From NCBI RefSeq assembly GCF_000007005.1, contig NC_002754.1: a stretch of DNA of 64,000 nt; one strand, written 5' to 3'. Shown piece by piece: positions 1 to 64,000 of this stretch (positions are counted from its first letter, which is position 1; the number at the start of each line of letters is the position of its first letter). The notes under the pieces are model-generated. The model did not search any database and was not told the origin of the DNA. It saw only the letters and a list, made by a program, of their open reading frames with translations. This stretch comes from Saccharolobus solfataricus P2. Lineage in GTDB: Archaea; Thermoproteota; Thermoprotei_A; Sulfolobales; Sulfolobaceae. Both the position numbers and the translations under genes were made by a program.

Positions 1-271
1 CGGAAAGTGCGTATAGCATAATATTCGTACCTTTATCTCCATGTTTAATCCTCTCTATACTATCAATTAACTTGTCAACCTCGTCAATTTCATTGAAGAT
101 GGAGTGATAGCTCACTAACGAGTGAGCGGAGAAATAGAATTCATAGTCATATTTCTTTAAGCCTTCCCTTAAACTCTCCACGAACTTCTCGCTTTCTTTA
201 ATTCTTCCTAGACCTCTTAATGCCACTGCCAAAGTATAATTATTTAGAATTTTCTCCGTTTTTTCTCTTTT
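1..271 (-). pseudogene. 5'-truncated paralogue of the 9907..11070 helical-repeat gene (continues off the left edge)
   Basis: Positions 33..271 are identical to 10295..10533. Positions 1..32 are similar but diverged. Homology stops abruptly at 271, and no start is present before the ATPase gene. Confidence 0.85.
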
Positions 272-325
272 ATACGTTAAATAATAAGATTTTAATACAT
301 AAGGCTTTGTATAGTTTTATACACA

Positions 326-1408
326 TTATTTTTTTAAATAAAAAGACAAAATAGGGTCTATTATCTTGTATTCATCATTTATCTTATCTACAAGTCCTCG
401 ATTTTTTAGTATTTTTATTACTCTATATATATTTGATACTTTGATTTCGCTTAATTTATTACCTTTTGCTAGGCCTTTCAATACCTTAATTTCGTTCTTT
501 GTAAGCCCCTCTAGATCTTTTTTCAACTCTATCTCTACATTAGGATCTTCAAGAATGGCTTCAATGTTACATTCCCTCTCAAATATCAATCCGGCTAAAT
601 TCAACCACGCGGGGATACCTTCGGTTAATTCATAGACTTTTTCGTAATATTCTTTACATTTTCCTTTAAGCCCTTCATTTAAGAACCTTATTGACGTTTC
701 TTTGTCAAATGATTTAAGTCTCTCTATTTTGAAATAGTTGTAAAATGGTTCTTTAGCCTCAGTTATCATTTCCTCTATTATACCTGTTTCAGATCCAGAA
801 ACTATTATTTCAACGTTTTTACTTTCTTGTAATCTTTTCCTAGTTAACTCTAAGATCTTTGGAAATGGTTGTTTAAGAACTCTAATCTTTTGAAACTCAT
901 CTATCATGATTACTACGTTCTTCCCAGTATCTTCAGCGATTCTTTGAGGTAAAAGTAACACATCATCTAAGATTTCACTGGGTTTTAATTTATTCTCTTT
1001 AAATAGAGAATAACGATCAATATATAACTCTAAATTCTGCATTCTAATGCTTAAGCTTTTGATTGAGCCAAGGAACTGATTTAATGACGCCACTAGAGAT
1101 GATATCGTATTTTTAGCTCTCATTTTAAGCGACTTAGATAATGCCTCCAACACTAGCTTGCTAGTGAGCTCATCAGCAAATTCTTCTATTGATGTTATTC
1201 CTTCTAAACTTATCTTTGCTACTATATATTCATTACCTAATTTAATTTTAATATAATTTAGGAGTGAAGATTTACCCATTCTTCTGGGAGCTAATATTGC
1301 TACGGGCTGTCTTCTATTTATATAGCTAAGTAAAACGTTAACGTAATCCTCTCTATCAAAGAATTCATCTTCTTCAGTTAACTCTCTACCGAATATGAAT
1401 TTGACCAT
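326..1408 (-). CDS. Archaeal AAA+ (ATPase_2-type) ATPase with C-terminal winged HTH
   Basis: Walker A APRRMGKSS, Walker B IMIDEFQ, SGS motif, FDRE N-terminal motif and wHTH-like C-terminus. Paralogue of 45049..46209. Confidence 0.85.
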   Translation of the reverse strand: MVKFIFGRELTEEDEFFDREDYVNVLLSYINRRQPVAILAPRRMGKSSLLNYIKIKLGNEYIVAKISLEGITSIEEFADELTSKLVLEALSKSLKMRAKNTISSLVASLNQFLGSIKSLSIRMQNLELYIDRYSLFKENKLKPSEILDDVLLLPQRIAEDTGKNVVIMIDEFQKIRVLKQPFPKILELTRKRLQESKNVEIIVSGSETGIIEEMITEAKEPFYNYFKIERLKSFDKETSIRFLNEGLKGKCKEYYEKVYELTEGIPAWLNLAGLIFERECNIEAILEDPNVEIELKKDLEGLTKNEIKVLKGLAKGNKLSEIKVSNIYRVIKILKNRGLVDKINDEYKIIDPILSFYLKK

Positions 1409-1436
1409 ACGGTACCGATATTATATCGGTACCGTA
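1408..1436. promoter_or_regulatory. Perfect 29-bp palindrome (two GGTACC cores 17 bp apart) between the TATA box and start codon of the ATPase gene
   Basis: TACGGTACCGATAT-T-ATATCGGTACCGTA. TTTAAA lies just upstream on the minus strand. Confidence 0.7.
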
Positions 1437-1604
1437 GTTTAAATTATTTACTGCGTTCAGTACACATTCTACCTAATAACTGCTTTAGCTAGGAAGTTGC
1501 CCAAGTATAGATGGAGTGTTTGGTATAATAATAAGCCTTATGAGGTGAAGTGACCCTCCCCTAATCACGCGGATTGAAAGAGTCCGCGTGGCAATAGTAG
1601 CTGA

Positions 1605-1868
1605 TACTATGCTCAAAATTGGACCGAAAGATTTATTACTGAACGCCCTTTTGGAGAACATGAAATAACTTATAGGATAAATTACGGTGAAGATAGTATA
1701 CTAAGAACTTTTAAAGTTAGGTATTTAGGAAAGGAAGGGGATAAGCATAGGGCCTTAATAAAAGAAGGCGTAACTGGTTGTGGAATAAGAACTAGAAGAA
1801 TAGAGAACAAGGAGATATTAATACCAGATAAACTGTATCAGCCTTTACCCTTTACAACAAAGGAGTGA
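1605..1868 (+). pseudogene. Start-less open frame (~87 codons), possibly a decayed upstream part of the archaeocin-like precursor or an unrelated fragment
   Basis: Stop-to-stop frame YYAQNWTERF...PFTTKE*. It overlaps the Cys-rich frame and has no ATG/GTG/TTG start that I could assign. Confidence 0.3.
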
Positions 1869-2160
1869 AAGTGAAGAAGATAAAGATCCAAATCCGATAG
1901 AATGCGAAATATGTAAAGCAATAGTTTCAGTATTATGTGGACTATTAGCTGAAGGAGTAGCTAAAAGTGTGGCATGTGACGAAGCTTGTGGAACAGTTTG
2001 CTTAATATTTGTTGAGGATCCCATTATTTATGATATTTGTGTGGTAATATGTATACCTTCTTGTGATGAACTACTTCAACTAATTATCTCAATAGGAGTA
2101 GCGACTGCATGTGGACTAGGTGGTGAGTATCTATGTCAAAAGGCTGGTCTGTGTTGCTAA
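1822..2160 (+). CDS. Halocin C8-like Cys-rich bacteriocin domain (possibly pseudogenised precursor)
   Basis: The frame is open from 1822: ...SESEEDKDPNPIECEICKAIVSVLCGLLAEGVAKSVACDEACGTVC...YLCQKAGLCC*, with 13 Cys from 1903 on. The CxxCK start and CxKAGLC end resemble halocin C8 (CSACK...CNRAGLC). The first canonical start is GTG 1969, inside the domain. Confidence 0.65.
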   Translation, partial: YQINCISLYPLQQRSESEEDKDPNPIECEICKAIVSVLCGLLAEGVAKSVACDEACGTVCLIFVEDPIIYDICVVICIPSCDELLQLIISIGVATACGLGGEYLCQKAGLCC

Positions 2161-2212
2161 TAGATTTTTTTTAGATATGTGGTTATAAATAGCTAAGGAG
2201 GGAGGGATAGAA

Positions 2213-2776
2213 ATGGAAAGAAAGGGGACAGAAATAGAAAGAAATAAGATATCTTTTTTAAAGTGGCTTGAGCTAACATTATTATTTGTGATTTTGCCTT
2301 CAGTAGTGGCAGTCATACTATCATTCTCAATCCCTTACTATTTATTGCATAACATAACACTAGCAAACACTCTTAGTACAATAATTCCAATAATAGTATT
2401 TGGCATCTCAGTGGCTTATTTTGGCAAGTACCGCAAAAGTCATGGCATTATAACTCCCTTTATGAAAAGAACATCTATTCCAATTTTACCAGATAGTGGA
2501 CAACCAATTGACGAAAAGTATATTAAGAGTTTCGAAGCTGGGCTAAAATTTGTTAAAGGTGAAGAGTATATTAAACGTTTAGCTATGATTGGTATGATGT
2601 ATTTGCAAAATGCCGTTGCTTATGATAATAAAGACCTCTATTTGAAGGCTAAGGAATACTTATCAAAGGCTGAGGAGGCTATGAAGGGAAAGGATGTGAG
2701 ATTTGAGACTAGATTGTTGGTTGATAATTTGAGGAGTAAGATTGAAACGTATAAGTACCGTTTCGGAGAAAGATAA
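2213..2776 (+). CDS. Two-TM membrane protein with helical C-terminal domain; candidate immunity/accessory protein
   Basis: 187 aa with two hydrophobic segments near the N-terminus. A GGAGG-like SD precedes the ATG, and the gene lies directly downstream of the Cys-rich ORF. Confidence 0.7.
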   Translation: MERKGTEIERNKISFLKWLELTLLFVILPSVVAVILSFSIPYYLLHNITLANTLSTIIPIIVFGISVAYFGKYRKSHGIITPFMKRTSIPILPDSGQPIDEKYIKSFEAGLKFVKGEEYIKRLAMIGMMYLQNAVAYDNKDLYLKAKEYLSKAEEAMKGKDVRFETRLLVDNLRSKIETYKYRFGER

Positions 2777-2779
2777 GCA

Positions 2780-2977
2780 ATATCTGGCTAAACTGAGGAG
2801 TTATCTAAATAAAAAGAAAATTCTGAGTATAGTACACCACACGCTTTATGAGAAATTGAGAGAAGAGATCTCATTACCATCAAATATGGTTGAAAACCGT
2901 TATAGAGACGCTGTCTCAATATACAAGGTATGGCATAATAATCCTGACACAGAAAAGACAAGCCTCGCCCCTTCCAG
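2780..2977 (+). pseudogene. tnpB: N-terminal tnpB remnant plus left arm of an IS200/IS605 right-end hairpin
   Basis: LYEKLREEISLPSNMVENRYRDAVSIYKVWHNNP resembles Sulfolobus TnpB N-termini. AGCCTCGCCCCTTCCAG at 2961..2977 is the hairpin arm, whose partner is at 4167..4186. Confidence 0.5.
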
Positions 2978-4166
2978 CGATAGACCCAAAATCATCTTAC
3001 AAAAATAATTCTGATTGAACAATATTAAATTTGTTAAACATAACCAAGTTTATAACAACATTAAGAATTCAAGAAATTGGAAAAAAGGTTTAAAGCGAGA
3101 AAATCGGTATTACCATAAGGGTTTACGGTATGCCAATTCCCTCATTAAACATTCAACAAATAGTGTATAAATTACTTTCCATGATTAACTTCCACGGGAG
3201 GAAGGGAGAGGAAGCTACAAAAACCTCGGTCTCAGCATCATTACACAACGATTCAGTGGAAAAACGTTTCCAAAGCTTACAACGTATCACCACAAACAGT
3301 GAGGAATTACGTTGAAGAACAAGGATTACAAGTAGTGGAAAAATACTGGAATAAGTGAAACAAATCTCACTCGAAACGCTTAAGGACGTGAAGGAGATAG
3401 ATCTATCATTAGATTGGACAACTTGGTACGGAAAACTTGTAGAAGGTTTGGGAAGCTCAGAAAAGGGATACTCGTGGAACTACACAACAACGACGAAATA
3501 CGAGGGAAAAATCCTCATACTCGCCTTCATACCGCAAGTTAATGACAAAGGATGAGATTGTCAAGATCTTGATTGAACAAGTGGTTGCAATGGGATTTAG
3601 GATTAAACTGATAGCACTTGATGCAGGATTTTACACGGTTGAGGTGATAAAATTCATATCCCAGTTCAACTACATTATTGGAGTTCCCGTTAGTGATGTC
3701 AAGATCTACGAGGAGTTTGATGGTGAATATGTTACGAATAGTAAGAGGCGTAGTAAGGGTGAGCAGGTTAAATTTAGGCTGATCGTGTATAGGGAGAAGA
3801 TCAAGAGGAAAAAGAAGGAGGTTGTTTACTTCGCCAGGGGTACAAATCTCGATTTACCCAAGAATAAGGTCTTGGAGTAACAAGGTGAGGAATCCGATAG
3901 AAACGTCTTATAAGAGTGTTAAATCGTTCCTCCCCTTTACGTGTTCAACAAAGTTCATTTTCCGCATGTTAATCTTCTTACTTGACGTGCTCGTTTACTC
4001 CTTGTACACTATCCTCAAGGATAACGTGAAAATGAGGACTTTCAAATCACTAATTTCAAAAAATATTGAAAATATATCTGAGATAGAGATTTATTTAAGT
4101 AAATTGGAGGAAACGCTTACTAATACTACAGGTTTATTTTTAAGGAGGTGATTTTTGGGAGTACCG
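2978..4166 (+). mobile_element. Decayed ISH3-family element (ISC1225-like); transposase broken by frameshifts and stops
   Basis: Fragments NIQQIVYKLLSMINF, LSLDWTT, IALDAGFY and RNPIETSY. Imperfect TIRs CGATAGACCCAAAATC / CGGTACTCCCAAAAATC. Confidence 0.8.
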
Positions 4167-4186
4167 GTTAGGGCGGGGTAGCTCAC
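4167..4186 (+). mobile_element. IS200/IS605 right-end tip
   Basis: GTTAGGGCGGGGTAGCTCAC has the same terminal motif as the ISC1316 right end at 27306. Confidence 0.65.
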
Positions 4187-4277
4187 AGATATATAAACCC
4201 TATGAAAGTCTGATCCCTATTTCGAATGCAGATATTCCTAAAATAAGTCCATAATAATATATGGCCAATAAGTGCTA

Positions 4278-4706
4278 TTATGAAAACATCAGGTAATATG
4301 CTGCTGCCATTGATCCCAGAAAATGTATCATTACTGGTGCAAACATAGTCATGGCAACTGGAATGAAAACTACTACATAAACAATTAAACCCGTGGCTAA
4401 ACCAAGTCCTAATGCCTTTAAACTGAATGTAAGATTTAATTGTCTTACATATAATACAATCACACCAAATATTACACCTATTACTATGCTGACCACAAAA
4501 TGCGCAATCATGCCCACAGCTACAGCGTTACTCATTGATGCACCTAGAGCCATACCCATTACCATAGGAAAACCCTGCTGGAGGACGACCTAAGCTCATT
4601 GCCCCTATCATTAGCACTATGACCATTGCTATACCACCCAGGATTCCACCTATTATAGAGGAAATTATAATATTTTTGCTCTGAGATTTTCTTTCTTATT
4701 ATCCAT
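4278..4706 (-). pseudogene. Frameshifted multi-TM membrane protein
   Basis: Hydrophobic segments in three frames (KNIIISSIIGGILGGIAMVIV..., MVMGMALG...HFVVSIVIGVIF). ATG at 4706. Confidence 0.55.
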
Positions 4707-5076
4707 TTATCTTCACATACTCTAAACTTAATAATTGAACATACACAATAATTTCTTCATTGGATTATCCTAATTCATACTAGAAATTTTCACAATTAGT
4801 CGTTTTAATCGAGATGTAGCTAAGGAATTAGAACGTGAAAAAACGGCCTCTGAAAAAGGTTTATGTGAGAAGGTTATGAAATCTTTTTGTGGTAGTACTA
4901 GAATGAACCTCGTAAGCCCTTTCACATAAGCTTTTCTAAAATAATGTCTTTGTTAAAATTTCTATATCTTAAACGTTAAACGAGCGTTTTTCCATACTAC
5001 TCCAATATTTTTACAAACGTTTTTTGGATTTCATGACTGTTTGAGAACACTCCCAAAAAACAAGCTTAATATATTT

Positions 5077-5135
5077 ATGTTACATTAGTACTAACCGTGT
5101 CATACGACATTGCTGAGGAATTTTTGAGGAAGGGG
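5077..5135 (+). pseudogene. 5' remnant of a PaREP1 gene, cut off by the structured RNA element
   Basis: Encodes VSYDIAEEFLRKG versus VYYEEAEEFLSKG of 9081..9446, with visible nucleotide similarity around AGTACTA and GCTGAGGA. Confidence 0.45.
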
Positions 5136-5306
5136 TCGGACTTTCATTGAGGTTTCATGAATTTGTATTCAACCCCTCGTCCTCATACCCCTTATTTTCC
5201 TCCCCATGCCGTCTACGGGACTAACTCCCTTCAAGGACATGGGGAGTTTCATTGGGTGCCTTCCTCCCCCTCACATTGCTCACAGAGTTCATTGTGGCAC
5301 CCTCTA
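5132..5306 (-). ncRNA. Structured K-turn-rich RNA, copy 1 (candidate omegaRNA-like guide scaffold)
   Basis: Homologous to 7443..7627. Stems GGGUGCC/GGCACCC and CUCCCCAUGUC/GGCAUGGGGAG, with repeated GA...AAUGA K-turn-like strands. TATA (TTTATAAA) lies ~30 nt upstream. Confidence 0.65.
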
Positions 5307-5326
5307 ACTTAATGTTAGCATGAAAG

Positions 5327-5334
5327 TTTATAAA
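5327..5334. promoter_or_regulatory. Palindromic TATA box, possibly bidirectional
   Basis: TTTATAAA has A-rich BRE-like flanks on both strands. It is correctly spaced for a leaderless ATG at 5357 (+) and for an RNA start near 5305 (-). Confidence 0.55.
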
Positions 5335-5356
5335 TTTTAATGCTTCTAACATTCTT

Positions 5357-5521
5357 ATGGAGCAAATAGTTTTCAGATCAACGGTCTCAAGTTATGGTAC
5401 AGATAAGTATGGGAATAAAAGATATGGCATAACAATACCTTCAAAACTAAGGGATAAGGGTGAGAAATTATACGGCAAGGAGGTGATTGTAATTGTTATC
5501 CTACCAGATGATGAGGAGTAA
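5357..5521 (+). CDS. Small AbrB/SpoVT-like (DUF2080-like) DNA-binding protein, 54 aa (below the ORF-track cutoff)
   Basis: MEQIVFRSTVSSYGTDKYGNKRYGITIPSKLRDKGEKLYGKEVIVIVILPDDEE* has the GITIP...GKEVIVIV swapped-hairpin pattern. It overlaps the start of the tnpB-like gene. Confidence 0.7.
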   Translation: MEQIVFRSTVSSYGTDKYGNKRYGITIPSKLRDKGEKLYGKEVIVIVILPDDEE

Positions 5522-6602
5522 ATTAATAGGGTCTAAGGAAGCACTTGATAACTTTCAATTCGTCACAATAAACGGTAAAGTGATTTTCAACGAGAAAGAC
5601 AAGGTTGTTAGGATTGCTAGGGTTTACTCACAAGTTGTTAAGAGTGCTATTAAACCGTTGTTTGATGGGAAGAGTGTTGATGAGTTAACTAAGGAGTTTT
5701 ATAATGTTTTACCTAACTATGTTTATCTTGAAACTGCTTTAAAGCAAGCTAAGACAATTGTTGAGGGTTTGTTAGAAAGGGAGGAAGAGAGGGGTGAGAT
5801 AATTCATGCAAGGATTAGAAAGTTCTGGTTTGGGAGTAGGGGTAATAAAAGTGATAGGGGTAATAGGAATATGAAGTTCCGCGTTTTAGAAGACCGCGTG
5901 TTAATTAAGGTTAGAGACCCGTGGAATAAGGAGTGGATTTTTGGGAAAGCTTATTTCGGTAAGGAGTACTTACCACTGCTTAAGGAGTTGGAGGATTTAG
6001 CTCAAAGGAAGGAGGAGGGTTACGGTGCTTTAGTAAGTTTTAAGGAAAAGTCGATGATTCACCTTCAAATCCCACTCTGGTTGTACTTGAAACACTTCTC
6101 TTTACCGAAGCCTACGGGTTACGGTTTGATTGCTGGTTTTGATTTAAATAGTGACAGACTGAACGTTGTTGTGATTAACAAAGATGGTAAAGTTATTACT
6201 ACTAGAACTTTTTGGTATTCAGATGTTACTAGGCCAGGTTTTCCGAAAGTGAAAGCTAGGGCTTTACGGTTAAACGCTTTATCTAACTCCCTGGAGTTCC
6301 TATCAAGGATTGGTGTTGATTACGTCGTTTTTGAGGATTTATTCCTAGTTAAGAGGAGGAAGTTTATCAAGAGTAAAAGTGGTAATAGGAAGATTAGCAA
6401 ATTTGCTAAGAAGCAGTTACTAATTCACGGTGTTATTAAATCTTTAAGGTTTGGTTTTAACGTCGTGTTGGTCAATCCTAAGGGTACTACTAACTCTGGG
6501 GAGCATGATAGGGTAATGAGGGAAAAAGGGTTTGACAAGCATACGGCATCAGCTTACTTAATAGCATTAAAAGGGTTAGGAATGTTGAATGATATTAAAT
6601 GA
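5493..6602 (+). CDS. tnpB: TnpB-like RuvC protein lacking the C-terminal zinc finger
   Basis: RuvC-I IAGFDLNSD, RuvC-II VVFEDL and RuvC-III-like GFDKHTASAYLIA. NPKGTTNSGEH replaces the NPxxTSxxCxxC ribbon. GGAGGTGA lies upstream of TTG 5493. Confidence 0.75.
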   Translation: MLSYQMMRSKLIGSKEALDNFQFVTINGKVIFNEKDKVVRIARVYSQVVKSAIKPLFDGKSVDELTKEFYNVLPNYVYLETALKQAKTIVEGLLEREEERGEIIHARIRKFWFGSRGNKSDRGNRNMKFRVLEDRVLIKVRDPWNKEWIFGKAYFGKEYLPLLKELEDLAQRKEEGYGALVSFKEKSMIHLQIPLWLYLKHFSLPKPTGYGLIAGFDLNSDRLNVVVINKDGKVITTRTFWYSDVTRPGFPKVKARALRLNALSNSLEFLSRIGVDYVVFEDLFLVKRRKFIKSKSGNRKISKFAKKQLLIHGVIKSLRFGFNVVLVNPKGTTNSGEHDRVMREKGFDKHTASAYLIALKGLGMLNDIK

Positions 6603-6603
6603 C

Positions 6604-6987
6604 ATGAACTTCACGACTTATCGGAAACTGTTGACAACGGCAAAGGATTACTTAAAAGCTTCCGAACTGTCATTTGAGCACAACCTTTATGAAGCCTCAG
6701 CATTAAACAGTGAAATTTCAGCCCAACTCTCCTTAATTTTCAAGTTAGGAATAGAGCCTCCCCGAACTCACGGGATTAGAGAGTTACTTTCATTAATATA
6801 CGCGAAACTTGGAGATAAAAGGATAAGTGACTTTACGAAGGAGAATAGAGAAAAACTCATTATTCTAGAGAACGTGAGAGGAAAGTCACAGTACGGTTTA
6901 CCTCCAGTGTCTAGGGACGAGGCTGAAATAGCTTTAAGTACTGCGCAGGAAATACTAAAACTTGTAGAATCATTATGGAACCTATAG
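6604..6987 (+). CDS. HEPN domain protein (COG2250-like) of a HEPN-MNT toxin-antitoxin pair
   Basis: AKDYLKASE...PPRTHGIRELL...SQYG...EAEIAL. The likely start is ATG 6604 (the ORF track starts at 6589). Confidence 0.8.
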   Translation: MNFTTYRKLLTTAKDYLKASELSFEHNLYEASALNSEISAQLSLIFKLGIEPPRTHGIRELLSLIYAKLGDKRISDFTKENREKLIILENVRGKSQYGLPPVSRDEAEIALSTAQEILKLVESLWNL

Positions 6988-7295
6988 AGAAGATAAAGTT
7001 ATTACGAAACTGGAGGGAAGCACTTAGAAAGCTTAACCTTGAAAGATTTGAAGAAGTATATGTGTTCGGCTCTGTAGTAAGCGACAAGATAACTGGGGCA
7101 AGTGATATTGACTTAATCTTGGTTATTAAACGGGGTGAAGATAGGAATAAAGCGCTAATAGGCTTCTTCGATGAGGTCGAGAGCAAACTAGGGGAGAAAG
7201 CATCATATCTGTTTGACGTTAAAGTAATTTATGAAGATGAGAAAGAATTACCGCCATACAAGTTCTTTCTCAGAGATGCAGTGAGAGTAAAATGA
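6975..7295 (+). CDS. Minimal nucleotidyltransferase (MNT) antitoxin
   Basis: VYVFGS...SDIDL motif. Overlaps the HEPN stop. Confidence 0.9.
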   Translation: MEPIEKIKLLRNWREALRKLNLERFEEVYVFGSVVSDKITGASDIDLILVIKRGEDRNKALIGFFDEVESKLGEKASYLFDVKVIYEDEKELPPYKFFLRDAVRVK

Positions 7296-7442
7296 CTTTG
7301 TCTGTAATATATTTACGTAACTTTTAGTCATTTCTAATTAACTTCTAATCCTCTTAAAGCTATTAGGTAAGTTGATGACATATGCCTATCAAGTTACCTC
7401 ACGTTCATAACCCAAAGCTTAAAATCTTTATAGTTAATTACT

Positions 7443-7627
7443 CAGAGAGTATCACTATGAACTCTATGAGCAGTTGAGAGGGGGAGGAAAGTACTCAATG
7501 AAACTCCTCATGTCGTGATTGGGAGGTAGGCTCCCTAACCTAGGCACGGGGAGGGAGAAGAAGTGATGAGACTGAGTAACTAGTAGTAATTAAAAATAAC
7601 TATTAGTTACGATGAAAGCCGAACTCT
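7443..7627 (+). ncRNA. Structured K-turn-rich RNA, copy 2
   Basis: Aligns to the reverse complement of 5132..5306 with compensatory stem changes (GAGUAU/GUACUC; CUCCUCAUGUC/GGCACGGGGAG). The 11-bp hairpin TAACTAGTAGT/ACTATTAGTTA is closed by CUGAG and CGAUGAAA. It has its own TATA-like element at ~7418. Confidence 0.65.
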
Positions 7628-8060
7628 GTTGTACTTCCTAAGATTTTAAAAGATAAGATAGTTCATCTTAATACACAGAAGATTTTTGCGTGCTTTTTTA
7701 GGGTATTATTGCCGTTGCCAACAGTTTTCGATAAACCGTAAAGTTTATATTATTTTGCATATATATTTATAAAAGTTGAAACAATCCACAAACCATCACT
7801 TTTCTCTACTTTTTAAGATATCTCCTCACTAAGATATCAGGAGGGATATTGTTAGAGAATGCTATTCGATAAATTGTTGATTAGTATATAATGAACATCT
7901 TAAACAAGATCCCACCCACTATTATTGCTAAAGTTATCATAAAGAGTATTTTGTAGTTCTTCAAAGAATCCCTACTTGTCATTATAGATAAGCCTAAAAG
8001 TAACGGGCGACGGATCTATTAAATAAGCTGCTGAAAAATTTACTAGTGCCTCAAATATAA

Positions 8061-8384
8061 TCAAGATTCCCATAAAATCGTCATCAACCTTACATTATAG
8101 TTAATAAACTTAGGTAATATGCCAAAATAATATATCAACGTAGGTATTAGCTCGTAAATATAATAATGAAAAGTAACGGATGATGTTACAATTAAGTAAG
8201 CTGGCAAAACTAAATAGAGTAAAATATGCCCGTTAAGGTAGAATGCATAGGGGAAAATTATTGATAAGAATAACATCGCGTTCTCTAAACCCTTAGCTTC
8301 TTGCGCGTAAAGTAAAAATGAAGAAGCTAGTAATGCTATTATCGAAATAGAATAAACATTGTAGATATTCACTCCATGAGCCAA
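8061..8384 (-). pseudogene. Fragment of a decayed polytopic membrane protein gene
   Basis: Hydrophobic 107-aa ORF flanked by stop-interrupted coding-like sequence (~7700..8800). Confidence 0.35.
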
Positions 8385-9080
8385 AAACCTCCAGAGATAA
8401 ATAGAAAAATGAGAGAGACAATAGCTAGAAATTGAGGCAAGTATCTACTGTATTCAGTCTCCCTTCTTATCATTACTTAAGCTCAGCATTATTTCCACTA
8501 ATTGCTTTCCCTTTTCATTGAGGTTATAATATTCTTCTTCTTTTAATATTAATGGCTCAAGAATTTTTAGATGATAATTTAATCATATTATTGAGCAACG
8601 TAGCATAAGGCTCCCTAATCATATGATATGTAAATCCTAAAAATCTAATAAACGTGTCGTTTTATACTGCTTAGTTGATCTGTTGAATATTTTTAAATTA
8701 AATCACCAATATCTTCCTTTCAATTAATCTCATGATGTTCAATTTCTGTTTATGAATCCTCTTAACTCTTGGCGAAAATTCAATAAATCCATAAAGCAGT
8801 TTTATACTTAAAGCGCAATCACAGTAGAACTATAGTTATAAGTTCGCTATTGCTTTGTCGAACTCTCAAACTTTCTTAAGTATAAGATTCAATTTTTCTT
8901 AAAGCCAAACGCCGAATTAGGAGTAAGTAAACGGAAGTCAGAAAGAGTTATACTTGCTTATAGTCTGAAGGACAACAACATTTCTGAAACTATACAAGAC
9001 CTTTCCGTATGATAGGAATAGAGTCTTGCCCTTTAAAGTCTCAGAAAGTATAAAAGTGTGTTTTATAATGTTTATTAATA

Positions 9081-9446
9081 ATGAGTATAAGTACTAGTGC
9101 AGAAGTATATTACGAGGAGGCTGAGGAGTTTTTATCTAAGGGTGATCTTGTTCAAGCTTGCGAGAAGTATTATAAGGCTGCTGAGGAAGCTATAAAACTT
9201 CTCGTTATAGAAAATAACCTAAAAGAAATAACAAATAACGTTAAGAACAAAGGAAGATGGAAAAGCGAAAACTTGTTTAAAGCTTCCAAATTGTTACGAA
9301 GTAATAACACTGAAATACCAATTCTATGGAAAAGTGCATGGACTCTTCATGTGGAAGGATTCCACGAGCTTAGTTTAAACGAGAAGGAAGTTAAAAAACT
9401 TAAGGAAGATGTTAGAAAACTGGTCATATTTGCAGTTAATAGTTAA
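9081..9446 (+). CDS. PaREP1 family protein
   Basis: AEEFLSKGDLVQACEKYYKAAEEAIK...LHVEGFHE signature. Confidence 0.9.
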   Translation: MSISTSAEVYYEEAEEFLSKGDLVQACEKYYKAAEEAIKLLVIENNLKEITNNVKNKGRWKSENLFKASKLLRSNNTEIPILWKSAWTLHVEGFHELSLNEKEVKKLKEDVRKLVIFAVNS

Positions 9447-9563
9447 GGATTTTACTCTCAATTAAAGAGACCATTGAAGTTTAATTAGCGTTCCATATAA
9501 TTTATAGTAAATTAATAATATTACTATCACCATTTGAAAGATGAAGTATGAGTTTCTAAGGGC

Positions 9564-9717
9564 CATTCAAGTTTTCATTGCAAATTCATTATATTTCAAA
9601 AACTATGACGAATTTAATTGGGTGATAACGGTTTATAAAGGGAATACAAGCTTAATCGTGTTAATACTTTTATATTTATATTATTCATAAATTGAAATCG
9701 TAATGGATCCGTGAATC
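9564..9717. mobile_element. Degenerate ~155-bp MITE (SM-type)
   Basis: Ends CATTCAAGTTTTCATTGCAAATTC and AAATCGTAATGGATCCGTGAATC match the 29172..29326 element. Confidence 0.55.
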
Positions 9718-9906
9718 ACCTCAGCATTTTGTAACATCAGATTAATACCACGTTAGTATTTTTAGTTTATCTCAAGATAAAAGAAATTCCCGTACTGAAG
9801 TGGACTAAGCTTAAACTAAGTTACAATGGAAAGGTTGGGAATTGCCTTGTTAAGAACGTCACTCGCATAATCCGTTATGTCTCTAAACACACATTATATA
9901 ATGTAA

Positions 9907-11070
9907 TTATATAAAGGATAAAGATATTTTAAGTCTGTTGGATACAGATTGACCCGCCATACTCAAGATAAACTCAAAGATGAAACGATAAAAGGGAGCA
10001 TTGTTCATAAGCTCTAGAATTCTATTGTCCTTAATATTGGCGTAAGCTATTCCTAGTGAACTAGAGATTTCATCTAAATAGAATAAGTAGTTACTTTCTG
10101 CGGTAATTTCATTTATTATATTAAATAGAATATCCGGTTTGTCTACTGACTCCAAGAAAATGATCCCGACGTTAATTTTCACGTCACCTTTTAACTTCTG
10201 AAAGGCTTCCAAAGCAATGTCTAAGTATCTTTCCTTGTTAGTGTAGATATAAGCTGTATTAGCGGAAAGAGCGCGCATCATACTATTTGTGGTCTTATCT
10301 CCATGTTTAATCCTCTCTATACTATCAATTAACTTGTCAACCTCGTCAATTTCATTGAAGATGGAGTGATAGCTCACTAACGAGTGAGCGGAGAAATAGA
10401 ATTCATAGTCATATTTCTTTAAGCCTTCCCTTAAACTCTCCACGAACTTCTCGCTTTCTTTAATTCTTCCTAGACCTCTTAATGCCACTGCCAAAGTATA
10501 ATTATTTAGAATTTTCTCCGTTTTTTCTCTTTTTACTCTTTCATTAAGCATAAGAGCGTCTTCAACCAATTCTGACCTGGCCGGTTCCTTATCAAACCTA
10601 ATTGCTATACTCCTTAGAAATTCAGAAATATTGGATTCAGTATTATAAGATGGATTATCTCTTAACAATCTCATGAAATACTCCATAGGATCATAATCCT
10701 CTAATAGGTGAGAACATTCTGCGATTACCCCCATTAAAGCTAACTTGGAATACGTAGGCTTCCTTCCACTGAGGCATTCGAGAAGAATAAGCGTATTAGA
10801 AACTAAAACCTTATCCTCAACAATTCTCTTATTTTTCTGAAGTATTATAGACATAGTATCCTTGTCTCCCATTATTAGGTAAACTTCAGCTAGTTTAACT
10901 AAGTGATCAGCAGAATGATCTCTCCTCTTTAAGATCTTATAGTACTCGTCCAGCTCATCTTTAGTTAGAATATTTTCCGAAGCTCTGTATAGATAATAAT
11001 AAATCTCGGCAAATCTCCTTTCATAGGCACTTAGACCCCTTGTGAGTTCCTCAACTTCTTTGAAGTCCAT
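9907..11070 (-). CDS. Hypothetical all-helical (TPR-like) protein
   Basis: 387-aa ORF with helical periodicity. A partial near-identical copy lies at 33..271. Confidence 0.75.
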   Translation of the reverse strand: MDFKEVEELTRGLSAYERRFAEIYYYLYRASENILTKDELDEYYKILKRRDHSADHLVKLAEVYLIMGDKDTMSIILQKNKRIVEDKVLVSNTLILLECLSGRKPTYSKLALMGVIAECSHLLEDYDPMEYFMRLLRDNPSYNTESNISEFLRSIAIRFDKEPARSELVEDALMLNERVKREKTEKILNNYTLAVALRGLGRIKESEKFVESLREGLKKYDYEFYFSAHSLVSYHSIFNEIDEVDKLIDSIERIKHGDKTTNSMMRALSANTAYIYTNKERYLDIALEAFQKLKGDVKINVGIIFLESVDKPDILFNIINEITAESNYLFYLDEISSSLGIAYANIKDNRILELMNNAPFYRFIFEFILSMAGQSVSNRLKISLSFI

Positions 11071-11285
11071 TAATATTCAGTAAGTCCATTAGGAAAAATA
11101 GTTTACAGTATATTTTAGACAAATCTTAACTAATTAGATCTTGGAAAACTCTTTACAATAGTCTGAGTATTTTTCTTAATAGTCTTTTCCTTAGTAAACA
11201 TGAAGTCGATTAGAAGTGGACTAAGGGTGATTCAAGCTTCCTTTGCAGATTGTAATATCTTGTCTAAATATGGCTGACTCCTTAT

Positions 11286-11979
11286 GTGAACTACCCTGCC
11301 CTAACCGGTAGACCCAAAATCGTATTATTAAAAACAATTGCTTTCTGTTTATAACTAATGATCATGCATTATACGATTATTTTATTTAATTATATCAAAA
11401 TTTATGGGAAAAATCCAGCTCTATAGTAATATTTTTTATGATTGTTTACCTAAAAAGTGTAAAATTGGTGAAATGCCCCTGGTTATTGGGTATGAACATG
11501 TATCAAAAATAACATTAGATTCAAAGAAATTTCATTTTATTTATATTGTTAGATGGGTATAATTGTATTTTAGGTTATTAATGATAAGTACAATGGGATA
11601 TGTTTTCTTATATTTGAAGAAACAATATGATAATCTTAGCTGAATTTATATTTGTAAGACTATTTTGGGTCTACCGTAACGGACAAGGCTTCCTGCTTCA
11701 CAACCCCACCTTGCCAGCGGTAGAGGGCGGAGCTCCACACTAAGGGTCGTTCCGACCCCGAACGAAACTCATTAACCATGACACTGTTACCGCCTTTGGG
11801 GCTACTGTCTGGAGCAGAGGCGTACCTCATTGACCCTCGCTTTAACCAAGGCGTCTCGGTGACGCTCACTCCATTGGTAACTATCATTAAGAAATTTATG
11901 ATTAGATTAGTTAAAAAACTTTTATATAAGGGGCTATCCATCCCTCACAGAAGGGGACTTTCGCCCCCTTAACCCCCGT
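11286..11979 (-). mobile_element. SMN1-like non-autonomous IS200/IS605 element (~320 bp net) interrupted by a MITE
   Basis: Left-end hairpin GGGGCGAAAGTCCCC and a tnpB 3'/omegaRNA segment matching ISC1316 (GTGGAGCTCCGCCCTCTACC...GAAGCAGGAAGC). It ends in GGGTAGTTCAC at 11286. Confidence 0.75.
11306..11676. mobile_element. 371-bp ISH3-type MITE with 4-bp TSD
   Basis: TIR CGGTAGACCCAAAAT at both ends. TAAC is duplicated at 11302..11305 and 11677..11680. Confidence 0.8.
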
Positions 11980-12231
11980 TAAGATAAAACATATTAGTCA
12001 GATCTATGCGATATAGATCTGACTGGGGTTGAGACCGTTGACTCCTTTGGGCTTAGAGCTCGAGAGAGTGTCTAAGCGCAAATAATTGAATAAATATATG
12101 TTCAGTTTTATAAATAATTATTCAGAAGAGAAGATAAAACAGTGCAAAGTGTTAAATTTTCTCTTGAAGTAAAACTAGGAAGTAATACTTAAGGGAGACC
12201 GGGACGATATAATACCGAGACACATGAAACC

Positions 12232-12653
12232 ATGGATAAAGTACTACACCGGCCCGTCCCCTATGAAAACTTAGCTTCAAGACATAAAACTCTTGTGAAA
12301 ATAAACTACCTACTAATCACGCCAACTATCCTCTTACGCCTCCCCAATCTCTACGTACTAAAAGCGTTAATAGTAATGGTAGTATGGACTTGTTCATACA
12401 GGGACGTGGGAGCTATTATCAGACAGACGTAGTAGTAAGGTGGTTTCTAGGAGAACGCAAGTCAAAGTCCGAAATTCATAGGAAGGCAAAGAAACTTAAG
12501 GGAGAGTTCCTGTTCAAGGAGTACGCAAAGGAACTGGAGAAGAAGATGAGCACACTAACTGATTACTTACCAGGTAGCGCATTGTATGGTAAGGTGGGGA
12601 AGCTGTGGACTGTTGACTCTTTACTGAATCAGGGGTTAATAAGGATAGTGTAG
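12232..12653 (+). pseudogene. Degenerate coding fragments, possibly transposase-derived
   Basis: Two short overlapping ORFs with higher GC than their flanks. Family not confidently recognised. Confidence 0.25.
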
Positions 12654-12807
12654 GGTATACCAAAAATTCTGTTTTTCTCCATACTTGAATATTTTCTATT
12701 ATAATATAAAATTAATCTTTCGTTGTATTGAAAAATATAATTATATTTCTCTTCTATTATTATTATTCAATTATTTCCGTCTGAGACACCATCTTAAGTA
12801 TTTTTAT

Positions 12808-13950
12808 CTAGCTTTTTAGAAAAAATGACAATAAACCAGCTATGAGCTCAATTATAACCACTATTATGACTCCCTCAATTATAGTCGAATTATTACTAAA
12901 TAATACCCCAACTGTTTCTGGAATTACTGAGACTCCAACATTTGTTATTACACTATACATGGAAGTGGCGAAACCAGCCTTTGCAGGATCATTAACGTAT
13001 AGAGTTGTTGAAGCCATAGCCATTGACCAATAGGCATTTCCAAAGAACCCAAATAGGAAATACCCTATCGCTATTAGGGGGAAATTAATAGTAAAGGAAA
13101 GGGATAATACTGTTATAACCGCTGAGAGAGATGTAAGCAAACCAACCGATATCAGACCTAACCTTAACCTATTTTCCAGTAGGGATGGCAATATTATAGC
13201 ACCAAGCCCAGAACCTAGGAAACTAAGCCCAGTTAAGAACCCTCCCATACTCACTGCTAATAAAGTAATTATACCATGAATTTGCAAAACTATTGATGCA
13301 ATACTGCCAAGAGTTACTGAGATCGATGCAACAGCCAATCCGACGTACCAATTCTTTACCATTCCTAGATTGAAACTACCTTTAAGAGATCTTTCATAAT
13401 GAGCAGGATAGCTCCTCAAAGATGGGATAATTAAAATCATAGCGATTAAAGCTAAAATCGCATTAAGCATTAATGTTCCTCTTAAGCCTATAAAGGAAAG
13501 TATTGACGGACTGATAAACGAGCCTAGAGCCATTCCAATAAATAAAATGCCAACGCTTATACCGACAACAGTATTAGCATTTCCTTTGAAAACTGATTTA
13601 GCAATACTGCCAACTGGAGCTACTGCTAAGGGATAAGCTAATGATGCGATTATGGCGAAAAGAAAGAAGGTTCCAAAGCCATTGGACACTGCCCTACCTA
13701 AAAGTCCTATAAACGATAGGAGAGATGAGAGTAATAAAACACTTCTAGTGGTGAACTTGGCTGATAGAAAACCCGCTAACAAACCTAAAATAGCCATACT
13801 ATACCCGTAAGCTGATATGATAAAAAGGATTGAACTTAAGGGTACATTAAAGGTGTACTCTAGAACAGGTACCAAGGGTGCTAAAGAAAACCATCCAAAG
13901 CCTATGGTGAATATAAGTAACCAATACGGTAAAATCCTTGTTTCCATCAC
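12808..13950 (-). CDS. MFS transporter
   Basis: ~12 hydrophobic segments; GFLSAKFTTRSVLL resembles MFS motif A. Confidence 0.85.
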   Translation of the reverse strand: MMETRILPYWLLIFTIGFGWFSLAPLVPVLEYTFNVPLSSILFIISAYGYSMAILGLLAGFLSAKFTTRSVLLLSSLLSFIGLLGRAVSNGFGTFFLFAIIASLAYPLAVAPVGSIAKSVFKGNANTVVGISVGILFIGMALGSFISPSILSFIGLRGTLMLNAILALIAMILIIPSLRSYPAHYERSLKGSFNLGMVKNWYVGLAVASISVTLGSIASIVLQIHGIITLLAVSMGGFLTGLSFLGSGLGAIILPSLLENRLRLGLISVGLLTSLSAVITVLSLSFTINFPLIAIGYFLFGFFGNAYWSMAMASTTLYVNDPAKAGFATSMYSVITNVGVSVIPETVGVLFSNNSTIIEGVIIVVIIELIAGLLSFFLKS

Positions 13951-14373
13951 CTCAAATATTAGGAGTAAGTAAAAAAGCCTTACTATTATTATGTAGTGAT
14001 CATATGATTTTGACGTAGTTTAAAGATTTTCATCAGTCCCACTATCCCTCCTAAACGCCTTTCAACAAACCTCAATAGCTCCCTGACGTTACTTAGATTA
14101 AGGAAGACCAATAGCTATCTCACTACATTGATGAGCACGATGAAGAAGAGTAAATGACCTACTATATTATGTAGCCGTAGAACTGTGCTCTTAAAAAATT
14201 AAGTATAAGTTAAAGGGAATGGAGATCTTAACTAATTTCACTACTTAGGTTATATAGAGTGAGGGATTTTTGGACATAAAAGCACTGACAGTTTACTACT
14301 GTGTAAGTATTTGTGGTAGATATTCTGCTGAATTCACGTAAAATATTTAATGGTTTCTCGCTAATATTTAGTA

Positions 14374-15183
14374 ATGATAGATTTTCATTTTCATGCTCCA
14401 GTTAAAGAGTTTTTAGATTTTTTGGGAGAATTTGGTGAACCTGCAATTAAATACTTTAATGCAAAGGTGGAAGTTAAAGGCTTAAAGGAGACCTTAGACT
14501 ATTACGAGTCTTTTGGAATAAAAAGATTTGTCGTATTACCAATAGATTCCACAACGTTTTTAGGTAGAAGGATTCCAAACCAAGTTATTAACTTGGATGA
14601 TCGTATCGTGAAATTTATTTCCGTAGACCCATCAAAACCGAACGCTGATGAGGAACTAAAGAGGTCAATAAAGGAATTTGAGCCAGTAGGTGTTAAGCTA
14701 CATCCCCAATTGCAAGGTTTTCATCCATTAGATGAAAGAGCGTTAAAAATTTACGAGATAATTGATAACCACGGACTAATAGTTGTCTTTCATACCGGTA
14801 CATCTGGTATTGGGGCTGGTGTAAAATCCAGTATTAGATTAGACTATGGTAGGCCAATATATTTTGATGAAATAGCAGTGAGGTTTCAAAACATGAAAAT
14901 CATATTAGCTCATTTCGGGTGGCCGTGGACTGAAGAGGCAATTGCGATAGCTTTACACAAACCTAACGTTTATTTAGATCTATCAGGCTGGGCTCCAAGA
15001 TATATTCCACAAGTAATTTGGAGTAATGCGAAAAGACTTAGCGATAAATTATTGTTTGGCTCAGATTTTCCTCTAATTAGGCCGGAACGTTGGTTAGAAG
15101 AGTTTAAGAGTGTAAATTTAAGTCAAGATATCAAGGATAAGATACTGAAACATAACGCCGAAAAACTTGTCAAGAAGAGTTGA
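14374..15183 (+). CDS. Amidohydrolase_2 family metallo-hydrolase
   Basis: IDFHFH, GVKLHP, VFHTG, AHFG and LFGSDFP motifs. Confidence 0.9.
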   Translation: MIDFHFHAPVKEFLDFLGEFGEPAIKYFNAKVEVKGLKETLDYYESFGIKRFVVLPIDSTTFLGRRIPNQVINLDDRIVKFISVDPSKPNADEELKRSIKEFEPVGVKLHPQLQGFHPLDERALKIYEIIDNHGLIVVFHTGTSGIGAGVKSSIRLDYGRPIYFDEIAVRFQNMKIILAHFGWPWTEEAIAIALHKPNVYLDLSGWAPRYIPQVIWSNAKRLSDKLLFGSDFPLIRPERWLEEFKSVNLSQDIKDKILKHNAEKLVKKS

Positions 15184-15244
15184 TTTTCATTTATCTCAAA
15201 ATAAAAATTACTAAAAATGATTTGAGATAAAAAAAAGTAATAAC

Positions 15245-16825
15245 TTAAGCTATTTCTTCTGCTCTTATGTTACTTACTGGTCTCCAGCCAGCGCCATAAG
15301 CTATTGCGGTCCCAATTAGTCCTATGGCTAAATTAATTAGAGTTGATAGTACTCCTATGTACATTGGTCCTAACGGTGTTATGAAGGATGAGGTTTTTAA
15401 TGGTCCGAAGTGATTAGCCAATAACGTTAGATATATCCCGCTGAACATACCTCCCGCCCAACCTCCTACTAACGCATAACCGTTGAGTTTGCTAGTGTAA
15501 AGTCCTAGGAATACTGAAGGCAAGGTTTGTAGAATGATTATACCTCCCAATAATTGCAGCTGTATGGCGTATGTTGAGGGTGTGGCAAATACTAGAGCTA
15601 AAGCCAAAAATTTAAACGCGGTAGATATCCATTTAGCTAAGGCTGATTCAGTACTAGGAGACATATTAGGTTTAAACTCCTTTATTATGTTCCTTGTGAG
15701 TAAATTAGCTGCTCCAATTGCCATTATAGCTGCGGGGACTAATCCCCCTATGAAAATTCCTAACAATGCTATCCCAACAAACCAATCTGGCATTGAATAG
15801 CCTATTAGAGCAGGGACAGCTACTGCACCGGAGTGTGTTTTAGCAATAAAATTAACCACTTTAGAATTAGCGTAGACTAGAATTCCAAACAAGGCTATAA
15901 CAGCTAATATGATAGAATAGAAGGGTTGTAATGCTAGTGATAATTTAAGGGATTTCTTAGAATCTGAACTCACGCTTGCATTAACCGCGTGGGGATATAG
16001 ATAGAGGGCAAATGCGCTCCCGATAGCTAAAGAAATATAAGCAGTTCGCGCAGCTAGGGTGTTAGGTAAATAGTTGTAGAAAATTGGCTTATTAACGTTA
16101 TTTAACGCTAAGTTAATCTGGGAGCTTAACGTTTGGGCATTATGAAATGCACCAGAAAATCCTCCAAAGGCCAGTGGAACGTAGATCGCAATACTTATTA
16201 TTGTACCTAAAATTATGATGTCCTTATATACTGCAGTTAGCGCAGCTCCCCTTAGTCCACTTGTGAATACGAATGCAGCTAAGATTATGAAGGCTACTAA
16301 AAGACTTAAATCACTTGCCAATGTAATGTTACTAACTCCCAATCCTAGCAATAATATGAGTAATGCTACTTGCATACCTACTATTTGTAATGCTATGTAA
16401 GGCAATTCAGCTACTACCCCTGTTATAGCTACAAGCCCTGCTAGAATCCTACTGTTAAATCTATCCTTAATGAAATCCGCTGCTGTAACATACCCTCTGT
16501 TCTTAGCAATTGTCCACAGTCTAGGCATGAAGAGTAGGGCTATGAAGGGCGTGACCGCAGAGTAGAAGGCTGCAAAAAATCCAACTGGACCGCTGGCTAA
16601 GACTAGAGAAGGTACTGCAATAAATGTATATGCAGTATATAGGTCTGCAGTGAGAAGAAACCACATTAAATATGGTCCTAATCTTCTCCCCGCTAAAGCC
16701 CATTCGTGAAGTTTCGATAGATCTCCTCTTCTCCATCTGCTTCCATAAAAGCCTAAAAACACAAAAATTACAAATAAAATTATAAACAGAGCAACTGAAA
16801 CGATAGAAACGTGTAAACCATCCAT
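15245..16825 (-). CDS. Sodium/proton:solute symporter (MctP/YhjB-like monocarboxylate permease)
   Basis: EWALAGRRLG, ADLYTAYTF and TAADFIKDRF motifs; ~13 TM segments. Confidence 0.9.
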   Translation of the reverse strand: MDGLHVSIVSVALFIILFVIFVFLGFYGSRWRRGDLSKLHEWALAGRRLGPYLMWFLLTADLYTAYTFIAVPSLVLASGPVGFFAAFYSAVTPFIALLFMPRLWTIAKNRGYVTAADFIKDRFNSRILAGLVAITGVVAELPYIALQIVGMQVALLILLLGLGVSNITLASDLSLLVAFIILAAFVFTSGLRGAALTAVYKDIIILGTIISIAIYVPLAFGGFSGAFHNAQTLSSQINLALNNVNKPIFYNYLPNTLAARTAYISLAIGSAFALYLYPHAVNASVSSDSKKSLKLSLALQPFYSIILAVIALFGILVYANSKVVNFIAKTHSGAVAVPALIGYSMPDWFVGIALLGIFIGGLVPAAIMAIGAANLLTRNIIKEFKPNMSPSTESALAKWISTAFKFLALALVFATPSTYAIQLQLLGGIIILQTLPSVFLGLYTSKLNGYALVGGWAGGMFSGIYLTLLANHFGPLKTSSFITPLGPMYIGVLSTLINLAIGLIGTAIAYGAGWRPVSNIRAEEIA

Positions 16826-16829
16826 GTTC

Positions 16830-17021
16830 TCAATCCCTTATAACCATTACAATTGCTGTGAATACGAGAGCACCTATTGGCATTAGAATTATTTGATACC
16901 AGTAAAATAGTGGCAGTCCCAGTAACGTTGGATCGTTTTTTGAATAGAGTGGTAGTAGAGAGTATAATAGTATGAAGATTAAAGCAAAAATCCCAACTAT
17001 TACATAAAACTTTCCTGCCAT
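16830..17021 (-). CDS. DUF3311 small membrane partner of the SSS transporter
   Basis: PTLLGLPLFYWYQ motif. Lies immediately upstream of the symporter. Confidence 0.85.
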   Translation of the reverse strand: MAGKFYVIVGIFALIFILLYSLLPLYSKNDPTLLGLPLFYWYQIILMPIGALVFTAIVMVIRD

Positions 17022-17145
17022 TTATGTAATAATGTTAATATCACCTTTTAAACTTTACTTTATTAAATAGTTAAAATGTTAATTTTAAACTTCTAATGTA
17101 ATATCTAGAATATAGTAGATTAATTCATAACATATACGGGTAGGA

Positions 17146-17457
17146 TTAAAACACGTCACCGATGATTTTAAAGTACTCCTTCACGGTCTCCTTTCCTTTA
17201 TCAGTTATTCTCACGAAAGTCCTTACGCCATTTACTGTAAAGCCCTTTTTAGACACTGCTAAACCCTCTTCTTCTAAGATTTGCAAATGCATTGTTAAGG
17301 AGCTTTTAGGAATTCGAGAGTACTCCAATAACTCAGAGAACGTCATTTGACCGAAGGTATATAAGGCTATTAAGATAGCTAACCTAACTGAATTATTCAA
17401 CGCTCTATTGTTTAGGAATTGAATTAGCTCCTTGATCCTCTCCTCTTCGTTACTCAA
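17146..17457 (-). CDS. Winged-helix (MarR/ArsR-like) transcriptional regulator
   Basis: VRLAIL...MTFSEL...SSLTMHLQILEEEGL...ITDKG pattern. Confidence 0.85.
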   Translation of the reverse strand: MSNEEERIKELIQFLNNRALNNSVRLAILIALYTFGQMTFSELLEYSRIPKSSLTMHLQILEEEGLAVSKKGFTVNGVRTFVRITDKGKETVKEYFKIIGDVF

Positions 17458-18055
17458 TAGTAGACACCTCTAATAAAGAATTAATAGAAGCGTAGAACCA
17501 AGCTATTATGAAAATTAAGTAAAATACTTGCGATATAACCTCTAATGGGGCTACTAAAATAGAAAAAACCGCTATAATATCGTAGTATCTAGGATCCACA
17601 AACCTATATTTAGAATAAAGGAAACGATATAATGAATATGCGAGAAATATTGCGTATATATAAAATGATAATACAAAATATACTATACTTAGACCAAATT
17701 GTGAAACCAAAATAAACGATATGAATAACGCCAATGTAATCAGAATCCATATTACGTAATTAAATTTCGTGATGATATAACCTCTACTGCCAATAAGCCT
17801 TAAGTAGTCAGTTCTGATGTCTCTAAAGAGCTTTACTGTAAAATAGACAAAAGGTATTAATATAATAAAGGGTATAAGCCCGTATAGAAAAGCTATATTG
17901 ATTTTTAAAGAATCTAAAACTGTATAGATAGAAGCTAAAATCAGACCATAAAATCCCCAAACCGCGTAATATATACCTAGTACCTTTCTAGACTTCCTCT
18001 TAATTAAGACTCTAGCAAAGTCATTAGCGTCTTTGATTAAGTCCTTGTAACTCAT
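17450..18055 (-). CDS. Multi-TM membrane protein
   Basis: ~6 TM segments; translationally coupled to its neighbours. Confidence 0.75.
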   Translation of the reverse strand: MSYKDLIKDANDFARVLIKRKSRKVLGIYYAVWGFYGLILASIYTVLDSLKINIAFLYGLIPFIILIPFVYFTVKLFRDIRTDYLRLIGSRGYIITKFNYVIWILITLALFISFILVSQFGLSIVYFVLSFYIYAIFLAYSLYRFLYSKYRFVDPRYYDIIAVFSILVAPLEVISQVFYLIFIIAWFYASINSLLEVSTIE

Positions 18056-18829
18056 TTACATTACACCATAAATTCGATCTATGCTACCTAAATTGGTCAA
18101 TCTAGCCCCAATTTGAGCATTTTTAACAAATGATAACGTCTTTCCTTCTTGAATCTCTATGGTAAGTATAGAGTTTTCCACATCACCCTCTACTACACTA
18201 GCTTCAATAAGGTCTGTAACCGGTATAGGACCATAAATTTTTCCATTTATCAATATATAAGAGTCCCAATCCTTAAATTCCTTTAGTAGATCTAACTCAT
18301 GCGTAGTCACAAAACCTTCTTCGAAATACTCCTTTAACCATCTTGCTATGATTAGCCTTCTCGCGGGATCTAGATTTTCAAATGGCTCATCTATTAATGC
18401 AACCTTTGGATTTGTAGATAATGCTAAAGCTAGTCTCACTATCGACGATTGACCAGCTGAAAGCTTGTATAAAGGTTTGTTTATGACTTGATCGAAAAGT
18501 CTAGCCTCCTCCAGCAATCTCCTAAACATATCACCGTCTAAATTCTTTATCTCTTCAAATATATATACAATATCTTTAACCTTTCTACCTATGCTATAAA
18601 CTTCTACTAGGTTAGTGGAGAGACCTAAATAATTCCTTATTTTTCTCACTTCCATTCCATTAACGTAAATGTAGCCTTTGTAAGGCATTAATCCGCATGT
18701 AGCCTTTATGATAGTAGTTTTCCCTGAACCATTGGGTCCTAATACAATTCCCTTTCTATTAATAGTCATATTAATCCCTTGGAATACTACGCTCTCAAAC
18801 TTTACCGTGAAATCTCTATATTCTAGCAT
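18056..18829 (-). CDS. ABC transporter ATP-binding protein
   Basis: GPNGSGKTT, LSAGQ, LIDEP and TTHE motifs. Confidence 0.92.
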   Translation of the reverse strand: MLEYRDFTVKFESVVFQGINMTINRKGIVLGPNGSGKTTIIKATCGLMPYKGYIYVNGMEVRKIRNYLGLSTNLVEVYSIGRKVKDIVYIFEEIKNLDGDMFRRLLEEARLFDQVINKPLYKLSAGQSSIVRLALALSTNPKVALIDEPFENLDPARRLIIARWLKEYFEEGFVTTHELDLLKEFKDWDSYILINGKIYGPIPVTDLIEASVVEGDVENSILTIEIQEGKTLSFVKNAQIGARLTNLGSIDRIYGVM

Positions 18830-18927
18830 TATTCTATTTTTACATCTGGATATTAAAAGTCCTCAAGGTAGTTCAGAAATTGAACTATCATTTGAATTTA
18901 TAGTATCTTCTTTACTAATTAGAAGTC

Positions 18928-19752
18928 ATGAAAAGACTCTTTACATATATCGTAAAGCAAACCCTTTCAAATCCTAACTTAATAGGCTGGGGAGTTCTCT
19001 TTGTATTGTTCTGGGGTCTATTAGGAGCTTTCATAATGGCACCAGGATTCATAAAGCAAATAGAGCCTACTTATATAAAAACAATATATCCAAATTACGT
19101 TGCAGCCTGGTATTCTGATTTAGTAATACTATCGTTAAGCTCACTTGCAGTGTCTGTGTCATACGCAATTTTTTACCAGACGGGAACTTTACCATATTTA
19201 TTGAGATATAGTAAATTAAGAGCGGATACCTATATAATATCTCTTTATTTGGGATTTTTAGTAGTTGGATTAGTAATAGTACTTCTAATGACCGCCGTGA
19301 TCCCATTCATGTTTTCCAACAACGGGATAGGAATAATTACATATCCTTCACAAATTCACATTTTAATTCCGATTTCCGTCCTCGGAAGCCTATTCTTTAT
19401 ATCGCTCTCTACGCTTCTAACGCTAATTACGATTAAACTTAAAGGAATGAGAATGCAAAATCTAATTAGCTTCATACCCTTAATATTGGGCTATATATTC
19501 TATTCACTATTTACATTTTCAGAGTATCCAAGTATTTTGGATTATACATCACCTTACTTAACAATAGTGCTATTACTATATTACGGATACACTGGAAATG
19601 TACCGCCAATAAGCGTGCAAAGTCAACAAACGGTATCACTTGAAGGTGTTATTATATCTTCTGTATTATGGACTTTGATTCTAACTATAATAGACATTAT
19701 TCTAATGAAGAGAATATACTACACTAACATAGAAGAGAGTAGATTTCTATAA
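18928..19752 (+). CDS. ABC-2-type exporter permease
   Basis: 6-TM pattern; divergent from the ABC ATPase. Confidence 0.7.
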   Translation: MKRLFTYIVKQTLSNPNLIGWGVLFVLFWGLLGAFIMAPGFIKQIEPTYIKTIYPNYVAAWYSDLVILSLSSLAVSVSYAIFYQTGTLPYLLRYSKLRADTYIISLYLGFLVVGLVIVLLMTAVIPFMFSNNGIGIITYPSQIHILIPISVLGSLFFISLSTLLTLITIKLKGMRMQNLISFIPLILGYIFYSLFTFSEYPSILDYTSPYLTIVLLLYYGYTGNVPPISVQSQQTVSLEGVIISSVLWTLILTIIDIILMKRIYYTNIEESRFL

Positions 19753-19982
19753 ACGCACATGTTGTTCTTTACTTTTTGATACCCAACAAGCTTACTCTAT
19801 ATGATGATCCTTAGTATAGGTCGGGCAGGGTAAAATCTTCAAGTAGTTAATTTTTGACAAATTTATTAGCAAATGGGTATTAAATAGCAAGAATCCTTTC
19901 ATATATGCTTTATTATCACACAAAAACTATGGGTGGATTAATTCCTGATAATAACTGCATTAACATTATAAATTTCGTTAGT

Positions 19983-20936
19983 CTAAGGTTGGTATGTGAC
20001 ACTAATGTTTAATGTTTGTCCATTTGATAACATCAGTTGCACAACGTAGATGTTACCTGCAATAAATGTGAAAGATGCCTTGAAATCGATCTTGATATTA
20101 TTGTAACCTACAGAAAGCTGATTAGGTACAATGTTACTTGTGGAATAGCTAGTACCTAATATTGTAGCAGTTAAAATTCCCAATTGAAATTGGGAATATA
20201 TAGTAGCTTCAGCTATACCATTACTATAAAGCTTCCCAACACCAACTTGCTCTATTGGCAAAGAAGGTTGGAACATAGTAGGTAATTGTTGTTGCTGACT
20301 AGGTAAGTTACCAATTATATTACCTAATCCCGAATATATCTTATAGAAGCCGATTATTGTTATTATTAAACCTATTATGGAGATGATTATGGATAGGATA
20401 AAGCCTATTAGAGCTATCAGTCCGCCGTCTTTTATATCCTTATTATTATAAATTTCTCCAGTCTTCATGAAGGCTAGGAAAAGGAGTATATATCCTACTA
20501 GACCTAATACGCCACCGATTAAGGCGAAAGCAACAGCTCCTACGGCCGAAGAGAGAATTGTCCCAACAGCTACAGAGGGATTCAATGCTTGTGCAGAAAA
20601 TAATACTGGTAAAAGAAATATGAAGGCTATGATCGTTATTGCGGTTCCAGCAACTATTAGTATGATACTTGTAATGCCTCTTCCCAAATCCCTCCCTAAT
20701 GAAGTTAATATTTGAAAACCACTTTTAATATTTACATACGTTAGATACAGGAGAAGAATTTGTATTACTAATCCAAATATTCCAACACTTAAACCAATAT
20801 CTAAATTATTAATTGCAAATAATGTTGCAATAACAATTATTTCAAAAATGATTCCAAAAATTTCTGATATTAGGAGGTATTTCACCCCATTTCTTACCTC
20901 TTGTAATCCTAAAATCTCCCTATTTTGTTGAGACAT
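19983..20936 (-). CDS. DUF973-like Sulfolobales membrane protein
   Basis: 5-6 TM segments plus a C-terminal beta domain (QVGVGKLYSNG...LSVGYNNI...LSNGQ). Confidence 0.75.
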   Translation of the reverse strand: MSQQNREILGLQEVRNGVKYLLISEIFGIIFEIIVIATLFAINNLDIGLSVGIFGLVIQILLLYLTYVNIKSGFQILTSLGRDLGRGITSIILIVAGTAITIIAFIFLLPVLFSAQALNPSVAVGTILSSAVGAVAFALIGGVLGLVGYILLFLAFMKTGEIYNNKDIKDGGLIALIGFILSIIISIIGLIITIIGFYKIYSGLGNIIGNLPSQQQQLPTMFQPSLPIEQVGVGKLYSNGIAEATIYSQFQLGILTATILGTSYSTSNIVPNQLSVGYNNIKIDFKASFTFIAGNIYVVQLMLSNGQTLNISVTYQP

Positions 20937-20986
20937 ATGGTATACTTAATCTTTAGTCAAATAATATTTTCCCTAAGGGTCTAACA

Positions 20987-21718
20987 TTAGCGGAAATTCC
21001 AGTCGAAAGAGAAGTCAAAACTTACGGGTTTACTATACCAAATTTTACTCCTAACATCGTTATCATCTCTCCCTATAGCCCACTTTAAGTATTGCATACC
21101 TTTAATTCCATTAGTGGGATCAACGGGAAACCATACATCACCAATCTTAACTTCAATCCATGCATGAGCTTCCTTAGTGGAAAATGGGATCAAACCAATA
21201 ACGTATCTAGCTGGAATTCCTAATGCTCTAAGAATTCCTATGGCAACATGACTGTAATTTACACAAACCCCAGAACCCATAATTAAGGAACCAAAAGCTG
21301 ATTTAACACTTTTATTATTTTTATCATACCTAATACTATCCCTAACCATACTAATCACTTCATCTATGAGATCATCAAATGAGAAATACCTTACGTTAAT
21401 CATCTTAAACTTATCAACATTAACGTATTTGCTTGAAGAGAGAAAAACCTCTTCTTCGTTCTCAGATTTCGAGAATGAGTTCACTTCTACCTCATAACTG
21501 ATAATAATTGAAAAATCATCCGAAGGGTTGCACTTAAAATCTAGATGTTCGTTTCTAAACCTATCTTGATTTATGCTAACCTTACAAAATGATGGGTGGT
21601 CGATATTAAAATGTAGGACCTTTTGAGCATTATCTCTATAAGGAAGGATGTAAAGTCTGCCCATTATTTCGCTTGGCTTAGAAAAGGAAACCTCAGCCGA
21701 TAGTTTATATCTAGTCAT
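20987..21718 (-). CDS. Transglutaminase-like cysteine protease
   Basis: GVCVNYSH, GIPARYV, HAWIEV and DPT give the Cys-His-Asp triad pattern. Confidence 0.9.
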   Translation of the reverse strand: MTRYKLSAEVSFSKPSEIMGRLYILPYRDNAQKVLHFNIDHPSFCKVSINQDRFRNEHLDFKCNPSDDFSIIISYEVEVNSFSKSENEEEVFLSSSKYVNVDKFKMINVRYFSFDDLIDEVISMVRDSIRYDKNNKSVKSAFGSLIMGSGVCVNYSHVAIGILRALGIPARYVIGLIPFSTKEAHAWIEVKIGDVWFPVDPTNGIKGMQYLKWAIGRDDNDVRSKIWYSKPVSFDFSFDWNFR

Positions 21719-22024
21719 TATGCTTTACAATAAGAAAGAAAAAAGAAAAGCTTTAACAAAATGACGACGACCCTTCCGTATAGAAACTCCGAGCTAATAA
21801 AATATTAAGAGAAGAGTAACTTTACCATAATAGATATTCTAAGATTAAGATCGATATTCACCTAATTGTCCTTTTAACTAAATTGATTGCAATAGAGCGA
21901 TAGTTAGGAAATTTAAATAAGAACTGTATATTGATAGAGTCTTCGTAAGCTTGATGATACTCTTCTTAGAATGACGTGAAAAAAGGCTTTCTAGGAAGAG
22001 AAATCTGTAGAAAATAGTTTAAAG

Positions 22025-23463
22025 CAGTGGTGTTTCACCAATTTTACTCAAAATGATACAATTTCTATGGAAGAGAAAAATATCAGAGCGGAGTTAGAAA
22101 AATCGGCTTATTTCAACACAAGAAGCAAAAAATTTTCATATTTGTTGAAGAAACTAACAGAAAACGAGTTTATATATAAAGAGTAATACCATTTGTCTAG
22201 TATTATCAATAGAGGAAAGTAGGTGGAAGGACGAGATGAACAAGAAAAGGTTAAAGCGAGGGACTCCATAACTCCGTTATGCAAACCATGATATTACCCA
22301 AAACGGAGCTGAAGTCCCTCGCTATAACTTTAGCAACAAACAATATTAACGTTATCTCTCAAGATCTAGACCCGGAAATAGTGAAAGCAGCACCATCCTT
22401 GCTAACCGGAAACAGAGGAAAATACTACTTGAAGGTAGTAAGACAAGGCGAGAAAGTAATTAGTAAAGGTCAGAGAACCTTCAAGTTCTACCCAATCTAC
22501 AGAGAAGTAAAGGGAGAGACCAACGTAGTCGCTGTAGATGAGACCGGATTAACCGTGGGAGAAAAGGAACAAGAAAAAGCAGAGGGCTTTCTACTCTACA
22601 ACTGGAAGAGAAAAGGAATAAAGATGAGATCCTTGGACCTCGTATATCCCTTAAGGTTACCCCTCCTAGTGGAGGTAGCAGATTTGAGAAGCGACAGTCC
22701 ATCACAGTTCCTACTCAGGAGCGTGAGGGAAGTAAGCCAATACATGGAAATAGATTACGTTGTAGCTGACGCCGGATTCTTGAACCTAGGGGTCATCAAG
22801 GAAATGCCCGTGAAGACCATTGTGAGAGGAAAGTCGAACTTGAAGGGATTCAAGGAACTATCTAACGTTCCATTAGTTGAGAAGAGATATGAGGTTAAGG
22901 ACAAGGTTTACGTTGCGTATAGGGTCTTGGAATTTGAAGGGCTTTATTATTACGATGTGGTTTACGTTAAGGGAAAGCCGAGGCACTTCATGTTCGTAAC
23001 GAACTTCGAGGGAGATCCCTATGAACTGGCTGAACTCTATAGGTTGAGGTGGCAAGTTGAGGAGGGTTTTAAGGTTAGGAAGGCAAGGATAAGGTATGTT
23101 AGGAAGTTGAGTAATAAGATCTTCTTGTTCCTCTATTATACGGTTCTGGATTCTGCGTGGAATCTAGTGAATCATCTTCTCTTTAACTTCAAGTCCACGT
23201 GTAAGAAGGTTTTGTCCTTCGATTCATTCGTCAAGCTTCTCTAACTTTCTCGGTGTTCAGAGGAGACTATGCACGTCGTTTTCACCACGTGAGAAAAATT
23301 CAGAATTCTCCTCTTATTATTAGAATTGTACGCTATATTTTTTGCAAATTATTTTAACATGTTATGTTTCATAATAATTTTATTGTTTTTCTCTATATCA
23401 ATCTCTTTTTGAAAGTGCTAATATTATATCTTTCAAATGAAATAATTTGGTGAAACACCACTG
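22025..23463 (+). mobile_element. ISC1439 (ISH3 family), complete, with 9-bp TSD
   Basis: 1439 bp. TIR CAGTGGTGTTTCACCAA; AGTTTAAAG is duplicated on both sides. Confidence 0.95.
22279..23244 (+). CDS. ISC1439 DDE transposase
   Basis: VAVDET, VADAGF and YRLRWQVEEGF motifs. Confidence 0.93.
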   Translation: MQTMILPKTELKSLAITLATNNINVISQDLDPEIVKAAPSLLTGNRGKYYLKVVRQGEKVISKGQRTFKFYPIYREVKGETNVVAVDETGLTVGEKEQEKAEGFLLYNWKRKGIKMRSLDLVYPLRLPLLVEVADLRSDSPSQFLLRSVREVSQYMEIDYVVADAGFLNLGVIKEMPVKTIVRGKSNLKGFKELSNVPLVEKRYEVKDKVYVAYRVLEFEGLYYYDVVYVKGKPRHFMFVTNFEGDPYELAELYRLRWQVEEGFKVRKARIRYVRKLSNKIFLFLYYTVLDSAWNLVNHLLFNFKSTCKKVLSFDSFVKLL

Positions 23464-23702
23464 AGTTTAAAGTTATTATATTCACACCTCATGAATATCT
23501 TATCTTTGATACCTTATTTAATAATAAAAATGTCCAAACTATTCCAAATCGGTCTAACGTTATCTCTCTCAATAATAGCATAGCCATTATTGCTGCAAAC
23601 GATCTAAGGAATTTGGAGCTACTTTAATTTAAAAGTTACATTTTAATGAGAATGAGTTAATTTTAAATAGGAGTCACTCCAAATTAAATACTAGGTGAAA
23701 AA

Positions 23703-24350
23703 ATGAGTGAGGAAAGAATTCCATTAATAGGAGAAAGATTCCCAGAAATGGAAGTTATAACTACGCAAGGCAGGATAAAACTACCTGATGACTATAAAGG
23801 GAGATGGTTTGTATTATTTAGCCATCCTGGAGATTTCACACCGGTGTGCACTACGGAGTTCTACTCATTTGCAAAGAAATACGAGGAGTTCAAGAAGTTG
23901 AATACTGAACTAATAGGACTTTCAGTAGATAGTAACATTTCACACATCGAATGGATAATGTGGATAGAGAAAAACCTAAAGGTTGAAATTCCGTTTCCAA
24001 TAATCGCTGATCCAATGGGCAATGTTGCTAAAAGACTAGGTATGATCCATGCGCAGTCCTCTACAGCTACAGTTAGAGCAGTATTCGTAGTTGACGATAA
24101 GGGGGTAGTGAGATTAATTCTGTACTATCCGATGGAGATAGGAAGAAATATTGATGAAATTCTTAGAGCTATTAGAGCACTACAATTAGTTGACAAAGCA
24201 GGAGTAGTAACTCCAGCTAACTGGCCTAATAATGAACTAATAGGAGATAAGGTCATTAATCCAGCTCCTAGAACGATAAAAGATGCAAAGATGAGATTAG
24301 GTCAGCCCTTTGATTGGTGGTTCACTTATAAAGAAGTTAAAACAACATAA
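23703..24350 (+). CDS. bcp2: 1-Cys peroxiredoxin (Prx6 type)
   Basis: [13 protein letters not shown] peroxidatic motif. The C-terminal DWWF lacks the flanking resolving Cys. Confidence 0.9.
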
Positions 24351-24371
24351 CATGAATGGGTAAAATTAAAT

Positions 24372-25886
24372 TTATTTTTTGATTCTCTCAAATACATTAG
24401 CTAATTTTAGAACCTTGTCTTCTTCAAAATGCCTTCCTATTATCATCAGACCGACTGGTAAACCATTCGAATATCCCACTGGTATATTCATAGCAGGGTG
24501 TCCAGTAACGTCAAAAGGAGCTGTATTATTTATCATTCCGAGCGCCATTATAAAATATTCATCAAAGCCTGGTTCACTCTTATACCTCATTGCTTTCATA
24601 GGAGTTGTTGGCATTATTAGAGCGTCGTATTTCCTTAACGCACTGTCGTAAGCTTCCTTTAACACAATCGATAAATTTCTTGCCTTTGCGTAGTATCTAT
24701 TGTTATACATCTTTATCATTAAGTAGCCTAACATTAGTACACCTTTTACCGTGTTTGGTAAATCTCTAGCTCTGGATTTTAAGGAGTTCCCAAAGAAATC
24801 TGCAATTTGAGTCTCAAATAAGCCCTTCCTTCCCCATCCTACACCACTTCCTAATATCATGGTTGCTGTGGCACCCTCAATAGCTATTGGAGTCCATATA
24901 TCCAATCCCATCCTATGAAGAGGTATGGAGGTATCCTCTACTTTTATTCCATAATCTTCTAGTTTCTTGGCAGAATCTAATACTAACTCATCAACATCCT
25001 TTTCAGAATTGGACCAATTAAATCCTTCCTTAACTATGCCAACTTTCATATCTTTTACGTCGCCATCAATAAGTTTAGAATAGGGTTTGACTGGAGGTGG
25101 AGGTAGGCTATCTGGCTGTCTTGAATCCAATTCATCCCTCCCTGCTATTACCTCTAAAAGTAATGCTACATCCTTTACCGTATTAGCCATAGGTCCTAGA
25201 TGATCTAATGTAGGCTCTATGGAAAAAGCGCCGGTATATGGAACTAGTCCATGAGTTGGTTTTAGTCCGTATATGCCAACCCACGAACTGGGAATTCTAA
25301 TTGAACCTCCTTGATCTCCTCCAACAGCCATATCACAATAGCCAGAAGCTACTGCTACAGCACTACCGCTTGATGATCCTCCTGCCATATACTCTGGATT
25401 TCTCGGATTTAGTACTGGCCAAGGATAAGATGTATGACTACCTCCTGAGAAGCATAGGTCCTCACACGTAGTCTTAGCTACGATTTCTCCAGCCTCATCC
25501 AGAATCCTTGAAACTACAGTAGCATCCATATGCGGGACAAAACCTTCTAACATTTTAGATCCATTAAGCATAGGTATACCCGCTATCATCACATTGTCCT
25601 TAATGCAAATCCTTTTTCCCTTTAACTTACCCTCTTCCTTACCCTTTATCGAAGTTATCCACACTAAAGCACCATAAGGATTCTCCTCTTTCATAGGTGG
25701 TCGACCTAATGTTCTCTGATACTTAACTCTTGGAGTATAATCTGGCAAGGAGTCTAACCTCTCATAGGATTCCAACTGCAGTTTTAGTAATTGCAAAAAG
25801 GATTTTAACTCCTCATCCTCTAGATCTAAATTAAATTGCTTAGAAATCTCTCTTAAATCCTCCAATGTGGGTAACTTAATTCCCAT
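24372..25886 (-). CDS. Amidase signature family enzyme
   Basis: IKDN, GGSSSGS and [11 protein letters not shown] motifs. Confidence 0.95.
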
Positions 25887-25997
25887 AAAATATTTTAGTA
25901 AGGCAATCTTATAAACAAAAGTTTTAAAAGAAGCATTACATGCTTCGTATCTAACAGATCTGAGTTTGTAACCGTAGGATGGAGAATAGCTTTATAA

Positions 25998-27306
25998 CAG
26001 ACGGGGGTTCAAAGGGGGCGGAAAACTTCTCTTTGAGATGAATCCCTTTGTAGAAAAGTTAAAAATAGGAAAATAACGAAATACACATCAATGCCCACCT
26101 TAGGGTTTCGCTTCCGTGCTTACGCTGACGAACAAACCCTTAGGGCGTTAAAAGCCCAGTTGAAGTTAGCGTGCAAAATCTACAACACCTTAAGGTGGGC
26201 AGACATCTATTTCTATCAGAGGGATGGGAAAGGACTAACACAAACTGAGTTAAGACAGTTGGCTCTAGATCTGAGAAAACAAGATGATGAGTATAAGCAA
26301 CTCTACTCGCAAGTAGTTCAACAAATAGCTGACCGTTATTACGAAGCTAAGAAGAGGTTTTTCGAAGGTTTAGCACGTTTCCCAAAAGAAAAGAAACCTC
26401 ACAAGCACTACTCCCTTGTCTATACGCAAAGCGGTTGGAAAATACTTCACGTTAGAGAAATAAGAAAAGGCAAGAAGAAACTAATAACGCTTAAACTATC
26501 AAATCTTGGTACATTCAAGGTAATTATACACAGGGACTTTCCCCTTGACAAAGTAAAGAGGGTGATAGTGAAGCTAACAAGATCTGAGAGGATATACATC
26601 ACTTTCGTAGTTGATCACGAATTCCCCAAGTTACCTAACACTGGTAAGGAAGTGGCGATAGATGTTGGTGTAGAAAAGTTGTTAGTAACGTCAGATGGTG
26701 AATATTTCCCCAATCTGAGACCTCTTGAAAAGGCGTTATGGAAAGTGAAGCATCTACACAGAGAACTTTCAAGGAAGAAGTTCCTCTCTCATAATTGGTT
26801 TAAGGCTAAGGTTAAGCTTGCTAGGGCTTATGAGCATTTGAAGAATCTAAGAACGGATCTTTACATGAAGTTGGGTAAGTGGTTTGCTGAGCATTATGAC
26901 GTTGTGGTGATGGAGGGTATTCACGCTAAACAACTTGTGTGGGTAAGTCCTTGAGGTCTCTGAGGAGGAGGCTGAGTGACGTGGGATTTGGTGAGCTGAG
27001 GGATGTGCTGAAGTATCAGCTGGAAAAATACGGAAAGAAACTCATCCTAGTTAATCCTGCATACACTTCCAAAACTTGTGCTAGGTGCGGGTATGTGAAA
27101 AATGACTTGTCTCTATCTGATCGTGTTTTCGTTTGTCCCAACTGTGGTTGGATTGCAGATCGTGACTATAATGCTTCTCTTAACATTTTGAAGAGTGCGG
27201 GGTCGGAGCGATCCTTAGTGCCTGTGGAGCTCCGCCCTCTACCAGTACTCTGGCATGGCAGAGCTGTGAAGCAGGAAGCTCCCTCATTTATGAGGGGGTA
27301 GCTCAC
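25998..27306 (+). mobile_element. ISC1316-like IS200/IS605 (IS1341-type) element, tnpB only
   Basis: Left-end hairpin follows TTATAA. Right end is CCCTCATTTATGAGGGGGTAGCTCAC. Highly similar to 49064..50394. Confidence 0.9.
26091..27301 (+). pseudogene. tnpB: tnpB with a frameshift at ~26939 (CTTGTGTGGGT)
   Basis: Two ORFs: the first carries RuvC-I AIDVG and RuvC-II VMEG; the second carries the Zn finger and DRDYNA. Confidence 0.9.
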
Positions 27307-27411
27307 TTCCGCACTTAATCATCCTTATAGAGGGTTACTCCTCATATACCTATGAGAATAACTTTTGTTAGCTAATATGTATCATCATCATCTTCGGCTC
27401 TACGAATAGGA

Positions 27412-27590
27412 TTTATCGGAAAATCGTTACACTTTTACGTTACGTTAAAAATATATAATAAATCTTTCCTGATTAGATGAGAAATGTTTATTGATGAGCT
27501 ATAATATTAAGAAGTACAATGAAAGATATTTATAAATACATGGATAAATATTTTGACTTTTTATGATAAGGGAATTTCCTAAAACTACTA
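27412..27590 (+). repeat. 179-bp AT-rich dispersed repeat, copy A
   Basis: Near-identical to the reverse complement of 57955..58133. Confidence 0.85.
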
Positions 27591-27619
27591 TACGAAATCT
27601 ACAATATCCTATATTATTC

Positions 27620-27830
<211 letters not shown>

Positions 27831-27973
27831 ATGACTATATTCTCGTGGCACGAAACTCTCATAAGCTTAAGGGAAGTCGTTATATAACATTGGACGTTTC
27901 TTTTCAATAATCAAACTTAAGTGATAAAAGTTTTCAAGTAAAGATTTAAGTGGCTATGATTTAATTTAAATGT

Positions 27974-28204
27974 ATGATAGATGAGGAAGCATTGAAGGAA
28001 TGGATAGAGAGGTTTAAAGAGGCCAGGGAGATTAGAAGAAAGTATGCTGACTGGGACTTCATAAAATCACAACCAGTAAAACTAAGAATTGCATTAGAAT
28101 ACTACATAGAAACCGGAGATCTATACAACGCCTCTAGATTAGCTGGGATGATGATGGAAGACTTTAACGAGCTAAGAATAAAGGCGAGGATACCTAGCGT
28201 ATGA
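27974..28204 (+). CDS. UPF0175-like antitoxin, copy 1
   Basis: 76 aa with ASRLAGM...DFNEL HTH-like C-terminus. Overlaps the PIN gene start. Confidence 0.7.
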   Translation: MIDEEALKEWIERFKEAREIRRKYADWDFIKSQPVKLRIALEYYIETGDLYNASRLAGMMMEDFNELRIKARIPSV

Positions 28205-28713
28205 TTGCAGTTGCTGATACTTCTTTTTTAATAGATTGGGTTAGATATTCGAAACGTGATCTAATCTTCCAACTTTTTAATCTCATCTATCTTCCTGATT
28301 CCGTATTTAATGAAGTGAGAAGCGAAAGAACTCTTTTATGGATAGCTCAAGGCTTAGAAAATAATAAGCTTGCAATATTTCCTGAGTTACCACAAATTAG
28401 GGAGGAGGCACTAAGGCTAGTTTATGAGACCAGAAGGCTTCCCGTAAGGCCAGTTGATTATCCAGAGGCTTATTGCGTAGTTGTAGGTAAGGTCGAAGGT
28501 TATACAGTGCTTACGGAAAACGGCGGTGCTGTTGCTCTCATAAATTACTATAAGGAATATAGGGACGTTAAGATAATGAGGGCATTAGAGGTGCTAATTC
28601 AACTTCATAATAGGGGTCTAATTACAGATATAAGAAATGAAATTGAGGAGTATAATAAGCAGACTGGGCATAGGTTTTCAAGTAAAGATTTAAGTGGCTA
28701 TGATTTAATTTAA
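28201..28713 (+). CDS. PIN-domain (VapC-like) toxin
   Basis: IAVADTSFLID, VFNEV, EAYC and LTEN motifs. Confidence 0.85.
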   Translation: MIAVADTSFLIDWVRYSKRDLIFQLFNLIYLPDSVFNEVRSERTLLWIAQGLENNKLAIFPELPQIREEALRLVYETRRLPVRPVDYPEAYCVVVGKVEGYTVLTENGGAVALINYYKEYRDVKIMRALEVLIQLHNRGLITDIRNEIEEYNKQTGHRFSSKDLSGYDLI

Positions 28714-28717
28714 ATGT

Positions 28718-28954
28718 ATGATAGATGAGGAAGCATTGAAGGAATGGATAGAGAGGTTTAAAGAGGCCAGGGAGATTAGAAGAAAGTATGCTGACTGGGA
28801 CTTCATAAAATCACAACCAGTAAAACTAAGAATTGCATTAGAATACTACATAGAAACCGGAGATTATAGAGGGGCTTCACAAATGGCAGGAATGGCCGTA
28901 GATGAGTTTGTGGACTTTGCTAAAGATAAGGCAAAAATACCAACAATTTATTGA
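28718..28954 (+). CDS. UPF0175-like antitoxin, copy 2 (same N-terminus, different C-terminus)
   Basis: Identical to copy 1 through YYIETGD, then diverges. Confidence 0.7.
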   Translation: MIDEEALKEWIERFKEAREIRRKYADWDFIKSQPVKLRIALEYYIETGDYRGASQMAGMAVDEFVDFAKDKAKIPTIY

Positions 28955-29053
28955 ACTTACAAAATGCTGAAAAAGCCTTTTACAGTATATTTAGAATCGT
29001 CCTTCAGAAATAAATCTATAGTGTTAACAAACATATTGTATTTTAATTGTATA

Positions 29054-29165
29054 CAGTAGATCCAAGATCGTATTATTAAAAATAATGGCCTTCTGTTAGT
29101 AACTGATTATCGTACATTATATGATTATTTTACTCAATTATATCAAAATTTATGGAAAATCTTAG
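29054..29165. mobile_element. Left-end fragment of the ISH3-type MITE family seen at 11306
   Basis: CAGTAGATCCAAGATCGTATTATTAAAAA...ATTATATCAAAATTTATGG aligns with 11306..11415. Confidence 0.65.
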
Positions 29166-29171
29166 CAGAGA

Positions 29172-29326
29172 GATTCAGTTATCCATTGCGAATTCACTTT
29201 ATTTCGAATATTGTTACGAAATTAACTAAATGAAGACGGCTAATTAGCAGAGATACACGATTATCAATATTAACATTTTTACAACGTATTATTTACAAAT
29301 TACAATTCGCAATGGATCCATGAATC
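29172..29326. mobile_element. 155-bp MITE (SM-type)
   Basis: Perfect 14-bp inverted core ATCCATTGCGAATT / AATTCGCAATGGAT inside ~23-bp imperfect TIRs. A second copy lies at 9564. Confidence 0.65.
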
Positions 29327-29497
29327 GCCCTAATAAGTTAATATTTAAGCATTATTCGTCAACTTTCCCAGTCTTTTTCAAATCTTTCCATAAAGGGATG
29401 ACGAGATGTAAGAAATTTTGTAATTATTTTTAAGAATTTTCAATCATTTATCAAAAGTAAGCTTATAAAGTTAGAGATATATTCCAATTAGAGAAGT

Positions 29498-31090
29498 ATG
29501 TATATACAACCCTTAAACCCAACTGGTAATGTAGGGTTAACTATTTTAGCATCCTTAACACCAATAATTGCACTATTAATATTGTTGGCTGGGCTAAGAA
29601 TAACTGCATGGCTAGCTACGCTCATAGGTTCGATAATAACGATTTTAGTTGCAACATTTGTATGGGGAACTCCAATAATACAAGTTAGTTATGCATGGCT
29701 TATAGGAGCATTAGTAGGAACTTGGGCAATATCTTGGATAGTATTCTGGGGGTTAACAATTTATAATACGTTAGTGTTAACTGGGAAATTTGACGCATTT
29801 AGAGACTGGATAGTGAGAAATTCTACTAATGACGCTAGAGTTCAAGCTATAGTATTAGCGTGGTCTTTAGGAGCCTTATTTGAAGGACTGGTGGGATTTG
29901 GATATCCGTGGGCGTTTATCGCCCCACTCCTAATATATTTAGGTTTTGATGATCTAAAAGCTCTTCAAGTGTCCGCATTAGCTAATAACGCCCCAGTATC
30001 TTTTGGTGCATTAGGAACTCCAATAATTATTCTAGCGTCAGTTACTGGATTACCCTTATTATTCATATCATCTTCAGTTGCGAAAGTAGTGGCAATTTTG
30101 GCTCTATTACCACCTTGGATATTATTATATCTAGTTGATAAATGGAGGGGGATAAGAGAAGCATGGCCAATAGCTATACTTGGTTCACTATCCTATATTT
30201 TAGGTCAATATCCAGTAGCGAGTTTTATTGGTCCTTATTTACCGGACATTACAGGATCTTTAATATCTTTCGTCATATTACTTTTATTCTTAAGAGTGTG
30301 GAGACCTAAGAGAGTGCTGAGTCTAAGAAGCGTTCAGCCTAATGGTGGGGAGAGCAAGAAATACTCAACAAAAGACGTTATTGAGGCCTTATCAGCCTTC
30401 ATAGTGTTAATTATAGTAGTAACTCTATGGACTGGTCCTTGGTCACCACTAACTAAGTTTTCATTAGTAACCTTATCTCAAACAGCATACTCCTCTCTTC
30501 TCCATAAAAATGTAGGAGTAAGTTTTGCATTCAATCCTTTCGTAGCGGGTACGTCAATTTTAGTATCATGGATAATTATTTCTCTAGTTTTAAGGGCTTC
30601 GCCAAGAATTATGGGAGAAGCTATAAAGAGGTCTTTTCATCAATACTGGGGAGGGATATTAACTGGTATTTTTGTGGTTGGGCTTGCATATGTATTTAAT
30701 TTCAGCGGAATGGCTTACTCATTAGCTTGGAAAACTAGTGACCTAGGTATAGCATTTATAATAGTTTCACCCTTATTTGGTTGGATTGGATGCGCATTAT
30801 CAGGGAGTAATACGTCGACCAACGCCCTTTTTGGGGCGTTTCAAGTTACAACTGCACGTTTAACTGGTTTGCCCGTAGGATTACCACCAGCGTTAAATTC
30901 TGTGGGTGCTGAGTTAGCTAAACCAGTTGCTCCACAGACTGCTAGTGCAGGAGTATCCACAACAAAATACGTTCGAAAAGAGGGTATAGTGATTAGGAAA
31001 AATCTACCTTGGGCTATAGGCATTTTGATATATCTAATACTTATAGGAGTACTATACGCATTCTTAGCTCCATCTCTATTTGTACATTAG
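29498..31090 (+). CDS. lctP: L-lactate/glycolate permease
   Basis: FEGLVGFG, NNAPVSFGALG and SGSNTSTNALFG motifs. Confidence 0.9.
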   Translation: MYIQPLNPTGNVGLTILASLTPIIALLILLAGLRITAWLATLIGSIITILVATFVWGTPIIQVSYAWLIGALVGTWAISWIVFWGLTIYNTLVLTGKFDAFRDWIVRNSTNDARVQAIVLAWSLGALFEGLVGFGYPWAFIAPLLIYLGFDDLKALQVSALANNAPVSFGALGTPIIILASVTGLPLLFISSSVAKVVAILALLPPWILLYLVDKWRGIREAWPIAILGSLSYILGQYPVASFIGPYLPDITGSLISFVILLLFLRVWRPKRVLSLRSVQPNGGESKKYSTKDVIEALSAFIVLIIVVTLWTGPWSPLTKFSLVTLSQTAYSSLLHKNVGVSFAFNPFVAGTSILVSWIIISLVLRASPRIMGEAIKRSFHQYWGGILTGIFVVGLAYVFNFSGMAYSLAWKTSDLGIAFIIVSPLFGWIGCALSGSNTSTNALFGAFQVTTARLTGLPVGLPPALNSVGAELAKPVAPQTASAGVSTTKYVRKEGIVIRKNLPWAIGILIYLILIGVLYAFLAPSLFVH

Positions 31091-31397
31091 TGTTAGATAT
31101 ATGAATTAACTTCCTTTTTTCTATTAAGTTAACTCCTAATGTTTTTACATCTCTAGGATTGTTTAACTTAAATTATTCTTCTCAAAGTTTCAAGTAAGAA
31201 CTAAAGGTAAAATTATCATTAGCTTTTAGGATCTGCTTAAATATTATTCACAGATTTTCGGTTATGTATTGAAAATTTAGCTATTAAATATACTGATCCA
31301 CTGAGCTATAAACATTAATAATAATAATTTTTTAACTTTAATTTCTAAACATAGTACTACTATCTAAGCTAAAGAATTATATTTTTAACATACCTAC

Positions 31398-31412
31398 TTG
31401 CATTTTATGCAA
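31398..31412. promoter_or_regulatory. Ss-LrpB-type binding palindrome
   Basis: TTGCATTTTATGCAA lies upstream of the MFS gene and matches the boxes at 36927..37004. Confidence 0.75.
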
Positions 31413-31501
31413 GGAATTTTGATGAGCAATAGTTATATTTCTAATAAATATAGGCTAATTTTAGAAACAAAAGTTAAAACCATTTTTTACGTATAGAATG
31501 A

Positions 31502-32794
31502 ATGATGAGTAGTAAGTGGTTTGAAAAAGGATGGTTTAGGTGGATGCTAGTAGTAGGTGCAACTATTTCTATGGCACTTGTTAGTGTGTATGAATATTCA
31601 TGGACATTATATACTGTACCTCTAGGTAGAGTATTTCACGTAGCTCCAGGATCACCAGCCCTAGGACTTACATATACAATATATATTATCGTCCAAGCAT
31701 TATCGATGTTCGTTGCAGGTAGGATTGCGGATAGGTATGGTCCTAGACTAATTTCCATGTTAGGTGGGATAATTACTGGCATTGGATATATTAGCTCTGC
31801 CTTTGCTAAATCCTTGCCTATACTATATCTTACCTATGGTTTCGGAAGTATAGGAGTGGGCATAATATACGGTACTGCCATAAGTACTGCTGTCAAATGG
31901 TTCCCTGATAAAAGAGGTCTAGCCACTGGAATTATAGAAATAGGTTTCGGTGGAGGATCATTCGCATTATCCCCTTTGATACAATATATTATCACCTCAA
32001 TTAGTTACACAGCTGCATTCACTTACATGGGAATTGTGCAACTAATAGTTATAACTCTGCTGGCGTTCTTCTTTGCTTATCCTCCTCCCCAATGGTTACC
32101 TAAGGGCTTTAATGCTGAGGAGTACGAGAAAAAACGTAAGATGATAAAGAGAAGCAAAAATGATTATACTGTATCGCAAATGGTAAAGACATGGCAATGG
32201 TGGGTAATTTATATAGCGTTTTTCCTTATTGCTGGATCCGGCTTATCCATTATTGGACATTTAATACCATACGGTAGATCACTAGGATTTAGTATAGCTG
32301 CTGTAATTGCGGTATTTTTATTTCCCTTTGCCAATGGGTTAGGAAGATTTGTTATGGGTACTGTATCTGACTATTTAGGAAGACCTTATACTATGACGCT
32401 GTCATTTGGAATTAGTGGGATTTCCATGCTCTCAATAGCATTCATACCGAAGATTGCATCACTATACCTTGCTTTGATTTTCCTAACAGCATTCACGTGG
32501 GGACCATTATTCTCTTTGTTCCCACCACTGGTGGGTGACTATTATGGACCTAAACACTCTGGAGCTAATTATGGATTAACTTACACTGCAAAGGCGTTAG
32601 CAGGCATATTTGCCGGTTATGGTGCATCAATATTGTTTACCTCATATGGCATAAAGGAGACATTAATTATAACTGGTTCAATGGCTATAATGTCTGCTAT
32701 CCTAGCCTTAACTCTAAGACCACCGAAAATACCTACTGCGCAGATTGCCGGTGCTGAAAGCCAGAAAGGTAGTATAGAGTCCAAAACTAAGTAA
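31502..32794 (+). CDS. MFS permease, oxalate/formate antiporter (OFA) family
   Basis: YEYSW, GRIADRYGP, AVKWFPDKRGLATG, ANGLGRF and GANYG motifs. Confidence 0.85.
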   Translation: MMSSKWFEKGWFRWMLVVGATISMALVSVYEYSWTLYTVPLGRVFHVAPGSPALGLTYTIYIIVQALSMFVAGRIADRYGPRLISMLGGIITGIGYISSAFAKSLPILYLTYGFGSIGVGIIYGTAISTAVKWFPDKRGLATGIIEIGFGGGSFALSPLIQYIITSISYTAAFTYMGIVQLIVITLLAFFFAYPPPQWLPKGFNAEEYEKKRKMIKRSKNDYTVSQMVKTWQWWVIYIAFFLIAGSGLSIIGHLIPYGRSLGFSIAAVIAVFLFPFANGLGRFVMGTVSDYLGRPYTMTLSFGISGISMLSIAFIPKIASLYLALIFLTAFTWGPLFSLFPPLVGDYYGPKHSGANYGLTYTAKALAGIFAGYGASILFTSYGIKETLIITGSMAIMSAILALTLRPPKIPTAQIAGAESQKGSIESKTK

Positions 32795-32887
32795 TTTTTC
32801 TATAAAGGGTTTTTATCATAATTCCTATTATTTTTTATTTTTCCAGAAAATTTCTTAATAATCAAGTTAAACTTTCTTCCCCATATC

Positions 32888-32942
32888 TTGCACATTTTGC
32901 CAAAGATTCCAGAAACGATCTAATAAATTGCAAAAACTTCTA
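32888..32942. promoter_or_regulatory. Two degenerate Ss-LrpB-type sites upstream of the oxidoreductase operon
   Basis: TTGCACATTTTGCCAA at 32888 and TTGCAAAAACTTCTA at 32928. Confidence 0.5.
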
Positions 32943-33002
32943 TACGTAAGTTAACATAGTTACAAATCAATCTATATATAATAGATTACGAAATATTCTC
33001 AT

Positions 33003-34094
33003 ATGGGAGTAAAAGATGAAGTGAAGTATGTAGAGATAGTGTATAGAGGTATCTTCCAGAAAAGATTAGCAAAGTACATTGCAGAAGGAATCGTTTACAC
33101 TGCCAGGGAAATGGGGAGACCAGCCTTGTCTTTTGGCAGATATGGGGACTCCCCAGAAAGAAACGGAGTACCAGCAAAATACTATGTTGGAATAGGAGAT
33201 GGTGTAAATGAAGAAGACCTAATAGGTTACTCTACAAGAGTAGAACCAGATCTAGTGGATGTGATTATAGTACTAGACGATACCCTATTAAAGGGTGTAG
33301 AATCGTGGGCATGGCAAGGAGTTCAACCCATAAACCTCAAACTAAAGAGTAACGGGACAATGTTGGTAACTTCTACCAAGAGAATTAACGAGTTATTAAA
33401 AATGATACCTAAAAAGGACTTTAATTGGACTCTAGGAGTAATAAAAACTGAACCATCATTTTCGGGACTATGGGCATTTAAGGATGACTTAACCATGGAG
33501 AAAGTCTGGGGAGGATTAGCAAAGCTAAGACCTGATATCATAGATTTAGACCATTTACTTAAATATGTAACCAAAAAACAAGATGCTAACAAGAGAGTAT
33601 CTGCAGTAAGAGAAGCATATTCCTCAGTAGATTATAGAACTGTGATGAAAGGTGAGGGAATAGATTTCGTATATAATCCACCTAGGTTACTAACATGGCA
33701 GGAAATGTTAGAGGGTACAGTAATTCCAGCAGTTCCGAGGGGAAAGAGGAATGAACTCTTTAAGAGAGGAACTACAAAATTTGAAAGACCTACAGTAGAT
33801 TTCGATACTTGTATCAAATGTAAACTATGTTGGGTGTACTGTCCAGATGAATGTTTCGATGAAACTCCAGATGGATATTATGATATAGCTTACGACTACT
33901 GTGTAGGATGCGGAATATGCGCTGAAGTGTGCCCAGTTAAGGATTGCATAGTAATGGTAGACGAATCGATGTTCACGGATTACAGAAGGCCATATGAGAT
34001 GTGGAAAGAGGATAAAGCAAAGTATAAGGAATGGTTAAAAACTGTAAGGCAAGCTAGGAAGGAAAGAGTTTACGTTCCGGGGTTGGGAAGATGA
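33003..34094 (+). CDS. porD: 2-oxoacid:ferredoxin oxidoreductase fused gamma/delta subunit
   Basis: Gamma-like N-terminal domain plus two 4Fe-4S motifs (CIKCKLCWVYCP; CVGCGICAEVCP). Confidence 0.9.
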   Translation: MGVKDEVKYVEIVYRGIFQKRLAKYIAEGIVYTAREMGRPALSFGRYGDSPERNGVPAKYYVGIGDGVNEEDLIGYSTRVEPDLVDVIIVLDDTLLKGVESWAWQGVQPINLKLKSNGTMLVTSTKRINELLKMIPKKDFNWTLGVIKTEPSFSGLWAFKDDLTMEKVWGGLAKLRPDIIDLDHLLKYVTKKQDANKRVSAVREAYSSVDYRTVMKGEGIDFVYNPPRLLTWQEMLEGTVIPAVPRGKRNELFKRGTTKFERPTVDFDTCIKCKLCWVYCPDECFDETPDGYYDIAYDYCVGCGICAEVCPVKDCIVMVDESMFTDYRRPYEMWKEDKAKYKEWLKTVRQARKERVYVPGLGR

Positions 34095-35338
34095 CTGAGG
34101 TTAAGAAATTAGTAGAAAGAGAGGTATTAATGAATGGAACACAAGCAGTAGCTCATGCAGCAATGTACGCCGATGTAGACGTTGTTGCTGCATATCCAAT
34201 TAGACCATATACTGAAGTTATGGATACGATTTCCAAATTAATAGCCGATGGAGAATTAGATGCGGAGTTCATAGTTGCTGAGGGAGAACATGGACAGTTT
34301 GAGACCGTGAAGCACGCATCATTAGCGGGGGCAAGGACTCTAGTGGGGAGTAGTGGAGTGGGTTGGCTTTACGCAATGGAAGCAATAGTAGTTACTGCTA
34401 CAGATCGTGCTCCAGTAGTCGCAATAATAGGAAATAGAGCTTTAGATGATCCTGGAGCCTATGGAGTTGAACATAATGACGCATTAATGGTGAGAGACGT
34501 GGGTTGGCTATTGGTTTGGGTAGATACTGCTCAAGAGGCTTTCGATACTGCATTACTAGCTTATAGGATAGCTGAGGATCAAAGGGTATTACTACCATTA
34601 GGTATCTCTATGGATGGTGGATTTCTAACACACTCGGAACAGATAGTAAGATTGCCTCCTAGAGAACTAGTTAAGAACTTCTTACCACCATATAATAGAG
34701 GTAAGTACTTGGTTCACCCTGATAATCCGATTACGGTAGCTCCTCAAGTTAATGAGGATTGGGTTATGGAAATAAGAAGACAACACGAAGAGGCCATGGA
34801 GAGGGCTAGAAGTGTAATAGTTGAGGCTTATGAAGAATTTAAAAAGGTATTTGGAAGATATCCCGGCTCAACTAGCGATTTACAGATGCCAGAAAACCCA
34901 TTTGTAGAACCGTATATGATTGATGACGCAGAGGTAGTGCTAATTGGAATGGGAACAGTATCTAAACCGATGAAGGTCGCAATAAAGAATATGAGACGGC
35001 AAGGCTATAAGGTGGGAATGTTAAGGATAAGATGGTTCAGGCCATTCCCAACACAAGATGTTATTAGGTATTTAGCTAATTCTAGAGTAGTGTGTGTTAT
35101 TGATAGGGATTACTCAATGGGATCTCCAAATAGAGGAGGCGTGATTTACCACGAAGTTAGATCTTCGTTATACGATCTAGATCAGAGGCCTAGAGTTATG
35201 AATTTCATAGGAGGATTAGGTGGGAGGGAAATAACTATCCAAGATGTGGAAAAGATAATTAAGATAGGTTATGAACATAGAGATACTCCCATAACGAAAC
35301 CCGTTTATTGGGTTGGGGTAAGAGGAGACCCTTGGTAA
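34091..35338 (+). CDS. porA: 2-oxoacid:ferredoxin oxidoreductase alpha subunit (oxalate-oxidoreductase-like)
   Basis: YPIRPYT, GELDAEF, EGEH, GSSGVG, RWFRPFP and GGLGG motifs. Confidence 0.9.
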   Translation: MTEVKKLVEREVLMNGTQAVAHAAMYADVDVVAAYPIRPYTEVMDTISKLIADGELDAEFIVAEGEHGQFETVKHASLAGARTLVGSSGVGWLYAMEAIVVTATDRAPVVAIIGNRALDDPGAYGVEHNDALMVRDVGWLLVWVDTAQEAFDTALLAYRIAEDQRVLLPLGISMDGGFLTHSEQIVRLPPRELVKNFLPPYNRGKYLVHPDNPITVAPQVNEDWVMEIRRQHEEAMERARSVIVEAYEEFKKVFGRYPGSTSDLQMPENPFVEPYMIDDAEVVLIGMGTVSKPMKVAIKNMRRQGYKVGMLRIRWFRPFPTQDVIRYLANSRVVCVIDRDYSMGSPNRGGVIYHEVRSSLYDLDQRPRVMNFIGGLGGREITIQDVEKIIKIGYEHRDTPITKPVYWVGVRGDPW

Positions 35339-35356
35339 AAGTGGAGGTGATATGAA

Positions 35357-36373
35357 ATGGTTGAAAAGGAATTGGAAGAAAAAGTGTATAAGTCTATAAT
35401 TAAGACAATAAAAGACACACCGTTAGAGGAGTTCTATACATCTGGTCATAGGACTTGCCAAGGATGCGAGTCGGCACTAGTGATGAGATTTTTAGCTAAA
35501 GCTGCTGGACCAAGAACAATAGTTATAGGAGCTACTGGATGCATGTATGTAGCAAATACTACATATTATACTACGTCATGGATAGTTCCATGGGTTCACA
35601 CACAACTGGGAGGAACAGGTGCAGCTGCATTAGGTACTGCCGCTGCACTTAGGGCATTAATGAGGAAAGGAAAAATAAAGCAAGAACCTATAAACGTGAT
35701 AGCCTTCTGTGGAGACCTAGGATGCGCGGATATGGGTTTATCTGGAGTTTCAAATGCAATGACTTATGATTATAACTTACTCATAATACTTTATGATAAT
35801 GAGTCCTCAGCAAATACTGATATTCAGGAGACTAGTATGACACCATTTGGAGCGCAAACATCATTTAGTAGACCCGGTAAACAAAGAAGAATAATGAAGA
35901 AAAGGTGGAAAAAGAGCGTAGTCCCAATGATAATAGCTGGACATAGGAACGTTAGATATGCAGCCACTATGACTCCTGCCTATCCACTGGACTCCATGAA
36001 TAAGATCAGAAAGGCATTAACGATAGGGGGACCAACGTTCATTCATTCGTTAGACCCGTGCCCGAAGGGATGGGATTACGATCCGAAATTCTCTCACGAA
36101 CTGGGAGTATTGGCAGTAGAGACAGGATTATGGCCACTATATGAATATATAGATGGAGAGATAGTGTACAATGAGCCTACCAAGAGCATAGTAGAGGGTA
36201 GAATGAAGAGAAAACCAGTAAAAGAGTACTTAGAAAAGCAAGGAAGATTTTCACATTTTACTGAAGAAGACATTGAATACGTCCAAAGAATGGTTGACGA
36301 GATGTATGAAGAATGGGAAATACCTGGGGTAATGCCAATAAAGTCAATAAATGCGAAGATAAGTGATAAATAA
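35357..36373 (+). CDS. porB: 2-oxoacid:ferredoxin oxidoreductase beta subunit
   Basis: GHRTCQGC, GCMYVANT, GDLG...YDNE TPP motif and PCPKGW. Confidence 0.9.
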   Translation: MVEKELEEKVYKSIIKTIKDTPLEEFYTSGHRTCQGCESALVMRFLAKAAGPRTIVIGATGCMYVANTTYYTTSWIVPWVHTQLGGTGAAALGTAAALRALMRKGKIKQEPINVIAFCGDLGCADMGLSGVSNAMTYDYNLLIILYDNESSANTDIQETSMTPFGAQTSFSRPGKQRRIMKKRWKKSVVPMIIAGHRNVRYAATMTPAYPLDSMNKIRKALTIGGPTFIHSLDPCPKGWDYDPKFSHELGVLAVETGLWPLYEYIDGEIVYNEPTKSIVEGRMKRKPVKEYLEKQGRFSHFTEEDIEYVQRMVDEMYEEWEIPGVMPIKSINAKISDK

Positions 36374-36424
36374 AGAAAAATATCTTTTCTTTTTTCCTAT
36401 TTTTGGAAATTTATATTGATGTAC

Positions 36425-36892
36425 TCATAACAGTACTGAAGGATCTATCTTATATCTCTCAATTATCCTTGAAATCGAAACAGTCTTGATTCCCTTAATA
36501 TTGTACAATTTATTGGCTATAAATTGATGTGCGCTTGCATCATCTTTAAAGATCATATGTACATGTAATCTAGGCCCATTATCTAAACCGTATATCCTCA
36601 CTACTTCCGGTATTTCACCTAGGTCTTGGGCTACCTTCTTTATGGAGTATGGTACTGTCTCTATTTCCATTACTAATGAGACATTCAAACCTAAATTTAC
36701 TCTGTCTATTAAGGCGACATACCCTCTTATTATTTGCGCATCTTCCAATCTCTTAATCCTATACCTTACTGTACTTATTGGTATTCCGAGCTCATCGGAT
36801 AGCTCCTTTAAACTCTTTTTAGCATTATAGCGCAAAATGTTAAGAATTTTCTCATCAGTATCATCAAGTCTTATTATATTTACTCCCATCAT
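36425..36892 (-). CDS. lrpB: Lrp/AsnC regulator Ss-LrpB
   Basis: LDDTDEKILNILRYNAKKSLKELSDELG...RIKRLE HTH plus RAM domain. Sits in the known context next to the por operon. Confidence 0.93.
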   Translation of the reverse strand: MMGVNIIRLDDTDEKILNILRYNAKKSLKELSDELGIPISTVRYRIKRLEDAQIIRGYVALIDRVNLGLNVSLVMEIETVPYSIKKVAQDLGEIPEVVRIYGLDNGPRLHVHMIFKDDASAHQFIANKLYNIKGIKTVSISRIIERYKIDPSVLL

Positions 36893-36926
36893 TATACATT
36901 ATACATTATCAAACATAAAAGGATTA

Positions 36927-37004
36927 TTGTAAAAATTACAAGATAATGCCTTTTTATATTGCATAAAATGAAGTTTTATATCGCTTTGTTTGATAATTTT
37001 GCAA
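36927..37004. promoter_or_regulatory. Three regularly spaced Ss-LrpB operator boxes
   Basis: TTGTAAAAATTACAA (36927), TTGCATAAAATGAAG (36959) and TTGATAATTTTGCAA (36990), spaced 32 and 31 bp. Confidence 0.88.
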
Positions 37005-37049
37005 CCCTAGATAGGTAAAGAATTATTAAAGTTTTAAATATTTATCATA

Positions 37050-38123
37050 CTTCGTCAGACTTTAAAGGGCAAGAAAACTTCACTCAGTATTGACGTCCAA
37101 GGTTCACCGCACCTCTTCACACTATACGTAAGGTCATTTACTCTCTTGGATATGGAGCGTAGGAACCTCGTTGCATCCCACATTAAGGTCTCGAAGTCCG
37201 TGTAAATCTTCGAGTAGAGCCTTTTCTTGAGGACTGCCCACGGCCCCTCCGCCGGACTCTTATCCGGAGAGTAAGGCGGCAGATAAACAAACTCCACCCC
37301 ATTTTCCTCAAGGAATTCCCTCACTTCATTACCGTGTATTCTAGCATTATCCATCACTATCACGGTCTTCTCGTCCTTTATTACCTTCCTCAAGTAGAGT
37401 ATAATATCTTTTGAGTTCAGCGAGGGCTTCTTGTATGTCGAATAGGAGAAAGTTATTCCCTCTTTACTAATCGTTATCCCGCCTACTACTGCAAACCTCT
37501 TCCTCTTAGGGTTGACCTTTATCCCTCCTCCGACCTTCATCCAGCCTTTACCCTTGTTTATGTAGGACACGTACGACTCATCGAAGATGTGTACCTTGTA
37601 CCCTTCTCTTATTTTTTTAAAAAGCTTCTCCCCTTGTTCCTTCACCCACCTTTCTACAGCGTTATCGTCTCTAACGTAAGTTCTCTTTCCTTTCTTGTAC
37701 TTGAAGCCTAACTTCTTGAGGACTGGGCTTAAACTCCTCGGGTTGTACTTTATCCCAAATTCCTTGTCAAGTATATACGCTATGAGCTTCAAGGTCCAGA
37801 AATCGTAGTTCAAGCCGAAATCTCTTGGGCTCTTTTCTAAGATTCGGACGAGCTTTTCCTCGTCCTTCAGTTTCGTGGGTCCCTTCCTCGGCTTAGCGCT
37901 CAGGTCACCTTTCCTCAACCACTTGTACACGGTAAAGATGGAGACGTCATACTTCTTGGCAACGTCCTTTATACTCATCCCGTTCCTCACATCTTTTACA
38001 GCGTTAATCCTCCTCTCTTCCTCTTGTTTCTTGTTGAGCCTTATACCGTGCATTCTGGATTTCGGCATAACAATTTAGTATTACTCATGAAATATAAATC
38101 TTGCTCTTTAAAGTCTGACGAAG
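37050..38123 (-). mobile_element. ISC1078 (IS630 family) with TA duplication
   Basis: TIR CTTCGTCAGACTTTAAAG with TA on both sides; 1078 bp including the two TA. Confidence 0.95.
37055..38068 (-). CDS. IS630 transposase
   Basis: HIFDES, VMDNARIH and LPPYSPDKSPAE motifs. Confidence 0.93.
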   Translation of the reverse strand: MPKSRMHGIRLNKKQEEERRINAVKDVRNGMSIKDVAKKYDVSIFTVYKWLRKGDLSAKPRKGPTKLKDEEKLVRILEKSPRDFGLNYDFWTLKLIAYILDKEFGIKYNPRSLSPVLKKLGFKYKKGKRTYVRDDNAVERWVKEQGEKLFKKIREGYKVHIFDESYVSYINKGKGWMKVGGGIKVNPKRKRFAVVGGITISKEGITFSYSTYKKPSLNSKDIILYLRKVIKDEKTVIVMDNARIHGNEVREFLEENGVEFVYLPPYSPDKSPAEGPWAVLKKRLYSKIYTDFETLMWDATRFLRSISKRVNDLTYSVKRCGEPWTSILSEVFLPFKV

Positions 38124-38695
38124 TACATTTTTCAGCTGATAATTAAAACCATTAGATTATATAGAATAATTTGTATAAAAGTTTGTTAATAAATTTTTAA
38201 ATTTTTTTAAGGGTGATATATGACTCTGATGTTTAACGTTCGCCCATTTTACAACGTTAATCGTATAATTTAGATGTTACCGGAAACAAAGATAAAGGAG
38301 GTTCTGGAATCGATTTTGATACTATTATAACTACAGAGGGCTCATTATCTGTAATGTCATCCATGACCTTGTCTAATTTGAGCGGAATTGGAAAAATTAT
38401 CATTATTTAATATCAGTACGATTATAAACTAGGTCTACTATAAAAATGAAACATGTTAATAGGGTATTACGGAAATAATTGACCACTTCTAAGATAAAAT
38501 TTACAAAAGTTAAAATTAACTAAGCAAACAAGTTTCCTCTTCATCTTAATCTTATAGTTAAACCTTAGGGAAGGAAAACATTCACAGTAAATAAGCGGAA
38601 TGGTTAAAAGCATTCTTGACTCTACCCAGTCATTTCAGCAATAATATTGTTAGCTACATTTATTTTTTATATATTAGTTACACAGATAGCTTATT

Positions 38696-40195
38696 ATGCC
38701 CGGTGGCTTCATCTTAGCAATAGATGAGGGAACAACAAGTGCTAGAGCAATTATATATAATCAAGATTTAGAAGTATTAGGAATAGGTCAGTACGATTTT
38801 CCTCAACATTACCCAAGTCCAGGATATGTAGAGCACAATCCCGATGAGATATGGAATGCACAAATGTTAGCAATAAAAGAAGCTATGAAAAAGGCGAAGA
38901 TAGAGTCTAGGCAAGTAGCTGGAATCGGAGTGACTAATCAGAGGGAGACTACCATATTATGGGATGCGATAAGTGGGAAACCAATTTACAATGCAATTGT
39001 TTGGCAAGATAGAAGAACTTCTAATATAACTGATTGGCTAAAGGAGAATTACTTTGGTATGATAAAGGATAAAACCGGGCTTATTCCTGACCCTTACTTT
39101 AGTGGATCTAAAATAAAGTGGATATTGGATAATCTCCCTAATGTGAGGAGTAAGGCAGAAAAGGGCGAAATAAAGTTTGGAACTATAGATACTTATCTTA
39201 TATGGAAGTTAACTAATGGTAAGATTCACGTAACTGATTATTCAAACGCGTCAAGAACCATGCTATTCAACATAAATAAGCTAGAATGGGATAGAGAAAT
39301 CTTGGAATTATTGAAAATTCCAGAGAGTATATTACCTGAAGTGAGACCATCTAGCGATATTTACGGGTATACTGAAGTTTTGGGATCCTCTATTCCAATC
39401 TCTGGTGATGCCGGAGATCAACAAGCTGCCTTGTTTGGTCAAGTAGCCTATGACATGGGCGAAGTAAAATCAACCTATGGGACTGGAAGTTTCATTCTGA
39501 TGAATATAGGTAGCAATCCGATTTTTTCAGAAAATTTACTAACCACTATAGCTTGGGGTTTAGAGAGTAAAAGGGTTACATATGCTTTAGAAGGAAGTAT
39601 ATTCATAACTGGTGCGGCAGTACAGTGGTTTAGAGATGGTTTAAGAGCAATAGATGCATCGGATGACATCGAGCCATTAGCCGCAAGTGTACCGGATACT
39701 GGTGGTGTCTATTTCGTACCAGCATTTGTCGGGTTAGGTGCACCATACTGGGATCCATACGCGAGGGGATTGATAATAGGTATTACGAGGGGGACTACAA
39801 AGGCTCATATAGCTAGAGCAATACTCGAATCAATAGCATACCAAAATAGAGACGTAATAGAAATAATGGAGAAAGAGTCTGGGACTAAGATAAACATACT
39901 AAAGGTTGATGGTGGTGGGGCTAAGGACAATTTACTGATGCAATTTCAAGCAGATATTTTGGGAATTAGGGTAGTAAGGCCGAAGGTAATGGAGACTGCA
40001 TCTATGGGCGTTGCAATGTTAGCAGGTTTAGCAATAAATTATTGGAATTCACTTAACGAATTGAAACAAAAATGGACTGTCGACAAAGAGTTCATTCCCT
40101 CAATCAATAAAGAAGAAAGGGAAAGACGCTATAATGCGTGGAAAGAGGCAGTGAAGAGGTCGCTGGGTTGGGAAAAATCGTTAGGTAGTAAATAA
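38696..40195 (+). CDS. glpK: Glycerol kinase (FGGY family)
   Basis: [37 protein letters not shown] and VDGGGA motifs. Confidence 0.93.
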
Positions 40196-40696
40196 CTATG
40201 GTCATTCAGTCTTTGACCAGAACCCGTTTATGACATTTTTCATATAGAGGTTCCATAGGGGAAATTTTCTGGAATTTCACTACTGAAACCATATATAGAA
40301 TGAGGAGGAGACTAGAAATTACGACCTGTTCGTCTCGCCCTTTTGACAGTTCATATGTTTACAGTTTACCTTTTTCATCTTCATCACTTCATAACTAGTG
40401 GAGTTAACTAACACCGTTCCATTGACTCAGCACAAGACCAGGCTTGGGTTTTTCGCTCAATTAGCCCTCCTCGGAGTTCGTGAATATATAGATATGGTGC
40501 GGGGACACTTAACCTATACCCATCGTCTTGAGCTTTCCCCCATCCGCAGTGTTTTAAAGAATGTAACATTAAAAACTTCACACCATTATGGATGGTAATG
40601 CTTGTCGTTCTTTTGCCACTAATAATTAGATCTAGATAACCACTTATTATAAATAAAGAATTACAAGAAAAACGCATTAATTACATTTTAAAGAAA

Positions 40697-41968
40697 TTAT
40701 TTAACTCCCTCGGAGGTTACTTCTAATGGTTTTTTAGCTGTTTCTTTGCTTAAGAGTATTGAAATTATAAATGCTATTAAACATACTGAACCAAACATTA
40801 TTAAGGAGTTGAAAAACCCCATCTGTTTAGTTAATATTGGAAAGTAGAATACACCAAGAACAGAGCCAACTCTGCTAATTGCAGTAGCAAACCCTTGTCC
40901 AATCGCTCTAACTGGTGTTGGATATAGTTCTGTTGGATAGAATAGGGTTACTGCACCAGCCCACTGCTCTAACGCAACAAATGACATAAAATATGGCACC
41001 AATATTCCTCCAGTAAATTTGTAAATCCCACCTAAGTACAGTAACAACGTCATAAAACCTAGTCCAACTAGTAATACTACTCTTCTTCCTAAAGAGTCGA
41101 CAAGAAGCTCTGCAATAATGTACCCTAAAACAGAAGCTGCAGCTATGGCCAAAGTTCCAAGTACTACTTCGTACTTTGACGGAAATGCAAATTCCTCAAG
41201 TAAAGCTGGATAATATAATCCAATTCCGTAAGCTGCGACGTCAAATAAAAACCAGACACTAGTTACAAAAAATGTAATTTTTAGTAATTTCCCTTTAAAT
41301 AAATCAACCACGCCTCTAACTCCCTTATTCTCTATTTCCCTATTTATTTCCTTAATATTGGCCTTTCCAGTAGAAACGAGCCATCTTGGAGACTCAATTA
41401 ATCTAAGCCTCAGGAGAATTATTGGTACCGATATTAAGGCACCTATAAGGAATACGTACCTCCAGAAGTAACTCCCAGTAGGTAATAAAAATAGCGTCGC
41501 AATCCCTGATATTGCAACACCAACCCAATACATAGCTACTGATCCAGTCAAATATCTTCCCCTAGATCTAGAAGGTGAGAGCTCAGACATTAATGTGCTG
41601 CTTATTGGATAGTCTCCCCCTATTCCTATTCCCAATAATAACCTTGAGATGAAAAGTTCGACAAAATTTTGGGAAATTGCAGTTAAAATACCAAAAACTA
41701 AAAAGAAGAAAAGATCAAGTCCCATTATTTTACTTCTACCCATCTTATCTGATAACCATCCAAACACTATTGATCCAGGTATCATACCGATTAGTGACGC
41801 TGCTAGTAGTAAGCCGTACTTAACTGTTGTTAAGGAAAACTCCTTCAATATTATTGTGGCTGCAAATGATATTGAGTTTAGATCATAACCATCTAGTAAA
41901 AACCCCGCAGAAGTTACTATGAATGTCCTAATTCTTACTGATAGCGGTATGTTGTCGAAGTAGCTCAT
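40697..41968 (-). CDS. MFS transporter (sugar porter / PHS-like)
   Basis: [29 protein letters not shown] and ELYPTPVR motifs. Confidence 0.9.
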
Positions 41969-42021
41969 TAATATTATTTCGTTATTTTATAAAATAAAAG
42001 TGTTTCTATGAGAAAAAGATT

Positions 42022-42894
42022 TTACTTCGAGAGGTATTTCCAAGACAGTACTATACCTATTGTAGATAATATTATGGCAAATAATCCTAGATAGAGAAAG
42101 TCTATAGCAAGATTAGTACTTATTCCCAGTAACATCCCTCTCGCAACCCCATTAGAATACGTTAATGGATTAATGTAGGCTACTGGCTTTAACCAATACG
42201 GCATTGATTTTACTGGATAGAATGCGTTGCTGGTAAAGAGTAATGGTAGGTTTAGTAAATTCATTATAGCCATTTGTGATTCCCAACTAGTAGCTCTCAG
42301 AGCTAGCATTAGAAATAATGAAGATAAGCCGAAGGACATTAGGAACAATGCAGCGTAGACTCCTAGGAAGTCAAGAGGGTTAATTTCTGGTGCAAAAGTC
42401 ATTCCGAGCAGTACTGCAACTACAAGGACAATTGTAGCTTGCACTAATGATCTTATTACCGCAGAAAGTACCTTACCTATTATTATGTTTCCTCTAGGAA
42501 CTGGGGTAGTTAGAATTCTATCAAGTACTCCTAATCTTCTATCCCAAACTATTGACATACCACTCTGCATTGATGTAAATAACACTATGAAAGATAGCAT
42601 CCCTGCAGCTAGGAAGGAGAAGTAATCAGTAGTTCCGAAGGTCTGTTTAAGTATCTCTAAACCTATTTGGTCTAATACTTGCTTTGGTATTGTTAAACCA
42701 GGTATATTAAAGGTGGTTTCTGTGAAGATACTGCCTAAATTCATTGCCTTACCGAATATTCCTATCCAGAATATTGGCTGTATTAATGAAAGGAGGAGTA
42801 TTACGGGTGCCTTATACCACTTCTTCAGTTCCCTAGATGCTAAAGTCCACAAACCGTGGAAAACAGAATAGTTATTTCTTTCTTCCTCTATCAT
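42022..42894 (-). CDS. ABC-2 exporter permease (DrrB-like)
   Basis: SLIQPIFW, DRRLG and INPLTY motifs. Confidence 0.9.
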   Translation of the reverse strand: MIEEERNNYSVFHGLWTLASRELKKWYKAPVILLLSLIQPIFWIGIFGKAMNLGSIFTETTFNIPGLTIPKQVLDQIGLEILKQTFGTTDYFSFLAAGMLSFIVLFTSMQSGMSIVWDRRLGVLDRILTTPVPRGNIIIGKVLSAVIRSLVQATIVLVVAVLLGMTFAPEINPLDFLGVYAALFLMSFGLSSLFLMLALRATSWESQMAIMNLLNLPLLFTSNAFYPVKSMPYWLKPVAYINPLTYSNGVARGMLLGISTNLAIDFLYLGLFAIILSTIGIVLSWKYLSK

Positions 42895-43910
42895 GTTCTG
42901 GCCCTCCTCATAGTTCTTCTAAACGCAAACATTTCTTGAGCACTTGCCTCTTCATCTCTTAGGCTCTTTCCAGTAAACTCCATGTACACTTCATCCATAG
43001 TGGGTTCAGTTATTGACATTCTACTGACCTTAATTCCATTCTTAACCAGAGATTCCAATATCTCGGGGGCTTTCTCCTCACCATTTCTAACCTTAATTCT
43101 AATACCATCACTAGCTTTTCTCACATCCAAGATGCCATCCTTTGATGAAGATATTATCTTAATGGCTAGTTCATCATTACTGGTTTGAAGCGAAACCACA
43201 TCTCCACCAACCTTTTCCTTCAATTCCTTAGGGCTTCCTATTGCCAAGATCTTTCCTTTATCAATGATCGCAATTCTATCTCCGTACATATCCGCCTCTT
43301 CTAAATAATGTGTTGTCACGAAAATTGTCATTTTGTATTCCTCCTTGAGTTTCATTATGTATTGCCATATTGCGGCCCTTGTTTGTGCATCTAAACCTAA
43401 CGTTGGTTCGTCTAAGAACAATATTCTAGGCCTACTTATTAGCGACATTGCAATTTCTAATCTCCTCCTCATTCCACCAGAGTATGTCTCCACTTTTCTC
43501 TTAGCTGCATAGGTTAACTCAACCATCTCAAGTAACTCCTTAGCTCTCTCCTCTGCTATTCTTTTCGGAATTCCATAAAGTCCTGCCATCATCATCATGT
43601 TTTCCCAACCGGTTAAGTCTTCATCTGCTGTGTATTCTTGCGGAACTACACCAATTGATTGTCTAACTAATGCAGGCTGTTTTATTACATCATATCCACT
43701 AACCGTCGCAGTACCCTCAGATGGTTTCAATACTGTAGTTAACATTTTAATTGTAGTTGACTTTCCAGCACCGTTGGGACCTAGAAAACCAAATATTTCT
43801 CCCTCATATACTTCGAAGTTAATGTGATCGACTGCGACAAATTTCCCAAATCTCTTAGTCAGATTTATAGCCTTTATTGCAACATTACGCATTTTTAACA
43901 ACCTCCTCAA
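42891..43910 (-). CDS. ABC exporter ATPase (DrrA-like)
   Basis: GPNGAGKST, YSGGMRRR, FLDEPT and TTHYLEEA motifs. Confidence 0.93.
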   Translation of the reverse strand: MRRLLKMRNVAIKAINLTKRFGKFVAVDHINFEVYEGEIFGFLGPNGAGKSTTIKMLTTVLKPSEGTATVSGYDVIKQPALVRQSIGVVPQEYTADEDLTGWENMMMMAGLYGIPKRIAEERAKELLEMVELTYAAKRKVETYSGGMRRRLEIAMSLISRPRILFLDEPTLGLDAQTRAAIWQYIMKLKEEYKMTIFVTTHYLEEADMYGDRIAIIDKGKILAIGSPKELKEKVGGDVVSLQTSNDELAIKIISSSKDGILDVRKASDGIRIKVRNGEEKAPEILESLVKNGIKVSRMSITEPTMDEVYMEFTGKSLRDEEASAQEMFAFRRTMRRART

Positions 43911-44292
43911 TTTCCTTTATTGCACTAATGATCCGGTGCTTGTATTCGATTAGTTTATTCCTTTCAACTTCTTTAAAGAATTGCGCTAATCCCTCAAGTT
44001 CTTGTACAGAATCCTCAATACTATTAATCTGTTTGATAGGTAAAAATTCCTTAATCTCTTCAGATCCCTTAGCGGTAATCTTGTATTTACCATCTGAAGT
44101 TTTCTCTATGACTCCTTCTTCTTCCATTTTATTAAGGAGTGGATATATGGAACCAGGTGAAGGTTTCCAAAATCCCCACGTCATCTTATTAATATCATCA
44201 ATTATTTCAATACCTCTTCTAGGGGATTGCCACAGCAACCAAAGCGTCATTAATCTTAATCTCCCTTTCTGTCTAGCTATTAACTCGCTCAT
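43885..44292 (-). CDS. PadR family regulator
   Basis: PSPGSIYPLLNKMEEEG...YKITAKG motif. Confidence 0.92.
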   Translation of the reverse strand: MSELIARQKGRLRLMTLWLLWQSPRRGIEIIDDINKMTWGFWKPSPGSIYPLLNKMEEEGVIEKTSDGKYKITAKGSEEIKEFLPIKQINSIEDSVQELEGLAQFFKEVERNKLIEYKHRIISAIKEIEEVVKNA

Positions 44293-44352
44293 ACTATCAG
44301 TTTCGATAGTAATAAATTTAAATTTGCCGGATTATCAGTTTCGATAGTAATA
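44293..44352. promoter_or_regulatory. Two palindromic operator copies flanking the padR TATA box
   Basis: ACTATCAGTTTCGATAGTAATA at 44293 and ATTATCAGTTTCGATAGTAATA at 44331, with TTTAAA between them. Confidence 0.8.
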
Positions 44353-44789
44353 GTTATAGACGTTTACGTTTGTCCTAACAATAATTTAAAATATATTATA
44401 AATATATTATAATTTATTATTTCTTTATTATTTTATTTTCTGATTTTAATGTCGTCTTATTCTCATACTAAATAGGAGGAAAGAAATTTCGATCTATAAT
44501 GTATAGATAATTATGATTTAATTATAGAACTATCATCGTTAAAAGAGTATAAGTATTACTTTACGTAAATTTATCTCAAATCCCTTAAACCTTAAATACC
44601 AAGATAGATTCTCCTCAAGGAGATTTAAGTAATCGTAAATAGTTAGAGCGTAAATAGTATAAATACACCTTATTTTATAATTGGAAAGATTAAACATTAT
44701 ATATCATACATCATTTCCAAGAGACTACTATATGAGGTTAGTACTTAACTACCCCGATAATGGGGCGGACAAGGATAAATGGAGAAAAG

Positions 44790-44870
44790 TTCAGTGACTT
44801 CGGTGAAGCCCAAGGTCTGAGGATTAATATTAAATATTATGAAATCCCATGAAGCCAAAACCCTTTTACC
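44790..44870 (+). mobile_element. Orphan IS200/IS605 3'-end (omegaRNA-like) remnant
   Basis: GGTCTGAG-hairpin-ATGAAATCCCATGAAGCC, with a right-end-like ACTACCCCG...GGGGCGG nearby. Confidence 0.4.
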
Positions 44871-45024
44871 ACTTTAATTAGTTAAAAATAAAAACTTATC
44901 ATGAGCCCAGTGACTCATCCTTGAAGTGTGCGTTCCATATACTAATTCAAAAACTTTTGTAATCGAGTTATTTCTTGAATAAAAGTATAATCTAAATCTA
45001 ATAAAGATAAACTTTAATAGTATG

Positions 45025-45047
45025 GGTACCCATATTTCACGGGTACC
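45025..45047. promoter_or_regulatory. Paired GGTACC palindromes 17 bp apart upstream of the second AAA ATPase gene
   Basis: ATGGGTACCCAT-ATTTC-ACGGGTACCCATG, directly before ATG 45049. Confidence 0.65.
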
Positions 45048-45048
45048 C

Positions 45049-46209
45049 ATGAAATTCATCTTCGGTAAACCAGTTGACGAACCTTTTGATAGGGAGAATG
45101 AGATAAAACAGTTAGTTGAAATGATGAATAGAAGACAACCAGTTGCAATCATTGGCGTTAGAAGGATAGGAAAGACTTCCGTAATTTTAAAAAGTTTAAA
45201 AATTATTGAGACTCCGAAAGTCTATCTCTCTGTAGAGGACTTTATAGAAGGTAAAAGTTTTGACCTAGTCTCATTTCTATCATTATATTCATCACTTCTA
45301 ATAACCAATACCTTGAATTACGTGGACCCAAAAAGGAAAATATCTCAAATAGTTAAGCAGAAGGGTAAGGAATTACTTGATAAGTTAAGAGAACTAATAG
45401 GGTATGTTAAGCTCTCGTTTAATATTAATCTTGTAGAAGTAGAAGTATTTCTTAATAGCGTAAAAAGAGGGGGTGTTAAGGAGTCAATTCCACAAGTTTT
45501 AGAATTACCGGAAAGGCTTGCTGAAGAGTTTGGGTTAAATACTATCGTAGTTGCCATTGATGAGTTCCAGTACTTAAAACTAGCGTCTCAAAATTATCCT
45601 GGGATTTTCCACTTATTAAGGAGTAAGTGGCAATTTCATAATAAAGTATCATATGTGATTTCCGGTTCCTCAGTAGGTCTTTTAGAAAAAATATTCTACG
45701 ATAAAAAGGAACCATTTTACCAATTTTTCTTTCCAATTTATGTAAAACAGTTTGATAAGAATACCTCGTTTAATTTCTTAAAGCAAGGCTTTAGAGACGA
45801 GGGAAAGGACTATGAGGATAACGCTCTATTACTTGCTATAGAAGAGCTGGATGGTATTCCTGCTTGGCTTAACTATTTCGGATTAAAGAGTTTGCAGTGT
45901 AATGAGGTTACATCAGAATGTGCTAAGAAAGTAATTGAAGATATAACATTTAACGACCCTATTGTAAGGGGAATAATTCAAGAGGAGTACAACAAATTAG
46001 GAAAGAATGCTAGAATCATATTGAAATACCTAGCAGAGAAAGGTGGTAAAGGTGATCTAAAGGGTTTGGAGTTAAGTAGGGCGAGTATAAATGAAGGATT
46101 GAAGAGCTTATTAGGTAGTGGTTACATCGTTAAAGAAGAAAGAGGTAAGTATGCTATTATTGATCCGGTAATTGTTAAGGTTTTAAAAAGCTCTACGCAA
46201 ATTATTTAA
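45049..46209 (+). CDS. Archaeal AAA+ ATPase with wHTH (paralogue of 326..1408)
   Basis: GVRRIGKTS, AIDEFQ and ISGS motifs. The start is placed at MKFIFG by homology to MVKFIFG (the ORF track starts at 45022). Confidence 0.85.
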   Translation: MKFIFGKPVDEPFDRENEIKQLVEMMNRRQPVAIIGVRRIGKTSVILKSLKIIETPKVYLSVEDFIEGKSFDLVSFLSLYSSLLITNTLNYVDPKRKISQIVKQKGKELLDKLRELIGYVKLSFNINLVEVEVFLNSVKRGGVKESIPQVLELPERLAEEFGLNTIVVAIDEFQYLKLASQNYPGIFHLLRSKWQFHNKVSYVISGSSVGLLEKIFYDKKEPFYQFFFPIYVKQFDKNTSFNFLKQGFRDEGKDYEDNALLLAIEELDGIPAWLNYFGLKSLQCNEVTSECAKKVIEDITFNDPIVRGIIQEEYNKLGKNARIILKYLAEKGGKGDLKGLELSRASINEGLKSLLGSGYIVKEERGKYAIIDPVIVKVLKSSTQII

Positions 46210-46237
46210 GACAATTTGCGTTTAAATTCTACTTGTC

Positions 46238-46660
46238 ATGGAGGACCCCATTAAAGCAATTGAAGAAATTTTTAAGAAGGCTGATCAAATTTTTAAATTT
46301 CTAGATGTAAAGGTGATTAATTTGGAAAAAGGTAGAGCAGTTGTGGAGATACCATATAAAGAAGAATTTACCAGAAGAGGCGGTGTTCTACATGGTGGTA
46401 TTATTATGTCCGCAATTGATATTACTGGAGGTCTCGCTGCACTTACGGTAAATGATGCCATGGATCAAGTGACCCAGGAACTTAAGATCAACTTTTTAGA
46501 ACCAATGTACAAGGGACCGTTCACAATTGAAGGTAAGGTTCTTAGAAAAGGTAGTACAGTAATAGTCGTCGAAATAGAGTTTAAGGACGCAGACGGGAAA
46601 TTGGGTGCTAAGGCTATAGGTTCATGGTATATTTTGAGAACCAAGGTACAAGCAAAGTAG
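46238..46660 (+). CDS. PaaI-like hot-dog thioesterase
   Basis: [13 protein letters not shown] and INFLEP motifs. Confidence 0.9.
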
Positions 46661-46667
46661 CACACTT

Positions 46668-48377
46668 TTATTGTTCCTCTAGTTTCTTAAGGAATATTAA
46701 GGCCGGAAGTAATATATCTATTGCGTCACTTACCTTATATATAGCGTGGCCGAGGTTCGGTATCACATGAAATTCGTAAGTCTTGCCGGTTCTTTGCAAT
46801 TCTTGTATATATCTCATTACTGGATTTAATGGAGTTCTAGTATCGTTTTGAGAGTGAATTATGCATAGGGGTACTTTGACGTTCCTAACATAGGTGATAG
46901 GAGACCTTTCCTTCATTAAATCAATATTCTTACCATTAAATAGTATCTCCATGAACCCCCTAAACAAGGAATCAGAGAGATCATACATCTCAACCCAATC
47001 CGCTACAGCCGCACCAGCAATACCGAAATCCCACTTATCTGGTTCTTTTCCTACTGCCAATAAAGTCATATATCCACCATAACTATAACCCATTATTCCT
47101 ACTTTATTTGTAATTCCAGTCTCTATTGCGTAATCCCTTACCTTTACCACGTCTCTTAAATCACCGCCTCCAGCATCTCCAATATTCATGAACATGAATT
47201 TACTCCCATATCCCGTCGATCCCCTATAGTTAGGTGCAATTACATTATATCCAGCTAATACTAGAGGTGCAATTAGTAAATTCCAGCTATTATCAACCTC
47301 AGACCAAGGGCCTCCATGAATATAAATTATTGTATTACCCGGAATTTTCCTCTTTATAACCCAAGTAGGTACTTCAACATCCGTCTTTACCTTAACATAC
47401 TCTACCTCACCCACATCAACCTTCCTATTATCTACAACCACCTCAATCTTCCCATATCTACTTACCTTGTATATCTTATGTGGCGACACTAAGGAGGAAT
47501 GGGAAAAGTATATTTCGTCGCCAATTCTGGTAGCGCCACTAATTGTACCTTTAGGGGTGTTAATTTCTTTACCGTTGTCAAATAGTCTGGATTCACCATC
47601 CTTCTTTGCTATTATTAACAAATCCTCAGGGTCATAATATATTTCTATTGCCTTAAATTCGAATCCAGGGATCTCAACTCTATCGTACTTCTTACTCTCT
47701 ATATCATATATGTAAATCCAGTAAGATTCCCCTGGTGTTTCGTAATCGCTTATTAAGTAAACTTTATTTCCCATTAGATAGTAAGCGTTGGTTACACTTC
47801 CTTCCTTTGGTGTTAATATCTCAATATTCCCACTAAAATCTGCTATGAAGAACTCCTGTGATCTTGGATTTCCCTTCAATACCCCTGAACCTATAATATA
47901 TTTTTCATTGACATCGGTAACAAATGAGAAGGGTGGTATGGTAGTCAGTTTACTTAATTTCCCATTTTCAATAACATATAATGAGGTTTCATTTTGTGAA
48001 GAGCCAGTGAATACTATTCGCTTATCATCGTAGGTCAGTGATGAAATTCTAACCCTTGGCGATTCAATCTGAAATTCCTCTCCTTTCAAATTTGCTATAT
48101 GTATTGCATGAATTTCTTTCCCCTTTTCAACGTCTCTTGCAAAGGGTATAAAGTCTAGGCTTGATTTTGGTCTAGTTGAAATTGCTATTGGCGATTTTGT
48201 TAACTTTACATTCTTTCCACCTATTAGAGCATAGATGCTTATTTCTCCCTCAGATGTTGCCAAATATATTAAATTATTCTTTAACTTACCTAATATGGCA
48301 TAAAATGGAATTCTTACCGTTTCCTCTAACAGCTTTATTAGTTCTGAGTACTCCATATAGTGGAATTGTATTTGCAA
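46668..48377 (-). CDS. Acylaminoacyl-peptidase (S9 family)
   Basis: IHGGP, NYRGSTGYG, GYSYGG nucleophile, NDTRT and GH motifs. Confidence 0.92.
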   Translation of the reverse strand: MQIQFHYMEYSELIKLLEETVRIPFYAILGKLKNNLIYLATSEGEISIYALIGGKNVKLTKSPIAISTRPKSSLDFIPFARDVEKGKEIHAIHIANLKGEEFQIESPRVRISSLTYDDKRIVFTGSSQNETSLYVIENGKLSKLTTIPPFSFVTDVNEKYIIGSGVLKGNPRSQEFFIADFSGNIEILTPKEGSVTNAYYLMGNKVYLISDYETPGESYWIYIYDIESKKYDRVEIPGFEFKAIEIYYDPEDLLIIAKKDGESRLFDNGKEINTPKGTISGATRIGDEIYFSHSSLVSPHKIYKVSRYGKIEVVVDNRKVDVGEVEYVKVKTDVEVPTWVIKRKIPGNTIIYIHGGPWSEVDNSWNLLIAPLVLAGYNVIAPNYRGSTGYGSKFMFMNIGDAGGGDLRDVVKVRDYAIETGITNKVGIMGYSYGGYMTLLAVGKEPDKWDFGIAGAAVADWVEMYDLSDSLFRGFMEILFNGKNIDLMKERSPITYVRNVKVPLCIIHSQNDTRTPLNPVMRYIQELQRTGKTYEFHVIPNLGHAIYKVSDAIDILLPALIFLKKLEEQ

Positions 48378-48711
48378 TATATATATTAATATCTTTTTAT
48401 AACACTAATGCTTTCAGAAAGTTTATAGCTTTAGGCAAAGGATATACCACTAGATCATAGTCTAAGAACTTTTCCAAAATACCAACGGTTTGTGAACTTG
48501 TTGAATTTTCCAGAAGAGTTAGAAGGATCACAAAGCTAAATTGAACATCTCAACATTAGTTGAAATAAAGGTAATGAGTTTGGACAACGATTTTGTTAAT
48601 TGACGATAAACTATAAATAAAAGACTTGAAATAAAAAGAGAATTATTATTTGACAAAATGAAGACAAGTCTCGAATGAGAGTGTTTGGATCCTTTTATAA
48701 GGCCTAAAAAG

Positions 48712-49041
48712 TTATTTCTTCAACTTATCTTCTATATATTCTATAATTTCCGCTATATTCTGGGTTGATTCATCGTTATTGAAGGTCTTATTTAAATCAC
48801 TACTCTTTATTATAATATGTCGTAATTTTTCATCGCAGTAGAAAAGTTCTATTTTTAAGTCCTTATAGATGTATTCATCTACTTTAATTATTCCCTCGTA
48901 GACATAACTCCTAACCTTAAATATGTTAGTTTTTGCCCTTAAGAAGTCTTCAACTTCTTTTAGGGTATTTTTATTTTCCATAATTACTATACTATGGAGT
49001 GAGGATTTTATATCTATTATTTTTGATAGAAACCTCATCAC
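48712..49041 (-). CDS. Hypothetical protein
   Basis: 109-aa ORF immediately downstream of the ISC1316 right end. Confidence 0.5.
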   Translation of the reverse strand: MMRFLSKIIDIKSSLHSIVIMENKNTLKEVEDFLRAKTNIFKVRSYVYEGIIKVDEYIYKDLKIELFYCDEKLRHIIIKSSDLNKTFNNDESTQNIAEIIEYIEDKLKK

Positions 49042-49063
49042 TATCGTACTTATTATAGACGTG

Positions 49064-50394
49064 GTGAGCTACCCCCTCATAAATGAGGGAGCTTCCTGCT
49101 TCACAGCTCTGCCATGCCAGTACCGAAGTGCTGGTACTGGTAGAGGGCGGAGCTCCACAGGCACTAAGGGTCGCTCCTACCCCGATCCACGTAAGATGTT
49201 AAGAGAAGCATTATAGTCACGATCTGCAATCCAACCACAGTTGGGACAAACGAAAACACGATCAGATAGAGACAGATCTTCTTTTACGTACCCGCACTTA
49301 GCACAAGTTTTGGAAGTGTATGCTGGGTTGACCAGGATGAGTTTCTTACCGTATTTCTCCAACTGATACTTAATCAAATCTCTAAGCTCGCTGAACGCGA
49401 CGTCACTCAATCTCCTCCTCAGAGACCTTAATGACTTACCTATCAACTGCTTAACATGAATACCCTCCATGACTGCAACATCGTAATGCTCAGCAAACCA
49501 TTTACCCAACTTCATGTAAAGATCCCTCCTCAAGTTCTTCAAATGCTCATAAGCCCTAGCAAGCTTAACCTTAGCCTTAAACCAATTATTAGAGAGGAAC
49601 TTCTTTCTTGAAAGTTCTCTGTGTAGATGCTTCACTTTCCATAACGCCTTTTCAAGAGGTCTCAGATTGGGGAAATATTCACCATCCGACGTTACGATCA
49701 GCTTCTCTATGCCAACATCTATCGCCACTTCCTTACCAGTGTTAGGTAACTTGGGGAATTCGTGATCAACTACGAAAGTGATGTAAATCCTCTCAGATCT
49801 TGTTAGCTTCACTACCATTCTCTTTACTTTGTCAAGGGGAAAGTCTCGGTGAACTATTACCTTGAACGTACCAAGATTTGATAGTTTAAGCGTTATTAGT
49901 TTCTTCTTATTCTTCTTGCTTCCTTTTTCTTATTTCTCTAACTTGAAGTATTTTCCAACCGTACTGGGGATAGACAAGGGAGTAGTATTTGTGAGGTTTC
50001 TTTTCTTTCGGGAAACGTGCTAAACCTTCGAAAAACCTCTGTCTAGCTTCGTAGTAACGGTCAGCTATTTGTTGAACTACTTGCGAGTAGAGTTGCTTAT
50101 ACTCATCATCTTGTTTTCTCAGATCTAGAGCCAACTGTCTTAACTCAGTTTGTGTTAGTCCTTTCCCATCCCTCTGATAGAAATAGATGTCTGCCCACCT
50201 TAAGGTGTTGTAGATTTTGCACGCTAACTTCAACTGGGCTTTTAACGCCCTAAGGGTTTGTTCGTCAGCGTAAGCACGAAAGCGAAACCCTAAGGTGGGC
50301 ATTGATGTGTATTTCGTTATTTTCCTATTTTAACTTTTCTACAAAGGGATCCATCTCAAAGAGAAGTTTTCCGCCCCCTTTGAACCCCCGTCTG
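49064..50394 (-). mobile_element. Second ISC1316-like element
   Basis: Same ends as 25998..27306 in reverse orientation; also preceded by TTATAA. Confidence 0.9.
49177..50302 (-). pseudogene. tnpB: tnpB with an extra A in an A-run (~49925) and an early TAG near the C-terminus
   Basis: Two ORFs matching the 26091..27301 protein. Confidence 0.9.
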
Positions 50395-50474
50395 TTATAA
50401 TTAGTGTAATTGTTAATGACAGTCCTCACGGTTGTAGGAGTAGTGATACTATTAATGTCCCAAACCCCTTCCTA

Positions 50475-51913
50475 CAGTGGTGTTTCACCAATTTTACTCA
50501 AAATGATACAATTTCTATGGAAGAGAAAAATATCAGAGCGGAGTTAGAAAAATCGGCTTATTTCAACACAAGAAGCAAAAAATTTTCATATTTGTTGAAG
50601 AAACTAACAGAAAACGAGTTTATATATAAAGAGTAATACCATTTGTCTAGTATTATCAATAGAGGAAAGTAGGTGGAAGGACGAGATGAACAAGAAAAGG
50701 TTAAAGCGAGGGACTCCATAACTCCGTTATGCAAACCATACAAGTATCCAAAACGGAGCTGAAGTCCCTCGCTATAAATTTAGCAACAAACAATATTAAC
50801 GTTATCTCTCAAGATCTAGACCCGGAAATAGTGAAAGCAGCACCATCCTTGCTAACCGGAAACAGAGGAAAATACTACTTGAAGGTAGTAAGACGAGGCG
50901 AGAAAGTAATTAGTAAAGGTCAGAGAACCTTCAAGTTCTACCCAATCTACAGAGAAGTAAAGGGAGAGATCAACGTAGTCGCTGTAGATGAGACCGGATT
51001 AACCGTGGGAGAAAAGGAACAAGAAAAAGCAGAGGGCTTTCTACTCTACAACTGGAAGAGAAAAGGAGTAAAGATGAGATCCTTGGACCTCGTATATCCC
51101 TTAAGGTTACCCCTCCTAGTGGAGGTAGCAGATTTGAGAAGCGACAGTCCATCACAGTTCCTACTCAGGAGCGTGAGGGAAGTAAGCCAATACATGGAAA
51201 TAGATTACGTTGTAGCTGACGCCGGATTCTTGAACCTAGGGGTCATCAAGGAAATGCCCGTGAAGACCATTGTGAGAGGAAAGTCGAACTTGAAGGGATT
51301 CAAGGAACTATCTAACGTTCCATTAGTTGAGAAGAGATACGAGGTTAAGGACAAGGTTTACGTTGCGTATAGGGTCTTGGAATTTGAAGGGCTTTATTAT
51401 TACGATGTGGTTTACGTTAAGGGAAAGCCGAGGCACTTCATGTTCGTAACGAACTTCGAGGGAGATCCCTATGAACTGGCTGAACTCTATAGGTTGAGGT
51501 GGCAGGTTGAGGAGGGTTTTAAGGTTAGGAAGGCAAGGATAAGGTATGTTAGGAAGTTGAGTAATAAGATCTTCTTGTTCCTCTATTATACGGTTCTGGA
51601 TTCTGCGTGGAATCTAGTGAATCATCTTCTCTTTAACTTCAAGTCCACGTGTAAGAAGGTTTTGTCCTTCGATTCATTCGTCAAGCTTCTCTAACTTTCT
51701 CGGTGTTCAGAGGAGACTATGCACGTCGTTTTCACCACGTGAGAAAAATTCAGAATTCTCCTCTTATTATTAGAATTGTACGCTATATTTTTTGCAAATT
51801 ATTTTAACATGTTATGTTTCATAATAATTTTATTGTTTTTCTCTATATCAATCTCTTTTTGAAAGTGCTAATATTATATCTTTCAAATGAAATAATTTGG
51901 TGAAACACCACTG
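50475..51913 (+). mobile_element. ISC1439, second copy, no target-site duplication
   Basis: 1439 bp with the same TIRs. Flanks CCCTTCCTA and GAGGTTGCC differ. Confidence 0.95.
50729..51694 (+). CDS. ISC1439 DDE transposase
   Basis: Nearly identical to 22279..23244. Confidence 0.93.
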   Translation: MQTIQVSKTELKSLAINLATNNINVISQDLDPEIVKAAPSLLTGNRGKYYLKVVRRGEKVISKGQRTFKFYPIYREVKGEINVVAVDETGLTVGEKEQEKAEGFLLYNWKRKGVKMRSLDLVYPLRLPLLVEVADLRSDSPSQFLLRSVREVSQYMEIDYVVADAGFLNLGVIKEMPVKTIVRGKSNLKGFKELSNVPLVEKRYEVKDKVYVAYRVLEFEGLYYYDVVYVKGKPRHFMFVTNFEGDPYELAELYRLRWQVEEGFKVRKARIRYVRKLSNKIFLFLYYTVLDSAWNLVNHLLFNFKSTCKKVLSFDSFVKLL

Positions 51914-52128
51914 GAGGTTGCCTTCTTGCTTGAATGTGAAATTAGCAAATTATAACCTAGGGAGGCATTCTGACCTGTAAGGGATTAGGAGAATCACTCA
52001 ATAAGAATATTAGCTGAAAATATAAGTAGTCTCCATGTTATTTGATGTTGTATTAGGTCACCATGAGAAGACACTATCAAGATACAGATACTGTTATAAA
52101 GAAAGATTTATATAGAACTATAATGTAG

Positions 52129-52575
<447 letters not shown>

Positions 52576-52672
52576 AAAAGAGGAGAAAAAAGGTGAAATT
52601 TTTTTAATACAATCTTTCTAACTTTAGAGAAATTTTTAACCCTAATCCATATAAACATTATTATTTAAGCCT

Positions 52673-53056
52673 TTGCGAATACTAATATTTGTGGAATATC
52701 CATATTTTGACCTTGAAACCGCTAGAGAGTTATTACCATGGCTTAGAGATCGTTTAATACAATTGAGAAAGATAAAAAACGAAATTGAGCTTCTTTTGGT
52801 TAATGGTGATAAATATGCTTTACAACAATACGCAAGTGAGACTAAAAAAATTATTGACGAAATTATCTCTAAAGGTATTATACTACGAGATATCGATATA
52901 GGCTTAGTGGATTTTCCAGCTATTATAAATAATAAGCCTGCATTCTTTTGCTGGAAAATAGACGAGAATGACATAGCGTATTGGCATTACATGGACGAGG
53001 GATTTAGAGGGAGAAAGAGGTTAACTGGCTATGAGGATATTCTAAGTTTACGTTAA
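52673..53056 (+). CDS. DUF2203 family protein
   Basis: GLVDFPA...FFCWKIDE..I.YWH...GFRGRK signature. Confidence 0.85.
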   Translation: MRILIFVEYPYFDLETARELLPWLRDRLIQLRKIKNEIELLLVNGDKYALQQYASETKKIIDEIISKGIILRDIDIGLVDFPAIINNKPAFFCWKIDENDIAYWHYMDEGFRGRKRLTGYEDILSLR

Positions 53057-53088
53057 ATTTATTTATTTAATTCTCTTAACAATTCCCT

Positions 53089-55278
53089 ATGTACGTTGGT
53101 CAAAGAGTAAAAAGGAAAGAGGATTTAAAGTTGATTACTGGTTCTGGGAGATATATTGACGATATTGAGTACCCCGGAACTTTGTACCTTTACATCGTTA
53201 GGAGTAACGTGGCCCACGCTAAAATTAAATATATTGACGTTAGGGATGCGTTAAAAGTTAATGGTGTTGTCGGAGTTATAACTGGCTTGACAATTCCTTT
53301 TGAGAACAGACCTAATAATTGGCCGATGGCTAAGGACGAGATTTTATATGTTGGTCATCCTATTGCGGCAATTTTAGCTACTGATAAGTATGTTGCTGCT
53401 GATGCGGCTGATTTGATTCAAGTGGATTATGAAGAGTTACCTGCAGTTATTAACCCAGAGAAGGCTTTAAAGGATGATGTTAAGGCTATTGAGGGTAGGA
53501 GTAATATTGCTTATAAGAAGACTTACAGTTCAGGTGACCCAGAGAAGGCTCTTTCAAATTCGGATATTGTATTAGAGGAGAAGTTTGAAATTTCAAGAGT
53601 TTATCCTTCACCGATGGAAACTAGAGGTTTACTTTCGGTATATCAAGAGGATAGTTTGCTAGTTTACGCCTCTACGCAATCCGCTCATTACATGAGGAGG
53701 TATTTATTGTCAGCCTTTGGTAACAAGGTAAAGGATATAAGGGTTATTCAGGCTGATGTAGGAGGTGCTTTCGGAGCTAAGTTATTCCCATATTCTGAGG
53801 ATTTCATAACTGTTTACGCTAGTTTGCAATATAGGAGACCAGTAAAATGGGTTGCATTAAGGAGTGAAGATATAAGGGGTATGTATCATGGTAGAGGACA
53901 GATTCATAAGGTTAAGTTTGGAGCTAAAAGGGATGGTACTTTAACTGCAATAATAGATGATGCTATTATTGACTTAGGTGCTGCTTCTCATGGAACTTAC
54001 TTAGTGGATATAGCAGCTACAATGTTACCTGGACCGTATAAAGTTAGGGATCTAAGGGTTAATGCTTATGGTGTTTACACTAATAAGACTCCTTTAGACC
54101 AGTATAGGGGAGCTGGTAGACCAGAGGCTGCTTTCGTTTATGAGAGGATAATGGATATTATCGCTGATGAGTTGAAATTGGACCCAATTTACGTTAGAAA
54201 AAGGAATTTAATCACTGAATTACCTTATGTTAATCCTTTTGGGCTAAAATACGATTCCGGAAATTACCTAAAATTGTTAGAAAATGCTGAGAAGGTTTAT
54301 AGGGAATTTGAGAAGAGGGCTAATGAGTTGAGGAAGCAAGGTAGGAGAGTTAGCGCTGGATTATCATTCTATTTGGAACAAAATAACTTTGGTCCTTGGG
54401 AGAGCGCTTCAGTTAGAATTAAGGCTGATGGCAAGGTTCAAGTTATAATAGGTGCTAGTCCACATGGTCAAGGTGCAGAAACTGGTATTGCTCAAATTGT
54501 TGCTGATGAGTTAGGGATAAGTGTAGACGACGTTGAAGTGATCTGGGGTGATACTGCTCTCATAGGTGAGGGTTTTGGTACTTACGGCAGTAGAAGTTTA
54601 ACTTTAGCTGGTAATGCTGCGTTGTTAGCAGCTAGAAGAGTTAAGGATAAGGTTCTAAGGTTAGCTGCGCAATTCATGAAGTCCGATGTTCAAGAGTTAC
54701 AGTATAAGGATGGTAAGGTAATTAATCCTAAGACTGGTAAGACAATGAGCCTAAAAGAAGTTGCCTCACGTAATATGGCTAGTCTAGGTGGTATTTGGGA
54801 ATATAAGGAGGAACCTGGGTTAGAGGCCACGGGTTATTTCGGATTTGATAATTTAACTTATCCCTATGGTTCACATGTTGTTTTAGCTGAGGTTGATAAT
54901 TCCGGTAAGGTTAAGATTTTAGATTATTACGCTATCGATGATATAGGTACTGTTGTTAATCCAATGCTAGCTGAGGCTCAAGTTATAGGAGGAGTGATTC
55001 AAGGCTTTGGTGAGAGTGTTTTGGAAGAAATTGTGTACGATGAAAATGGCAATTTACTAACTGGAAATCTATTCGATTACGCAATACCTACTGCTGTTGA
55101 GGCATTTAATATTAAATGGGAGTACATGGAAGAGGGGAAATCCAATGCTCCTTTACCAGCTAAGGGAATTGGGGAGGGTGCAACTATTGGTACTCCACCA
55201 GCGTTGATAAGGGCAATAGAAAAGGCAATAGGTAAGAGGTTGACCAGATTGCCGAGTAGGTTAGAGGATTTGCTATGA
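53089..55278 (+). CDS. cutA: Xanthine dehydrogenase/CoxL-CutA family molybdopterin large subunit (aldehyde oxidoreductase type)
   Basis: VGGAFGAK, QYRGAGRPEA, GTYGSRS and KGIGEG motifs; lacks the AYxCSFR of form I CO dehydrogenase. Confidence 0.88.
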   Translation: MYVGQRVKRKEDLKLITGSGRYIDDIEYPGTLYLYIVRSNVAHAKIKYIDVRDALKVNGVVGVITGLTIPFENRPNNWPMAKDEILYVGHPIAAILATDKYVAADAADLIQVDYEELPAVINPEKALKDDVKAIEGRSNIAYKKTYSSGDPEKALSNSDIVLEEKFEISRVYPSPMETRGLLSVYQEDSLLVYASTQSAHYMRRYLLSAFGNKVKDIRVIQADVGGAFGAKLFPYSEDFITVYASLQYRRPVKWVALRSEDIRGMYHGRGQIHKVKFGAKRDGTLTAIIDDAIIDLGAASHGTYLVDIAATMLPGPYKVRDLRVNAYGVYTNKTPLDQYRGAGRPEAAFVYERIMDIIADELKLDPIYVRKRNLITELPYVNPFGLKYDSGNYLKLLENAEKVYREFEKRANELRKQGRRVSAGLSFYLEQNNFGPWESASVRIKADGKVQVIIGASPHGQGAETGIAQIVADELGISVDDVEVIWGDTALIGEGFGTYGSRSLTLAGNAALLAARRVKDKVLRLAAQFMKSDVQELQYKDGKVINPKTGKTMSLKEVASRNMASLGGIWEYKEEPGLEATGYFGFDNLTYPYGSHVVLAEVDNSGKVKILDYYAIDDIGTVVNPMLAEAQVIGGVIQGFGESVLEEIVYDENGNLLTGNLFDYAIPTAVEAFNIKWEYMEEGKSNAPLPAKGIGEGATIGTPPALIRAIEKAIGKRLTRLPSRLEDLL

Positions 55279-55527
55279 ATTTTTTATTTATATACTCTGA
55301 AAATAAAACTCTAGATTAAACTTAGACACATCTTATTATATTTATCCTTGATCTATCTCATTACTTAACTTTGGCTTTTAAAAGGTAACAATCACAAACT
55401 AAAGCAAGATCTCACACTTATTGCTATTCCTATGAAATTTCCCTTTTTTGTAAAATAATTTAAAATTCTTTTAACAGTAGTATAGATAGAAAACTATTTA
55501 AGTAAAAATAAACACTGTTAAAGTAGC

Positions 55528-56227
55528 ATGACTCAAGTAATAGAATCCTATTCCTCACCCTTTTATAAGAACATAATCGACTTACCTCCATCAATGGTAA
55601 GGAAATTATGGAAAAGCGGAAAGATAATGATACTCGATATTAGAACACCACAAGAATATGAGGAACATCACATACCGGGGGCAATCTTAGCACCCCTAGA
55701 TTATTTAGAGCATTTAACTGAACTTTTCGAAGATAAGGAAGTCGCTGTTGTATGCGAGCACGGAAATAGGGCTAGGTACGCCACATACGGTATGCCTCAT
55801 CTTTATAAGAAAAGAGCTTACTACATGATTGGTGGAATGGCATTGTGGATGTGTTTACCCGTGGCGTAACTTCTGCTTACTTTTAACCACTTCTAATTCC
55901 GCCACGGGCACCCCTCTTGAGGGCTCATACACACTCACCCTCAACTCATTGGGGCTAGTCGAGGGAAACACCACTACCCTCCCATCCGTATTTGTCGCCC
56001 CAATACCTCGTGAGCATAGCCCGTCATCAGTATGGAGTTCATCAATTTATAATGTAGAGGAAATAATATATAAACATAATCATAATAAAGATCATATTGT
56101 GAAATGATTAAAAGTATTTAAAAGTTATGCAAATGTGTTACAGTCTTTGGGTTACGAAGTTGAAAGTGGAATGGATGAAAATGAATTACTATGGCAAAAG
56201 ATTCTAGAAAGGAAATTCAACTATTAA
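55528..56227 (+). pseudogene. Rhodanese-domain gene interrupted by an IS remnant
   Basis: LDIRTPQEY, HIPGA, VCEHGNRA and GGMALWM, then resumes after the insert as SLGYEVESG...KFNY* (56144..56227). Confidence 0.8.
55852..56142 (-). mobile_element. 291-bp internally deleted IS remnant
   Basis: Imperfect TIRs TGTTTACCCGTGGCGTAAC / TGTAACACATTTGCATAAC. The GC-richer interior looks like a transposase 3' end, and removing it (plus 1 nt) restores the rhodanese frame. Confidence 0.65.
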
Positions 56228-56615
56228 CAAGCTGAGCTTCCACAGGAATGTAAATAGTGTCTTGATTGGTCACTACTACTAGGGTCAAAGTGACCGTTTG
56301 GATCCCATTAGGAAAGGTAAATCCAGTGTTAATGGTATATTTATTTAGACCTACTGATATTGTATAGGTAACTTTATGTAAAGTTGCATTGTAGATTACC
56401 CCTACTATCTTGGCGTTACTAAAGGAATTCTCCAAGGTGATGTTGAGTTCACCGTTTTGCGTTATGAGAGCTGTACCTATTTGTTTCACGTATCCATAGT
56501 TGCTTCCAAAATATCCTAGATATGTGAATAATATGGAAACTACTGTTATTGCTAAGATTACTGAGGCTAGTAACACTATCATCATTGTAACGGAATCGCT
56601 TAAACCTTTTCTCAT
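56217..56615 (-). CDS. Type IV pilin-like protein
   Basis: MRKG|LSDSVTMMIVLLASVILAITVV class III signal peptide; YVKQIG and ISVGLNKYTI parallel the 52141 pilin. Confidence 0.8.
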   Translation of the reverse strand: MRKGLSDSVTMMIVLLASVILAITVVSILFTYLGYFGSNYGYVKQIGTALITQNGELNITLENSFSNAKIVGVIYNATLHKVTYTISVGLNKYTINTGFTFPNGIQTVTLTLVVVTNQDTIYIPVEAQLVNS

Positions 56616-56640
56616 ATATATGTTTAGCATTTATCGGAAA

Positions 56641-57790
56641 ATCCTGGCAGTTCAAGAGGCCCATAAAAACTTTTTAAAATTAGAACCTTTAATTTTGGTA
56701 TGACCAAAGAATTGACGAGGGAGGAGTACTATAAGGCATTGGAAAAGGCAGTTAACGAGGTCATACTATCCATGACTGGAACGAGGAAGGACGTTGCCAA
56801 GAGGCTACTCTTGGGGGCGGTTGTGGGAAGAAATGCTACCGAGATAGCTCAAGAGGCCGAGATGGACTACGAGACCGTACTGAATAACTTGGACAAGGCA
56901 GCTCAAGCCAAACTAATCGAGGTCGTGAAGAAGTTAGTCGGGGATCATCCTGTCCTTCTCATAATAGACGACACCCACGACCACAAGCTCTACGCTAGGG
57001 CCATGCCGGTCTCCAGAAACGGGGCGCAGATCTTCTACTGTAGGGCGCACAAGAGGTTCGAACCCGCGATCCAACTCCTTGTGATTGGCGTCAAGGATCT
57101 GGTGAACAACCAGATCTACGTGATCCACATAATTGCCTACATACCCCGAAAGGTGGAAGAGGAGCTCAAGCGTAGGGGTGAGGAGGTGAAGTTCAAGACC
57201 AAGATAGATGCCCTCTTGGAGTTTCTCTCCTCCCTCTCAGGTTTGAATGTAAAAGCTAGGGTCTTCGACTCATGGTACGTGAACTCGAGGACTCTCCAAG
57301 GGAATACTGTGGGGGAACTCAAGTCCAGCGCGCGAGTCGTCGAGGGTGGCAGATCCGTGCCCGTTAGCGAGTTCCCCCAAGGGGAGTACCTGGTAGAGTA
57401 CTTGGGGACTCCCATAAAGTTACTTGTTATAGATGACTATAAGGGTTACGGGAGGAGGTATTTCTTCTCCACCGACCTTAACGACACGGCTGAAGATATC
57501 ATAACGACCTGGGAGAACCGTTGGGACATAGAGGTCTTGATCAGGGAGCTCAAGGCCTTGGGACTCGAGGGTGGGTCCTTCTTGACCTGGGTTAGGAACT
57601 CAGGCTTCGTGGCCTTGAAGGCTCTCTCCCTCCTCGTTGTTCAATACTTCAAGTACTCCACGGGTCTGATGCTCGGGGCCAAAAGGTTGGCCAGATTGAT
57701 AAAAAGTATTTACCGTGAGGCGGGTGGGATCAAAAAACTGTTCAAGAGGAGGAGAAAACCGTAAAGTGCTATATGTTATTCAGTCTTGGC
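56641..57790 (+). mobile_element. ISC1217-like IS (ends approximate)
   Basis: GC-richer block carrying an intact DDE transposase. I could not fix the TIRs. Confidence 0.7.
56700..57764 (+). CDS. DDE transposase (ISC1217-like)
   Basis: LIIDDT, VFDSWY and NRWDIEVLIRELK motifs. Confidence 0.88.
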   Translation: MTKELTREEYYKALEKAVNEVILSMTGTRKDVAKRLLLGAVVGRNATEIAQEAEMDYETVLNNLDKAAQAKLIEVVKKLVGDHPVLLIIDDTHDHKLYARAMPVSRNGAQIFYCRAHKRFEPAIQLLVIGVKDLVNNQIYVIHIIAYIPRKVEEELKRRGEEVKFKTKIDALLEFLSSLSGLNVKARVFDSWYVNSRTLQGNTVGELKSSARVVEGGRSVPVSEFPQGEYLVEYLGTPIKLLVIDDYKGYGRRYFFSTDLNDTAEDIITTWENRWDIEVLIRELKALGLEGGSFLTWVRNSGFVALKALSLLVVQYFKYSTGLMLGAKRLARLIKSIYREAGGIKKLFKRRRKP

Positions 57791-57954
57791 TGAATATAAA
57801 TTAGACTGTTTTATATAGATTTTTTATACTTATTTTTATATATGGTTATACGAGTATAGTAAAAAAGATTTATATAGAATAGAAACATTTGATATTCTTT
57901 TCCTATGATGAAGGAGACGAATTACCCGACCCTTTAGGATATGCCAAATACTTT

Positions 57955-58133
57955 TAGTAGTTTTAGGAAATTCCCTTATCATAAAAAGTCAAAATATTTA
58001 TCCATGTATTTATAAATATCTTTCATTGCACTTCTTAATATTATAGCTTATCAATAAACATTTCTCATCTAACCAGGAAAGATTCGTTATATATTTTTAA
58101 TGTAACGTAAAAGTGTAACGATTTTCCTATAAA
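57955..58133 (-). repeat. 179-bp AT-rich dispersed repeat, copy B
   Basis: Near-identical to 27412..27590 in inverted orientation. Confidence 0.85.
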
Positions 58134-58261
58134 CGCTATACTTTTTTACCAAAACTAAGAGGTTCGTATATATGTCCTTTGAACCCCCTAAAATCCACCC
58201 TTGATAACGATATTTCGAGTTAATAGAAAACACTTTAAACCTTATTATATCATAAAAACAC

Positions 58262-60619
58262 ATGATTAAGGTTAATAGATACGAGATTTTTCTTGATTTT
58301 AGCTTTCAAACTGGAGATTATAAGGGATATGAGAAAATCGAAATGGAAAGCGATGAAGAAACAGTAGTACTGGACGCTGTAGGTTTGAAGATAGTAAAGG
58401 CCAAGGTAAACGGAAAAGAGATTGAATTCTCTCAAGATGAGAGTAGAGTCAACGTGAAGAGCGGATCCTTTTCCGGTATTTTAGAAGTGGAATTTGAGGG
58501 AAAGGTTACTGAAAGGAAGTTGGTGGGTATTTATAAGGCCTCTTATAAAGACGGATACGTTATTAGTACGCAGTTTGAGGCTACACATGCTAGGGACTTT
58601 ATACCTTGTTTCGATCATCCTGCAATGAAGGCCAGGTTTAAGTTAACTGTTAGAGTTGATAAAGGACTTAAGGTAATATCCAATATGCCAGTAGTGAGAG
58701 AAAAGGAAGAGAATGGGAAAGTAGTATATGAATTTGATGAAACGCCTAAAATGTCTACCTATTTACTATACCTAGGAATTGGAAACTTTGAAGAAATTAG
58801 GGATGAAGGTAAAATCCCGACAATTATAGTAGCCACAATACCGGGCAAAGTACAAAAGGGAAGATTCTCTATGCAGATCTCAAGAAATTCTATAGAGTTC
58901 TATGAAAAGTATTTTGAAATTCCCTACCAATTGCCTAAGGTTCATTTAATCGCAATACCGGAATTCGCATATGGTGCAATGGAGAATTGGGGTGCTATTA
59001 CATTTAGGGAGACTGCTTTATTGGCTGACGATTCTTCATCTGTTTATCAGAAGTTTAGAGTTGCTGAGGTTGTTGCTCATGAGTTGGCTCATCAGTGGTT
59101 TGGTAATTTGGTTACTTTGAAGTGGTGGGATGATTTATGGTTAAACGAGAGTTTCGCAACATTCATGAGCCATAAGGCTATTTCACAATTATTCCCTTCA
59201 TGGAACTTCTGGGACTATTTCGTTTTGAACCAGACTTCTAGAGCCTTAGAAAAGGACTCTGTATCGACTACACACCCAATAGAGGCACACGTAAGGGACC
59301 CCAATGAAGTAGAGCAGATGTTTGACGATATTAGTTATGGTAAGGGGGCTAGTATTTTGAGGATGATTGAGGCTTATGTTGGTGAGGAGAATTTTAGGAG
59401 AGGGGTTGTTAATTACTTAAAGAAGTTCTCGTATTCAAACGCTCAAGGTTCTGATTTATGGAATTCAATTTCTGAAGTTTACGGTTCCGATATTTCTCCA
59501 ATAATGGCTGATTGGATAACTAAACCTGGTTATCCAATGGTTAGAGTTAGCGTCTCTGGAAAACGCGTGAGCTTAGAACAGGAGAGATTTTCGTTGATAG
59601 GAAATGTCGAGAACCTACTTTATAAGATTCCTCTTACCATGGAGGTTAACGGCAAGGTTGTAACTCATTTATTAGACAAGGAGAGAGATACTATGGTATT
59701 TGAGGAAGATGTAAAGAGCTTAAAGGTTAATGTAAATAGGACTGGGTTTTACAGAGTATTTTATTATAATAACTCCGATCTAGTGTTTAACAGTAATTTA
59801 TCAGAACTTGACAAGTGGGGTATTATAAACGATTATTGGGCTTTCCTATTGGCTGGTAAAATAGGTTTCAAGGAATATGAAAGGGTAATATCTAAATTCT
59901 TTAACGATAAGGATTTCTTACCGGTTAATGAGCTTTCTAATGAATTATTTACACTTCATGCAATAAATCCAGATAAATATCAAGGTATTGCAAAGGAATT
60001 TCATAGAATTCAGCTAAAGAATTGGAGAAATTCAAAGGATGAATTAGGAAGATTAACGTACTCAAATATTCTCTATAGACTTGCTGCAATAGATGATGAG
60101 TTCTCTTTAGGCCTTTCAGAGCTATTCAGATTCTATGGCTCTCTAGATTCTGATACTAGACAAGGAGTAGCTGTAGCATATGCTATAACCTATGAAGACA
60201 ATTCCGTTGACGAGTTGTTAGAGAGGTTTAGGAAGGAAACCTTTGATGAAGAGAAGCTTAGATATTTAACTGCTATGTTATTCTTCAGGAAGCCTTACCT
60301 CGTGGGTAACACTTTAAGCTTAATACTGAGTGGTGAGATTAAGAAGCAAGATATTCCTTTAACTTTAAGCACAGCTGCTTACAATCCTTACGCTAAGAGT
60401 GCAGTACTAAACTGGATTAAGATGCATATTAACTTCATGAGAGAGGCCTATAAGGGTACTGGAATACTTGGGAGAAGACTTGCGGAGGTTATTCCGTTAA
60501 TAGGAATAGGGGCGGAAAGAGAAACTGAGCAGTTCTTTAGTAATCTTAATATGCCAGAAGCGGAGAGGGGAATAGGGACAGGGTTAGAGTTACTTAAAGC
60601 GTATTCAAGGTTAAAGTAA
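58262..60619 (+). CDS. ape2: M1 family (leucyl/alanyl) aminopeptidase
   Basis: GAMENWG, HELAHQW...WLNES and YGKG motifs. Confidence 0.95.
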   Translation: MIKVNRYEIFLDFSFQTGDYKGYEKIEMESDEETVVLDAVGLKIVKAKVNGKEIEFSQDESRVNVKSGSFSGILEVEFEGKVTERKLVGIYKASYKDGYVISTQFEATHARDFIPCFDHPAMKARFKLTVRVDKGLKVISNMPVVREKEENGKVVYEFDETPKMSTYLLYLGIGNFEEIRDEGKIPTIIVATIPGKVQKGRFSMQISRNSIEFYEKYFEIPYQLPKVHLIAIPEFAYGAMENWGAITFRETALLADDSSSVYQKFRVAEVVAHELAHQWFGNLVTLKWWDDLWLNESFATFMSHKAISQLFPSWNFWDYFVLNQTSRALEKDSVSTTHPIEAHVRDPNEVEQMFDDISYGKGASILRMIEAYVGEENFRRGVVNYLKKFSYSNAQGSDLWNSISEVYGSDISPIMADWITKPGYPMVRVSVSGKRVSLEQERFSLIGNVENLLYKIPLTMEVNGKVVTHLLDKERDTMVFEEDVKSLKVNVNRTGFYRVFYYNNSDLVFNSNLSELDKWGIINDYWAFLLAGKIGFKEYERVISKFFNDKDFLPVNELSNELFTLHAINPDKYQGIAKEFHRIQLKNWRNSKDELGRLTYSNILYRLAAIDDEFSLGLSELFRFYGSLDSDTRQGVAVAYAITYEDNSVDELLERFRKETFDEEKLRYLTAMLFFRKPYLVGNTLSLILSGEIKKQDIPLTLSTAAYNPYAKSAVLNWIKMHINFMREAYKGTGILGRRLAEVIPLIGIGAERETEQFFSNLNMPEAERGIGTGLELLKAYSRLK

Positions 60620-60668
60620 TAAAGGTTTTTTAACATCTACCTTTTAACTTTTAACGGTATTATACATT

Positions 60669-61019
60669 ATGGATAAGTATAAACTAGCTCTATTAGGCGA
60701 AGCTGGTGCAGCCGGATTAGATAGGGGATTTTCAATTAGATATAAGATATTTCGTGAGTCCTACTCAAATGAGATGTATCACTGGAAGTATTTTCAGAAG
60801 TATAGGAGGTCTTTCCTAGAGAAACCAGTATATTATGTTTTTTCAATATTGGGTTTTATAATCTCGCTATTTGGAATAGAGGCAGTTAAGAAGGTTAATG
60901 AAATTGTGGAAAGAAACGCTATTGATTTTTACAAGAATAACTTCAATGAGGACGACGAGGATATAATGAGAATTTTAGAGGACGAGAAAAAACACTTCGC
61001 AATGTCAGTTGATGCTTAA
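60669..61019 (+). CDS. Ferritin-like di-iron protein, Coq7-like
   Basis: GEAGA, NEMYH, VERNAIDFY and DEKKH give E/ExxH/E/ExxH, with a hydrophobic helix in between. Confidence 0.6.
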   Translation: MDKYKLALLGEAGAAGLDRGFSIRYKIFRESYSNEMYHWKYFQKYRRSFLEKPVYYVFSILGFIISLFGIEAVKKVNEIVERNAIDFYKNNFNEDDEDIMRILEDEKKHFAMSVDA

Positions 61020-61027
61020 ATACGTTT

Positions 61028-61879
61028 TTGTATAACAAGTTTAAATTGATGGCAAAGATTTATTTAGGTCCCGCTGGGGTTCCTCATTCGGCTAAAAAGA
61101 AGAATACTGTGGAGGGTATAAGGACTGTTAAAGAGTTGGGCTTAAACGCTATGGAAGTTGAGTTTGTTCAAGGTGTAAGGATGAGTAAGGAAACCGCAGA
61201 GGAAACTGGACAAGTTGCAAGGGAATTGGGAGTTAGGTTATCGGTCCACGCTCCATATTTTATAAACCTATGTTCTGAGGAAAAGGAGAAAATTGAGGCT
61301 TCGAAGCAGAGAATTTTAGATACTGCTGATAGAGCTGAGTTAATGGGGGCTGACGCTATAGCTATTCATATTGCATTCTATGGGAAAATGACTCCAGAGG
61401 AATGTTATCAAAACGTTAAAGAAGGATTAGAAGAGGTAATAGATAAGGCTAGGGAAATGGGGATAAGGAACGTTAAGTTTGGTGTTGAAACTATGGCTAA
61501 AGAAACTGCCTTTGGGACTTTGGATGAGGTTATTTCAATATCTAAGGAATTAAAGGGTGTGATACCCTATATAGATTGGGCTCATACTTTTGCTAGGCAG
61601 GGTGGAGAAATAGATTACGGGAAGATTATAGATAGGCTAATTAAGGAGCTAGGTTTAACTCATATAAATTCCCACTTTGAATCTCTAGTTTATAGAAGAG
61701 GAAAATATGTAGATGAGCACATTCCCATAGACGCTAACGCTCCGCCATTTGAACCATTAGCGAAGGAGTTGCTTAAAAGGGATATTTCAATAACATTAAT
61801 ATGTGAAAGTCCAGAATTAGAAAGAGATGCGTTAAAAATGAAGGAGGTATTAGAGAGGCTTGGATATAGGCTCGAATGA
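61028..61879 (+). CDS. nfo: Endonuclease IV-like AP endonuclease
   Basis: SVHAPYFINL, VETM, DWAH, SHFES and LICES motifs. Confidence 0.9.
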   Translation: MYNKFKLMAKIYLGPAGVPHSAKKKNTVEGIRTVKELGLNAMEVEFVQGVRMSKETAEETGQVARELGVRLSVHAPYFINLCSEEKEKIEASKQRILDTADRAELMGADAIAIHIAFYGKMTPEECYQNVKEGLEEVIDKAREMGIRNVKFGVETMAKETAFGTLDEVISISKELKGVIPYIDWAHTFARQGGEIDYGKIIDRLIKELGLTHINSHFESLVYRRGKYVDEHIPIDANAPPFEPLAKELLKRDISITLICESPELERDALKMKEVLERLGYRLE

Positions 61880-62561
61880 AATATTAGTAGCTTCAGATTA
61901 TGATAGGACGTTAGCCAGTGAAGAGAATAATTTTGTAATATCACCGATTGTTTCACAAAAAGTAAATGAATTTTCAAAAAAATATAAATTTGTAGTGGTA
62001 ACTGGTAGGGAGAAGAAATTTATTGATAAATTGGCTGTTGGTTTGAAACCCACTGCATGGATACTGGAGAATGGTTCCCTAATACTTTTCAACGATAGAG
62101 AATTTGTGCTTTGTGAAAAAAGTTGGTTTGAAAGAGATAGGAAGAAGATTATTGAAATATTAGATAACCTTAAGGTTAGGTATTCCATAGGTAGGATTAT
62201 ATTGTATGTGGATGGCTATGGATCTAAATTAGATATGTTAAGTGAAATAGAAAAGTATGGGAGAATAGAGGTAAATAGAAACGATGCTATGATACTACCT
62301 AAAGGTGTGGATAAGGGTGTAGGAGTTTTGAAGTTTAAGGAATTAACTGGGTTTAAGGGAAAGATAATAGCCTTAGGAGACAGTGAAAATGATTATGCGT
62401 TGTTTAGAGTTGCCGACATTAAAGTAGCAGTTGCAAATGCAATACCTCAAATAAAGGAAATTGCTGACATAGTTACCGAAAATCCTAATGGTTTAGGAGT
62501 CGTGGAGATTTTAGATAAGATACTATCTGGAAATTTTGGAAAAGAAGTAGATATCTACTAA
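61860..62561 (+). CDS. HAD-IIB (Cof/phosphoglycolate phosphatase-like) hydrolase
   Basis: DYDRT, VTGR, VDKG and GDSENDY motifs. Confidence 0.9.
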   Translation: MDIGSNEILVASDYDRTLASEENNFVISPIVSQKVNEFSKKYKFVVVTGREKKFIDKLAVGLKPTAWILENGSLILFNDREFVLCEKSWFERDRKKIIEILDNLKVRYSIGRIILYVDGYGSKLDMLSEIEKYGRIEVNRNDAMILPKGVDKGVGVLKFKELTGFKGKIIALGDSENDYALFRVADIKVAVANAIPQIKEIADIVTENPNGLGVVEILDKILSGNFGKEVDIY

Positions 62562-63131
62562 GAACTCGTGAACTCTTCTCATATGCCATGGGTAATAAGG
62601 TTTTAATCTAAACCTCTCAGACAATATTTCAGTAGAAAACCCATAGTCTTTAGCCATTGTAATAATGATTTCTCTTGATCTCTCGTTGGACTTATGTATT
62701 GAGTATACCACATCAGAGATACTAAACGCTGTTTGTAAAAACTTGATATCTATTCCTCTATTTACTACTCCAAATGGTGGATTCTGAATTACAGTATCAA
62801 ATTTAGAATAAAATTGAGTTGCATCAGCATTAATTAGCTCTATATCTAAATCCAATTCACTTTTCATATTCTTTACAGTGTCTAGTGATTCCATATCAAT
62901 TTCCACACAAGTACAATAAGCACCTAAAAGTGATGCCGCTAAACAGAAGACGCCAGTCCCACAGCCTAAATCAACTACCTTTTTACTACTTAGATGTCCA
63001 GATATATAAGCATGCCAAATTATTTGAGCTACTATTGGTGAAGGCGTTACGTACTGTTCTAGTTCGTATTTGGGATTTGGATGGGGTCTTGAGTACTTCT
63101 CTAGGAATTTCTCAATTTCTCTTTTACTAAT
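62523..63131 (-). CDS. METTL5-like class I SAM methyltransferase (probable non-AUG start)
   Basis: The frame is open from ATT 63131: ISKREIEKFLEK...ELEQYVTP...VDLGCGTG...QNPPFG. It has no ATG/GTG/TTG until 62906. Confidence 0.85.
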   Translation of the reverse strand: MSKREIEKFLEKYSRPHPNPKYELEQYVTPSPIVAQIIWHAYISGHLSSKKVVDLGCGTGVFCLAASLLGAYCTCVEIDMESLDTVKNMKSELDLDIELINADATQFYSKFDTVIQNPPFGVVNRGIDIKFLQTAFSISDVVYSIHKSNERSREIIITMAKDYGFSTEILSERFRLKPYYPWHMRRVHEFLVDIYFFSKISR

Positions 63132-63769
63132 TCTAGTGCCTCCAATAAATTACTCACCTTATTTTCCCTGATTTCGGGGTAAAACCCTAATCTATCTAAA
63201 AGTATTGCTTCAAGACCTGCTCTTTTCGCCCCAATTACGTCTATTTCATAAATATCACCTATATGAATCCCATCACTTTTAGCGATTTCCATTGCATAGG
63301 AAAATATCTTCGGGTGAGGTTTCATAATGTTTAAGTCACACGAAGCAACTATACCGTCAAAGTATTTCTTAATCCCCAGATCTTCAACTATTTTATAGAT
63401 ACTTCTAGTTGCGTTACTGACTAAGACCAATTTAAATCCAAGTCCTTTGGCTTCCTCCAAAAACGTAATAGAATCGTCATAGAGTTCGTACTCCCCAGAT
63501 AATAGGTTCTTACTATTTAATCTTGTTATTAATTGCTCATCTGGATATATATTAAGCTCATAAAACAGTTCCCTAAAATCAAAAGCTGAAAGACCTCCAT
63601 ATTCTTGACTAGGATAATGATGTTTTCCTAGAATCTTCGCAACTGCCTTGAAGACCCTCCTTTCATCTACATTATATCCAATTTCCTTAAGAGCATAAGC
63701 AATATTTTCATGATATCTAGGCTTGAAGTGCACTAGAGTTTCTCCTAAGTCTACGAATATTGTCTTCAT
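63101..63769 (-). CDS. HAD-IA hydrolase
   Basis: DLGET, VSNA, KPHPKIF and IGDIYEID motifs. Confidence 0.9.
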   Translation of the reverse strand: MKTIFVDLGETLVHFKPRYHENIAYALKEIGYNVDERRVFKAVAKILGKHHYPSQEYGGLSAFDFRELFYELNIYPDEQLITRLNSKNLLSGEYELYDDSITFLEEAKGLGFKLVLVSNATRSIYKIVEDLGIKKYFDGIVASCDLNIMKPHPKIFSYAMEIAKSDGIHIGDIYEIDVIGAKRAGLEAILLDRLGFYPEIRENKVSNLLEALELVKEKLRNS

Positions 63770-63780
63770 ATATATTCGCT

Positions 63781-64000
63781 TTACTTGTTCCTAATTAAAA
63801 ATTTTGGCATTTCAATTTTCTCAGATTTGCAAATAGGACATCTACTAGGCTTTTTTATTTTGTCAGAATTAAATACGTAACCACAGCTCTTGCACTTTGC
63901 TGGTATTATTATAAGCATATAACCTTTCCTTTTGCTTGACCTCGCCAAATGCTCTAAATGATCGTAAACTTCTTTCTCTTTCCTAACGTCCAATCTTCTC
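63781..64000 (-). CDS. HTH/zinc-ribbon regulator (COG3357-like), 5' end beyond the window
   Basis: VYDHLEHLARS...CKSCGYVF...CPICKSE motifs. Confidence 0.8.
   Translation of the reverse strand, partial: RRLDVRKEKEVYDHLEHLARSSKRKGYMLIIIPAKCKSCGYVFNSDKIKKPSRCPICKSEKIEMPKFLIRNK

Follow-up and report, generated by a model that had tools for sequence, protein, structure and literature searches.

The window analyzed here is a 64,000-nucleotide stretch of the Saccharolobus solfataricus P2 genome (NC_002754.1). We propose, with moderate confidence, that positions 1617-2160 of this stretch hold a dead gene for a halocin C8-like precursor and positions 2213-2776 the intact gene for the immunity partner of a killing system. 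Judging from alignment with its relatives, the first of these regions is what is left, after decay, of a precursor gene (~219 aa) that other Sulfolobales carry in intact form. The toxin gene in the window is a pseudogene, truncated at the 5' end, frameshifted and devoid of a start codon, so that no active peptide is expected from the window; with the toxin part dead and the downstream gene alone kept, the genotype here would be immunity-only. For the window itself, the finding is modest, namely, a pseudogene and the gene for a conserved membrane protein.

The wider interest lies in the system to which the two genes would belong. To our knowledge, genes have been assigned to only one class of Sulfolobales toxins (SulA/B) and to one viral toxin. 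A second system, related to halocin C8, would, if real, link antagonism among the salt-loving archaea with that among the acid-loving ones and would be a source of a disulfide-rich peptide that withstands heat and acid. The existence of two types with matched partners, along with the frequent loss of the toxin while the partner is kept, would amount to a natural experiment in producer/cheater dynamics, and immunity is possibly located elsewhere than in halocin C8, which bears on the processing and neutralisation of the latter. Intact loci, which between them represent types A and B, are carried by cultured strains (S. tepidarius and Stygiolobus caldivivus), and the partner gene alone by genetically tractable ones (S. 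solfataricus and S. islandicus). Relatives are automatically annotated by JGI and NCBI as "halocin C8-like bacteriocin domain-containing protein", and a Sulfolobales homologue, from Metallosphaera cuprina, is listed in a table of a 2026 preprint.

The cysteine-rich domain and the state of its gene

On the plus strand, positions 1822-2160 translate as an open frame of 112 codons with 13 cysteines, all within residues 30-112; the last residue of the domain is encoded at 2155-2157 and the stop codon occupies 2158-2160. The sole mechanical ORF call in this region starts with GTG and covers 1969..2160 (63 aa). A sequence-only reading of this DNA had described a hydrophobic domain with 13 cysteines that reaches 49 codons upstream of the ORF call and includes the motifs CEICK and CQKAGLCC, and both the extent of the open frame and the presence of the two motifs in its translation were confirmed. 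The same reading had taken the domain to be halocin C8-like, and a profile search agrees: the NCBIfam model TIGR04449 (halocin_C8_dom) matches residues 28-111 of the translation from end to end (profile positions 1-69 of 69), at 24.7 bits (E 3.6e-5) against a curated cutoff of 24 bits. The scores of the Sulfolobales proteins themselves are marginal (19.6-24.7 bits against this cutoff), with the close relatives of the window copy falling just under it (19.6-23 bits); a bridging relative, P0089, scores 43 bits (E 6.6e-11), and 26 of the 31 aligned family members match at E<=0.01. By these comparisons, the membership of the window copy in the family is marginal when the copy is taken alone and solid via P0089. 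Ten cysteine columns are invariant or nearly so in the alignment of the 31 sequences, and the Sulfolobales proteins add three more. Chance does not account for the domain, given its homologues in other Sulfolobales (82-86% identity for the close ones, 58% for a type B one) and the 19 proteins that the family profile found among 1.84 billion representatives. No Pfam family was found for the domain, the precursor, the downstream protein or an overlapping ORF of 88 aa.

Intact precursors are P0083 (Sulfuracidifex tepidarius), P0084 (Stygiolobus caldivivus), L007 and L043, the hosts including a Sulfolobales MAG; they are 219-221 aa long, with the Cys domain at residues 135-219. The first ~50 precursor codons are missing from the window: homology begins at codon ~51, and DNA homology to the intact loci starts only at ~1647 (the blastn breakpoint). 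In the three-frame translation, the remnant of the pro-domain lacks a start codon and is read in another frame than the Cys domain, and the frame 1822-2160 contains no ATG, GTG or TTG start ahead of 1969. The two tblastn segments of the intact precursor on the window are in different frames and overlap at 1846-1862; close to this overlap, at the frameshift lesion (Table 1), a one-base difference in length sets the window apart from four relatives (L007, L011, L022 and L001). No uninterrupted ORF with a start codon that spans the pro-domain and the Cys domain was found in the window. An explanation of the damage by a sequencing error alone was rejected, since the lack of the 5' part and of the start codon does not depend on the frameshift. 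With this combination of truncation, frameshift and missing start codon, the antagonistic peptide of the sequence-only reading is not supported as an active product of this genome.

Table 1. Features of the precursor remnant and the downstream gene, in positions of the window
Feature	Position	Strand	Basis
Remnant of N-terminal pro-domain, residues ~43-123 of the 219-aa intact protein	1617..1862	+	tblastn with intact precursor, 68-70% identity
Frameshift lesion splitting the pro-domain frame from the Cys-domain frame	1840..1850	+	DNA alignment
In-frame 6-nt insertion in the linker, SESE replacing SE	1863..1868	+	Protein and DNA alignments
Halocin C8-like Cys-rich hydrophobic domain, 13 Cys	1903..2154	+	TIGR04449; 88-90% identity to the intact P0083/L007 domain
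A/T-rich spacer ahead of the 2-TM gene	2161..2212	+	Sequence; alignment of the spacers of 9 loci
Intact 187-aa 2-TM protein, type A; candidate immunity determinant, kept as an orphan	2213..2776	+	ORF, hydropathy, alignment, dN/dS

The intact precursor combines a basic N-terminal domain, for which seven antiparallel beta strands are predicted, a flexible hydrophilic linker and an acidic, hydrophobic, helical C-terminal part of 85 aa that contains the 13 cysteines (pI 8.9 for the pro-domain vs 4.05 for the Cys domain). The AF2 model of the precursor (pLDDT 83.8, pTM 0.81) consists of a beta domain and a five-helix domain, with the helices predicted at residues 132-214; an earlier AF2 model, made from 9 close sequences, was set aside (pLDDT 52). 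The hydropathy peaks are located inside the Cys domain, the first one at residue ~132. Neither a Tat nor a Sec signal was found on the intact precursor, and its N-terminus, MPQSLKPKSIKLLHYEEKKDD, includes no hydrophobic segment. Pfam PF22862 (Hac8_like_N, the HalI domain) had no match at E<=1 in L007, P0083, P0084 or P0087-P0091. The dN/dS of the Cys domain within type A is 0.02-0.13, which identifies it as a selected protein, and that of the N-terminal domain is 0.04-0.09 in all comparisons, indicative of strong purifying selection. In at least three independent cases (L095 of S. solfataricus 98/2, P0086 of Acidianus HS-5 and L037), the Cys domain has been deleted and an open N-domain ORF kept; in L095, this ORF is 134 aa long and its stop lies exactly at the domain boundary.

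The downstream gene, its pairing and its persistence

The product of the downstream gene has the two hydrophobic segments that the sequence-only reading had noticed (hereafter, the 2-TM protein). According to its hydropathy profile, a short basic N-terminus is followed by TM1 (~13-45), the loop HNITLANTLS and TM2 (~47-72), and the C-terminal part is a conserved soluble domain of ~95 aa. The start codon used by the relatives reads ATA in the window, and an in-frame upstream ATG at 2213 keeps the ORF open. Homologues form 75 clusters, with two or three 2-TM paralogues per genome; P0018 is a paralogue of the window gene. The two parts of the protein evolve at different rates, with dN/dS of 0.45-0.73 in the membrane part vs 0.11-0.14 in the C-terminal domain. 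Searches of NCBIfam, Pfam, PADLOC and the PDB sequences yielded no match to the 2-TM protein and no described immunity family. Within the spacer ahead of the gene are a TATA-like element, TTATAAAT, at about 2185-2192 and a stretch rich in purines, GGAGGGAGGG. An equivalent spacer is kept where the precursor is lost, including the orphan loci L016 and L026 (9 loci aligned), and the spacer is a putative promoter. A promoter/terminator scan was disregarded, being based on the bacterial sigma-70 consensus, which is not applicable to archaea.

Every intact precursor with downstream sequence is followed by a 2-TM gene on the same strand, except for L043, where homology breaks just past the stop of the precursor and no 2-TM gene directly follows. 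In Sulfolobales, the 2-TM gene is encoded 45-55 bp downstream of the precursor; same-strand adjacency was seen in L007, L011/12, L013/14, the loci that bear remnants and three subfamilies of Thermoplasmatales. An undamaged Cys domain stands beside a 2-TM gene cut to 69 aa in L001 and beside a frameshifted one in L002. Synteny of the homologues of 2213..2776 was the check proposed for the pairing, and it holds, with L001, L002 and L043 as exceptions.

Decay of the two genes is asymmetric. Of the 33 non-redundant loci in which the 2-TM gene is intact, 3 have an intact precursor, 17 have only remnants of it and 13 lack it. The precursor lesions are independent and comprise frameshifts, stops and Cys-domain deletions in S. 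islandicus, S. solfataricus 98/2, Acidianus HS-5 and Stygiolobus CP850M. Both genes come in two types, A and B, and, wherever the Cys domain survives, its type is that of the 2-TM gene, with zero mixed pairs. Between the types, identity is 85% in the pro-domain vs 59% in the Cys domain and, for the 2-TM protein, 36% in the membrane part vs 73% in the C-terminal domain. Taken together, these comparisons fit a pair of a toxin and an immunity protein with widespread immunity-only genotypes. Arguably, the matching types could reflect linkage alone, given that adjacent genes share their history, and the 2-TM protein may have a role of its own, considering the 13 of the 33 loci without a trace of the precursor and the multiple paralogues.

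The surroundings of the pair recur in part. A pair of genes for proteins of 55 aa and 143 aa is often found directly upstream of the precursor locus, and the 143-aa protein carries the aspartic-protease-like motif D(T/S)GS; its assignment as a protease is not significant (Pfam RVP, E 0.24; no match in NCBIfam or PDB). VapBC genes and other mobile genes surround the precursor/2-TM loci. Neither ABC transporters nor comparable Pfam families were detected within 6 kb in L011, L014 and L015 or in the scan of the window ORFs, which reached ~6.6 kb, and PADLOC gave no hits.

Mode of action and competing explanations

Under the reading that we favor, the precursor would be cut within the linker, and the resulting disulfide-locked peptide of ~9 kDa would be secreted and target related archaea at their membrane or envelope; the cell itself would be protected by the variable membrane hairpin of the 2-TM protein, whose conserved cytoplasmic domain would do a constant job. 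The principal competitor, rather unlikely in our estimation, is that the N-terminal domain gives immunity, as HalI does, and that the 2-TM protein serves in export, processing or anchoring or as a receptor. Several observations favor such a division of labor, namely, the low dN/dS of the N-domain in all comparisons, the open N-domain ORFs that remain where the Cys domain was deleted, independently at least three times, the pTM of the AF2 model, which is consistent with packing of both domains, and the pairing of a basic pro-domain with an acidic Cys domain. However, PF22862 was not matched even at the permissive threshold of E<=1, and the 2-TM gene is kept without any N-domain at many loci. 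Moreover, types A and B have nearly the same N-domain but strongly divergent membrane parts in the 2-TM protein, so that the 2-TM protein is the better candidate for a type-specific partner. Thus, a cognate immunity role for the downstream gene, as originally suggested, is plausible in view of the same-strand adjacency, the match of types and the survival of the gene beyond the toxin, but this gene is not the only candidate, because the N-domain is under purifying selection and is frequently retained after deletion of the Cys domain.

The remaining explanations differ in what they make of the Cys domain. We think it unlikely that the locus is a membrane-toxin module that works within the cell, as addiction or abortive-infection systems do, with the domain released there, perhaps by the 143-aa protein with the D(T/S)GS motif. 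The lack of a signal peptide on the precursor, the frequent position of the 55-aa and 143-aa genes directly upstream, the location among VapBC and mobile genes and the tyrosine recombinase adjoining the Thermoplasmatales relatives would all suit such a module. Yet toxin loss should free the partner of an inside-only toxin from selection, and the retention of an intact 2-TM gene in dozens of toxin-less loci, with its C-terminal domain constrained as described above, counts against it, as do the lack of PADLOC hits and the insignificance of the protease assignment. An even less probable notion is that the Cys-rich protein is a metal-binding, redox or structural membrane protein of acidophiles, next to which the 2-TM gene is an unrelated neighbour. 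The 13 cysteines, the marginal TIGR04449 scores and the UniRef name of the Cuniculiplasma relative ("Predicted metal-binding protein") point that way; against them stand the full-length profile match to a family founded on a characterised archaeocin, the recurrence of the downstream 2-TM gene in two phyla and the repeated independent loss of the domain, its two divergent types and its high cross-genus identity, all unexpected for a housekeeping protein. Finally, it is extremely unlikely that the window copy is still functional, expressed from the 63-aa ORF, from a 79-aa ORF or by ribosomal frameshifting. True, its Cys domain is free of stops and 88-90% identical to the intact copies, and the genome's own annotation has a 79-aa product, P0005; but the first four conserved cysteines are missing from the 63-aa ORF and the first two from the 79-aa product, and, even with frameshifting, the start codon and the first ~50 codons would still be absent.

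Relationship to known systems

The closest characterized system is that of halocin C8 (ProC8 of Natrinema sp. AS7092, gene halC8; Sun et al. 2005, as summarised in bioRxiv 10.64898/2026.07.27.741052 and PMC8628083). Immunity in halocin C8 resides in the N-terminal part of the precursor. In both systems, a larger precursor ends in a Cys-rich hydrophobic domain of ~70-85 aa that is recognized by the same TIGR04449 model and shares the ten conserved cysteine columns, and this domain is preceded by an N-terminal domain longer than 100 aa and a hydrophilic junction. Unlike halocin C8, the Sulfolobales precursor has no Tat or Sec signal, its N-terminal domain does not match PF22862 (HalI), its Cys domain contains three extra cysteines and a dedicated 2-TM gene lies downstream; no halR, halU or ABC transporter genes are found near the Sulfolobales loci, the hosts are thermoacidophiles and the window copy is a pseudogene. 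As the searches gave neither a Tat signal nor a HalI domain nor ABC transporter genes, the Sulfolobales loci represent a variant of the halocin C8 system.

Halocin C8-like proteins of Thermoplasma volcanium, Cuniculiplasma divulgatum and G-plasma have been listed previously (Table S2 of bioRxiv 10.64898/2026.07.27.741052). These Thermoplasmatales proteins are homologous to the Sulfolobales ones over the full length, including the beta-rich N-terminal domain (profile E 2e-35 to 4e-20), and likewise lack a signal peptide, although the identity between the precursors of the two groups is only 30-40%. In three Thermoplasmatales subfamilies, a gene for a 2-TM protein is located 23-45 bp downstream, and two of the three subfamilies checked adjoin a tyrosine recombinase. 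No sequence similarity was detected between the 2-TM proteins of Thermoplasmatales and Sulfolobales, and hhalign comparison with two of the downstream proteins was not significant.

A resemblance to saposins is suggested by the UniRef name of P0083 and P0084, "Saposin B-type domain-containing protein". The two best matches of the family profile among PDB sequences are prosaposin (E 0.028) and saposin A (E 0.11), neither of them significant; both alignments begin at the first CxxC, and a disulfide-rich bundle of five helices is predicted. Unlike saposins, which have 6 cysteines, the domain has 10-13, and Pfam SapB matched neither the Cys domain nor the precursors. Foldseek comparison of the whole-chain model with PDB and BFVD gave nothing significant (best E 0.03-0.05, TM <0.3); a match at the level of the domain may be hidden in such a search.

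Within Sulfolobales, the obvious reference is the sulfolobicins. SulA and SulB of S. acidocaldarius and S. tokodaii are described as ~22-kDa subunits of a heterodimer (Ellen et al. 2011, as cited in PMC5733018 and PMC3718332). The sulfolobicin of S. islandicus HEN2/2 is reported to be a ~20-kDa, membrane- and vesicle-associated protein; ten S. islandicus genomes lack sulA, sulB and sulC, and no gene for the HEN2/2 sulfolobicin was found in them (PMC5733018, PMC3718332). Like sulfolobicins, the system described here would be a proteinaceous weapon of Sulfolobales against close relatives, with no obvious classical bacteriocin export cluster; proteins named sulfolobicin were not among our search results, and no search result connected the two families. 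A bolder extension, which we regard as improbable, is that the precursor and the 2-TM gene form a cassette for type-specific killing and immunity common to Sulfolobales and Thermoplasmatales, with most sequenced strains being immunity-only "cheaters", and that the precursor, of ~24 kDa, may be the HEN2/2 sulfolobicin itself.

Bacteriocin operons carry dedicated small membrane immunity genes, which also occur as orphan immunity genes. Unlike the immunity proteins of these operons, the 2-TM protein has an extra conserved cytoplasmic domain of ~95 aa, and no relationship in sequence was detected between it and the known immunity families of NCBIfam or Pfam. As in bacteriocin operons, however, a toxin gene is followed on the same strand by a gene for a small membrane protein, the variable parts of the two have diverged together, and the immunity-like genes outlive the toxin genes in many genomes.

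The Cys domain and its broken precursor gene

The sequence-only reading had described a 13-Cys, halocin C8-like domain that extends ~49 codons upstream of its ORF call and is followed by a two-transmembrane (2-TM) protein. Translation of the open frame at 1822-2160 bears out the extent of the domain: all 13 cysteines lie within the last 83 residues, with CEICK at the start of the Cys-rich part and CQKAGLCC at its end, and because the ORF list holds only a 63-aa entry starting at GTG 1969, the domain reaches 49 codons further upstream. The halocin C8-like domain model TIGR04449 (halocin_C8_dom) matched residues 28-111 of the translation over profile positions 1-69 of 69 (E 3.6e-5), scoring 24.7 bits where the curated cutoff is 24; a Pfam search of this translation produced no match. 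The two-transmembrane protein, too, was found as described (table).

Some homologues of the 112-aa translation are 145-146 aa long, and their N-terminal ~60 residues correspond to window coding upstream of 1866, in a different frame. A search with a longer relative recovered the full-length precursor of 219-221 aa, against which the window gene falls into two pieces; the lesions were mapped by DNA alignment of the window with four relatives. No ATG, GTG or TTG start was found in the window for either piece. The window gene is a pseudogene with intact copies in other genomes, and the functional content of the locus is most likely the 2-TM gene only. Sequencing error was ruled out as the source of the absent 5' part and start codon.

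Coordinates of the features in the window, of the intact precursors and of a second S. solfataricus locus
Feature	Position	Strand	Basis or remark
ATPase_2 family ORF, archaeal, 360 aa	window 326-1408	-	Pfam PF01637, E 1.9e-14
Precursor residues 43-123	window 1617-1862	+	alignment to full-length forms
Precursor residues 118-219	window 1846-2157	+	second piece, frame differs from 1617-1862
Cys-rich open frame	window 1822-2160	+	translation, 112 codons, unbroken
Lesion: homology to relatives gone	upstream of ~1647 (codon ~51)	+	DNA alignment
Lesion: one-base length difference	within 1840-1850	+	DNA alignment, four relatives
Lesion: 6-nt in-frame insertion	~1863-1868	+	DNA alignment, four relatives
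2-TM gene	window 2213-2776	+	187 aa, two hydrophobic segments near N-terminus
88-aa ORF	window 2742-3008		overlaps 2-TM gene end
Intact precursor, Sulfuracidifex tepidarius	P0083
Intact precursor, Stygiolobus caldivivus	P0084
Intact precursor, Sulfolobales MAG	L007 3776-4435
Predicted N-domain, seven long antiparallel strands	residues 7-111		AlphaFold2, P0083
Predicted linker, low-confidence	PDKLYQPYPLQQKSEEGKDPNPIE		AlphaFold2, P0083
Predicted helical part, five helices	residues 132-214		AlphaFold2, P0083
Second S. solfataricus cassette locus	L095:1538-3543		S. solfataricus 98/2, GCA_000175555.1

In the window (~1647) and at two other loci, L001 (~779) and L009 (~3932), precursor homology is lost at a near-identical codon, ~50-52, immediately before PFG(E/D)HEITY; the sequences upstream of this shared breakpoint differ among the three. 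A possible repeat element is the segment at 1481-1601, which shows weak similarity, in opposite orientation, to DNA close to loci L001 and L009. Positions 1408-1436, where the divergent ATPase gene starts, form a nearly perfect palindrome of 29 nt with arms of 13 bp (TACGGTACCGATA..TATCGGTACCGTA). The product of this gene has a weak TrmB-like winged-helix match at its C-terminus, and in other genomes the cassette does not include the gene. The 88-aa ORF has no match in Pfam; over ~106 nt (~2845-2950) its DNA shares ~71% similarity with a stretch of a Cas12f1-like/TnpB gene at locus L015 (9800-9905), suggestive of IS-element debris immediately 3' of the window locus.

The precursor family and its predicted structure

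The TIGR04449 scores of the Sulfolobales proteins, 19.6-24.7 bits, straddle the cutoff. A search of 1.84 billion representatives with a Sulfolobales family profile recovered 19 proteins, including full-length Thermoplasmatales relatives from Thermoplasma volcanium, Cuniculiplasma and G-plasma. The Thermoplasmatales cluster P0089, named halocin C8-like in its sources, matches TIGR04449 at 43 bits (E 6.6e-11), and this bridge makes the domain assignment sound. Of the 31 aligned members, 26 match TIGR04449 at E<=0.01, and no second family turns up repeatedly among them. Relatives are already automatically named 'halocin C8-like bacteriocin domain-containing protein' in databases, and a supplementary table (bioRxiv 10.64898/2026.07.27.741052) lists homologues of halocin C8 from Thermoplasmatales and one member of Sulfolobales, Metallosphaera cuprina; the text of that preprint discusses none of them.

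The AlphaFold2 model of P0083, built on the alignment of 31 relatives (mean pLDDT 83.8, pTM 0.81), predicts strands in the N-domain and helices in the C-terminal part (table). The whole precursor has a computed mass of 24.3 kDa and no hydrophobic signal segment at its N-terminus; the N-domain is basic (pI 8.9) and the 85-aa Cys domain (8.7 kDa) is acidic (pI 4.05). Ten Cys columns are kept throughout the wider family in the 31-sequence alignment, with three more in Sulfolobales. A Foldseek search of the whole-chain model against PDB and BFVD produced nothing significant. The top two matches of the family profile among PDB sequences were weak, prosaposin (E 0.028) and saposin A (E 0.11), both aligned from the first CxxC, and UniRef gives both P0083 and P0084 the name 'Saposin B-type domain-containing protein'; a saposin-like, membrane-active fold is so far a lead only.

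Directly 5' of the precursor at L011:5056-5657 are genes for 55-56-aa and 143-aa proteins, a pair also present at L003-L007, L012, L022, L023, L043, L069 and L095 and not found in the window. The 143-aa protein contains an aspartic-protease-like motif (LLDTGS / LPDSGS) and could be a candidate processing protease; its sole family match was Pfam RVP (E 0.24), and NCBIfam and PDB searches gave none.

The 2-TM partner, its two types and asymmetric decay

The 2-TM protein has 75 homologue clusters, nearly all of them from genera of Sulfolobales (Saccharolobus, Acidianus, Sulfuracidifex, Sulfurisphaera, Stygiolobus), often with two or three copies per genome and with no name in source annotations. 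The placement noted in the window extends to the homologues: on the same strand, 45-55 bp 3' of every intact precursor having downstream sequence, except at L043. Basic residues flank both membrane segments, which suggests that the termini and the conserved domain are cytoplasmic. The start codon of the relatives is ATA in the window (2213-2236); the ORF stays open through an in-frame upstream ATG at 2213, which lies within a short insertion and lengthens the protein by 7 residues.

Type A proteins (~180 aa, including the window copy) differ from type B (~195 aa) chiefly in the membrane part, the last ~95 residues being near-constant. The type of the Cys domain equals that of the 2-TM protein at all loci with a surviving Cys domain; among the intact precursors, A goes with A in S. 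tepidarius and L007, B with B in Stygiolobus caldivivus. Identity between types is 85% in the precursor N-domain (dN/dS 0.04-0.09), 59% in the Cys domain (0.31-0.35 between types, 0.02-0.13 within type A), 36% in the 2-TM membrane part (0.45-0.73) and 73% in its C-terminal domain (0.11-0.14), the regional dN/dS pattern paralleling that of identity. In S. tepidarius, a type B 2-TM gene called in two pieces (110 and 44 aa; L011:3838-4416) lies 2 kb upstream of the intact type A pair, so that the types can co-occur in tandem in one genome. Additional fragments of the conserved C-terminal domain of the 2-TM protein, 1-5 kb downstream of the cassette and adjoining VapBC (PIN/MazE) genes (L003:8631-8845, L006:11313-11614, L007:6184-6381), appear to be remnants of additional copies that have decayed.

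A metagenome scan using the 2-TM alignment identified 71 loci. Of the pooled metagenome and genome loci, 33 non-redundant ones combine an intact 2-TM gene with 750 bp or more of upstream sequence; among these, the precursor is intact at 3, represented by remnants at 17 and absent within 1.1 kb at 13. The lesions are independent of one another: S. islandicus carries one stop, a Cys-to-Arg change and two frameshifts; Acidianus sp. HS-5, Stygiolobus sp. CP850M and L037 have lost the Cys domain by deletion; L022 has a C-terminal deletion; and L008 is heavily decayed. The second S. solfataricus locus (L095) occupies a chromosomal position common to S. islandicus and S. tepidarius, adjoining, as in those two, AdoMet_dc, ACP_syn_III and thiolase genes; its 134-aa precursor ORF ends exactly where the N-domain ends, with the Cys domain mostly deleted, beside an intact 2-TM paralogue (P0018). 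Counter-examples are L001 and L002, with an undamaged Cys domain beside a truncated or frameshifted 2-TM gene, and L043, with an intact precursor and homology lost immediately 3' of its stop codon.

The pairing also reaches a second phylum: in all three Thermoplasmatales subfamilies examined, a gene for a small protein (175, 192 and 83 aa) with two N-terminal membrane segments lies 23-45 bp 3' of the precursor homologue. Comparison detected no sequence similarity between these proteins and the 2-TM proteins of Sulfolobales, so the partners share architecture and position, homology not being demonstrated. The Thermoplasmatales cassette looks like cargo of a small integrated mobile element because, at L089:1520-5255 (also L087, L088, L090, L091), the precursor homologue directly follows the gene for a tyrosine recombinase of 429 aa (XerA-like in NCBIfam, E 4.8e-10), an 80-aa ORF ~2.2 kb downstream of the recombinase gene end duplicates the recombinase C-terminus, and flanking genes vary between genomes.

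Interpretation and relation to known archaeocins

From these patterns we infer export and cleavage of the precursor, its target and protection by the 2-TM protein. A purely intracellular addiction module is argued against by the partner, which widely survives under purifying selection once the toxin is lost; such survival is expected if the toxin comes from neighbouring cells. The 2-TM protein may still have an independent role of its own. [quoted passage not shown]

S. islandicus is reported to produce a ~20-kDa sulfolobicin associated with membranes and vesicles (PMC5733018), and sulA, sulB and sulC are missing from ten S. islandicus genomes (PMC3718332). The 24-kDa precursor is a speculative candidate for this activity, but its gene is a pseudogene in the S. 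islandicus genome sequences that were examined.

In the papers that could be searched, neither the 2-TM partner nor its two types nor the pattern of decay is described. Compared with halocin C8 by description, not by sequence (bioRxiv 10.64898/2026.07.27.741052; PMC8628083), the proposed likeness stands for the domain, through P0089, and does not extend to the rest of the system: the Natrinema system has a Tat signal, the HalI domain (Pfam PF22862) and ABC transporter genes, whereas the Sulfolobales precursors have no Tat signal and no PF22862 match, and no ABC transporter genes were found within 6 kb of the cassette loci. The cassette is best read as a toxin-immunity pair of halocin C8 type with a new layout, in which a precursor without a signal would join a beta-sheet pro-domain to a helical, disulfide-rich peptide, and the membrane hairpin of a separate 2-TM partner would follow the toxin type.

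Follow-up and report, generated by a model that had tools for sequence, protein, structure and literature searches.

A mobile TnpB-like element of Sulfolobales with a divergent, outward-facing K-turn RNA, and a miniature relative, at a resident HEPN-MNT gene pair

The closest well-described relatives of the locus analysed here are the IS200/IS605-IS1341 elements that carry tnpB together with an omegaRNA (ISDra2; OMEGA). These elements have neither inverted repeats nor target duplications, insert next to a short motif, specify a structured RNA whose scaffold ends at the transposon end and faces outward on the motif-bearing strand, and also occur as miniature, RNA-only derivatives. All of these features are shared by the archaeal family described in this work, as is the RuvC/TnpB fold of the encoded protein. 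In contrast to the IS200/IS605-IS1341 elements, the RNA of this family has a promoter of its own and sits at the other end of the element from the 3' end of tnpB, which is inverted relative to the RNA; the protein has no zinc finger and contains D-x-H instead of DRDxN in RuvC-III; and a terminal K-turn and a small upstream gene are present, with guiding as a candidate function of the RNA proposed from sequence.

The other point of reference is the RIIIr-4 or RHH/MazE-TnpB clade, which was reported as immobile and for which a toxin-antitoxin role and a putative guide within the 3' UTR were proposed (Altae-Tran et al., 2023; PMC10691335). Compared by description, the protein studied here shares with this clade its archaeal origin, the absence of the C4 zinc finger, the replacement of the RuvC-III Asp by His, and the position downstream of a small gene, which here is putatively of the DNA-binding type. 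The protein features, which by description match this account, have thus been described already, and the family is Pfam PF27229. The Sulfolobales branch differs from the published clade in being mobile and in carrying a conserved RNA that is upstream and divergent. What appears to be new is the link between the RNA and TnpB, the flipped geometry, and the mobility.

Anatomy of the region and mobility of the element

In the window, i.e. the whole 64-kb stretch of Saccharolobus solfataricus DNA under analysis, the open reading frames listed by the initial annotation were recovered at their positions, namely a 54-aa gene (5357-5521), a 364/369-aa gene (5508(5493)-6602), HEPN (6589-6987), and MNT (6975-7295). 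Our corrected annotation of this region counts two insertions and a HEPN gene that has been split, and it contains no cargo; judging from anatomy and mobility we are nearly certain that the abrB-tnpB-HEPN-MNT "bracket" arose from two independent insertions flanking a resident toxin-antitoxin pair. Positions 5132-6638 hold a complete 1.5 kb copy of a mobile element that resembles IS200/IS605, is tnpB-only, and occurs in Sulfolobales as well as in other Thermoproteota; it consists of an outward RNA, a common TATA box, the small gene, and the tnpB-like gene. Positions 7300..7627 (+) hold a miniature (MITE-like) element of 328 bp, which is inverted relative to the full element and lies just beyond the MNT stop codon. 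The two represent different subfamilies (A and B, respectively) of one archaeal TnpB transposon family.

The left boundary of the full element is marked by a sharp break in inter-locus homology at 5132. Its right end (6603..6638, +; ...TTCACGACTTATCGGAAACTGTTGACAAC) is the point at which homology among subfamily-A loci stops, in agreement with the empty sites, and it doubles as a new in-frame HEPN N-terminus in the window copy. Two precise empty sites were found, one by comparing loci L028 and L029 and the other by comparing the window with S. shibatae locus L151, and both read A^GGC on the + strand with no bases duplicated or lost. The target-derived trinucleotide GGC (6639..6641, +; GCC on the RNA-sense strand) adjoins the right end, occurs once and directly at the insertion point in both empty sites, and is required to restore the 'LRKAKDYL' of HEPN orthologues; it is a candidate 3-nt TAM-like motif based on these two sites, both of subfamily A. 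The ends are devoid of inverted repeats and target duplication and adjoin a short motif, as in IS200/IS605-type elements, and the copies have 111 distinct, unrelated flanks and fall into two size classes of ~1.5 kb and ~0.29 kb. Neither a Y1 nor a serine transposase was seen within the elements examined.

The HEPN toxin gene is interrupted by the full element. An orphaned HEPN 5' end, consisting of a GTG start and 11 codons (MSYDIAEEFLRK), is situated at 5097..5131 (+) behind a TATA-like box (~5066-5079), and the remaining gene occupies 6639..6987 (+; Pfam PF05168 HEPN, 1.4e-23), the present chimeric ORF starting within the element at 6589 or 6604. Rejoining 5097-5131 and 6639-6987 yields an intact HEPN ORF that scores 87.8 bits and whose N-terminus is the same as in the orthologues from S. 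shibatae, S. tokodaii, and other species, and the uninterrupted HEPN DNA is found at S. shibatae locus L151. The partner gene, an MNT nucleotidyltransferase outside the element (6975..7295, +; Pfam NTP_transf_2 PF01909, 3.4e-8; NCBIfam MntA-like), overlaps HEPN by 13 nt, in line with the definition of a HEPN-MNT pair. The same gene pair is found in S. shibatae without the full element. HEPN-MNT is therefore an ordinary resident toxin-antitoxin pair that is older than the full-element insertion.

These data bear directly on the earlier model, in which two scaffolds around abrB-tnpB-HEPN-MNT formed one RNA-guided system with HEPN-MNT as cargo, addiction module, or effector. The gene and RNA arrangement is indeed physically as seen in the window, and so is the operon-like run, but the latter is the product of an insertion into a pre-existing operon. 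HEPN-MNT is absent beside the family in all of the 27 other genome loci (27/27), and metagenome loci show only abrB/tnpB matches beside the RNA. Moreover, the element end at 6638 falls within the HEPN ORF, and the right RNA stems from a separate insertion of the other subfamily, with a right end of its own at 7300-7350. We regard the model as refuted because of the empty site in S. shibatae, and it retains practically no probability.

The miniature is an independent insertion, older than that of the full element, and S. shibatae carries the same 7300-7627 insertion. It contains a target-side GTC, the reverse-complemented right end with the last tnpB codons (7300-7350), a remnant, and the RNA gene; the match to the subfamily-B right end lies 118 nt from the promoter side of the RNA, which gives the size of 328 bp, and its closest relatives are subfamily-B loci. 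Miniature, RNA-only elements make up about half of the family copies. The miniatures (n = 35; 220-328 bp, mostly 280-304 bp) are found at differing sites and retain the upstream RNA and only 80-95 nt on the tnpB 3' side; as in MITEs, these short non-coding copies have the same two ends as the full element and recur at many sites.

The TnpB-like protein and the small upstream gene

The tnpB-like gene (5508..6602, +) encodes a 364-aa protein of the SSO2105 family (PF27229 SSO2105_N) with a RuvC-I Asp, a RuvC-II Glu, and a 'D-x-H' motif. It matches NCBIfam TIGR01765 at 4e-20, while TIGR01766/guided_TnpB and TnpB/Cas12f give weak matches over RuvC-II. The AF2 model (pLDDT 91.7) retrieved Cas12k, Cas12f, ISFba1 TnpB, Fanzor2, and RuvC as top Foldseek matches, the first four with E values of 5e-10 to 1e-5 and TM scores of 0.5-0.58, and thus the protein is predicted to adopt a TnpB/Cas12-type fold (WED-REC-RuvC). 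Residues D212, E276, D343, and H345 are invariant or nearly so, with D212 and E276 being invariant. The canonical D-E-D triad of RuvC is not formed, as RuvC-III reads D343-x-H345 with His at the position of the canonical Asp, and since His replaces this third catalytic residue, the nuclease activity is putative. The designation as a zinc-finger-less TnpB relative is upheld by the fold, by TIGR01765, and by the absence of Cys pairs from 'NPxGTS' to RuvC-III: among 35 diverse members, no conserved Cys of a C4 zinc finger is found in the 15-18 residues between NPxGTS and lDxH. A median dN/dS of 0.20 was obtained among 31 intact tnpB-like copies, and the distribution of the family is patchy and multi-copy.

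The initial annotation had noted that no same-strand omegaRNA covers the tnpB 3' end, and we came to the same result. The element stops 36 nt past the stop codon, with no omegaRNA-like element at this end, and the miniatures keep as little as the 80-95 nt given above.

The small 54-aa gene (5357..5521, +) overlaps the start of the tnpB-like gene by 14 nt and is AbrB/MazE-like according to the literature. It precedes the tnpB-like gene in the majority of the genome loci that span the upstream region. Its product has no match in Pfam, PDB sequences, or Foldseek, while its AF2 monomer (pLDDT 86) shows a beta-beta-alpha pattern that would be compatible with an AbrB/MazE fold.

The outward K-turn RNA

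A covariance model (CM) was built from 113 copies found elsewhere and the two window copies. Its only strong matches within the 64-kb window are the RNA of the full element (5132..5306, -; 189 bits, E 3e-58), which points outward and terminates at the leftmost base of the element, and the RNA of the miniature (7443..7627, +; 133 bits, E 2e-40), which points outward to the right. The two copies align at 78% identity, and a 30-nt core pattern occurs twice in the window against zero expected occurrences, in line with the claim that the two ~180-nt elements are homologous and structured. Eight helices, including long-range ones, are present in the conserved RNA of ~175-195 nt, with pairing in 97.5% of the cells, compared with 42-50% in slid controls, and double (compensatory) changes at thirteen base pairs. 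G-U pairs account for 17.5% of the cells, and pairing on the opposite strand drops to 81%. The fold z-scores are -4.3 for the left and -3.0 for the right copy. Within the RNA there is no copy-specific segment, the variable parts being common subfamily modules.

The terminal K-turn of the left copy (GGGG-UAU-GA-GGA / UCC-GA-CCCC) incorporates the last 4 nt of the element, with covariation from GGGG/CCCC to GAGU/ACUC. The K-turn signature (C stem, 3-nt bulge, tandem G.A/A.G, NC stem) was identified, with covariation in both stems, in 108 of the 113 copies, the left copy included, so that the left copy is rightly labelled a K-turn RNA at its 3' end, and so are most members of the family. The right copy fails the strict K-turn test through a single mismatch in each K-turn stem, and its helices are maintained through compensatory changes.

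The position of the RNA is as conserved as its structure. Across the 111 distinct insertion sites it occupies the transposon end distal to the 3' end of tnpB, and it lies upstream of and divergent from the genes in nearly all genome loci that span the upstream region, which substantiates that a separately promoted, divergent, structured RNA belongs with the TnpB relative. Relatives at 44-54% protein identity show the same position and orientation (CM 40-48 bits in L011, L014, and L019), and weaker CM matches at L021 and L152 are placed and oriented as in the closer relatives. A palindromic TATA box (TTTATAAA, 5327-5334) lies between the RNA and the small gene and is kept in nearly all full-length copies aligned; ~25 nt away from the start of the RNA on one side and from the ATG at 5357 on the other, it presumably acts as a bidirectional archaeal promoter, as inferred from sequence. 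A TATA-like promoter had been assigned to each RNA, which agrees with this conserved box on the left, but not with the right copy, where only degenerate TTAAAA (7419-7424) and TTTATA (7427-7432) are found. Taken together, it is highly probable that the RNA belongs to the element as an integral, functional component.

The central hairpin of the left copy (5200-5262, minus) corresponds to Rfam RF02814 Sso133, with 62.6 bits against a gathering score of 44, whereas the right copy remains below this score (31.4 bits). The core of the RNA is thus a curated Rfam sRNA family named for S. solfataricus, with the same strand as here, and its name and description line contain no link to a TnpB element. 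In contrast to the Rfam model with its 73 positions, the RNA here has five additional helices and the terminal K-turn. Because Sso133 represents the central 63-nt hairpin only, the full RNA may be longer than its abundant species. In addition, a passage in PMC3325985 mentions a conserved ncRNA that associates with L7Ae and is linked to the 'transposase' Sso2103, which serves as a lead only.

With archaeal box C/D sRNAs, the RNA shares a box C-like (G)UGAUGA, a box D-like CUGA/CCGA, a 4-bp terminal stem, and a covarying K-turn signature, but it has neither C'/D' boxes nor guides ahead of box D, and its 5' domain is long. Assignment as a box C/D methylation guide was rejected, as the C/D-like pair is terminal only and the sequence upstream of box D is conserved and not guide-like; no match to an Rfam C/D family was obtained at E up to 1 between positions 3000 and 10000 of the window. 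The resemblance of the terminal K-turn and its 4-bp end stem to C/D box sRNA termini speaks against a guide. The 3' ends of C/D box sRNAs are trimmed close to the terminal stem, and if such trimming applied to the K-turn RNA, no guide would be left.

The guide proposal and rival readings

We propose that the outward K-turn RNA would be the omegaRNA equivalent of this family. Transcription would run on into the flank and endow each copy with a distinct 3' guide, and the zinc-finger-less TnpB-like nuclease (D, E, D-x-H) would bind the scaffold, possibly with L7Ae on the K-turn. The target would be the unoccupied site, which, read in the sense of the RNA, consists of GCC (GTC in subfamily B) and then the flank sequence, in a geometry as in canonical TnpB transposon retention but with tnpB and the small gene flipped relative to the RNA. 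The small protein would probably regulate the common promoter or the nuclease, and the miniature elements would be stand-alone guide RNAs served in trans. We favour the guide reading because the target motif occupies the far end and reads in the sense of the RNA, as the model of TnpB homing requires, because the K-turn scaffold extends to the element boundary and contains no copy-specific segment, and because the partner protein combines a predicted TnpB/Cas12 fold with its near-invariant D212/E276/D343/H345 residues. Furthermore, 98 of 110 RNA flanks are free of a T5+ run in the first 30 nt, which makes read-through plausible, and the suggestion of differing 3' guides fits the copies, which would bear different flank-derived 3' sequences. 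Whether the RNA is a guide is nevertheless evenly balanced in our judgement, and since this weakest step sets the standing of the explanation as a whole, the latter is favoured by a narrow margin over its negation. More tentative still is the broader view of a hyperthermophile TnpB lineage whose guide RNA is uncoupled from tnpB, has its own promoter, is closed by a K-turn and probably bound by L7Ae, and is spread by miniatures.

A rather unlikely though substantial alternative is that the RNA is an L7Ae-bound K-turn sRNA with its 3' end at the element boundary, acting not as a guide but in the regulation of transposition or expression, as a trans-acting sRNA, or as a folded end recognised by a transposase. 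The box C/D-like K-turn exactly at the end of both RNA and element would suit such an sRNA, as would the restriction of Sso133 to an internal hairpin. Transposon-derived regulatory RNAs are documented in Sulfolobus, e.g. RNA-257 from ISC1904 (PMC3674436), and a passage in PMC3325985 refers to an ncRNA that associates with L7Ae and is complementary to the 3' UTR of a transposase. However, in five elements the duplex energies of the RNA with its own tnpB 3' end/UTR were no better than those of shuffled controls, and there is no overlap between the RNA and the mRNA. A role at the DNA level only is disfavoured by G-U pairing that is strand-specific across eight helices, the partner protein is predicted to fold like RNA-guided nucleases, and the end-and-strand geometry matches the guide model. 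The other alternative, in which the small gene and a TnpB nuclease toxin make up an immobile toxin-antitoxin pair and the guide RNA lies within the 3' UTR, follows the proposal for the RHH/MazE-TnpB clade (PMC10691335), and both the conservation of the small gene with its 14-nt coupling to tnpB and the patchy, multi-copy distribution would be in line with it. It is improbable for the Sulfolobales branch, which is mobile, as evidenced by two empty sites, 111 distinct flanks, and mobilised miniatures; besides, only ~36 nt separate the stop codon from the element end, and the miniatures drop the tnpB 3' region and yet keep the upstream RNA. A regulatory or antitoxin role of the small protein is compatible with the guide explanation too.

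If the K-turn RNA is a guide, OMEGA systems would not be bound to a 3'-overlapping omegaRNA, and a TnpB that is compact (~360 aa), thermostable, and devoid of a zinc finger, and that has a modular RNA, would become a candidate RNA-guided nuclease. L7Ae/K-turn biology would then be tied to transposon-encoded guide RNAs, and the view of the RHH/MazE-TnpB clade as immobile would need correction; with a guide uncoupled from tnpB, the published immobile toxin-antitoxin clade would turn out to be a transposon of the OMEGA type that is active, has an RNA of new architecture, and uses an RNA-binding protein of the host as cofactor. Even if the RNA is not a guide, the orphan Rfam sRNA Sso133 gains a context as a conserved component of a transposon and its miniatures.

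The initial annotation had held that its proposal would fail if the RNA motif were a plain MITE. The right copy is indeed a MITE, but one derived from the TnpB element itself, and so it provides no argument against the partnership of RNA and protein. Because of its weakened K-turn stems and degenerate TATA box, the right RNA copy of the window may be inactive. The subfamily-B length of 1454-1480 bp presumably corresponds to the catalogue name ISC1476. SMN1, a 'Sulfolobus mobile non-inverted-repeat' element of 320 bp, is credited to ISC1733 in the literature and is close in size to the 328-bp copy of the window. As far as size and description in PMC3718332 and PMC3839810 go, the miniatures share with SMN1 and the ISC-series orfB elements the small size, the lack of inverted repeats, and the mobilisation in trans.

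Two elements at the HEPN–MNT locus

The segment on which the initial annotation was based carries four plus-strand genes, namely a small ORF of 54 aa from the ORF listing (5357-5521), a tnpB-like ORF of 364 aa (5508-6602, with a TTG at 5493 as its listed start), and, by Pfam match, HEPN (6589-6987) and the nucleotidyltransferase MNT (6975-7295). These had been read as a single RNA-guided cassette bracketed by two RNAs, with HEPN-MNT as its cargo, addiction module or effector. We defined the element ends by comparing 27 genome loci, which placed a sharp left end of homology at 5132 and the right end about 36-40 nt past the stop codon of the tnpB-like gene. At all loci where sequence upstream was present and aligned, the tnpB-like gene was preceded by a left element of about 200 nt, a TATA box with palindromic sequence (TTTATAAA) and the small gene. 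The right ends fall into two subfamilies, A (...CTGTTGnCnAC|GGC) and B (...AAAATGTTACA|GAC), and neither HEPN nor MNT lies downstream of the tnpB-like gene in any other of the genome loci, which speaks against the cargo proposal.

Two empty sites fixed these ends to the base. In L028 (GCA_000245095.2), a 91%-identical copy interrupts an alpha-ketoacid dehydrogenase E1-beta gene and the occupied site reads ...GGCAGTA|GGGGTCGG...GTCAAC|GGCACAGC..., while the intact E1-beta orthologue in L029 represents the empty site, ...GGCAGTA|GGCGCAGC.... In the window, joining 5097-5131 to 6639-6987 restores a HEPN ORF starting with MSYDIAEEFLRKAKDYLKASE, and HEPN orthologues from S. shibatae, S. tokodaii and others start with MSY(D/N)IAEEFLR(K/R)AK(D/E)YL. 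The S. shibatae DNA itself is uninterrupted, ...TTTTTGAGGAA|GGCAAAGGATTAC..., with nothing in between. The full element, of subfamily A, therefore spans 5132-6638 (1507 bp). It was inserted precisely, directly 5' of GGC, inside the HEPN ORF and without duplication; apart from an A at -1 and the right-end GGC/GAC, no target duplications or flank motifs were found. The proposed operon-like run is thus the product of this insertion. The distal hairpin of the RNA matches the 3' end of subfamily-B tnpB over 31 nt; this match was rejected as a terminal inverted repeat, since it is a same-sense similarity to one hairpin arm and is absent from subfamily A.

The right end of the full element happens to provide an ATG and a replacement for the HEPN N-terminus, in frame with the rest of the gene. 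Every subfamily-A right end encodes a peptide like (N/K)FTxYRKLLxTA (6580-6641 in the window; e.g. L005 5080-5131), which is in frame with the window's HEPN and can be aligned with the beginning of the Pfam HEPN model; such an end may once have been captured from a HEPN gene. In the window the peptide has gained a start codon by a change of ATA to ATG, so that the cell may still produce a chimeric HEPN.

The second RNA belongs to a different insertion. Its best relatives are the left ends of subfamily B, and 7300-7350 corresponds, in reverse complement, to a right end of subfamily B together with the final tnpB codons, so that 7300-7627 represents an inverted miniature element of 328 bp, beginning four bases past the MNT stop. 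The supposed bracketing hence dissolves into two insertions of different subfamilies, the first of which stops inside HEPN. S. shibatae (L151) carries the same miniature insertion, broken there by rearrangement: the orthologous element is split at ...CCTAGG into 1927-2016(-) and 3205-3454(+), and its 3' RNA part lies inverted, together with the window's right flank, upstream of HEPN. The breakpoint of this rearrangement is inside the element.

The tnpB-like protein and its published relatives

Neither the small ORF nor the tnpB-like ORF gave a match in a Pfam search of the four plus-strand ORFs, and no AbrB fold was recovered for the small protein by Pfam, PDB profile search or Foldseek. Against NCBIfam, the tnpB-like protein matched TIGR01765 at 4e-20, with weak TnpB, Cas12f and TIGR01766 matches over residues 275-335. 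It has more than 460 homologues, nearly all in Sulfolobaceae and related Thermoproteota, frequently several per genome and annotated as 'transposase' or as Pfam PF27229 (SSO2105_N); clustering at 50% leaves just 275 representatives. Aligning 35 diverse members, with residues numbered from the Met at 5508, showed D212, E276 and P324 to be invariant and D343 and H345 nearly so, and 'NPxGTS' and 'lDxHtaSAy' are spaced by 15-18 residues without a single cysteine. The protein therefore lacks a zinc finger, as the initial annotation had it, and the position of the third catalytic Asp of canonical TnpB is occupied by His. While a profile search against PDB sequences returned no match, the AlphaFold model (pLDDT 91.7, pTM 0.86) matches Cas12k, Cas12f, ISFba1 TnpB, Fanzor2 and RuvC structures in the PDB, the relation to PDB entries being visible by fold comparison only. 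Intact copies are under purifying selection (median dN/dS 0.20). No canonical TnpB was found among the ten window ORFs of at least 330 aa.

These features fit the published RIIIr-4 or 'RHH/MazE-TnpB' clade, which is archaeal, without zinc finger and carries the Asp-to-His exchange, and whose tnpB genes are preceded by a gene of the AbrB/MazE or RHH type (Altae-Tran et al., 2023; PMC10691335). The same study regarded the clade as immobile, proposed a toxin-antitoxin function and guessed the guide to be in the 3' UTR (PMC10691335). In contrast, the Sulfolobales elements are mobile and come with abundant RNA-only derivatives. The protein features, HEPN-MNT pairs and the Rfam sRNA are already known, as is the presence in Sulfolobus of orfB elements and of miniature elements of the SMN type (PMC3718332, PMC3839810); the miniature elements found here may be SMN1, and subfamily B may be ISC1476. 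RNA-257 (PMC3674436) derives from ISC1904 and is no member of this family. In the accessible literature, SSO2105, PF27229 or Sso133 as an RNA are not mentioned, nor did we find there the mobility of this zinc-finger-less clade with its abundant RNA-only derivatives, Sso133 as the core of a K-turn RNA of about 175 nt at one end of a TnpB element, or the divergent, self-promoted position of that RNA.

The K-turn RNA and its possible role

The two flanking RNAs reported initially are real. Lying in inverted orientation with 78% identity, they are the only two copies that a covariance model finds in the 64-kb window, far beyond chance (left, 5132-5306(-), E 3e-58; right, 7443-7627(+), E 2e-40). 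Against Rfam RF02814 (Sso133), with a gathering score of 44, the left core reached 62.6 bits and the right core 31 bits. Across 113 distinct copies, the eight-helix consensus is 97.5% paired, compared with 42-50% in controls whose partners were slid by 1-3 columns, and 321 cells, spread over 13 pairs, hold compensatory double changes. Since 17.5% of the cells are G-U, pairing of this structure falls to 81% on the opposite strand, which assigns it to the outward transcript. Folding energy did not discriminate the strands (z -4.3 in RNA sense vs -3.6 antisense). The 3' end forms a canonical K-turn, GGGG-NAU-GA-GGA ... UCC-GA-CCCC in subfamily A and GAGU-GAU-GA-GGC ... GC(C/U)-GA-ACUC in subfamily B. 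In C/D terms, its box C is GUGAUGA and its box D CUGA/CCGA, and the 4-bp stem that closes them is built from the last four bases of the element. The K-turn occurs in 108 of the 113 copies, both of its stems covarying, and is canonical in the left copy, with one mismatch per stem in the right. Further K-turn candidates at the remaining AUGA motifs were dismissed by inspection as off the canonical pattern.

No segment inside the RNA is copy-specific, the variable parts being shared modules. The RNA is a mosaic in which helix 1, the helix-6 loop, the linker and the 3' hairpin each exist in 2-3 variants, combined differently among the copies, and this pattern suggests recombination among elements. 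In the L129 copy (336-534), an 18-nt insertion follows helix 4/5, which shows that the linker tolerates an insertion there.

The partnership of RNA and TnpB proposed in the initial annotation is supported by conservation, as the upstream divergent RNA also adjoins relatives with just 44-54% protein identity, scoring 40-48 bits at three loci and 14-18 bits at two. In canonical IS200/IS605 TnpB systems, the target motif functions as TAM, and the flank past the RNA-proximal end provides the guide. The elements described here share this arrangement of target motif and flank, although their tnpB and small genes are inverted relative to the RNA. Read in RNA sense, an empty site is 5'-GCC|flank, and an occupied one 5'-GCC|right end, antisense genes, promoter and scaffold|flank; GCC next to the far end would then act as TAM, with GTC predicted in its place for subfamily B, and the guide would be read from the flank. 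Owing to the TnpB fold and this canonical-type site geometry, an omegaRNA-like role is the most economical reading. Runs of T5+ are absent from the first 30 nt in 98 of 110 flanks, which makes read-through into the flank plausible. We infer a guide role rather than assert it, because the K-turn at the terminus might just as well denote a mature 3' end, as it does in C/D sRNAs, because Rfam contains the central hairpin only, and because the His substitution leaves nuclease activity putative. Pairing of the RNA with its own tnpB 3' UTR was no better than that of shuffles, which gives no support to an antisense role there. A remark in PMC3325985 links an L7Ae-associated conserved ncRNA to the 'transposase' Sso2103, two ORF numbers from the family's namesake SSO2105, and offers a lead towards in-vivo use of the K-turn.

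Element population and surroundings

Scanning metagenomes for the RNA core and adding the genome loci yielded 111 distinct insertion sites, with 30 full elements (1.45-1.53 kb), 36 miniature elements (220-328 bp, mostly 280-304 bp) and a few intermediate deletions. Left-end type co-segregates with right-end type, and roughly half of the RNA copies have no adjacent tnpB. The miniature elements drop the genes and always keep the TATA box, the entire RNA and the right end. Relatives of the protein were absent from IMG/VR, and blastn against plasmids and phages gave no match in PLSDB or INPHARED. Intermediate deletion forms measure 600-1300 bp (e.g. L096, L062, L023), and L009 (912-2207) and L058 (815-1035) have no small gene, their tnpB-like gene directly adjoining the promoter region of the RNA. 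In L008, a subfamily-A miniature (8208-8558) lies 7 nt past a subfamily-B right end, and the window holds two elements within 700 bp; the elements may cluster or favour sites near each other.

The window region is rich in mobile-element debris. Overlapping short ORFs at 3355-4151(+) match no family and resemble gene fragments, and an ORF at 56700-57764(+) is IS701/IS4 transposase-like (weak NCBIfam matches, below cut-off). A PaREP1-family gene with faint HEPN similarity (9081-9446(+), Pfam 2.4e-34) lies 1.5 kb to the right of the two elements. Elsewhere, an oxalate/formate-type MFS transporter (31502-32794) adjoins ORFs matching the 2-oxoacid:ferredoxin oxidoreductase delta (33003-34094(+)) and alpha (34091-35338(+); oxalate oxidoreductase or PorA-like) subunits.

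What the first reader, a model, noticed from the sequence alone, without database searches (positions are those of the whole stretch)
7443..7627. Covarying multi-K-turn RNA architecture
Seen: stem P1 is GGGUGCC/GGCACCC in copy 1 and GAGUAU/GUACUC in copy 2. P2 is CUCCCCAUGUC/GGCAUGGGGAG versus CUCCUCAUGUC/GGCACGGGGAG. A 3' hairpin has completely different sequence in the two copies but keeps its pairing. Stems are closed by GA on one strand and a 3-nt bulge plus GA (AAUGA/GAUGA) on the other, the canonical kink-turn signature. Copy 2 also has GUGAUGA-GA-CUGA (box C/D-like K-loop). The 3' CUGAG-hairpin-RAUGAAA module reappears in the IS605-type remnant at 44817..44844, which supports an omegaRNA relationship. 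Inference: L7Ae-stabilised thermostable guide scaffold.
Basis: partly seen in the sequence, partly recalled or inferred. Interest (0 to 1): 0.7.

Follow-up and report, generated by a model that had tools for sequence, protein, structure and literature searches.

The report
Kink-turn guide RNA of archaeal transposon
The flagged sequence is a degraded, miniature copy of a roughly 185-base structured RNA, rich in kink-turn motifs, that always sits next to a compact TnpB-like (CRISPR-Cas12-ancestor) gene in a mobile element of heat-loving archaea and is most likely that protein's guide RNA, in a layout I could not find described.

Summary
The window has two inverted copies of a ~185-nt RNA, at 5132-5310 (-) and 7443-7627 (+). 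Their stems covary across 33 pattern-found and 44 protein-anchored homologues (96-98% paired, against 40-55% when partners are slid).

Rfam knows only a 73-nt core, Sso133 (sR133, listed as a C/D box sRNA).

Copy 1 belongs to a 1508-bp insertion element (5132-6639). The element carries a 54-aa ORF and a 369-aa TnpB/Cas12-fold protein without a zinc finger. The RNA is transcribed divergently from a shared TATA box.

In 46 of 46 protein-anchored metagenome loci the RNA sits at this position. RNA conservation stops exactly at the element end, next to 67 different flanks, as at an omegaRNA scaffold/guide boundary.

An empty site at window 25839-25841, compared with an occupied site in S. shibatae, shows the element is a discrete insertion.

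Copy 2, the finding itself, is a 328-bp miniature derivative (7300-7627) with several mismatches.

The 3' domain holds two back-to-back kink-turn consensus motifs. Their GA dinucleotides are conserved in 33-41 of 41 copies. L7Ae binding is plausible but untested.

Verdict: a new architectural variant of the TnpB omegaRNA system, interest about 0.7.

The parts
5132..5310 (-). RNA copy 1, the omegaRNA-like scaffold of the full-length element. In RNA sense the order is: 5' GA, then P1 (5302-5296 with 5257-5251) enclosing a K-loop hairpin (CUC-UGU-GA-loop-GA-GGG). Next come AAUGA and the irregular P2 hairpin, which is the Rfam Sso133 core at 5262-5200. Last is a type A 3' domain with nested kink-turn motifs, ending ...GUCCGACCCC at 5132.
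   Evidence: Rfam scores Sso133 at 62.6 bits, above the gathering threshold of 44. The fold has z = -4.3. The element end was fixed by the empty site and a length of 1508 bp.
5327..5334 (.). Palindromic TATA box (TTTATAAA). It lies about 26 nt upstream of the RNA 5' end in one direction and about 25 nt upstream of the ATG of the small ORF in the other. This makes it a shared bidirectional promoter.
   Evidence: Read directly from the sequence. The AAATTTATAAAC box is conserved at the same distance in the homologues. The start-site distance is inferred from general knowledge of Sulfolobales promoters.
5357..5521 (+). A 54-aa ORF with an AbrB/MazE-like sequence pattern (...YGITIPSKLRDK...). Its 3' end overlaps the start of the TnpB-like ORF, so the two are probably translationally coupled.
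   Evidence: tblastn shows it conserved at 48-100% identity in the same position in the homologous loci. The AF2 model has pLDDT 88 but finds no PDB fold hit, and there is no Pfam hit. The label rests on the motif and on the 'RHH/MazE-TnpB' description in PMC10691335.
5493..6602 (+). A 369-aa TnpB/Cas12-superfamily protein (Pfam SSO2105_N family). D217 and E281 are invariant. The motif D348-K-H350 stands in the RuvC-III region. There is no zinc finger. The likely true start is the ATG at 5508.
   Evidence: NCBIfam TIGR01765 gives 4e-20, with weak TnpB and Cas12f2 hits. A family profile hits the Cas12X, Cas12f and TnpB RuvC regions at E 4e-6 to 1e-3. The AF2 model has pLDDT 89.7. Foldseek finds Cas12k, Cas12f, TnpB 8iaz and Fanzor2 at E 1e-10 to 1e-5 and TM about 0.5.
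6603..6639 (+). The protein-side end of the element, which is the 'LE' in RNA orientation: ...CGGAAACTGTTGACAACG. It is followed by GC (6640-6641), a dinucleotide found next to this end in all 16 type-1 copies and also present in the empty site. GC is therefore a candidate target or TAM motif.
   Evidence: Conservation drops sharply at this point. Flank table. Empty-site junction.
7300..7627 (+). A 328-bp miniature (MITE-like) element that contains the finding. It has a type-2 protein-side end (GTCTGTAATATATTTACGTAAC) and about 40 nt of the reverse-complemented 3' end of the tnpB-like gene. An A/T-rich promoter region follows, and then RNA copy 2 at 7443-7627 with a type B 3' domain.
   Evidence: The same architecture, left end and deletion junction occur in L008, L011, L013 and L015; L027, L031 and L035 share the left end. 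Copy 2 scores only 31.4 bits on Sso133. It has an A.C mismatch in P2 and mismatches in S1 and in the NC stem (sequence).
7713..7750 (+). A fragment of a third element. It has a type-1 protein-side end (CGTTGCCAACAGTTTTCGATAAACCGTAAA) preceded by TGC, and no recognisable RNA follows it.
   Evidence: Sequence. BLAST of the copy-2 flank hits the corresponding ends of other loci. nhmmer finds no third RNA.
25839..25841 (.). Empty target site. In Saccharolobus shibatae B12 (locus L003) a 1511-bp element of this family is inserted exactly here.
   Evidence: L003 3479-3632 matches window 25995-25841 at 95.5%. L003 5144-7375 matches window 25839-23610 at 87.8%. The junction sequences are, and a joined-flank BLAST spans the site.
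44750..44857 (+). The solo 3' end of a canonical TnpB omegaRNA of IS607 type. It carries a GGUC-UGA-GGAUU...AAUCC-CAU-GA-AGCC kink-turn hairpin, the same kind of module as Kt-b of the RNA under study.
   Evidence: It is 81% identical to L007 6272-6385. That stretch overlaps the 3' end of a 433-aa zinc-finger TnpB gene lying beside a serine recombinase gene.

Best explanation
The RNA is the guide-RNA scaffold (an omegaRNA analogue) of an unusual IS200/IS605-like, tnpB-only insertion element of Sulfolobales and related Thermoprotei.

Element layout, in RNA orientation: a left end next to a short conserved target motif (GC, usually TGC, for type 1); then the tnpB-like gene and a small AbrB/MazE-like gene, both on the opposite strand; then a palindromic TATA box that fires in both directions; then the ~185-nt RNA. 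The last conserved base of the RNA is the right end of the element. Transcription therefore runs on into whatever DNA flanks the insertion, which would give each copy a private 3' guide.

Proposed mechanism, step 1: the zinc-finger-less 369-aa TnpB/Cas12-fold protein binds the scaffold.

Step 2: it uses the 3' flank-derived guide to recognise 'target motif + guide match'. That combination is the empty or excised donor site. Recognition would trigger cleavage and homing or retention of the element, as shown for canonical TnpB.

Step 3: the scaffold is built from kink-turn-type motifs. These are a K-loop hairpin inside P1, a GA...AAUGA junction at the base of P1, and two back-to-back kink-turns in the 3' domain that resemble box C/D plus C'/D' without guide spacers. 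In these archaea such motifs are the natural ligands of L7Ae, which would rigidify the scaffold at 75-85 C.

Shown here: the structure and its covariation, the strict genetic linkage, the TnpB/Cas12 fold, the element boundaries, mobility, and miniature derivatives.

Inferred: RNA-protein binding, guide use, DNA cleavage, and the role of L7Ae.
For: Linkage:
- The RNA lies divergently upstream of the gene pair in 46 of 46 protein-anchored metagenome loci that have at least 430 nt of upstream sequence.
- The same holds in L001, L003 and L004.
- Distant homologues at 47%, 42% and 34% protein identity also have a TATA box plus a K-loop-containing RNA at that place.

Protein:
- AF2 gives pLDDT 89.7. 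The best PDB matches are Cas12k, Cas12f, TnpB and Fanzor2.
- A family profile hits the RuvC-II region of Cas12 and TnpB.
- D217 and E281 are invariant over homologues down to about 25% identity.

Guide-like boundary:
- Conservation ends at ...GACCCC or ...GAACUCU, and 67 different flanks follow with no fixed terminator.
- This is the criterion used to define omegaRNA scaffold/guide boundaries (PMC10278001).

Mobility and targeting logic:
- An empty site and an occupied site differ by exactly the element, with no target-site duplication.
- GC precedes the other end in 16 of 16 type-1 copies and is present in the empty site. The empty site therefore reads TTGC-T-TAGAAATC..., that is, motif followed by the guide match.
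- Miniature derivatives with both ends occur at many sites.

Structure:
- The 3'-domain pairs are 92-100% paired with GC<->AU swaps.
- The kink-turn GA dinucleotides are conserved in 41/41, 41/41, 41/41 and 33/41 copies, and L3 is always U.

RNA level and strand:
- 151 of 916 helix cells are G.U wobbles, against 17 non-pairs. On the other strand those wobbles would be mismatches.
- Expression: the core is the experimentally found sRNA sR133/Sso133 (Rfam hit; listed in S. solfataricus circRNA-seq, PMC3326292).

Shared module: a canonical Sulfolobales TnpB omegaRNA end carries the same GA-hairpin-NAUGA kink-turn module.
Against: - No experiment links this RNA to the protein, to DNA cleavage or to L7Ae.
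- The layout breaks the canonical rule. The RNA is on the opposite strand from tnpB and upstream of it, and it does not overlap the 3' end of tnpB.
- Altae-Tran et al. 2023 (PMC10691335) treat what appears to be this clade (RHH/MazE-TnpB, RIIIr-4) as non-mobile. They see it as a possible toxin-antitoxin pair whose guide, if any, lies in the 3' UTR.
- The RuvC-III residue may be His instead of Asp, so the nuclease chemistry is uncertain. Two of 14 close homologues have D217N.
- No conserved target motif was seen next to type-2 left ends.
- The empty site differs by one extra T.
- About 40% of pattern-found RNA copies are orphans.
- Some Caldisphaera copies have lost the GA pairs of one kink-turn.
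- The kink-turn assignments rest on consensus matching only.
Confidence: 0.68

Rival explanations
1. The RNA is a regulatory or antitoxin-type RNA of a MazE-TnpB toxin-antitoxin-like module. It would control expression or activity of the divergent operon, for example by sequestering the nuclease or by promoter interference. It would not supply a guide.
For: The gene pair has been proposed to be a toxin-antitoxin system (PMC10691335). The RNA shares a bidirectional TATA box with the operon. The element sits beside other toxin-antitoxin genes (HEPN-MNT) in the window.
Against: This does not explain why RNA conservation stops exactly at the element boundary. It does not explain why miniature elements keep the promoter and RNA together with both termini while losing both protein genes. 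The RNA has no complementarity requirement to the operon mRNA, because the two are divergent and do not overlap.
Confidence: 0.12
2. The conservation is at the DNA level. The ~185 bp would be the transposon's right end, whose single-strand hairpins are recognised by a trans-acting transposase. Transcription would be incidental.
For: IS200/IS605 ends carry structured sub-terminal hairpins. The two 3'-domain types mostly travel with the two types of opposite end. Miniature elements keep this region.
Against: A length of 185 nt, with four helices and conserved unpaired GA/NAU motifs, is far more than a transposase end needs. A promoter is conserved at a fixed distance. The core was isolated as a cellular sRNA. 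The end-type correlation is not absolute: L083 combines a type-1 end with a type B RNA. In canonical TnpB elements the same DNA serves both roles, so this rival is not exclusive.
Confidence: 0.08
3. It is an atypical box C/D sRNA, as sR133 was annotated, that works with L7Ae, Nop5 and fibrillarin in 2'-O-methylation.
For: Type B copies have exact box C (GUGAUGA) and box D (CUGA), plus C'/D'-like boxes. sR133 is listed as a C/D box RNA. There is a weak SNORD20-like hit at 22 bits, E 2.2.
Against: The spacers between C and D', and between C' and D, are 2-4 nt instead of about 12 nt, so there is no methylation guide. The C/D-like part is only the 3' third of a 185-nt RNA. Strict linkage to a TnpB-like gene and a position at a transposon end are not C/D sRNA properties. 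No Rfam C/D family reaches its threshold.
Confidence: 0.04

Closest known systems
TnpB omegaRNA (reRNA) of IS200/IS605 and IS607 elements (OMEGA systems)
   Same: It is linked to a TnpB/Cas12-fold gene. It lies at one end of an element that has no terminal inverted repeats and no target-site duplication. The scaffold ends at the element boundary, with flank-derived sequence 3' of it. The opposite end abuts a short conserved target motif. It shares a terminal GA-hairpin-NAUGA module with a canonical Sulfolobales omegaRNA end.
   Different: It has its own promoter and lies on the opposite strand, upstream of the tnpB-like gene, rather than overlapping the gene's 3' end. A small AbrB/MazE-like gene is part of the unit. 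The protein lacks the zinc finger. The scaffold is dominated by kink-turn motifs. Activity has not been tested.
RHH/MazE-TnpB, clade RIIIr-4 of Altae-Tran et al. 2023 (PMC10691335)
   Same: It is an archaeal (crenarchaeal) TnpB. A small AbrB/MazE-type gene sits immediately upstream. There is no C4 zinc finger. A conserved His (H350) stands in the RuvC-III motif region.
   Different: That paper describes the group as non-mobile, suggests a toxin-antitoxin role, and looks for the guide in the 3' UTR. Here the elements show insertion polymorphism, miniature derivatives and 67 distinct sites, and the conserved RNA lies upstream and divergent. That my family equals their clade is inferred from the description and was not checked against their sequence lists.
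Rfam RF02814 Sso133 (Sulfolobus sRNA133; 'C/D box sR133')
   Same: Copy 1 matches the whole 73-nt model at 62.6 bits. L001 and L004 match at about 90 bits.
   Different: The Rfam model covers only the 3' strand of P1, the AAUGA motif and hairpin P2. It omits the 5' K-loop domain and the 3' double kink-turn domain, and it carries no functional or genomic context. Copy 2 falls below the gathering score, at 31.4 bits.
Archaeal box C/D sRNA and the U4 snRNA-type kink-turn
   Same: Type B has S1-GAU-GA-GGCC / GGCC-GA-S1. This equals a C stem, a 3-nt bulge with L3 = U, tandem G.A pairs and a Watson-Crick NC stem. The box C GUGAUGA and box D CUGA consensus is present, and a second, inverted motif resembles C'/D'.
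   Different: There are no 10-12-nt guide spacers. The two motifs share one 4-bp NC helix. The module is embedded in a larger RNA, and there is no evidence for Nop5 or fibrillarin.

Membership tests
Rfam RF02814 Sso133 | Covariance-model score at or above the gathering threshold (44 bits) | tested here: met
   Copy 1 (5200-5262, minus strand) scores 62.6 bits. Copy 2, the finding's own coordinates (7488-7553), scores 31.4 bits, below the threshold.
TnpB omegaRNA (OMEGA guide RNA) | Genetic linkage to a TnpB-family protein gene | tested here: met
   46 of 46 protein-anchored loci carry the RNA. The protein has a TnpB/Cas12 fold.
TnpB omegaRNA (OMEGA guide RNA) | Scaffold ends at the transposon end, and sequence conservation drops sharply where the flank-derived guide begins | tested here: met
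   Sharp boundary in 33 plus 40 copies. 67 distinct flanks. The boundary coincides with the insertion junction.
TnpB omegaRNA (OMEGA guide RNA) | Encoded on the same strand as tnpB, overlapping or following its 3' end | tested here: not met
   The RNA is on the opposite strand. Its 5' end lies about 185 nt upstream of the TnpB-like start codon, across a shared TATA box.
TnpB omegaRNA (OMEGA guide RNA) | Forms an RNP with TnpB and directs TAM- and guide-dependent DNA cleavage | not testable with these tools
   This needs biochemistry or interference assays.
Kink-turn (k-turn) motif / L7Ae ligand | C helix, 3-nt bulge, tandem sheared G.A/A.G pairs and an NC helix, at sequence level and conserved while the helices covary | tested here: met
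   Two motifs in the 3' domain. GA is present in 41/41, 41/41 and 41/41 copies, and in 33/41 for the fourth position. L3 = U in all. The S1, NC and hairpin pairs are 92-100% paired with GC<->AU swaps. The K-loop stem at 25-27/43-45 is 100% paired, with CG<->GU exchange.
Kink-turn (k-turn) motif / L7Ae ligand | Kinked three-dimensional geometry and binding of L7Ae | not testable with these tools
   No paper linking TnpB and L7Ae was found. That sR133 came from an L7Ae-associated library is my recollection only and was not verified.
Box C/D sRNA | Boxes C/D and C'/D' separated by guide spacers of about 10-12 nt | tested here: not met
   The boxes are present, but the spacers are 2-4 nt and are base-paired with each other.
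IS200/IS605-type (tnpB-only, IS1341-like) insertion element | Discrete insertion without terminal inverted repeats or target-site duplication | tested here: met
   Empty and occupied junctions compared. The termini are GGGGTCGG... and ...CAACG, with no inverted repeat.
IS200/IS605-type (tnpB-only, IS1341-like) insertion element | Conserved short target sequence abutting one end only | tested here: inconclusive
   GC (YGC in 14 of 16) precedes all 16 type-1 ends and is in the empty site. No motif is visible outside the 20 type-2 ends.
IS200/IS605-type (tnpB-only, IS1341-like) insertion element | Mobilised by a Y1 (TnpA) transposase acting on single-strand end hairpins | not tested
   No transposase gene lies within the element, and a trans-acting partner was not sought.
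RIIIr-4 / RHH-MazE-TnpB clade (PMC10691335) | No C4 zinc finger between RuvC-II and RuvC-III | tested here: met
   No Cys pairs are present. hhalign against a canonical TnpB shows VNPKGTTNS aligned to VNPYHTSKSCPKCG, and the finger is missing.
RIIIr-4 / RHH-MazE-TnpB clade (PMC10691335) | RuvC-III catalytic Asp replaced by His | tested here: inconclusive
   D348 and H350 are both nearly invariant. No alignment reached RuvC-III, so which residue is catalytic is undecided.
RIIIr-4 / RHH-MazE-TnpB clade (PMC10691335) | Small AbrB/MazE or RHH gene directly upstream | tested here: inconclusive
   A conserved 54-aa ORF is always there. Neither Pfam nor Foldseek confirms its fold.

The most novel reading that the evidence does not exclude
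This would be a three-component archaeal OMEGA system. A zinc-finger-less TnpB uses a separately transcribed omegaRNA whose scaffold is assembled on the host kink-turn protein L7Ae. The RNP would be built like a box C/D sRNP but would aim a nuclease at DNA. That would be a mechanistic bridge between transposon guide RNAs and C/D-type guide RNPs, and a naturally thermostable 369-aa RNA-guided nuclease.
Probability: 0.3. Interest if true: 0.85.

Novelty: new variant of a known kind. Interest (0 to 1): 0.7.

Why it matters
TnpB is the ancestor of Cas12 and a compact genome-editing scaffold. Every characterised TnpB takes its guide from the 3' end of its own transcript.

Here a whole archaeal clade (227 clusters at 50% identity) has a separately promoted, oppositely oriented guide-like RNA made largely of kink-turn motifs. 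This bears on four points:
1. It would identify the missing RNA partner of the 'MazE-TnpB' group. The literature treats that group as immobile and possibly a toxin-antitoxin pair.
2. It shows that these elements do move and spawn miniature RNA-only derivatives.
3. It suggests a host RNA-binding protein (L7Ae) as a cofactor of a transposon RNP.
4. It gives function and context to an orphan Rfam family that was annotated as a C/D box sRNA.

The proposal can be tested directly in Saccharolobus islandicus laboratory strains or in vitro.

Tried and rejected
- Rfam whole-window and relaxed scans found only Sso133. The weak snoRNA-like hits are not significant.
- There are no tRNAs in the window.
- A call with a non-existent model id failed. 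I used nhmmer in place of a covariance model.
A5 worked.
- The element has no match in the plasmid or phage collections.
- A direct phmmer search of the protein against PDB sequences found nothing. A profile and a fold search were needed.
- Pfam has no hit for the 369-aa or 54-aa proteins in the local copy.
- The fold search for the 54-aa protein gave no significant match.
- hhalign against a canonical TnpB aligned only the RuvC-II region, so the RuvC-III question stays open.
- Literature searches for Sso133, SSO2105, TnpB+L7Ae, RIIIr-4 and sR133 found no description of this RNA-protein pairing.
- My recollection that an L7Ae RIP-seq paper reported a transposon-derived K-turn RNA family was wrong for PMC5539422.
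- I first thought RNA 3'-domain type A always goes with end type 1 and type B with end type 2. L083 breaks the rule.
- A possible third kink-turn inside the type A hairpin was dropped, because covariation favours a plain Watson-Crick stem with an AUGA bulge.
- The idea that type-2 elements equal ISfinder's ISC1476 (lengths 1458-1480 bp) comes from memory of the name and from the length only. The one paper that mentions ISC1476 notes an ncRNA within it but gives no sequence.
Full report
**What is at the coordinates**

The window is from a Sulfolobales-type genome. The stretch 7443-7627 (+) aligns over its whole length with a second copy on the minus strand at about 5310-5132. These are the only two copies in the window.

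Rfam recognises a 63-nt piece of copy 1 (5200-5262) as Sso133, 'Sulfolobus sRNA133', at 62.6 bits. The same piece of copy 2 reaches only 31.4 bits, below the gathering score of 44. The Rfam model covers just the 3' strand of P1, the AAUGA motif and hairpin P2.

Both copies fold better than shuffled sequence. Copy 1 has z = -4.3 and copy 2 has z = -2.3.

The claimed P2 covariation is not: copy 2 has a U.G wobble and an A.C mismatch there.

**Homologues and covariation**

I collected two sets of homologues. A pattern scan of one genome per species found 28 archaeal copies, from Sulfolobaceae, Stygiolobus, Metallosphaera, Acidianus, Caldisphaera, Desulfurococcales and other Thermoprotei. It also returned 4 bacterial chance hits.

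Because that pattern fixes some columns, I built a second set that does not depend on RNA sequence. It came from 80 metagenome loci found through the neighbouring protein.

Results for P1, the inner K-loop stem and P2:

| Set | Cells paired | Slid partners | Pairs with double-sided changes | Shuffles reaching observed |
|---|---|---|---|---|
| Pattern set, 33 sequences | 95.8% | 41-50% | 10 (slid: 1-3) | 0/500 |
| Protein-anchored set, 44 sequences | 98.1% | 40-55% | 9 (slid: 0-2) | 0/500 |

In the second set 151 of 916 cells are G.U wobbles and only 17 are non-pairs. This points to selection on this strand at the RNA level.

**The 3' domain and the kink-turn motifs**

The 3' domain occurs in two sequence types:
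- Type A: GGGG-UAU-GA-GGAC-GA-[hairpin]-AAU-GA-AA-GUCC-GA-CCCC
- Type B: GGAGU-GAU-GA-GGCC-GA-[15-bp hairpin]-GAU-GA-A-GGCC-GA-ACUCU

In both types an outer stem, a 3-nt bulge ending in U, a GA, a 4-bp helix, a second GA, a hairpin, a second NAU-GA and a final GA form two back-to-back kink-turn consensus motifs. The two motifs share one non-canonical-side helix.

Across types the stems swap G-C for A-U and stay 92-100% paired. The GA dinucleotides are kept in 41/41, 41/41, 41/41 and 33/41 protein-anchored copies.

Many type B copies carry exact box C (GUGAUGA) and box D (CUGA). The 'spacers' between boxes are only 2-4 nt and are paired with each other. This is therefore not a methylation guide.

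A K-loop-type hairpin (NNC-NNU-GA-loop-GA-GNN) sits inside P1. A GA...P1...NAUGA arrangement closes P1.

The K-loop module and covarying stems recur in RNAs next to protein homologues of only 47%, 42% and 34% identity.

All kink-turn assignments are consensus matches. The kinked geometry and L7Ae binding were not and could not be tested.

**Genomic context**

Copy 1 is transcribed away from a palindromic TATA box (5327-5334). The same box faces a 54-aa ORF (5357-5521) and an overlapping 369-aa ORF (5493-6602).

Evidence on the 369-aa protein:
- It matches the TnpB N-terminal model TIGR01765 at 4e-20 and gives weak TnpB and Cas12f hits.
- A family profile hits the RuvC regions of Cas12X, Cas12f and TnpB.
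- A confident AF2 model (pLDDT 89.7) is most similar to Cas12k, Cas12f, TnpB and Fanzor2.
- D217 and E281 are invariant over homologues down to about 25% identity.
- D348 and H350 are nearly invariant, and there is no zinc finger.

The family is small, with 227 clusters at 50% identity.

These features fit the 'RHH/MazE-TnpB' group within clade RIIIr-4 of Altae-Tran et al. 2023: no zinc finger, a small upstream AbrB/MazE-like gene, crenarchaeal hosts, and a conserved His in the RuvC-III motif region. That paper regards the group as non-mobile, suggests a toxin-antitoxin role, and looks for a guide in the 3' UTR (PMC10691335). I found no paper describing an upstream RNA for it, or linking TnpB with L7Ae or kink-turns.

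**Linkage**

In all 46 protein-anchored loci with enough upstream sequence, the RNA lies divergently upstream at the same distance. The converse is weaker. In the pattern-found set about 40% of RNA copies lack an intact neighbouring gene.

**A mobile element with a guide-like end**

RNA conservation stops abruptly at ...GACCCC (type A) or ...GAACUCU (type B), and 67 different flanks follow with no fixed terminator.

On the other side, conservation ends about 37 nt past the TnpB-like stop codon in type-1 ends (...CTGTTGACAACG). In type-2 ends it stops about 24 nt past the stop codon (...TTACGTAAATGTGTTACAGAC). Element lengths are 1488-1525 bp for type 1 and 1458-1480 bp for type 2.

A direct comparison proves insertion. 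In S. shibatae B12 a 1511-bp element separates two sequences that are adjacent in this window at 25839-25841. There is no target-site duplication and no terminal inverted repeat.

In RNA orientation the empty site reads ...AAATTGC-T-TAGAAATCTC.... The GC that precedes the left end of all 16 type-1 copies is already present in the empty site. The sequence after it is what the inserted copy's RNA would carry as its 3' extension.

That is the 'target motif plus guide match' logic of TnpB homing. It comes with one unexplained extra T, and no motif was found for type-2 ends.

**The finding's own copy**

Copy 2 has no protein genes. About 140 nt upstream of it lies a type-2 left end (7300, GTCTGTAATATATTTACGTAAC), followed by roughly 40 nt of reverse-complemented tnpB-like 3' end.

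The same miniature architecture, with the same left end, occurs at unrelated sites in several genomes (L008, L011, L013, L015, L027, L031, L035). L008, L011, L013 and L015 also share the same deletion junction.

The finding therefore sits in a 328-bp MITE-like derivative (7300-7627). Its RNA has accumulated mismatches in P2, in S1 and in the shared 4-bp helix.

A further left-end fragment lies at 7713-7750. The full element and the miniature element bracket a HEPN-MNT gene pair, with their left ends facing inward.

**The 44.8-kb module**

Window 44750-44857 is 81% identical to the region overlapping the 3' end of a canonical 433-aa zinc-finger TnpB gene. In locus L007 that gene lies next to a serine recombinase gene. 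The window stretch is thus a solo IS607-type omegaRNA end.

It contains GGUC-UGA-GGAUU...AAUCC-CAU-GA-AGCC, the same kind of kink-turn hairpin as in the RNA studied here. It suggests that kink-turn modules are a general feature of Sulfolobales omegaRNAs.

**Interpretation**

The best-supported reading is that this RNA is the guide-RNA scaffold of an IS200/IS605-like, tnpB-only element in which the protein operon has the opposite orientation to the RNA.

Shown: structure, linkage, protein fold, boundaries, mobility and miniature derivatives.

Inferred: RNP formation, guide use, DNA cleavage and a structural role for L7Ae.

Rival readings are less consistent with the exact coincidence of the RNA end and the element end, with the RNA-retaining miniature elements, and with the missing guide spacers. 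The rivals are a regulatory or antitoxin RNA, a purely DNA-level transposon end, and a true C/D box sRNA.

**Novelty**

The RNA core is in Rfam and was listed as 'C/D box sR133' (PMC3326292). The protein clade has been catalogued.

As far as I could check, four things are new: the pairing of the two, the divergent self-promoted layout, the kink-turn-built scaffold, and the evidence that the clade is mobile. I rate this a new variant of a known kind.

Noticed in passing
window 6589-7295, with elements at 5132-6639 and 7300-7627: A HEPN-MNT (minimal nucleotidyltransferase) toxin-antitoxin-like pair is bracketed by the full element and the miniature element in inverted orientation. Both protein-side ends face the pair. 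The first ~17 codons of the annotated HEPN ORF are encoded by the element's end, so the insertion probably replaced or extended the original HEPN start.
   Followed up: partly
window 7713-7750: An isolated type-1 element end (TGC|CGTTGCCAACAGTTTTCGATAAACCGTAAA) is followed by a TATA-like box. No recognisable RNA follows. It is a remnant of a third element only 85 nt from the end of copy 2.
   Followed up: partly
window 25839-25841: An unoccupied target site, corresponding to an occupied site in Saccharolobus shibatae B12. About 2.2 kb on one side and about 150 bp on the other are syntenic.
   Followed up: yes
window 44750-44857: The solo 3' end of an IS607-type TnpB omegaRNA, with no tnpB gene upstream. 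It carries a kink-turn hairpin.
   Followed up: yes
window 1-271 and 10263-10533: 96% identical direct repeats lie 10.26 kb apart. The second lies inside a 387-aa ORF (9907-11070, minus strand), so the window starts inside a paralogue. The repeats bracket the whole region studied here.
   Followed up: no
window 25992-27306 versus 49064-50400; also 22025-22324/50475-50774 and 27930-28120/28674-28864: Large inverted and direct repeats at 87-100% identity, probably copies of other insertion sequences. They lie close to the empty site.
   Followed up: no
L092 1-114 (RNA-side flank): One element is inserted into the 3' part of the tnpB-like gene of another copy of the same family. This is a nested insertion at the position equivalent to window 6432-6526.
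   Followed up: partly
L010, L018, L023, L030, L035, L109 (Caldisphaera-type copies): In the inner kink-turn the non-bulged GA is replaced by UU. In some copies GAUGA becomes AAUAA and the outer CCGA becomes CCAA. These coordinated changes would turn sheared G.A pairs into A-U pairs. Several of these copies sit next to frameshifted or deleted protein genes.
   Followed up: partly
L045 335-539: An 18-nt insertion (AGCTTCCGGTTTTATATA) lies in the purine-rich linker between P2 and the 3' domain, so that linker tolerates length changes.
   Followed up: no
L063 1447-1499 and L120 1577-1629: The 53 nt flanking the RNA end in these two loci are exact reverse complements of each other, and homology ends beyond them. 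This is unexplained. It may be a palindromic or inverted segment at the insertion site.
   Followed up: no
window 2742-4151 (+): A run of short overlapping ORFs looks like a frame-shifted, decayed transposase gene of another IS family.
   Followed up: no
window 9081-9446 (+): A PaREP1/PaREP8-family gene (Pfam 2.4e-34) with a weak HEPN-like N-terminus lies about 1.5 kb from the miniature element.
   Followed up: no
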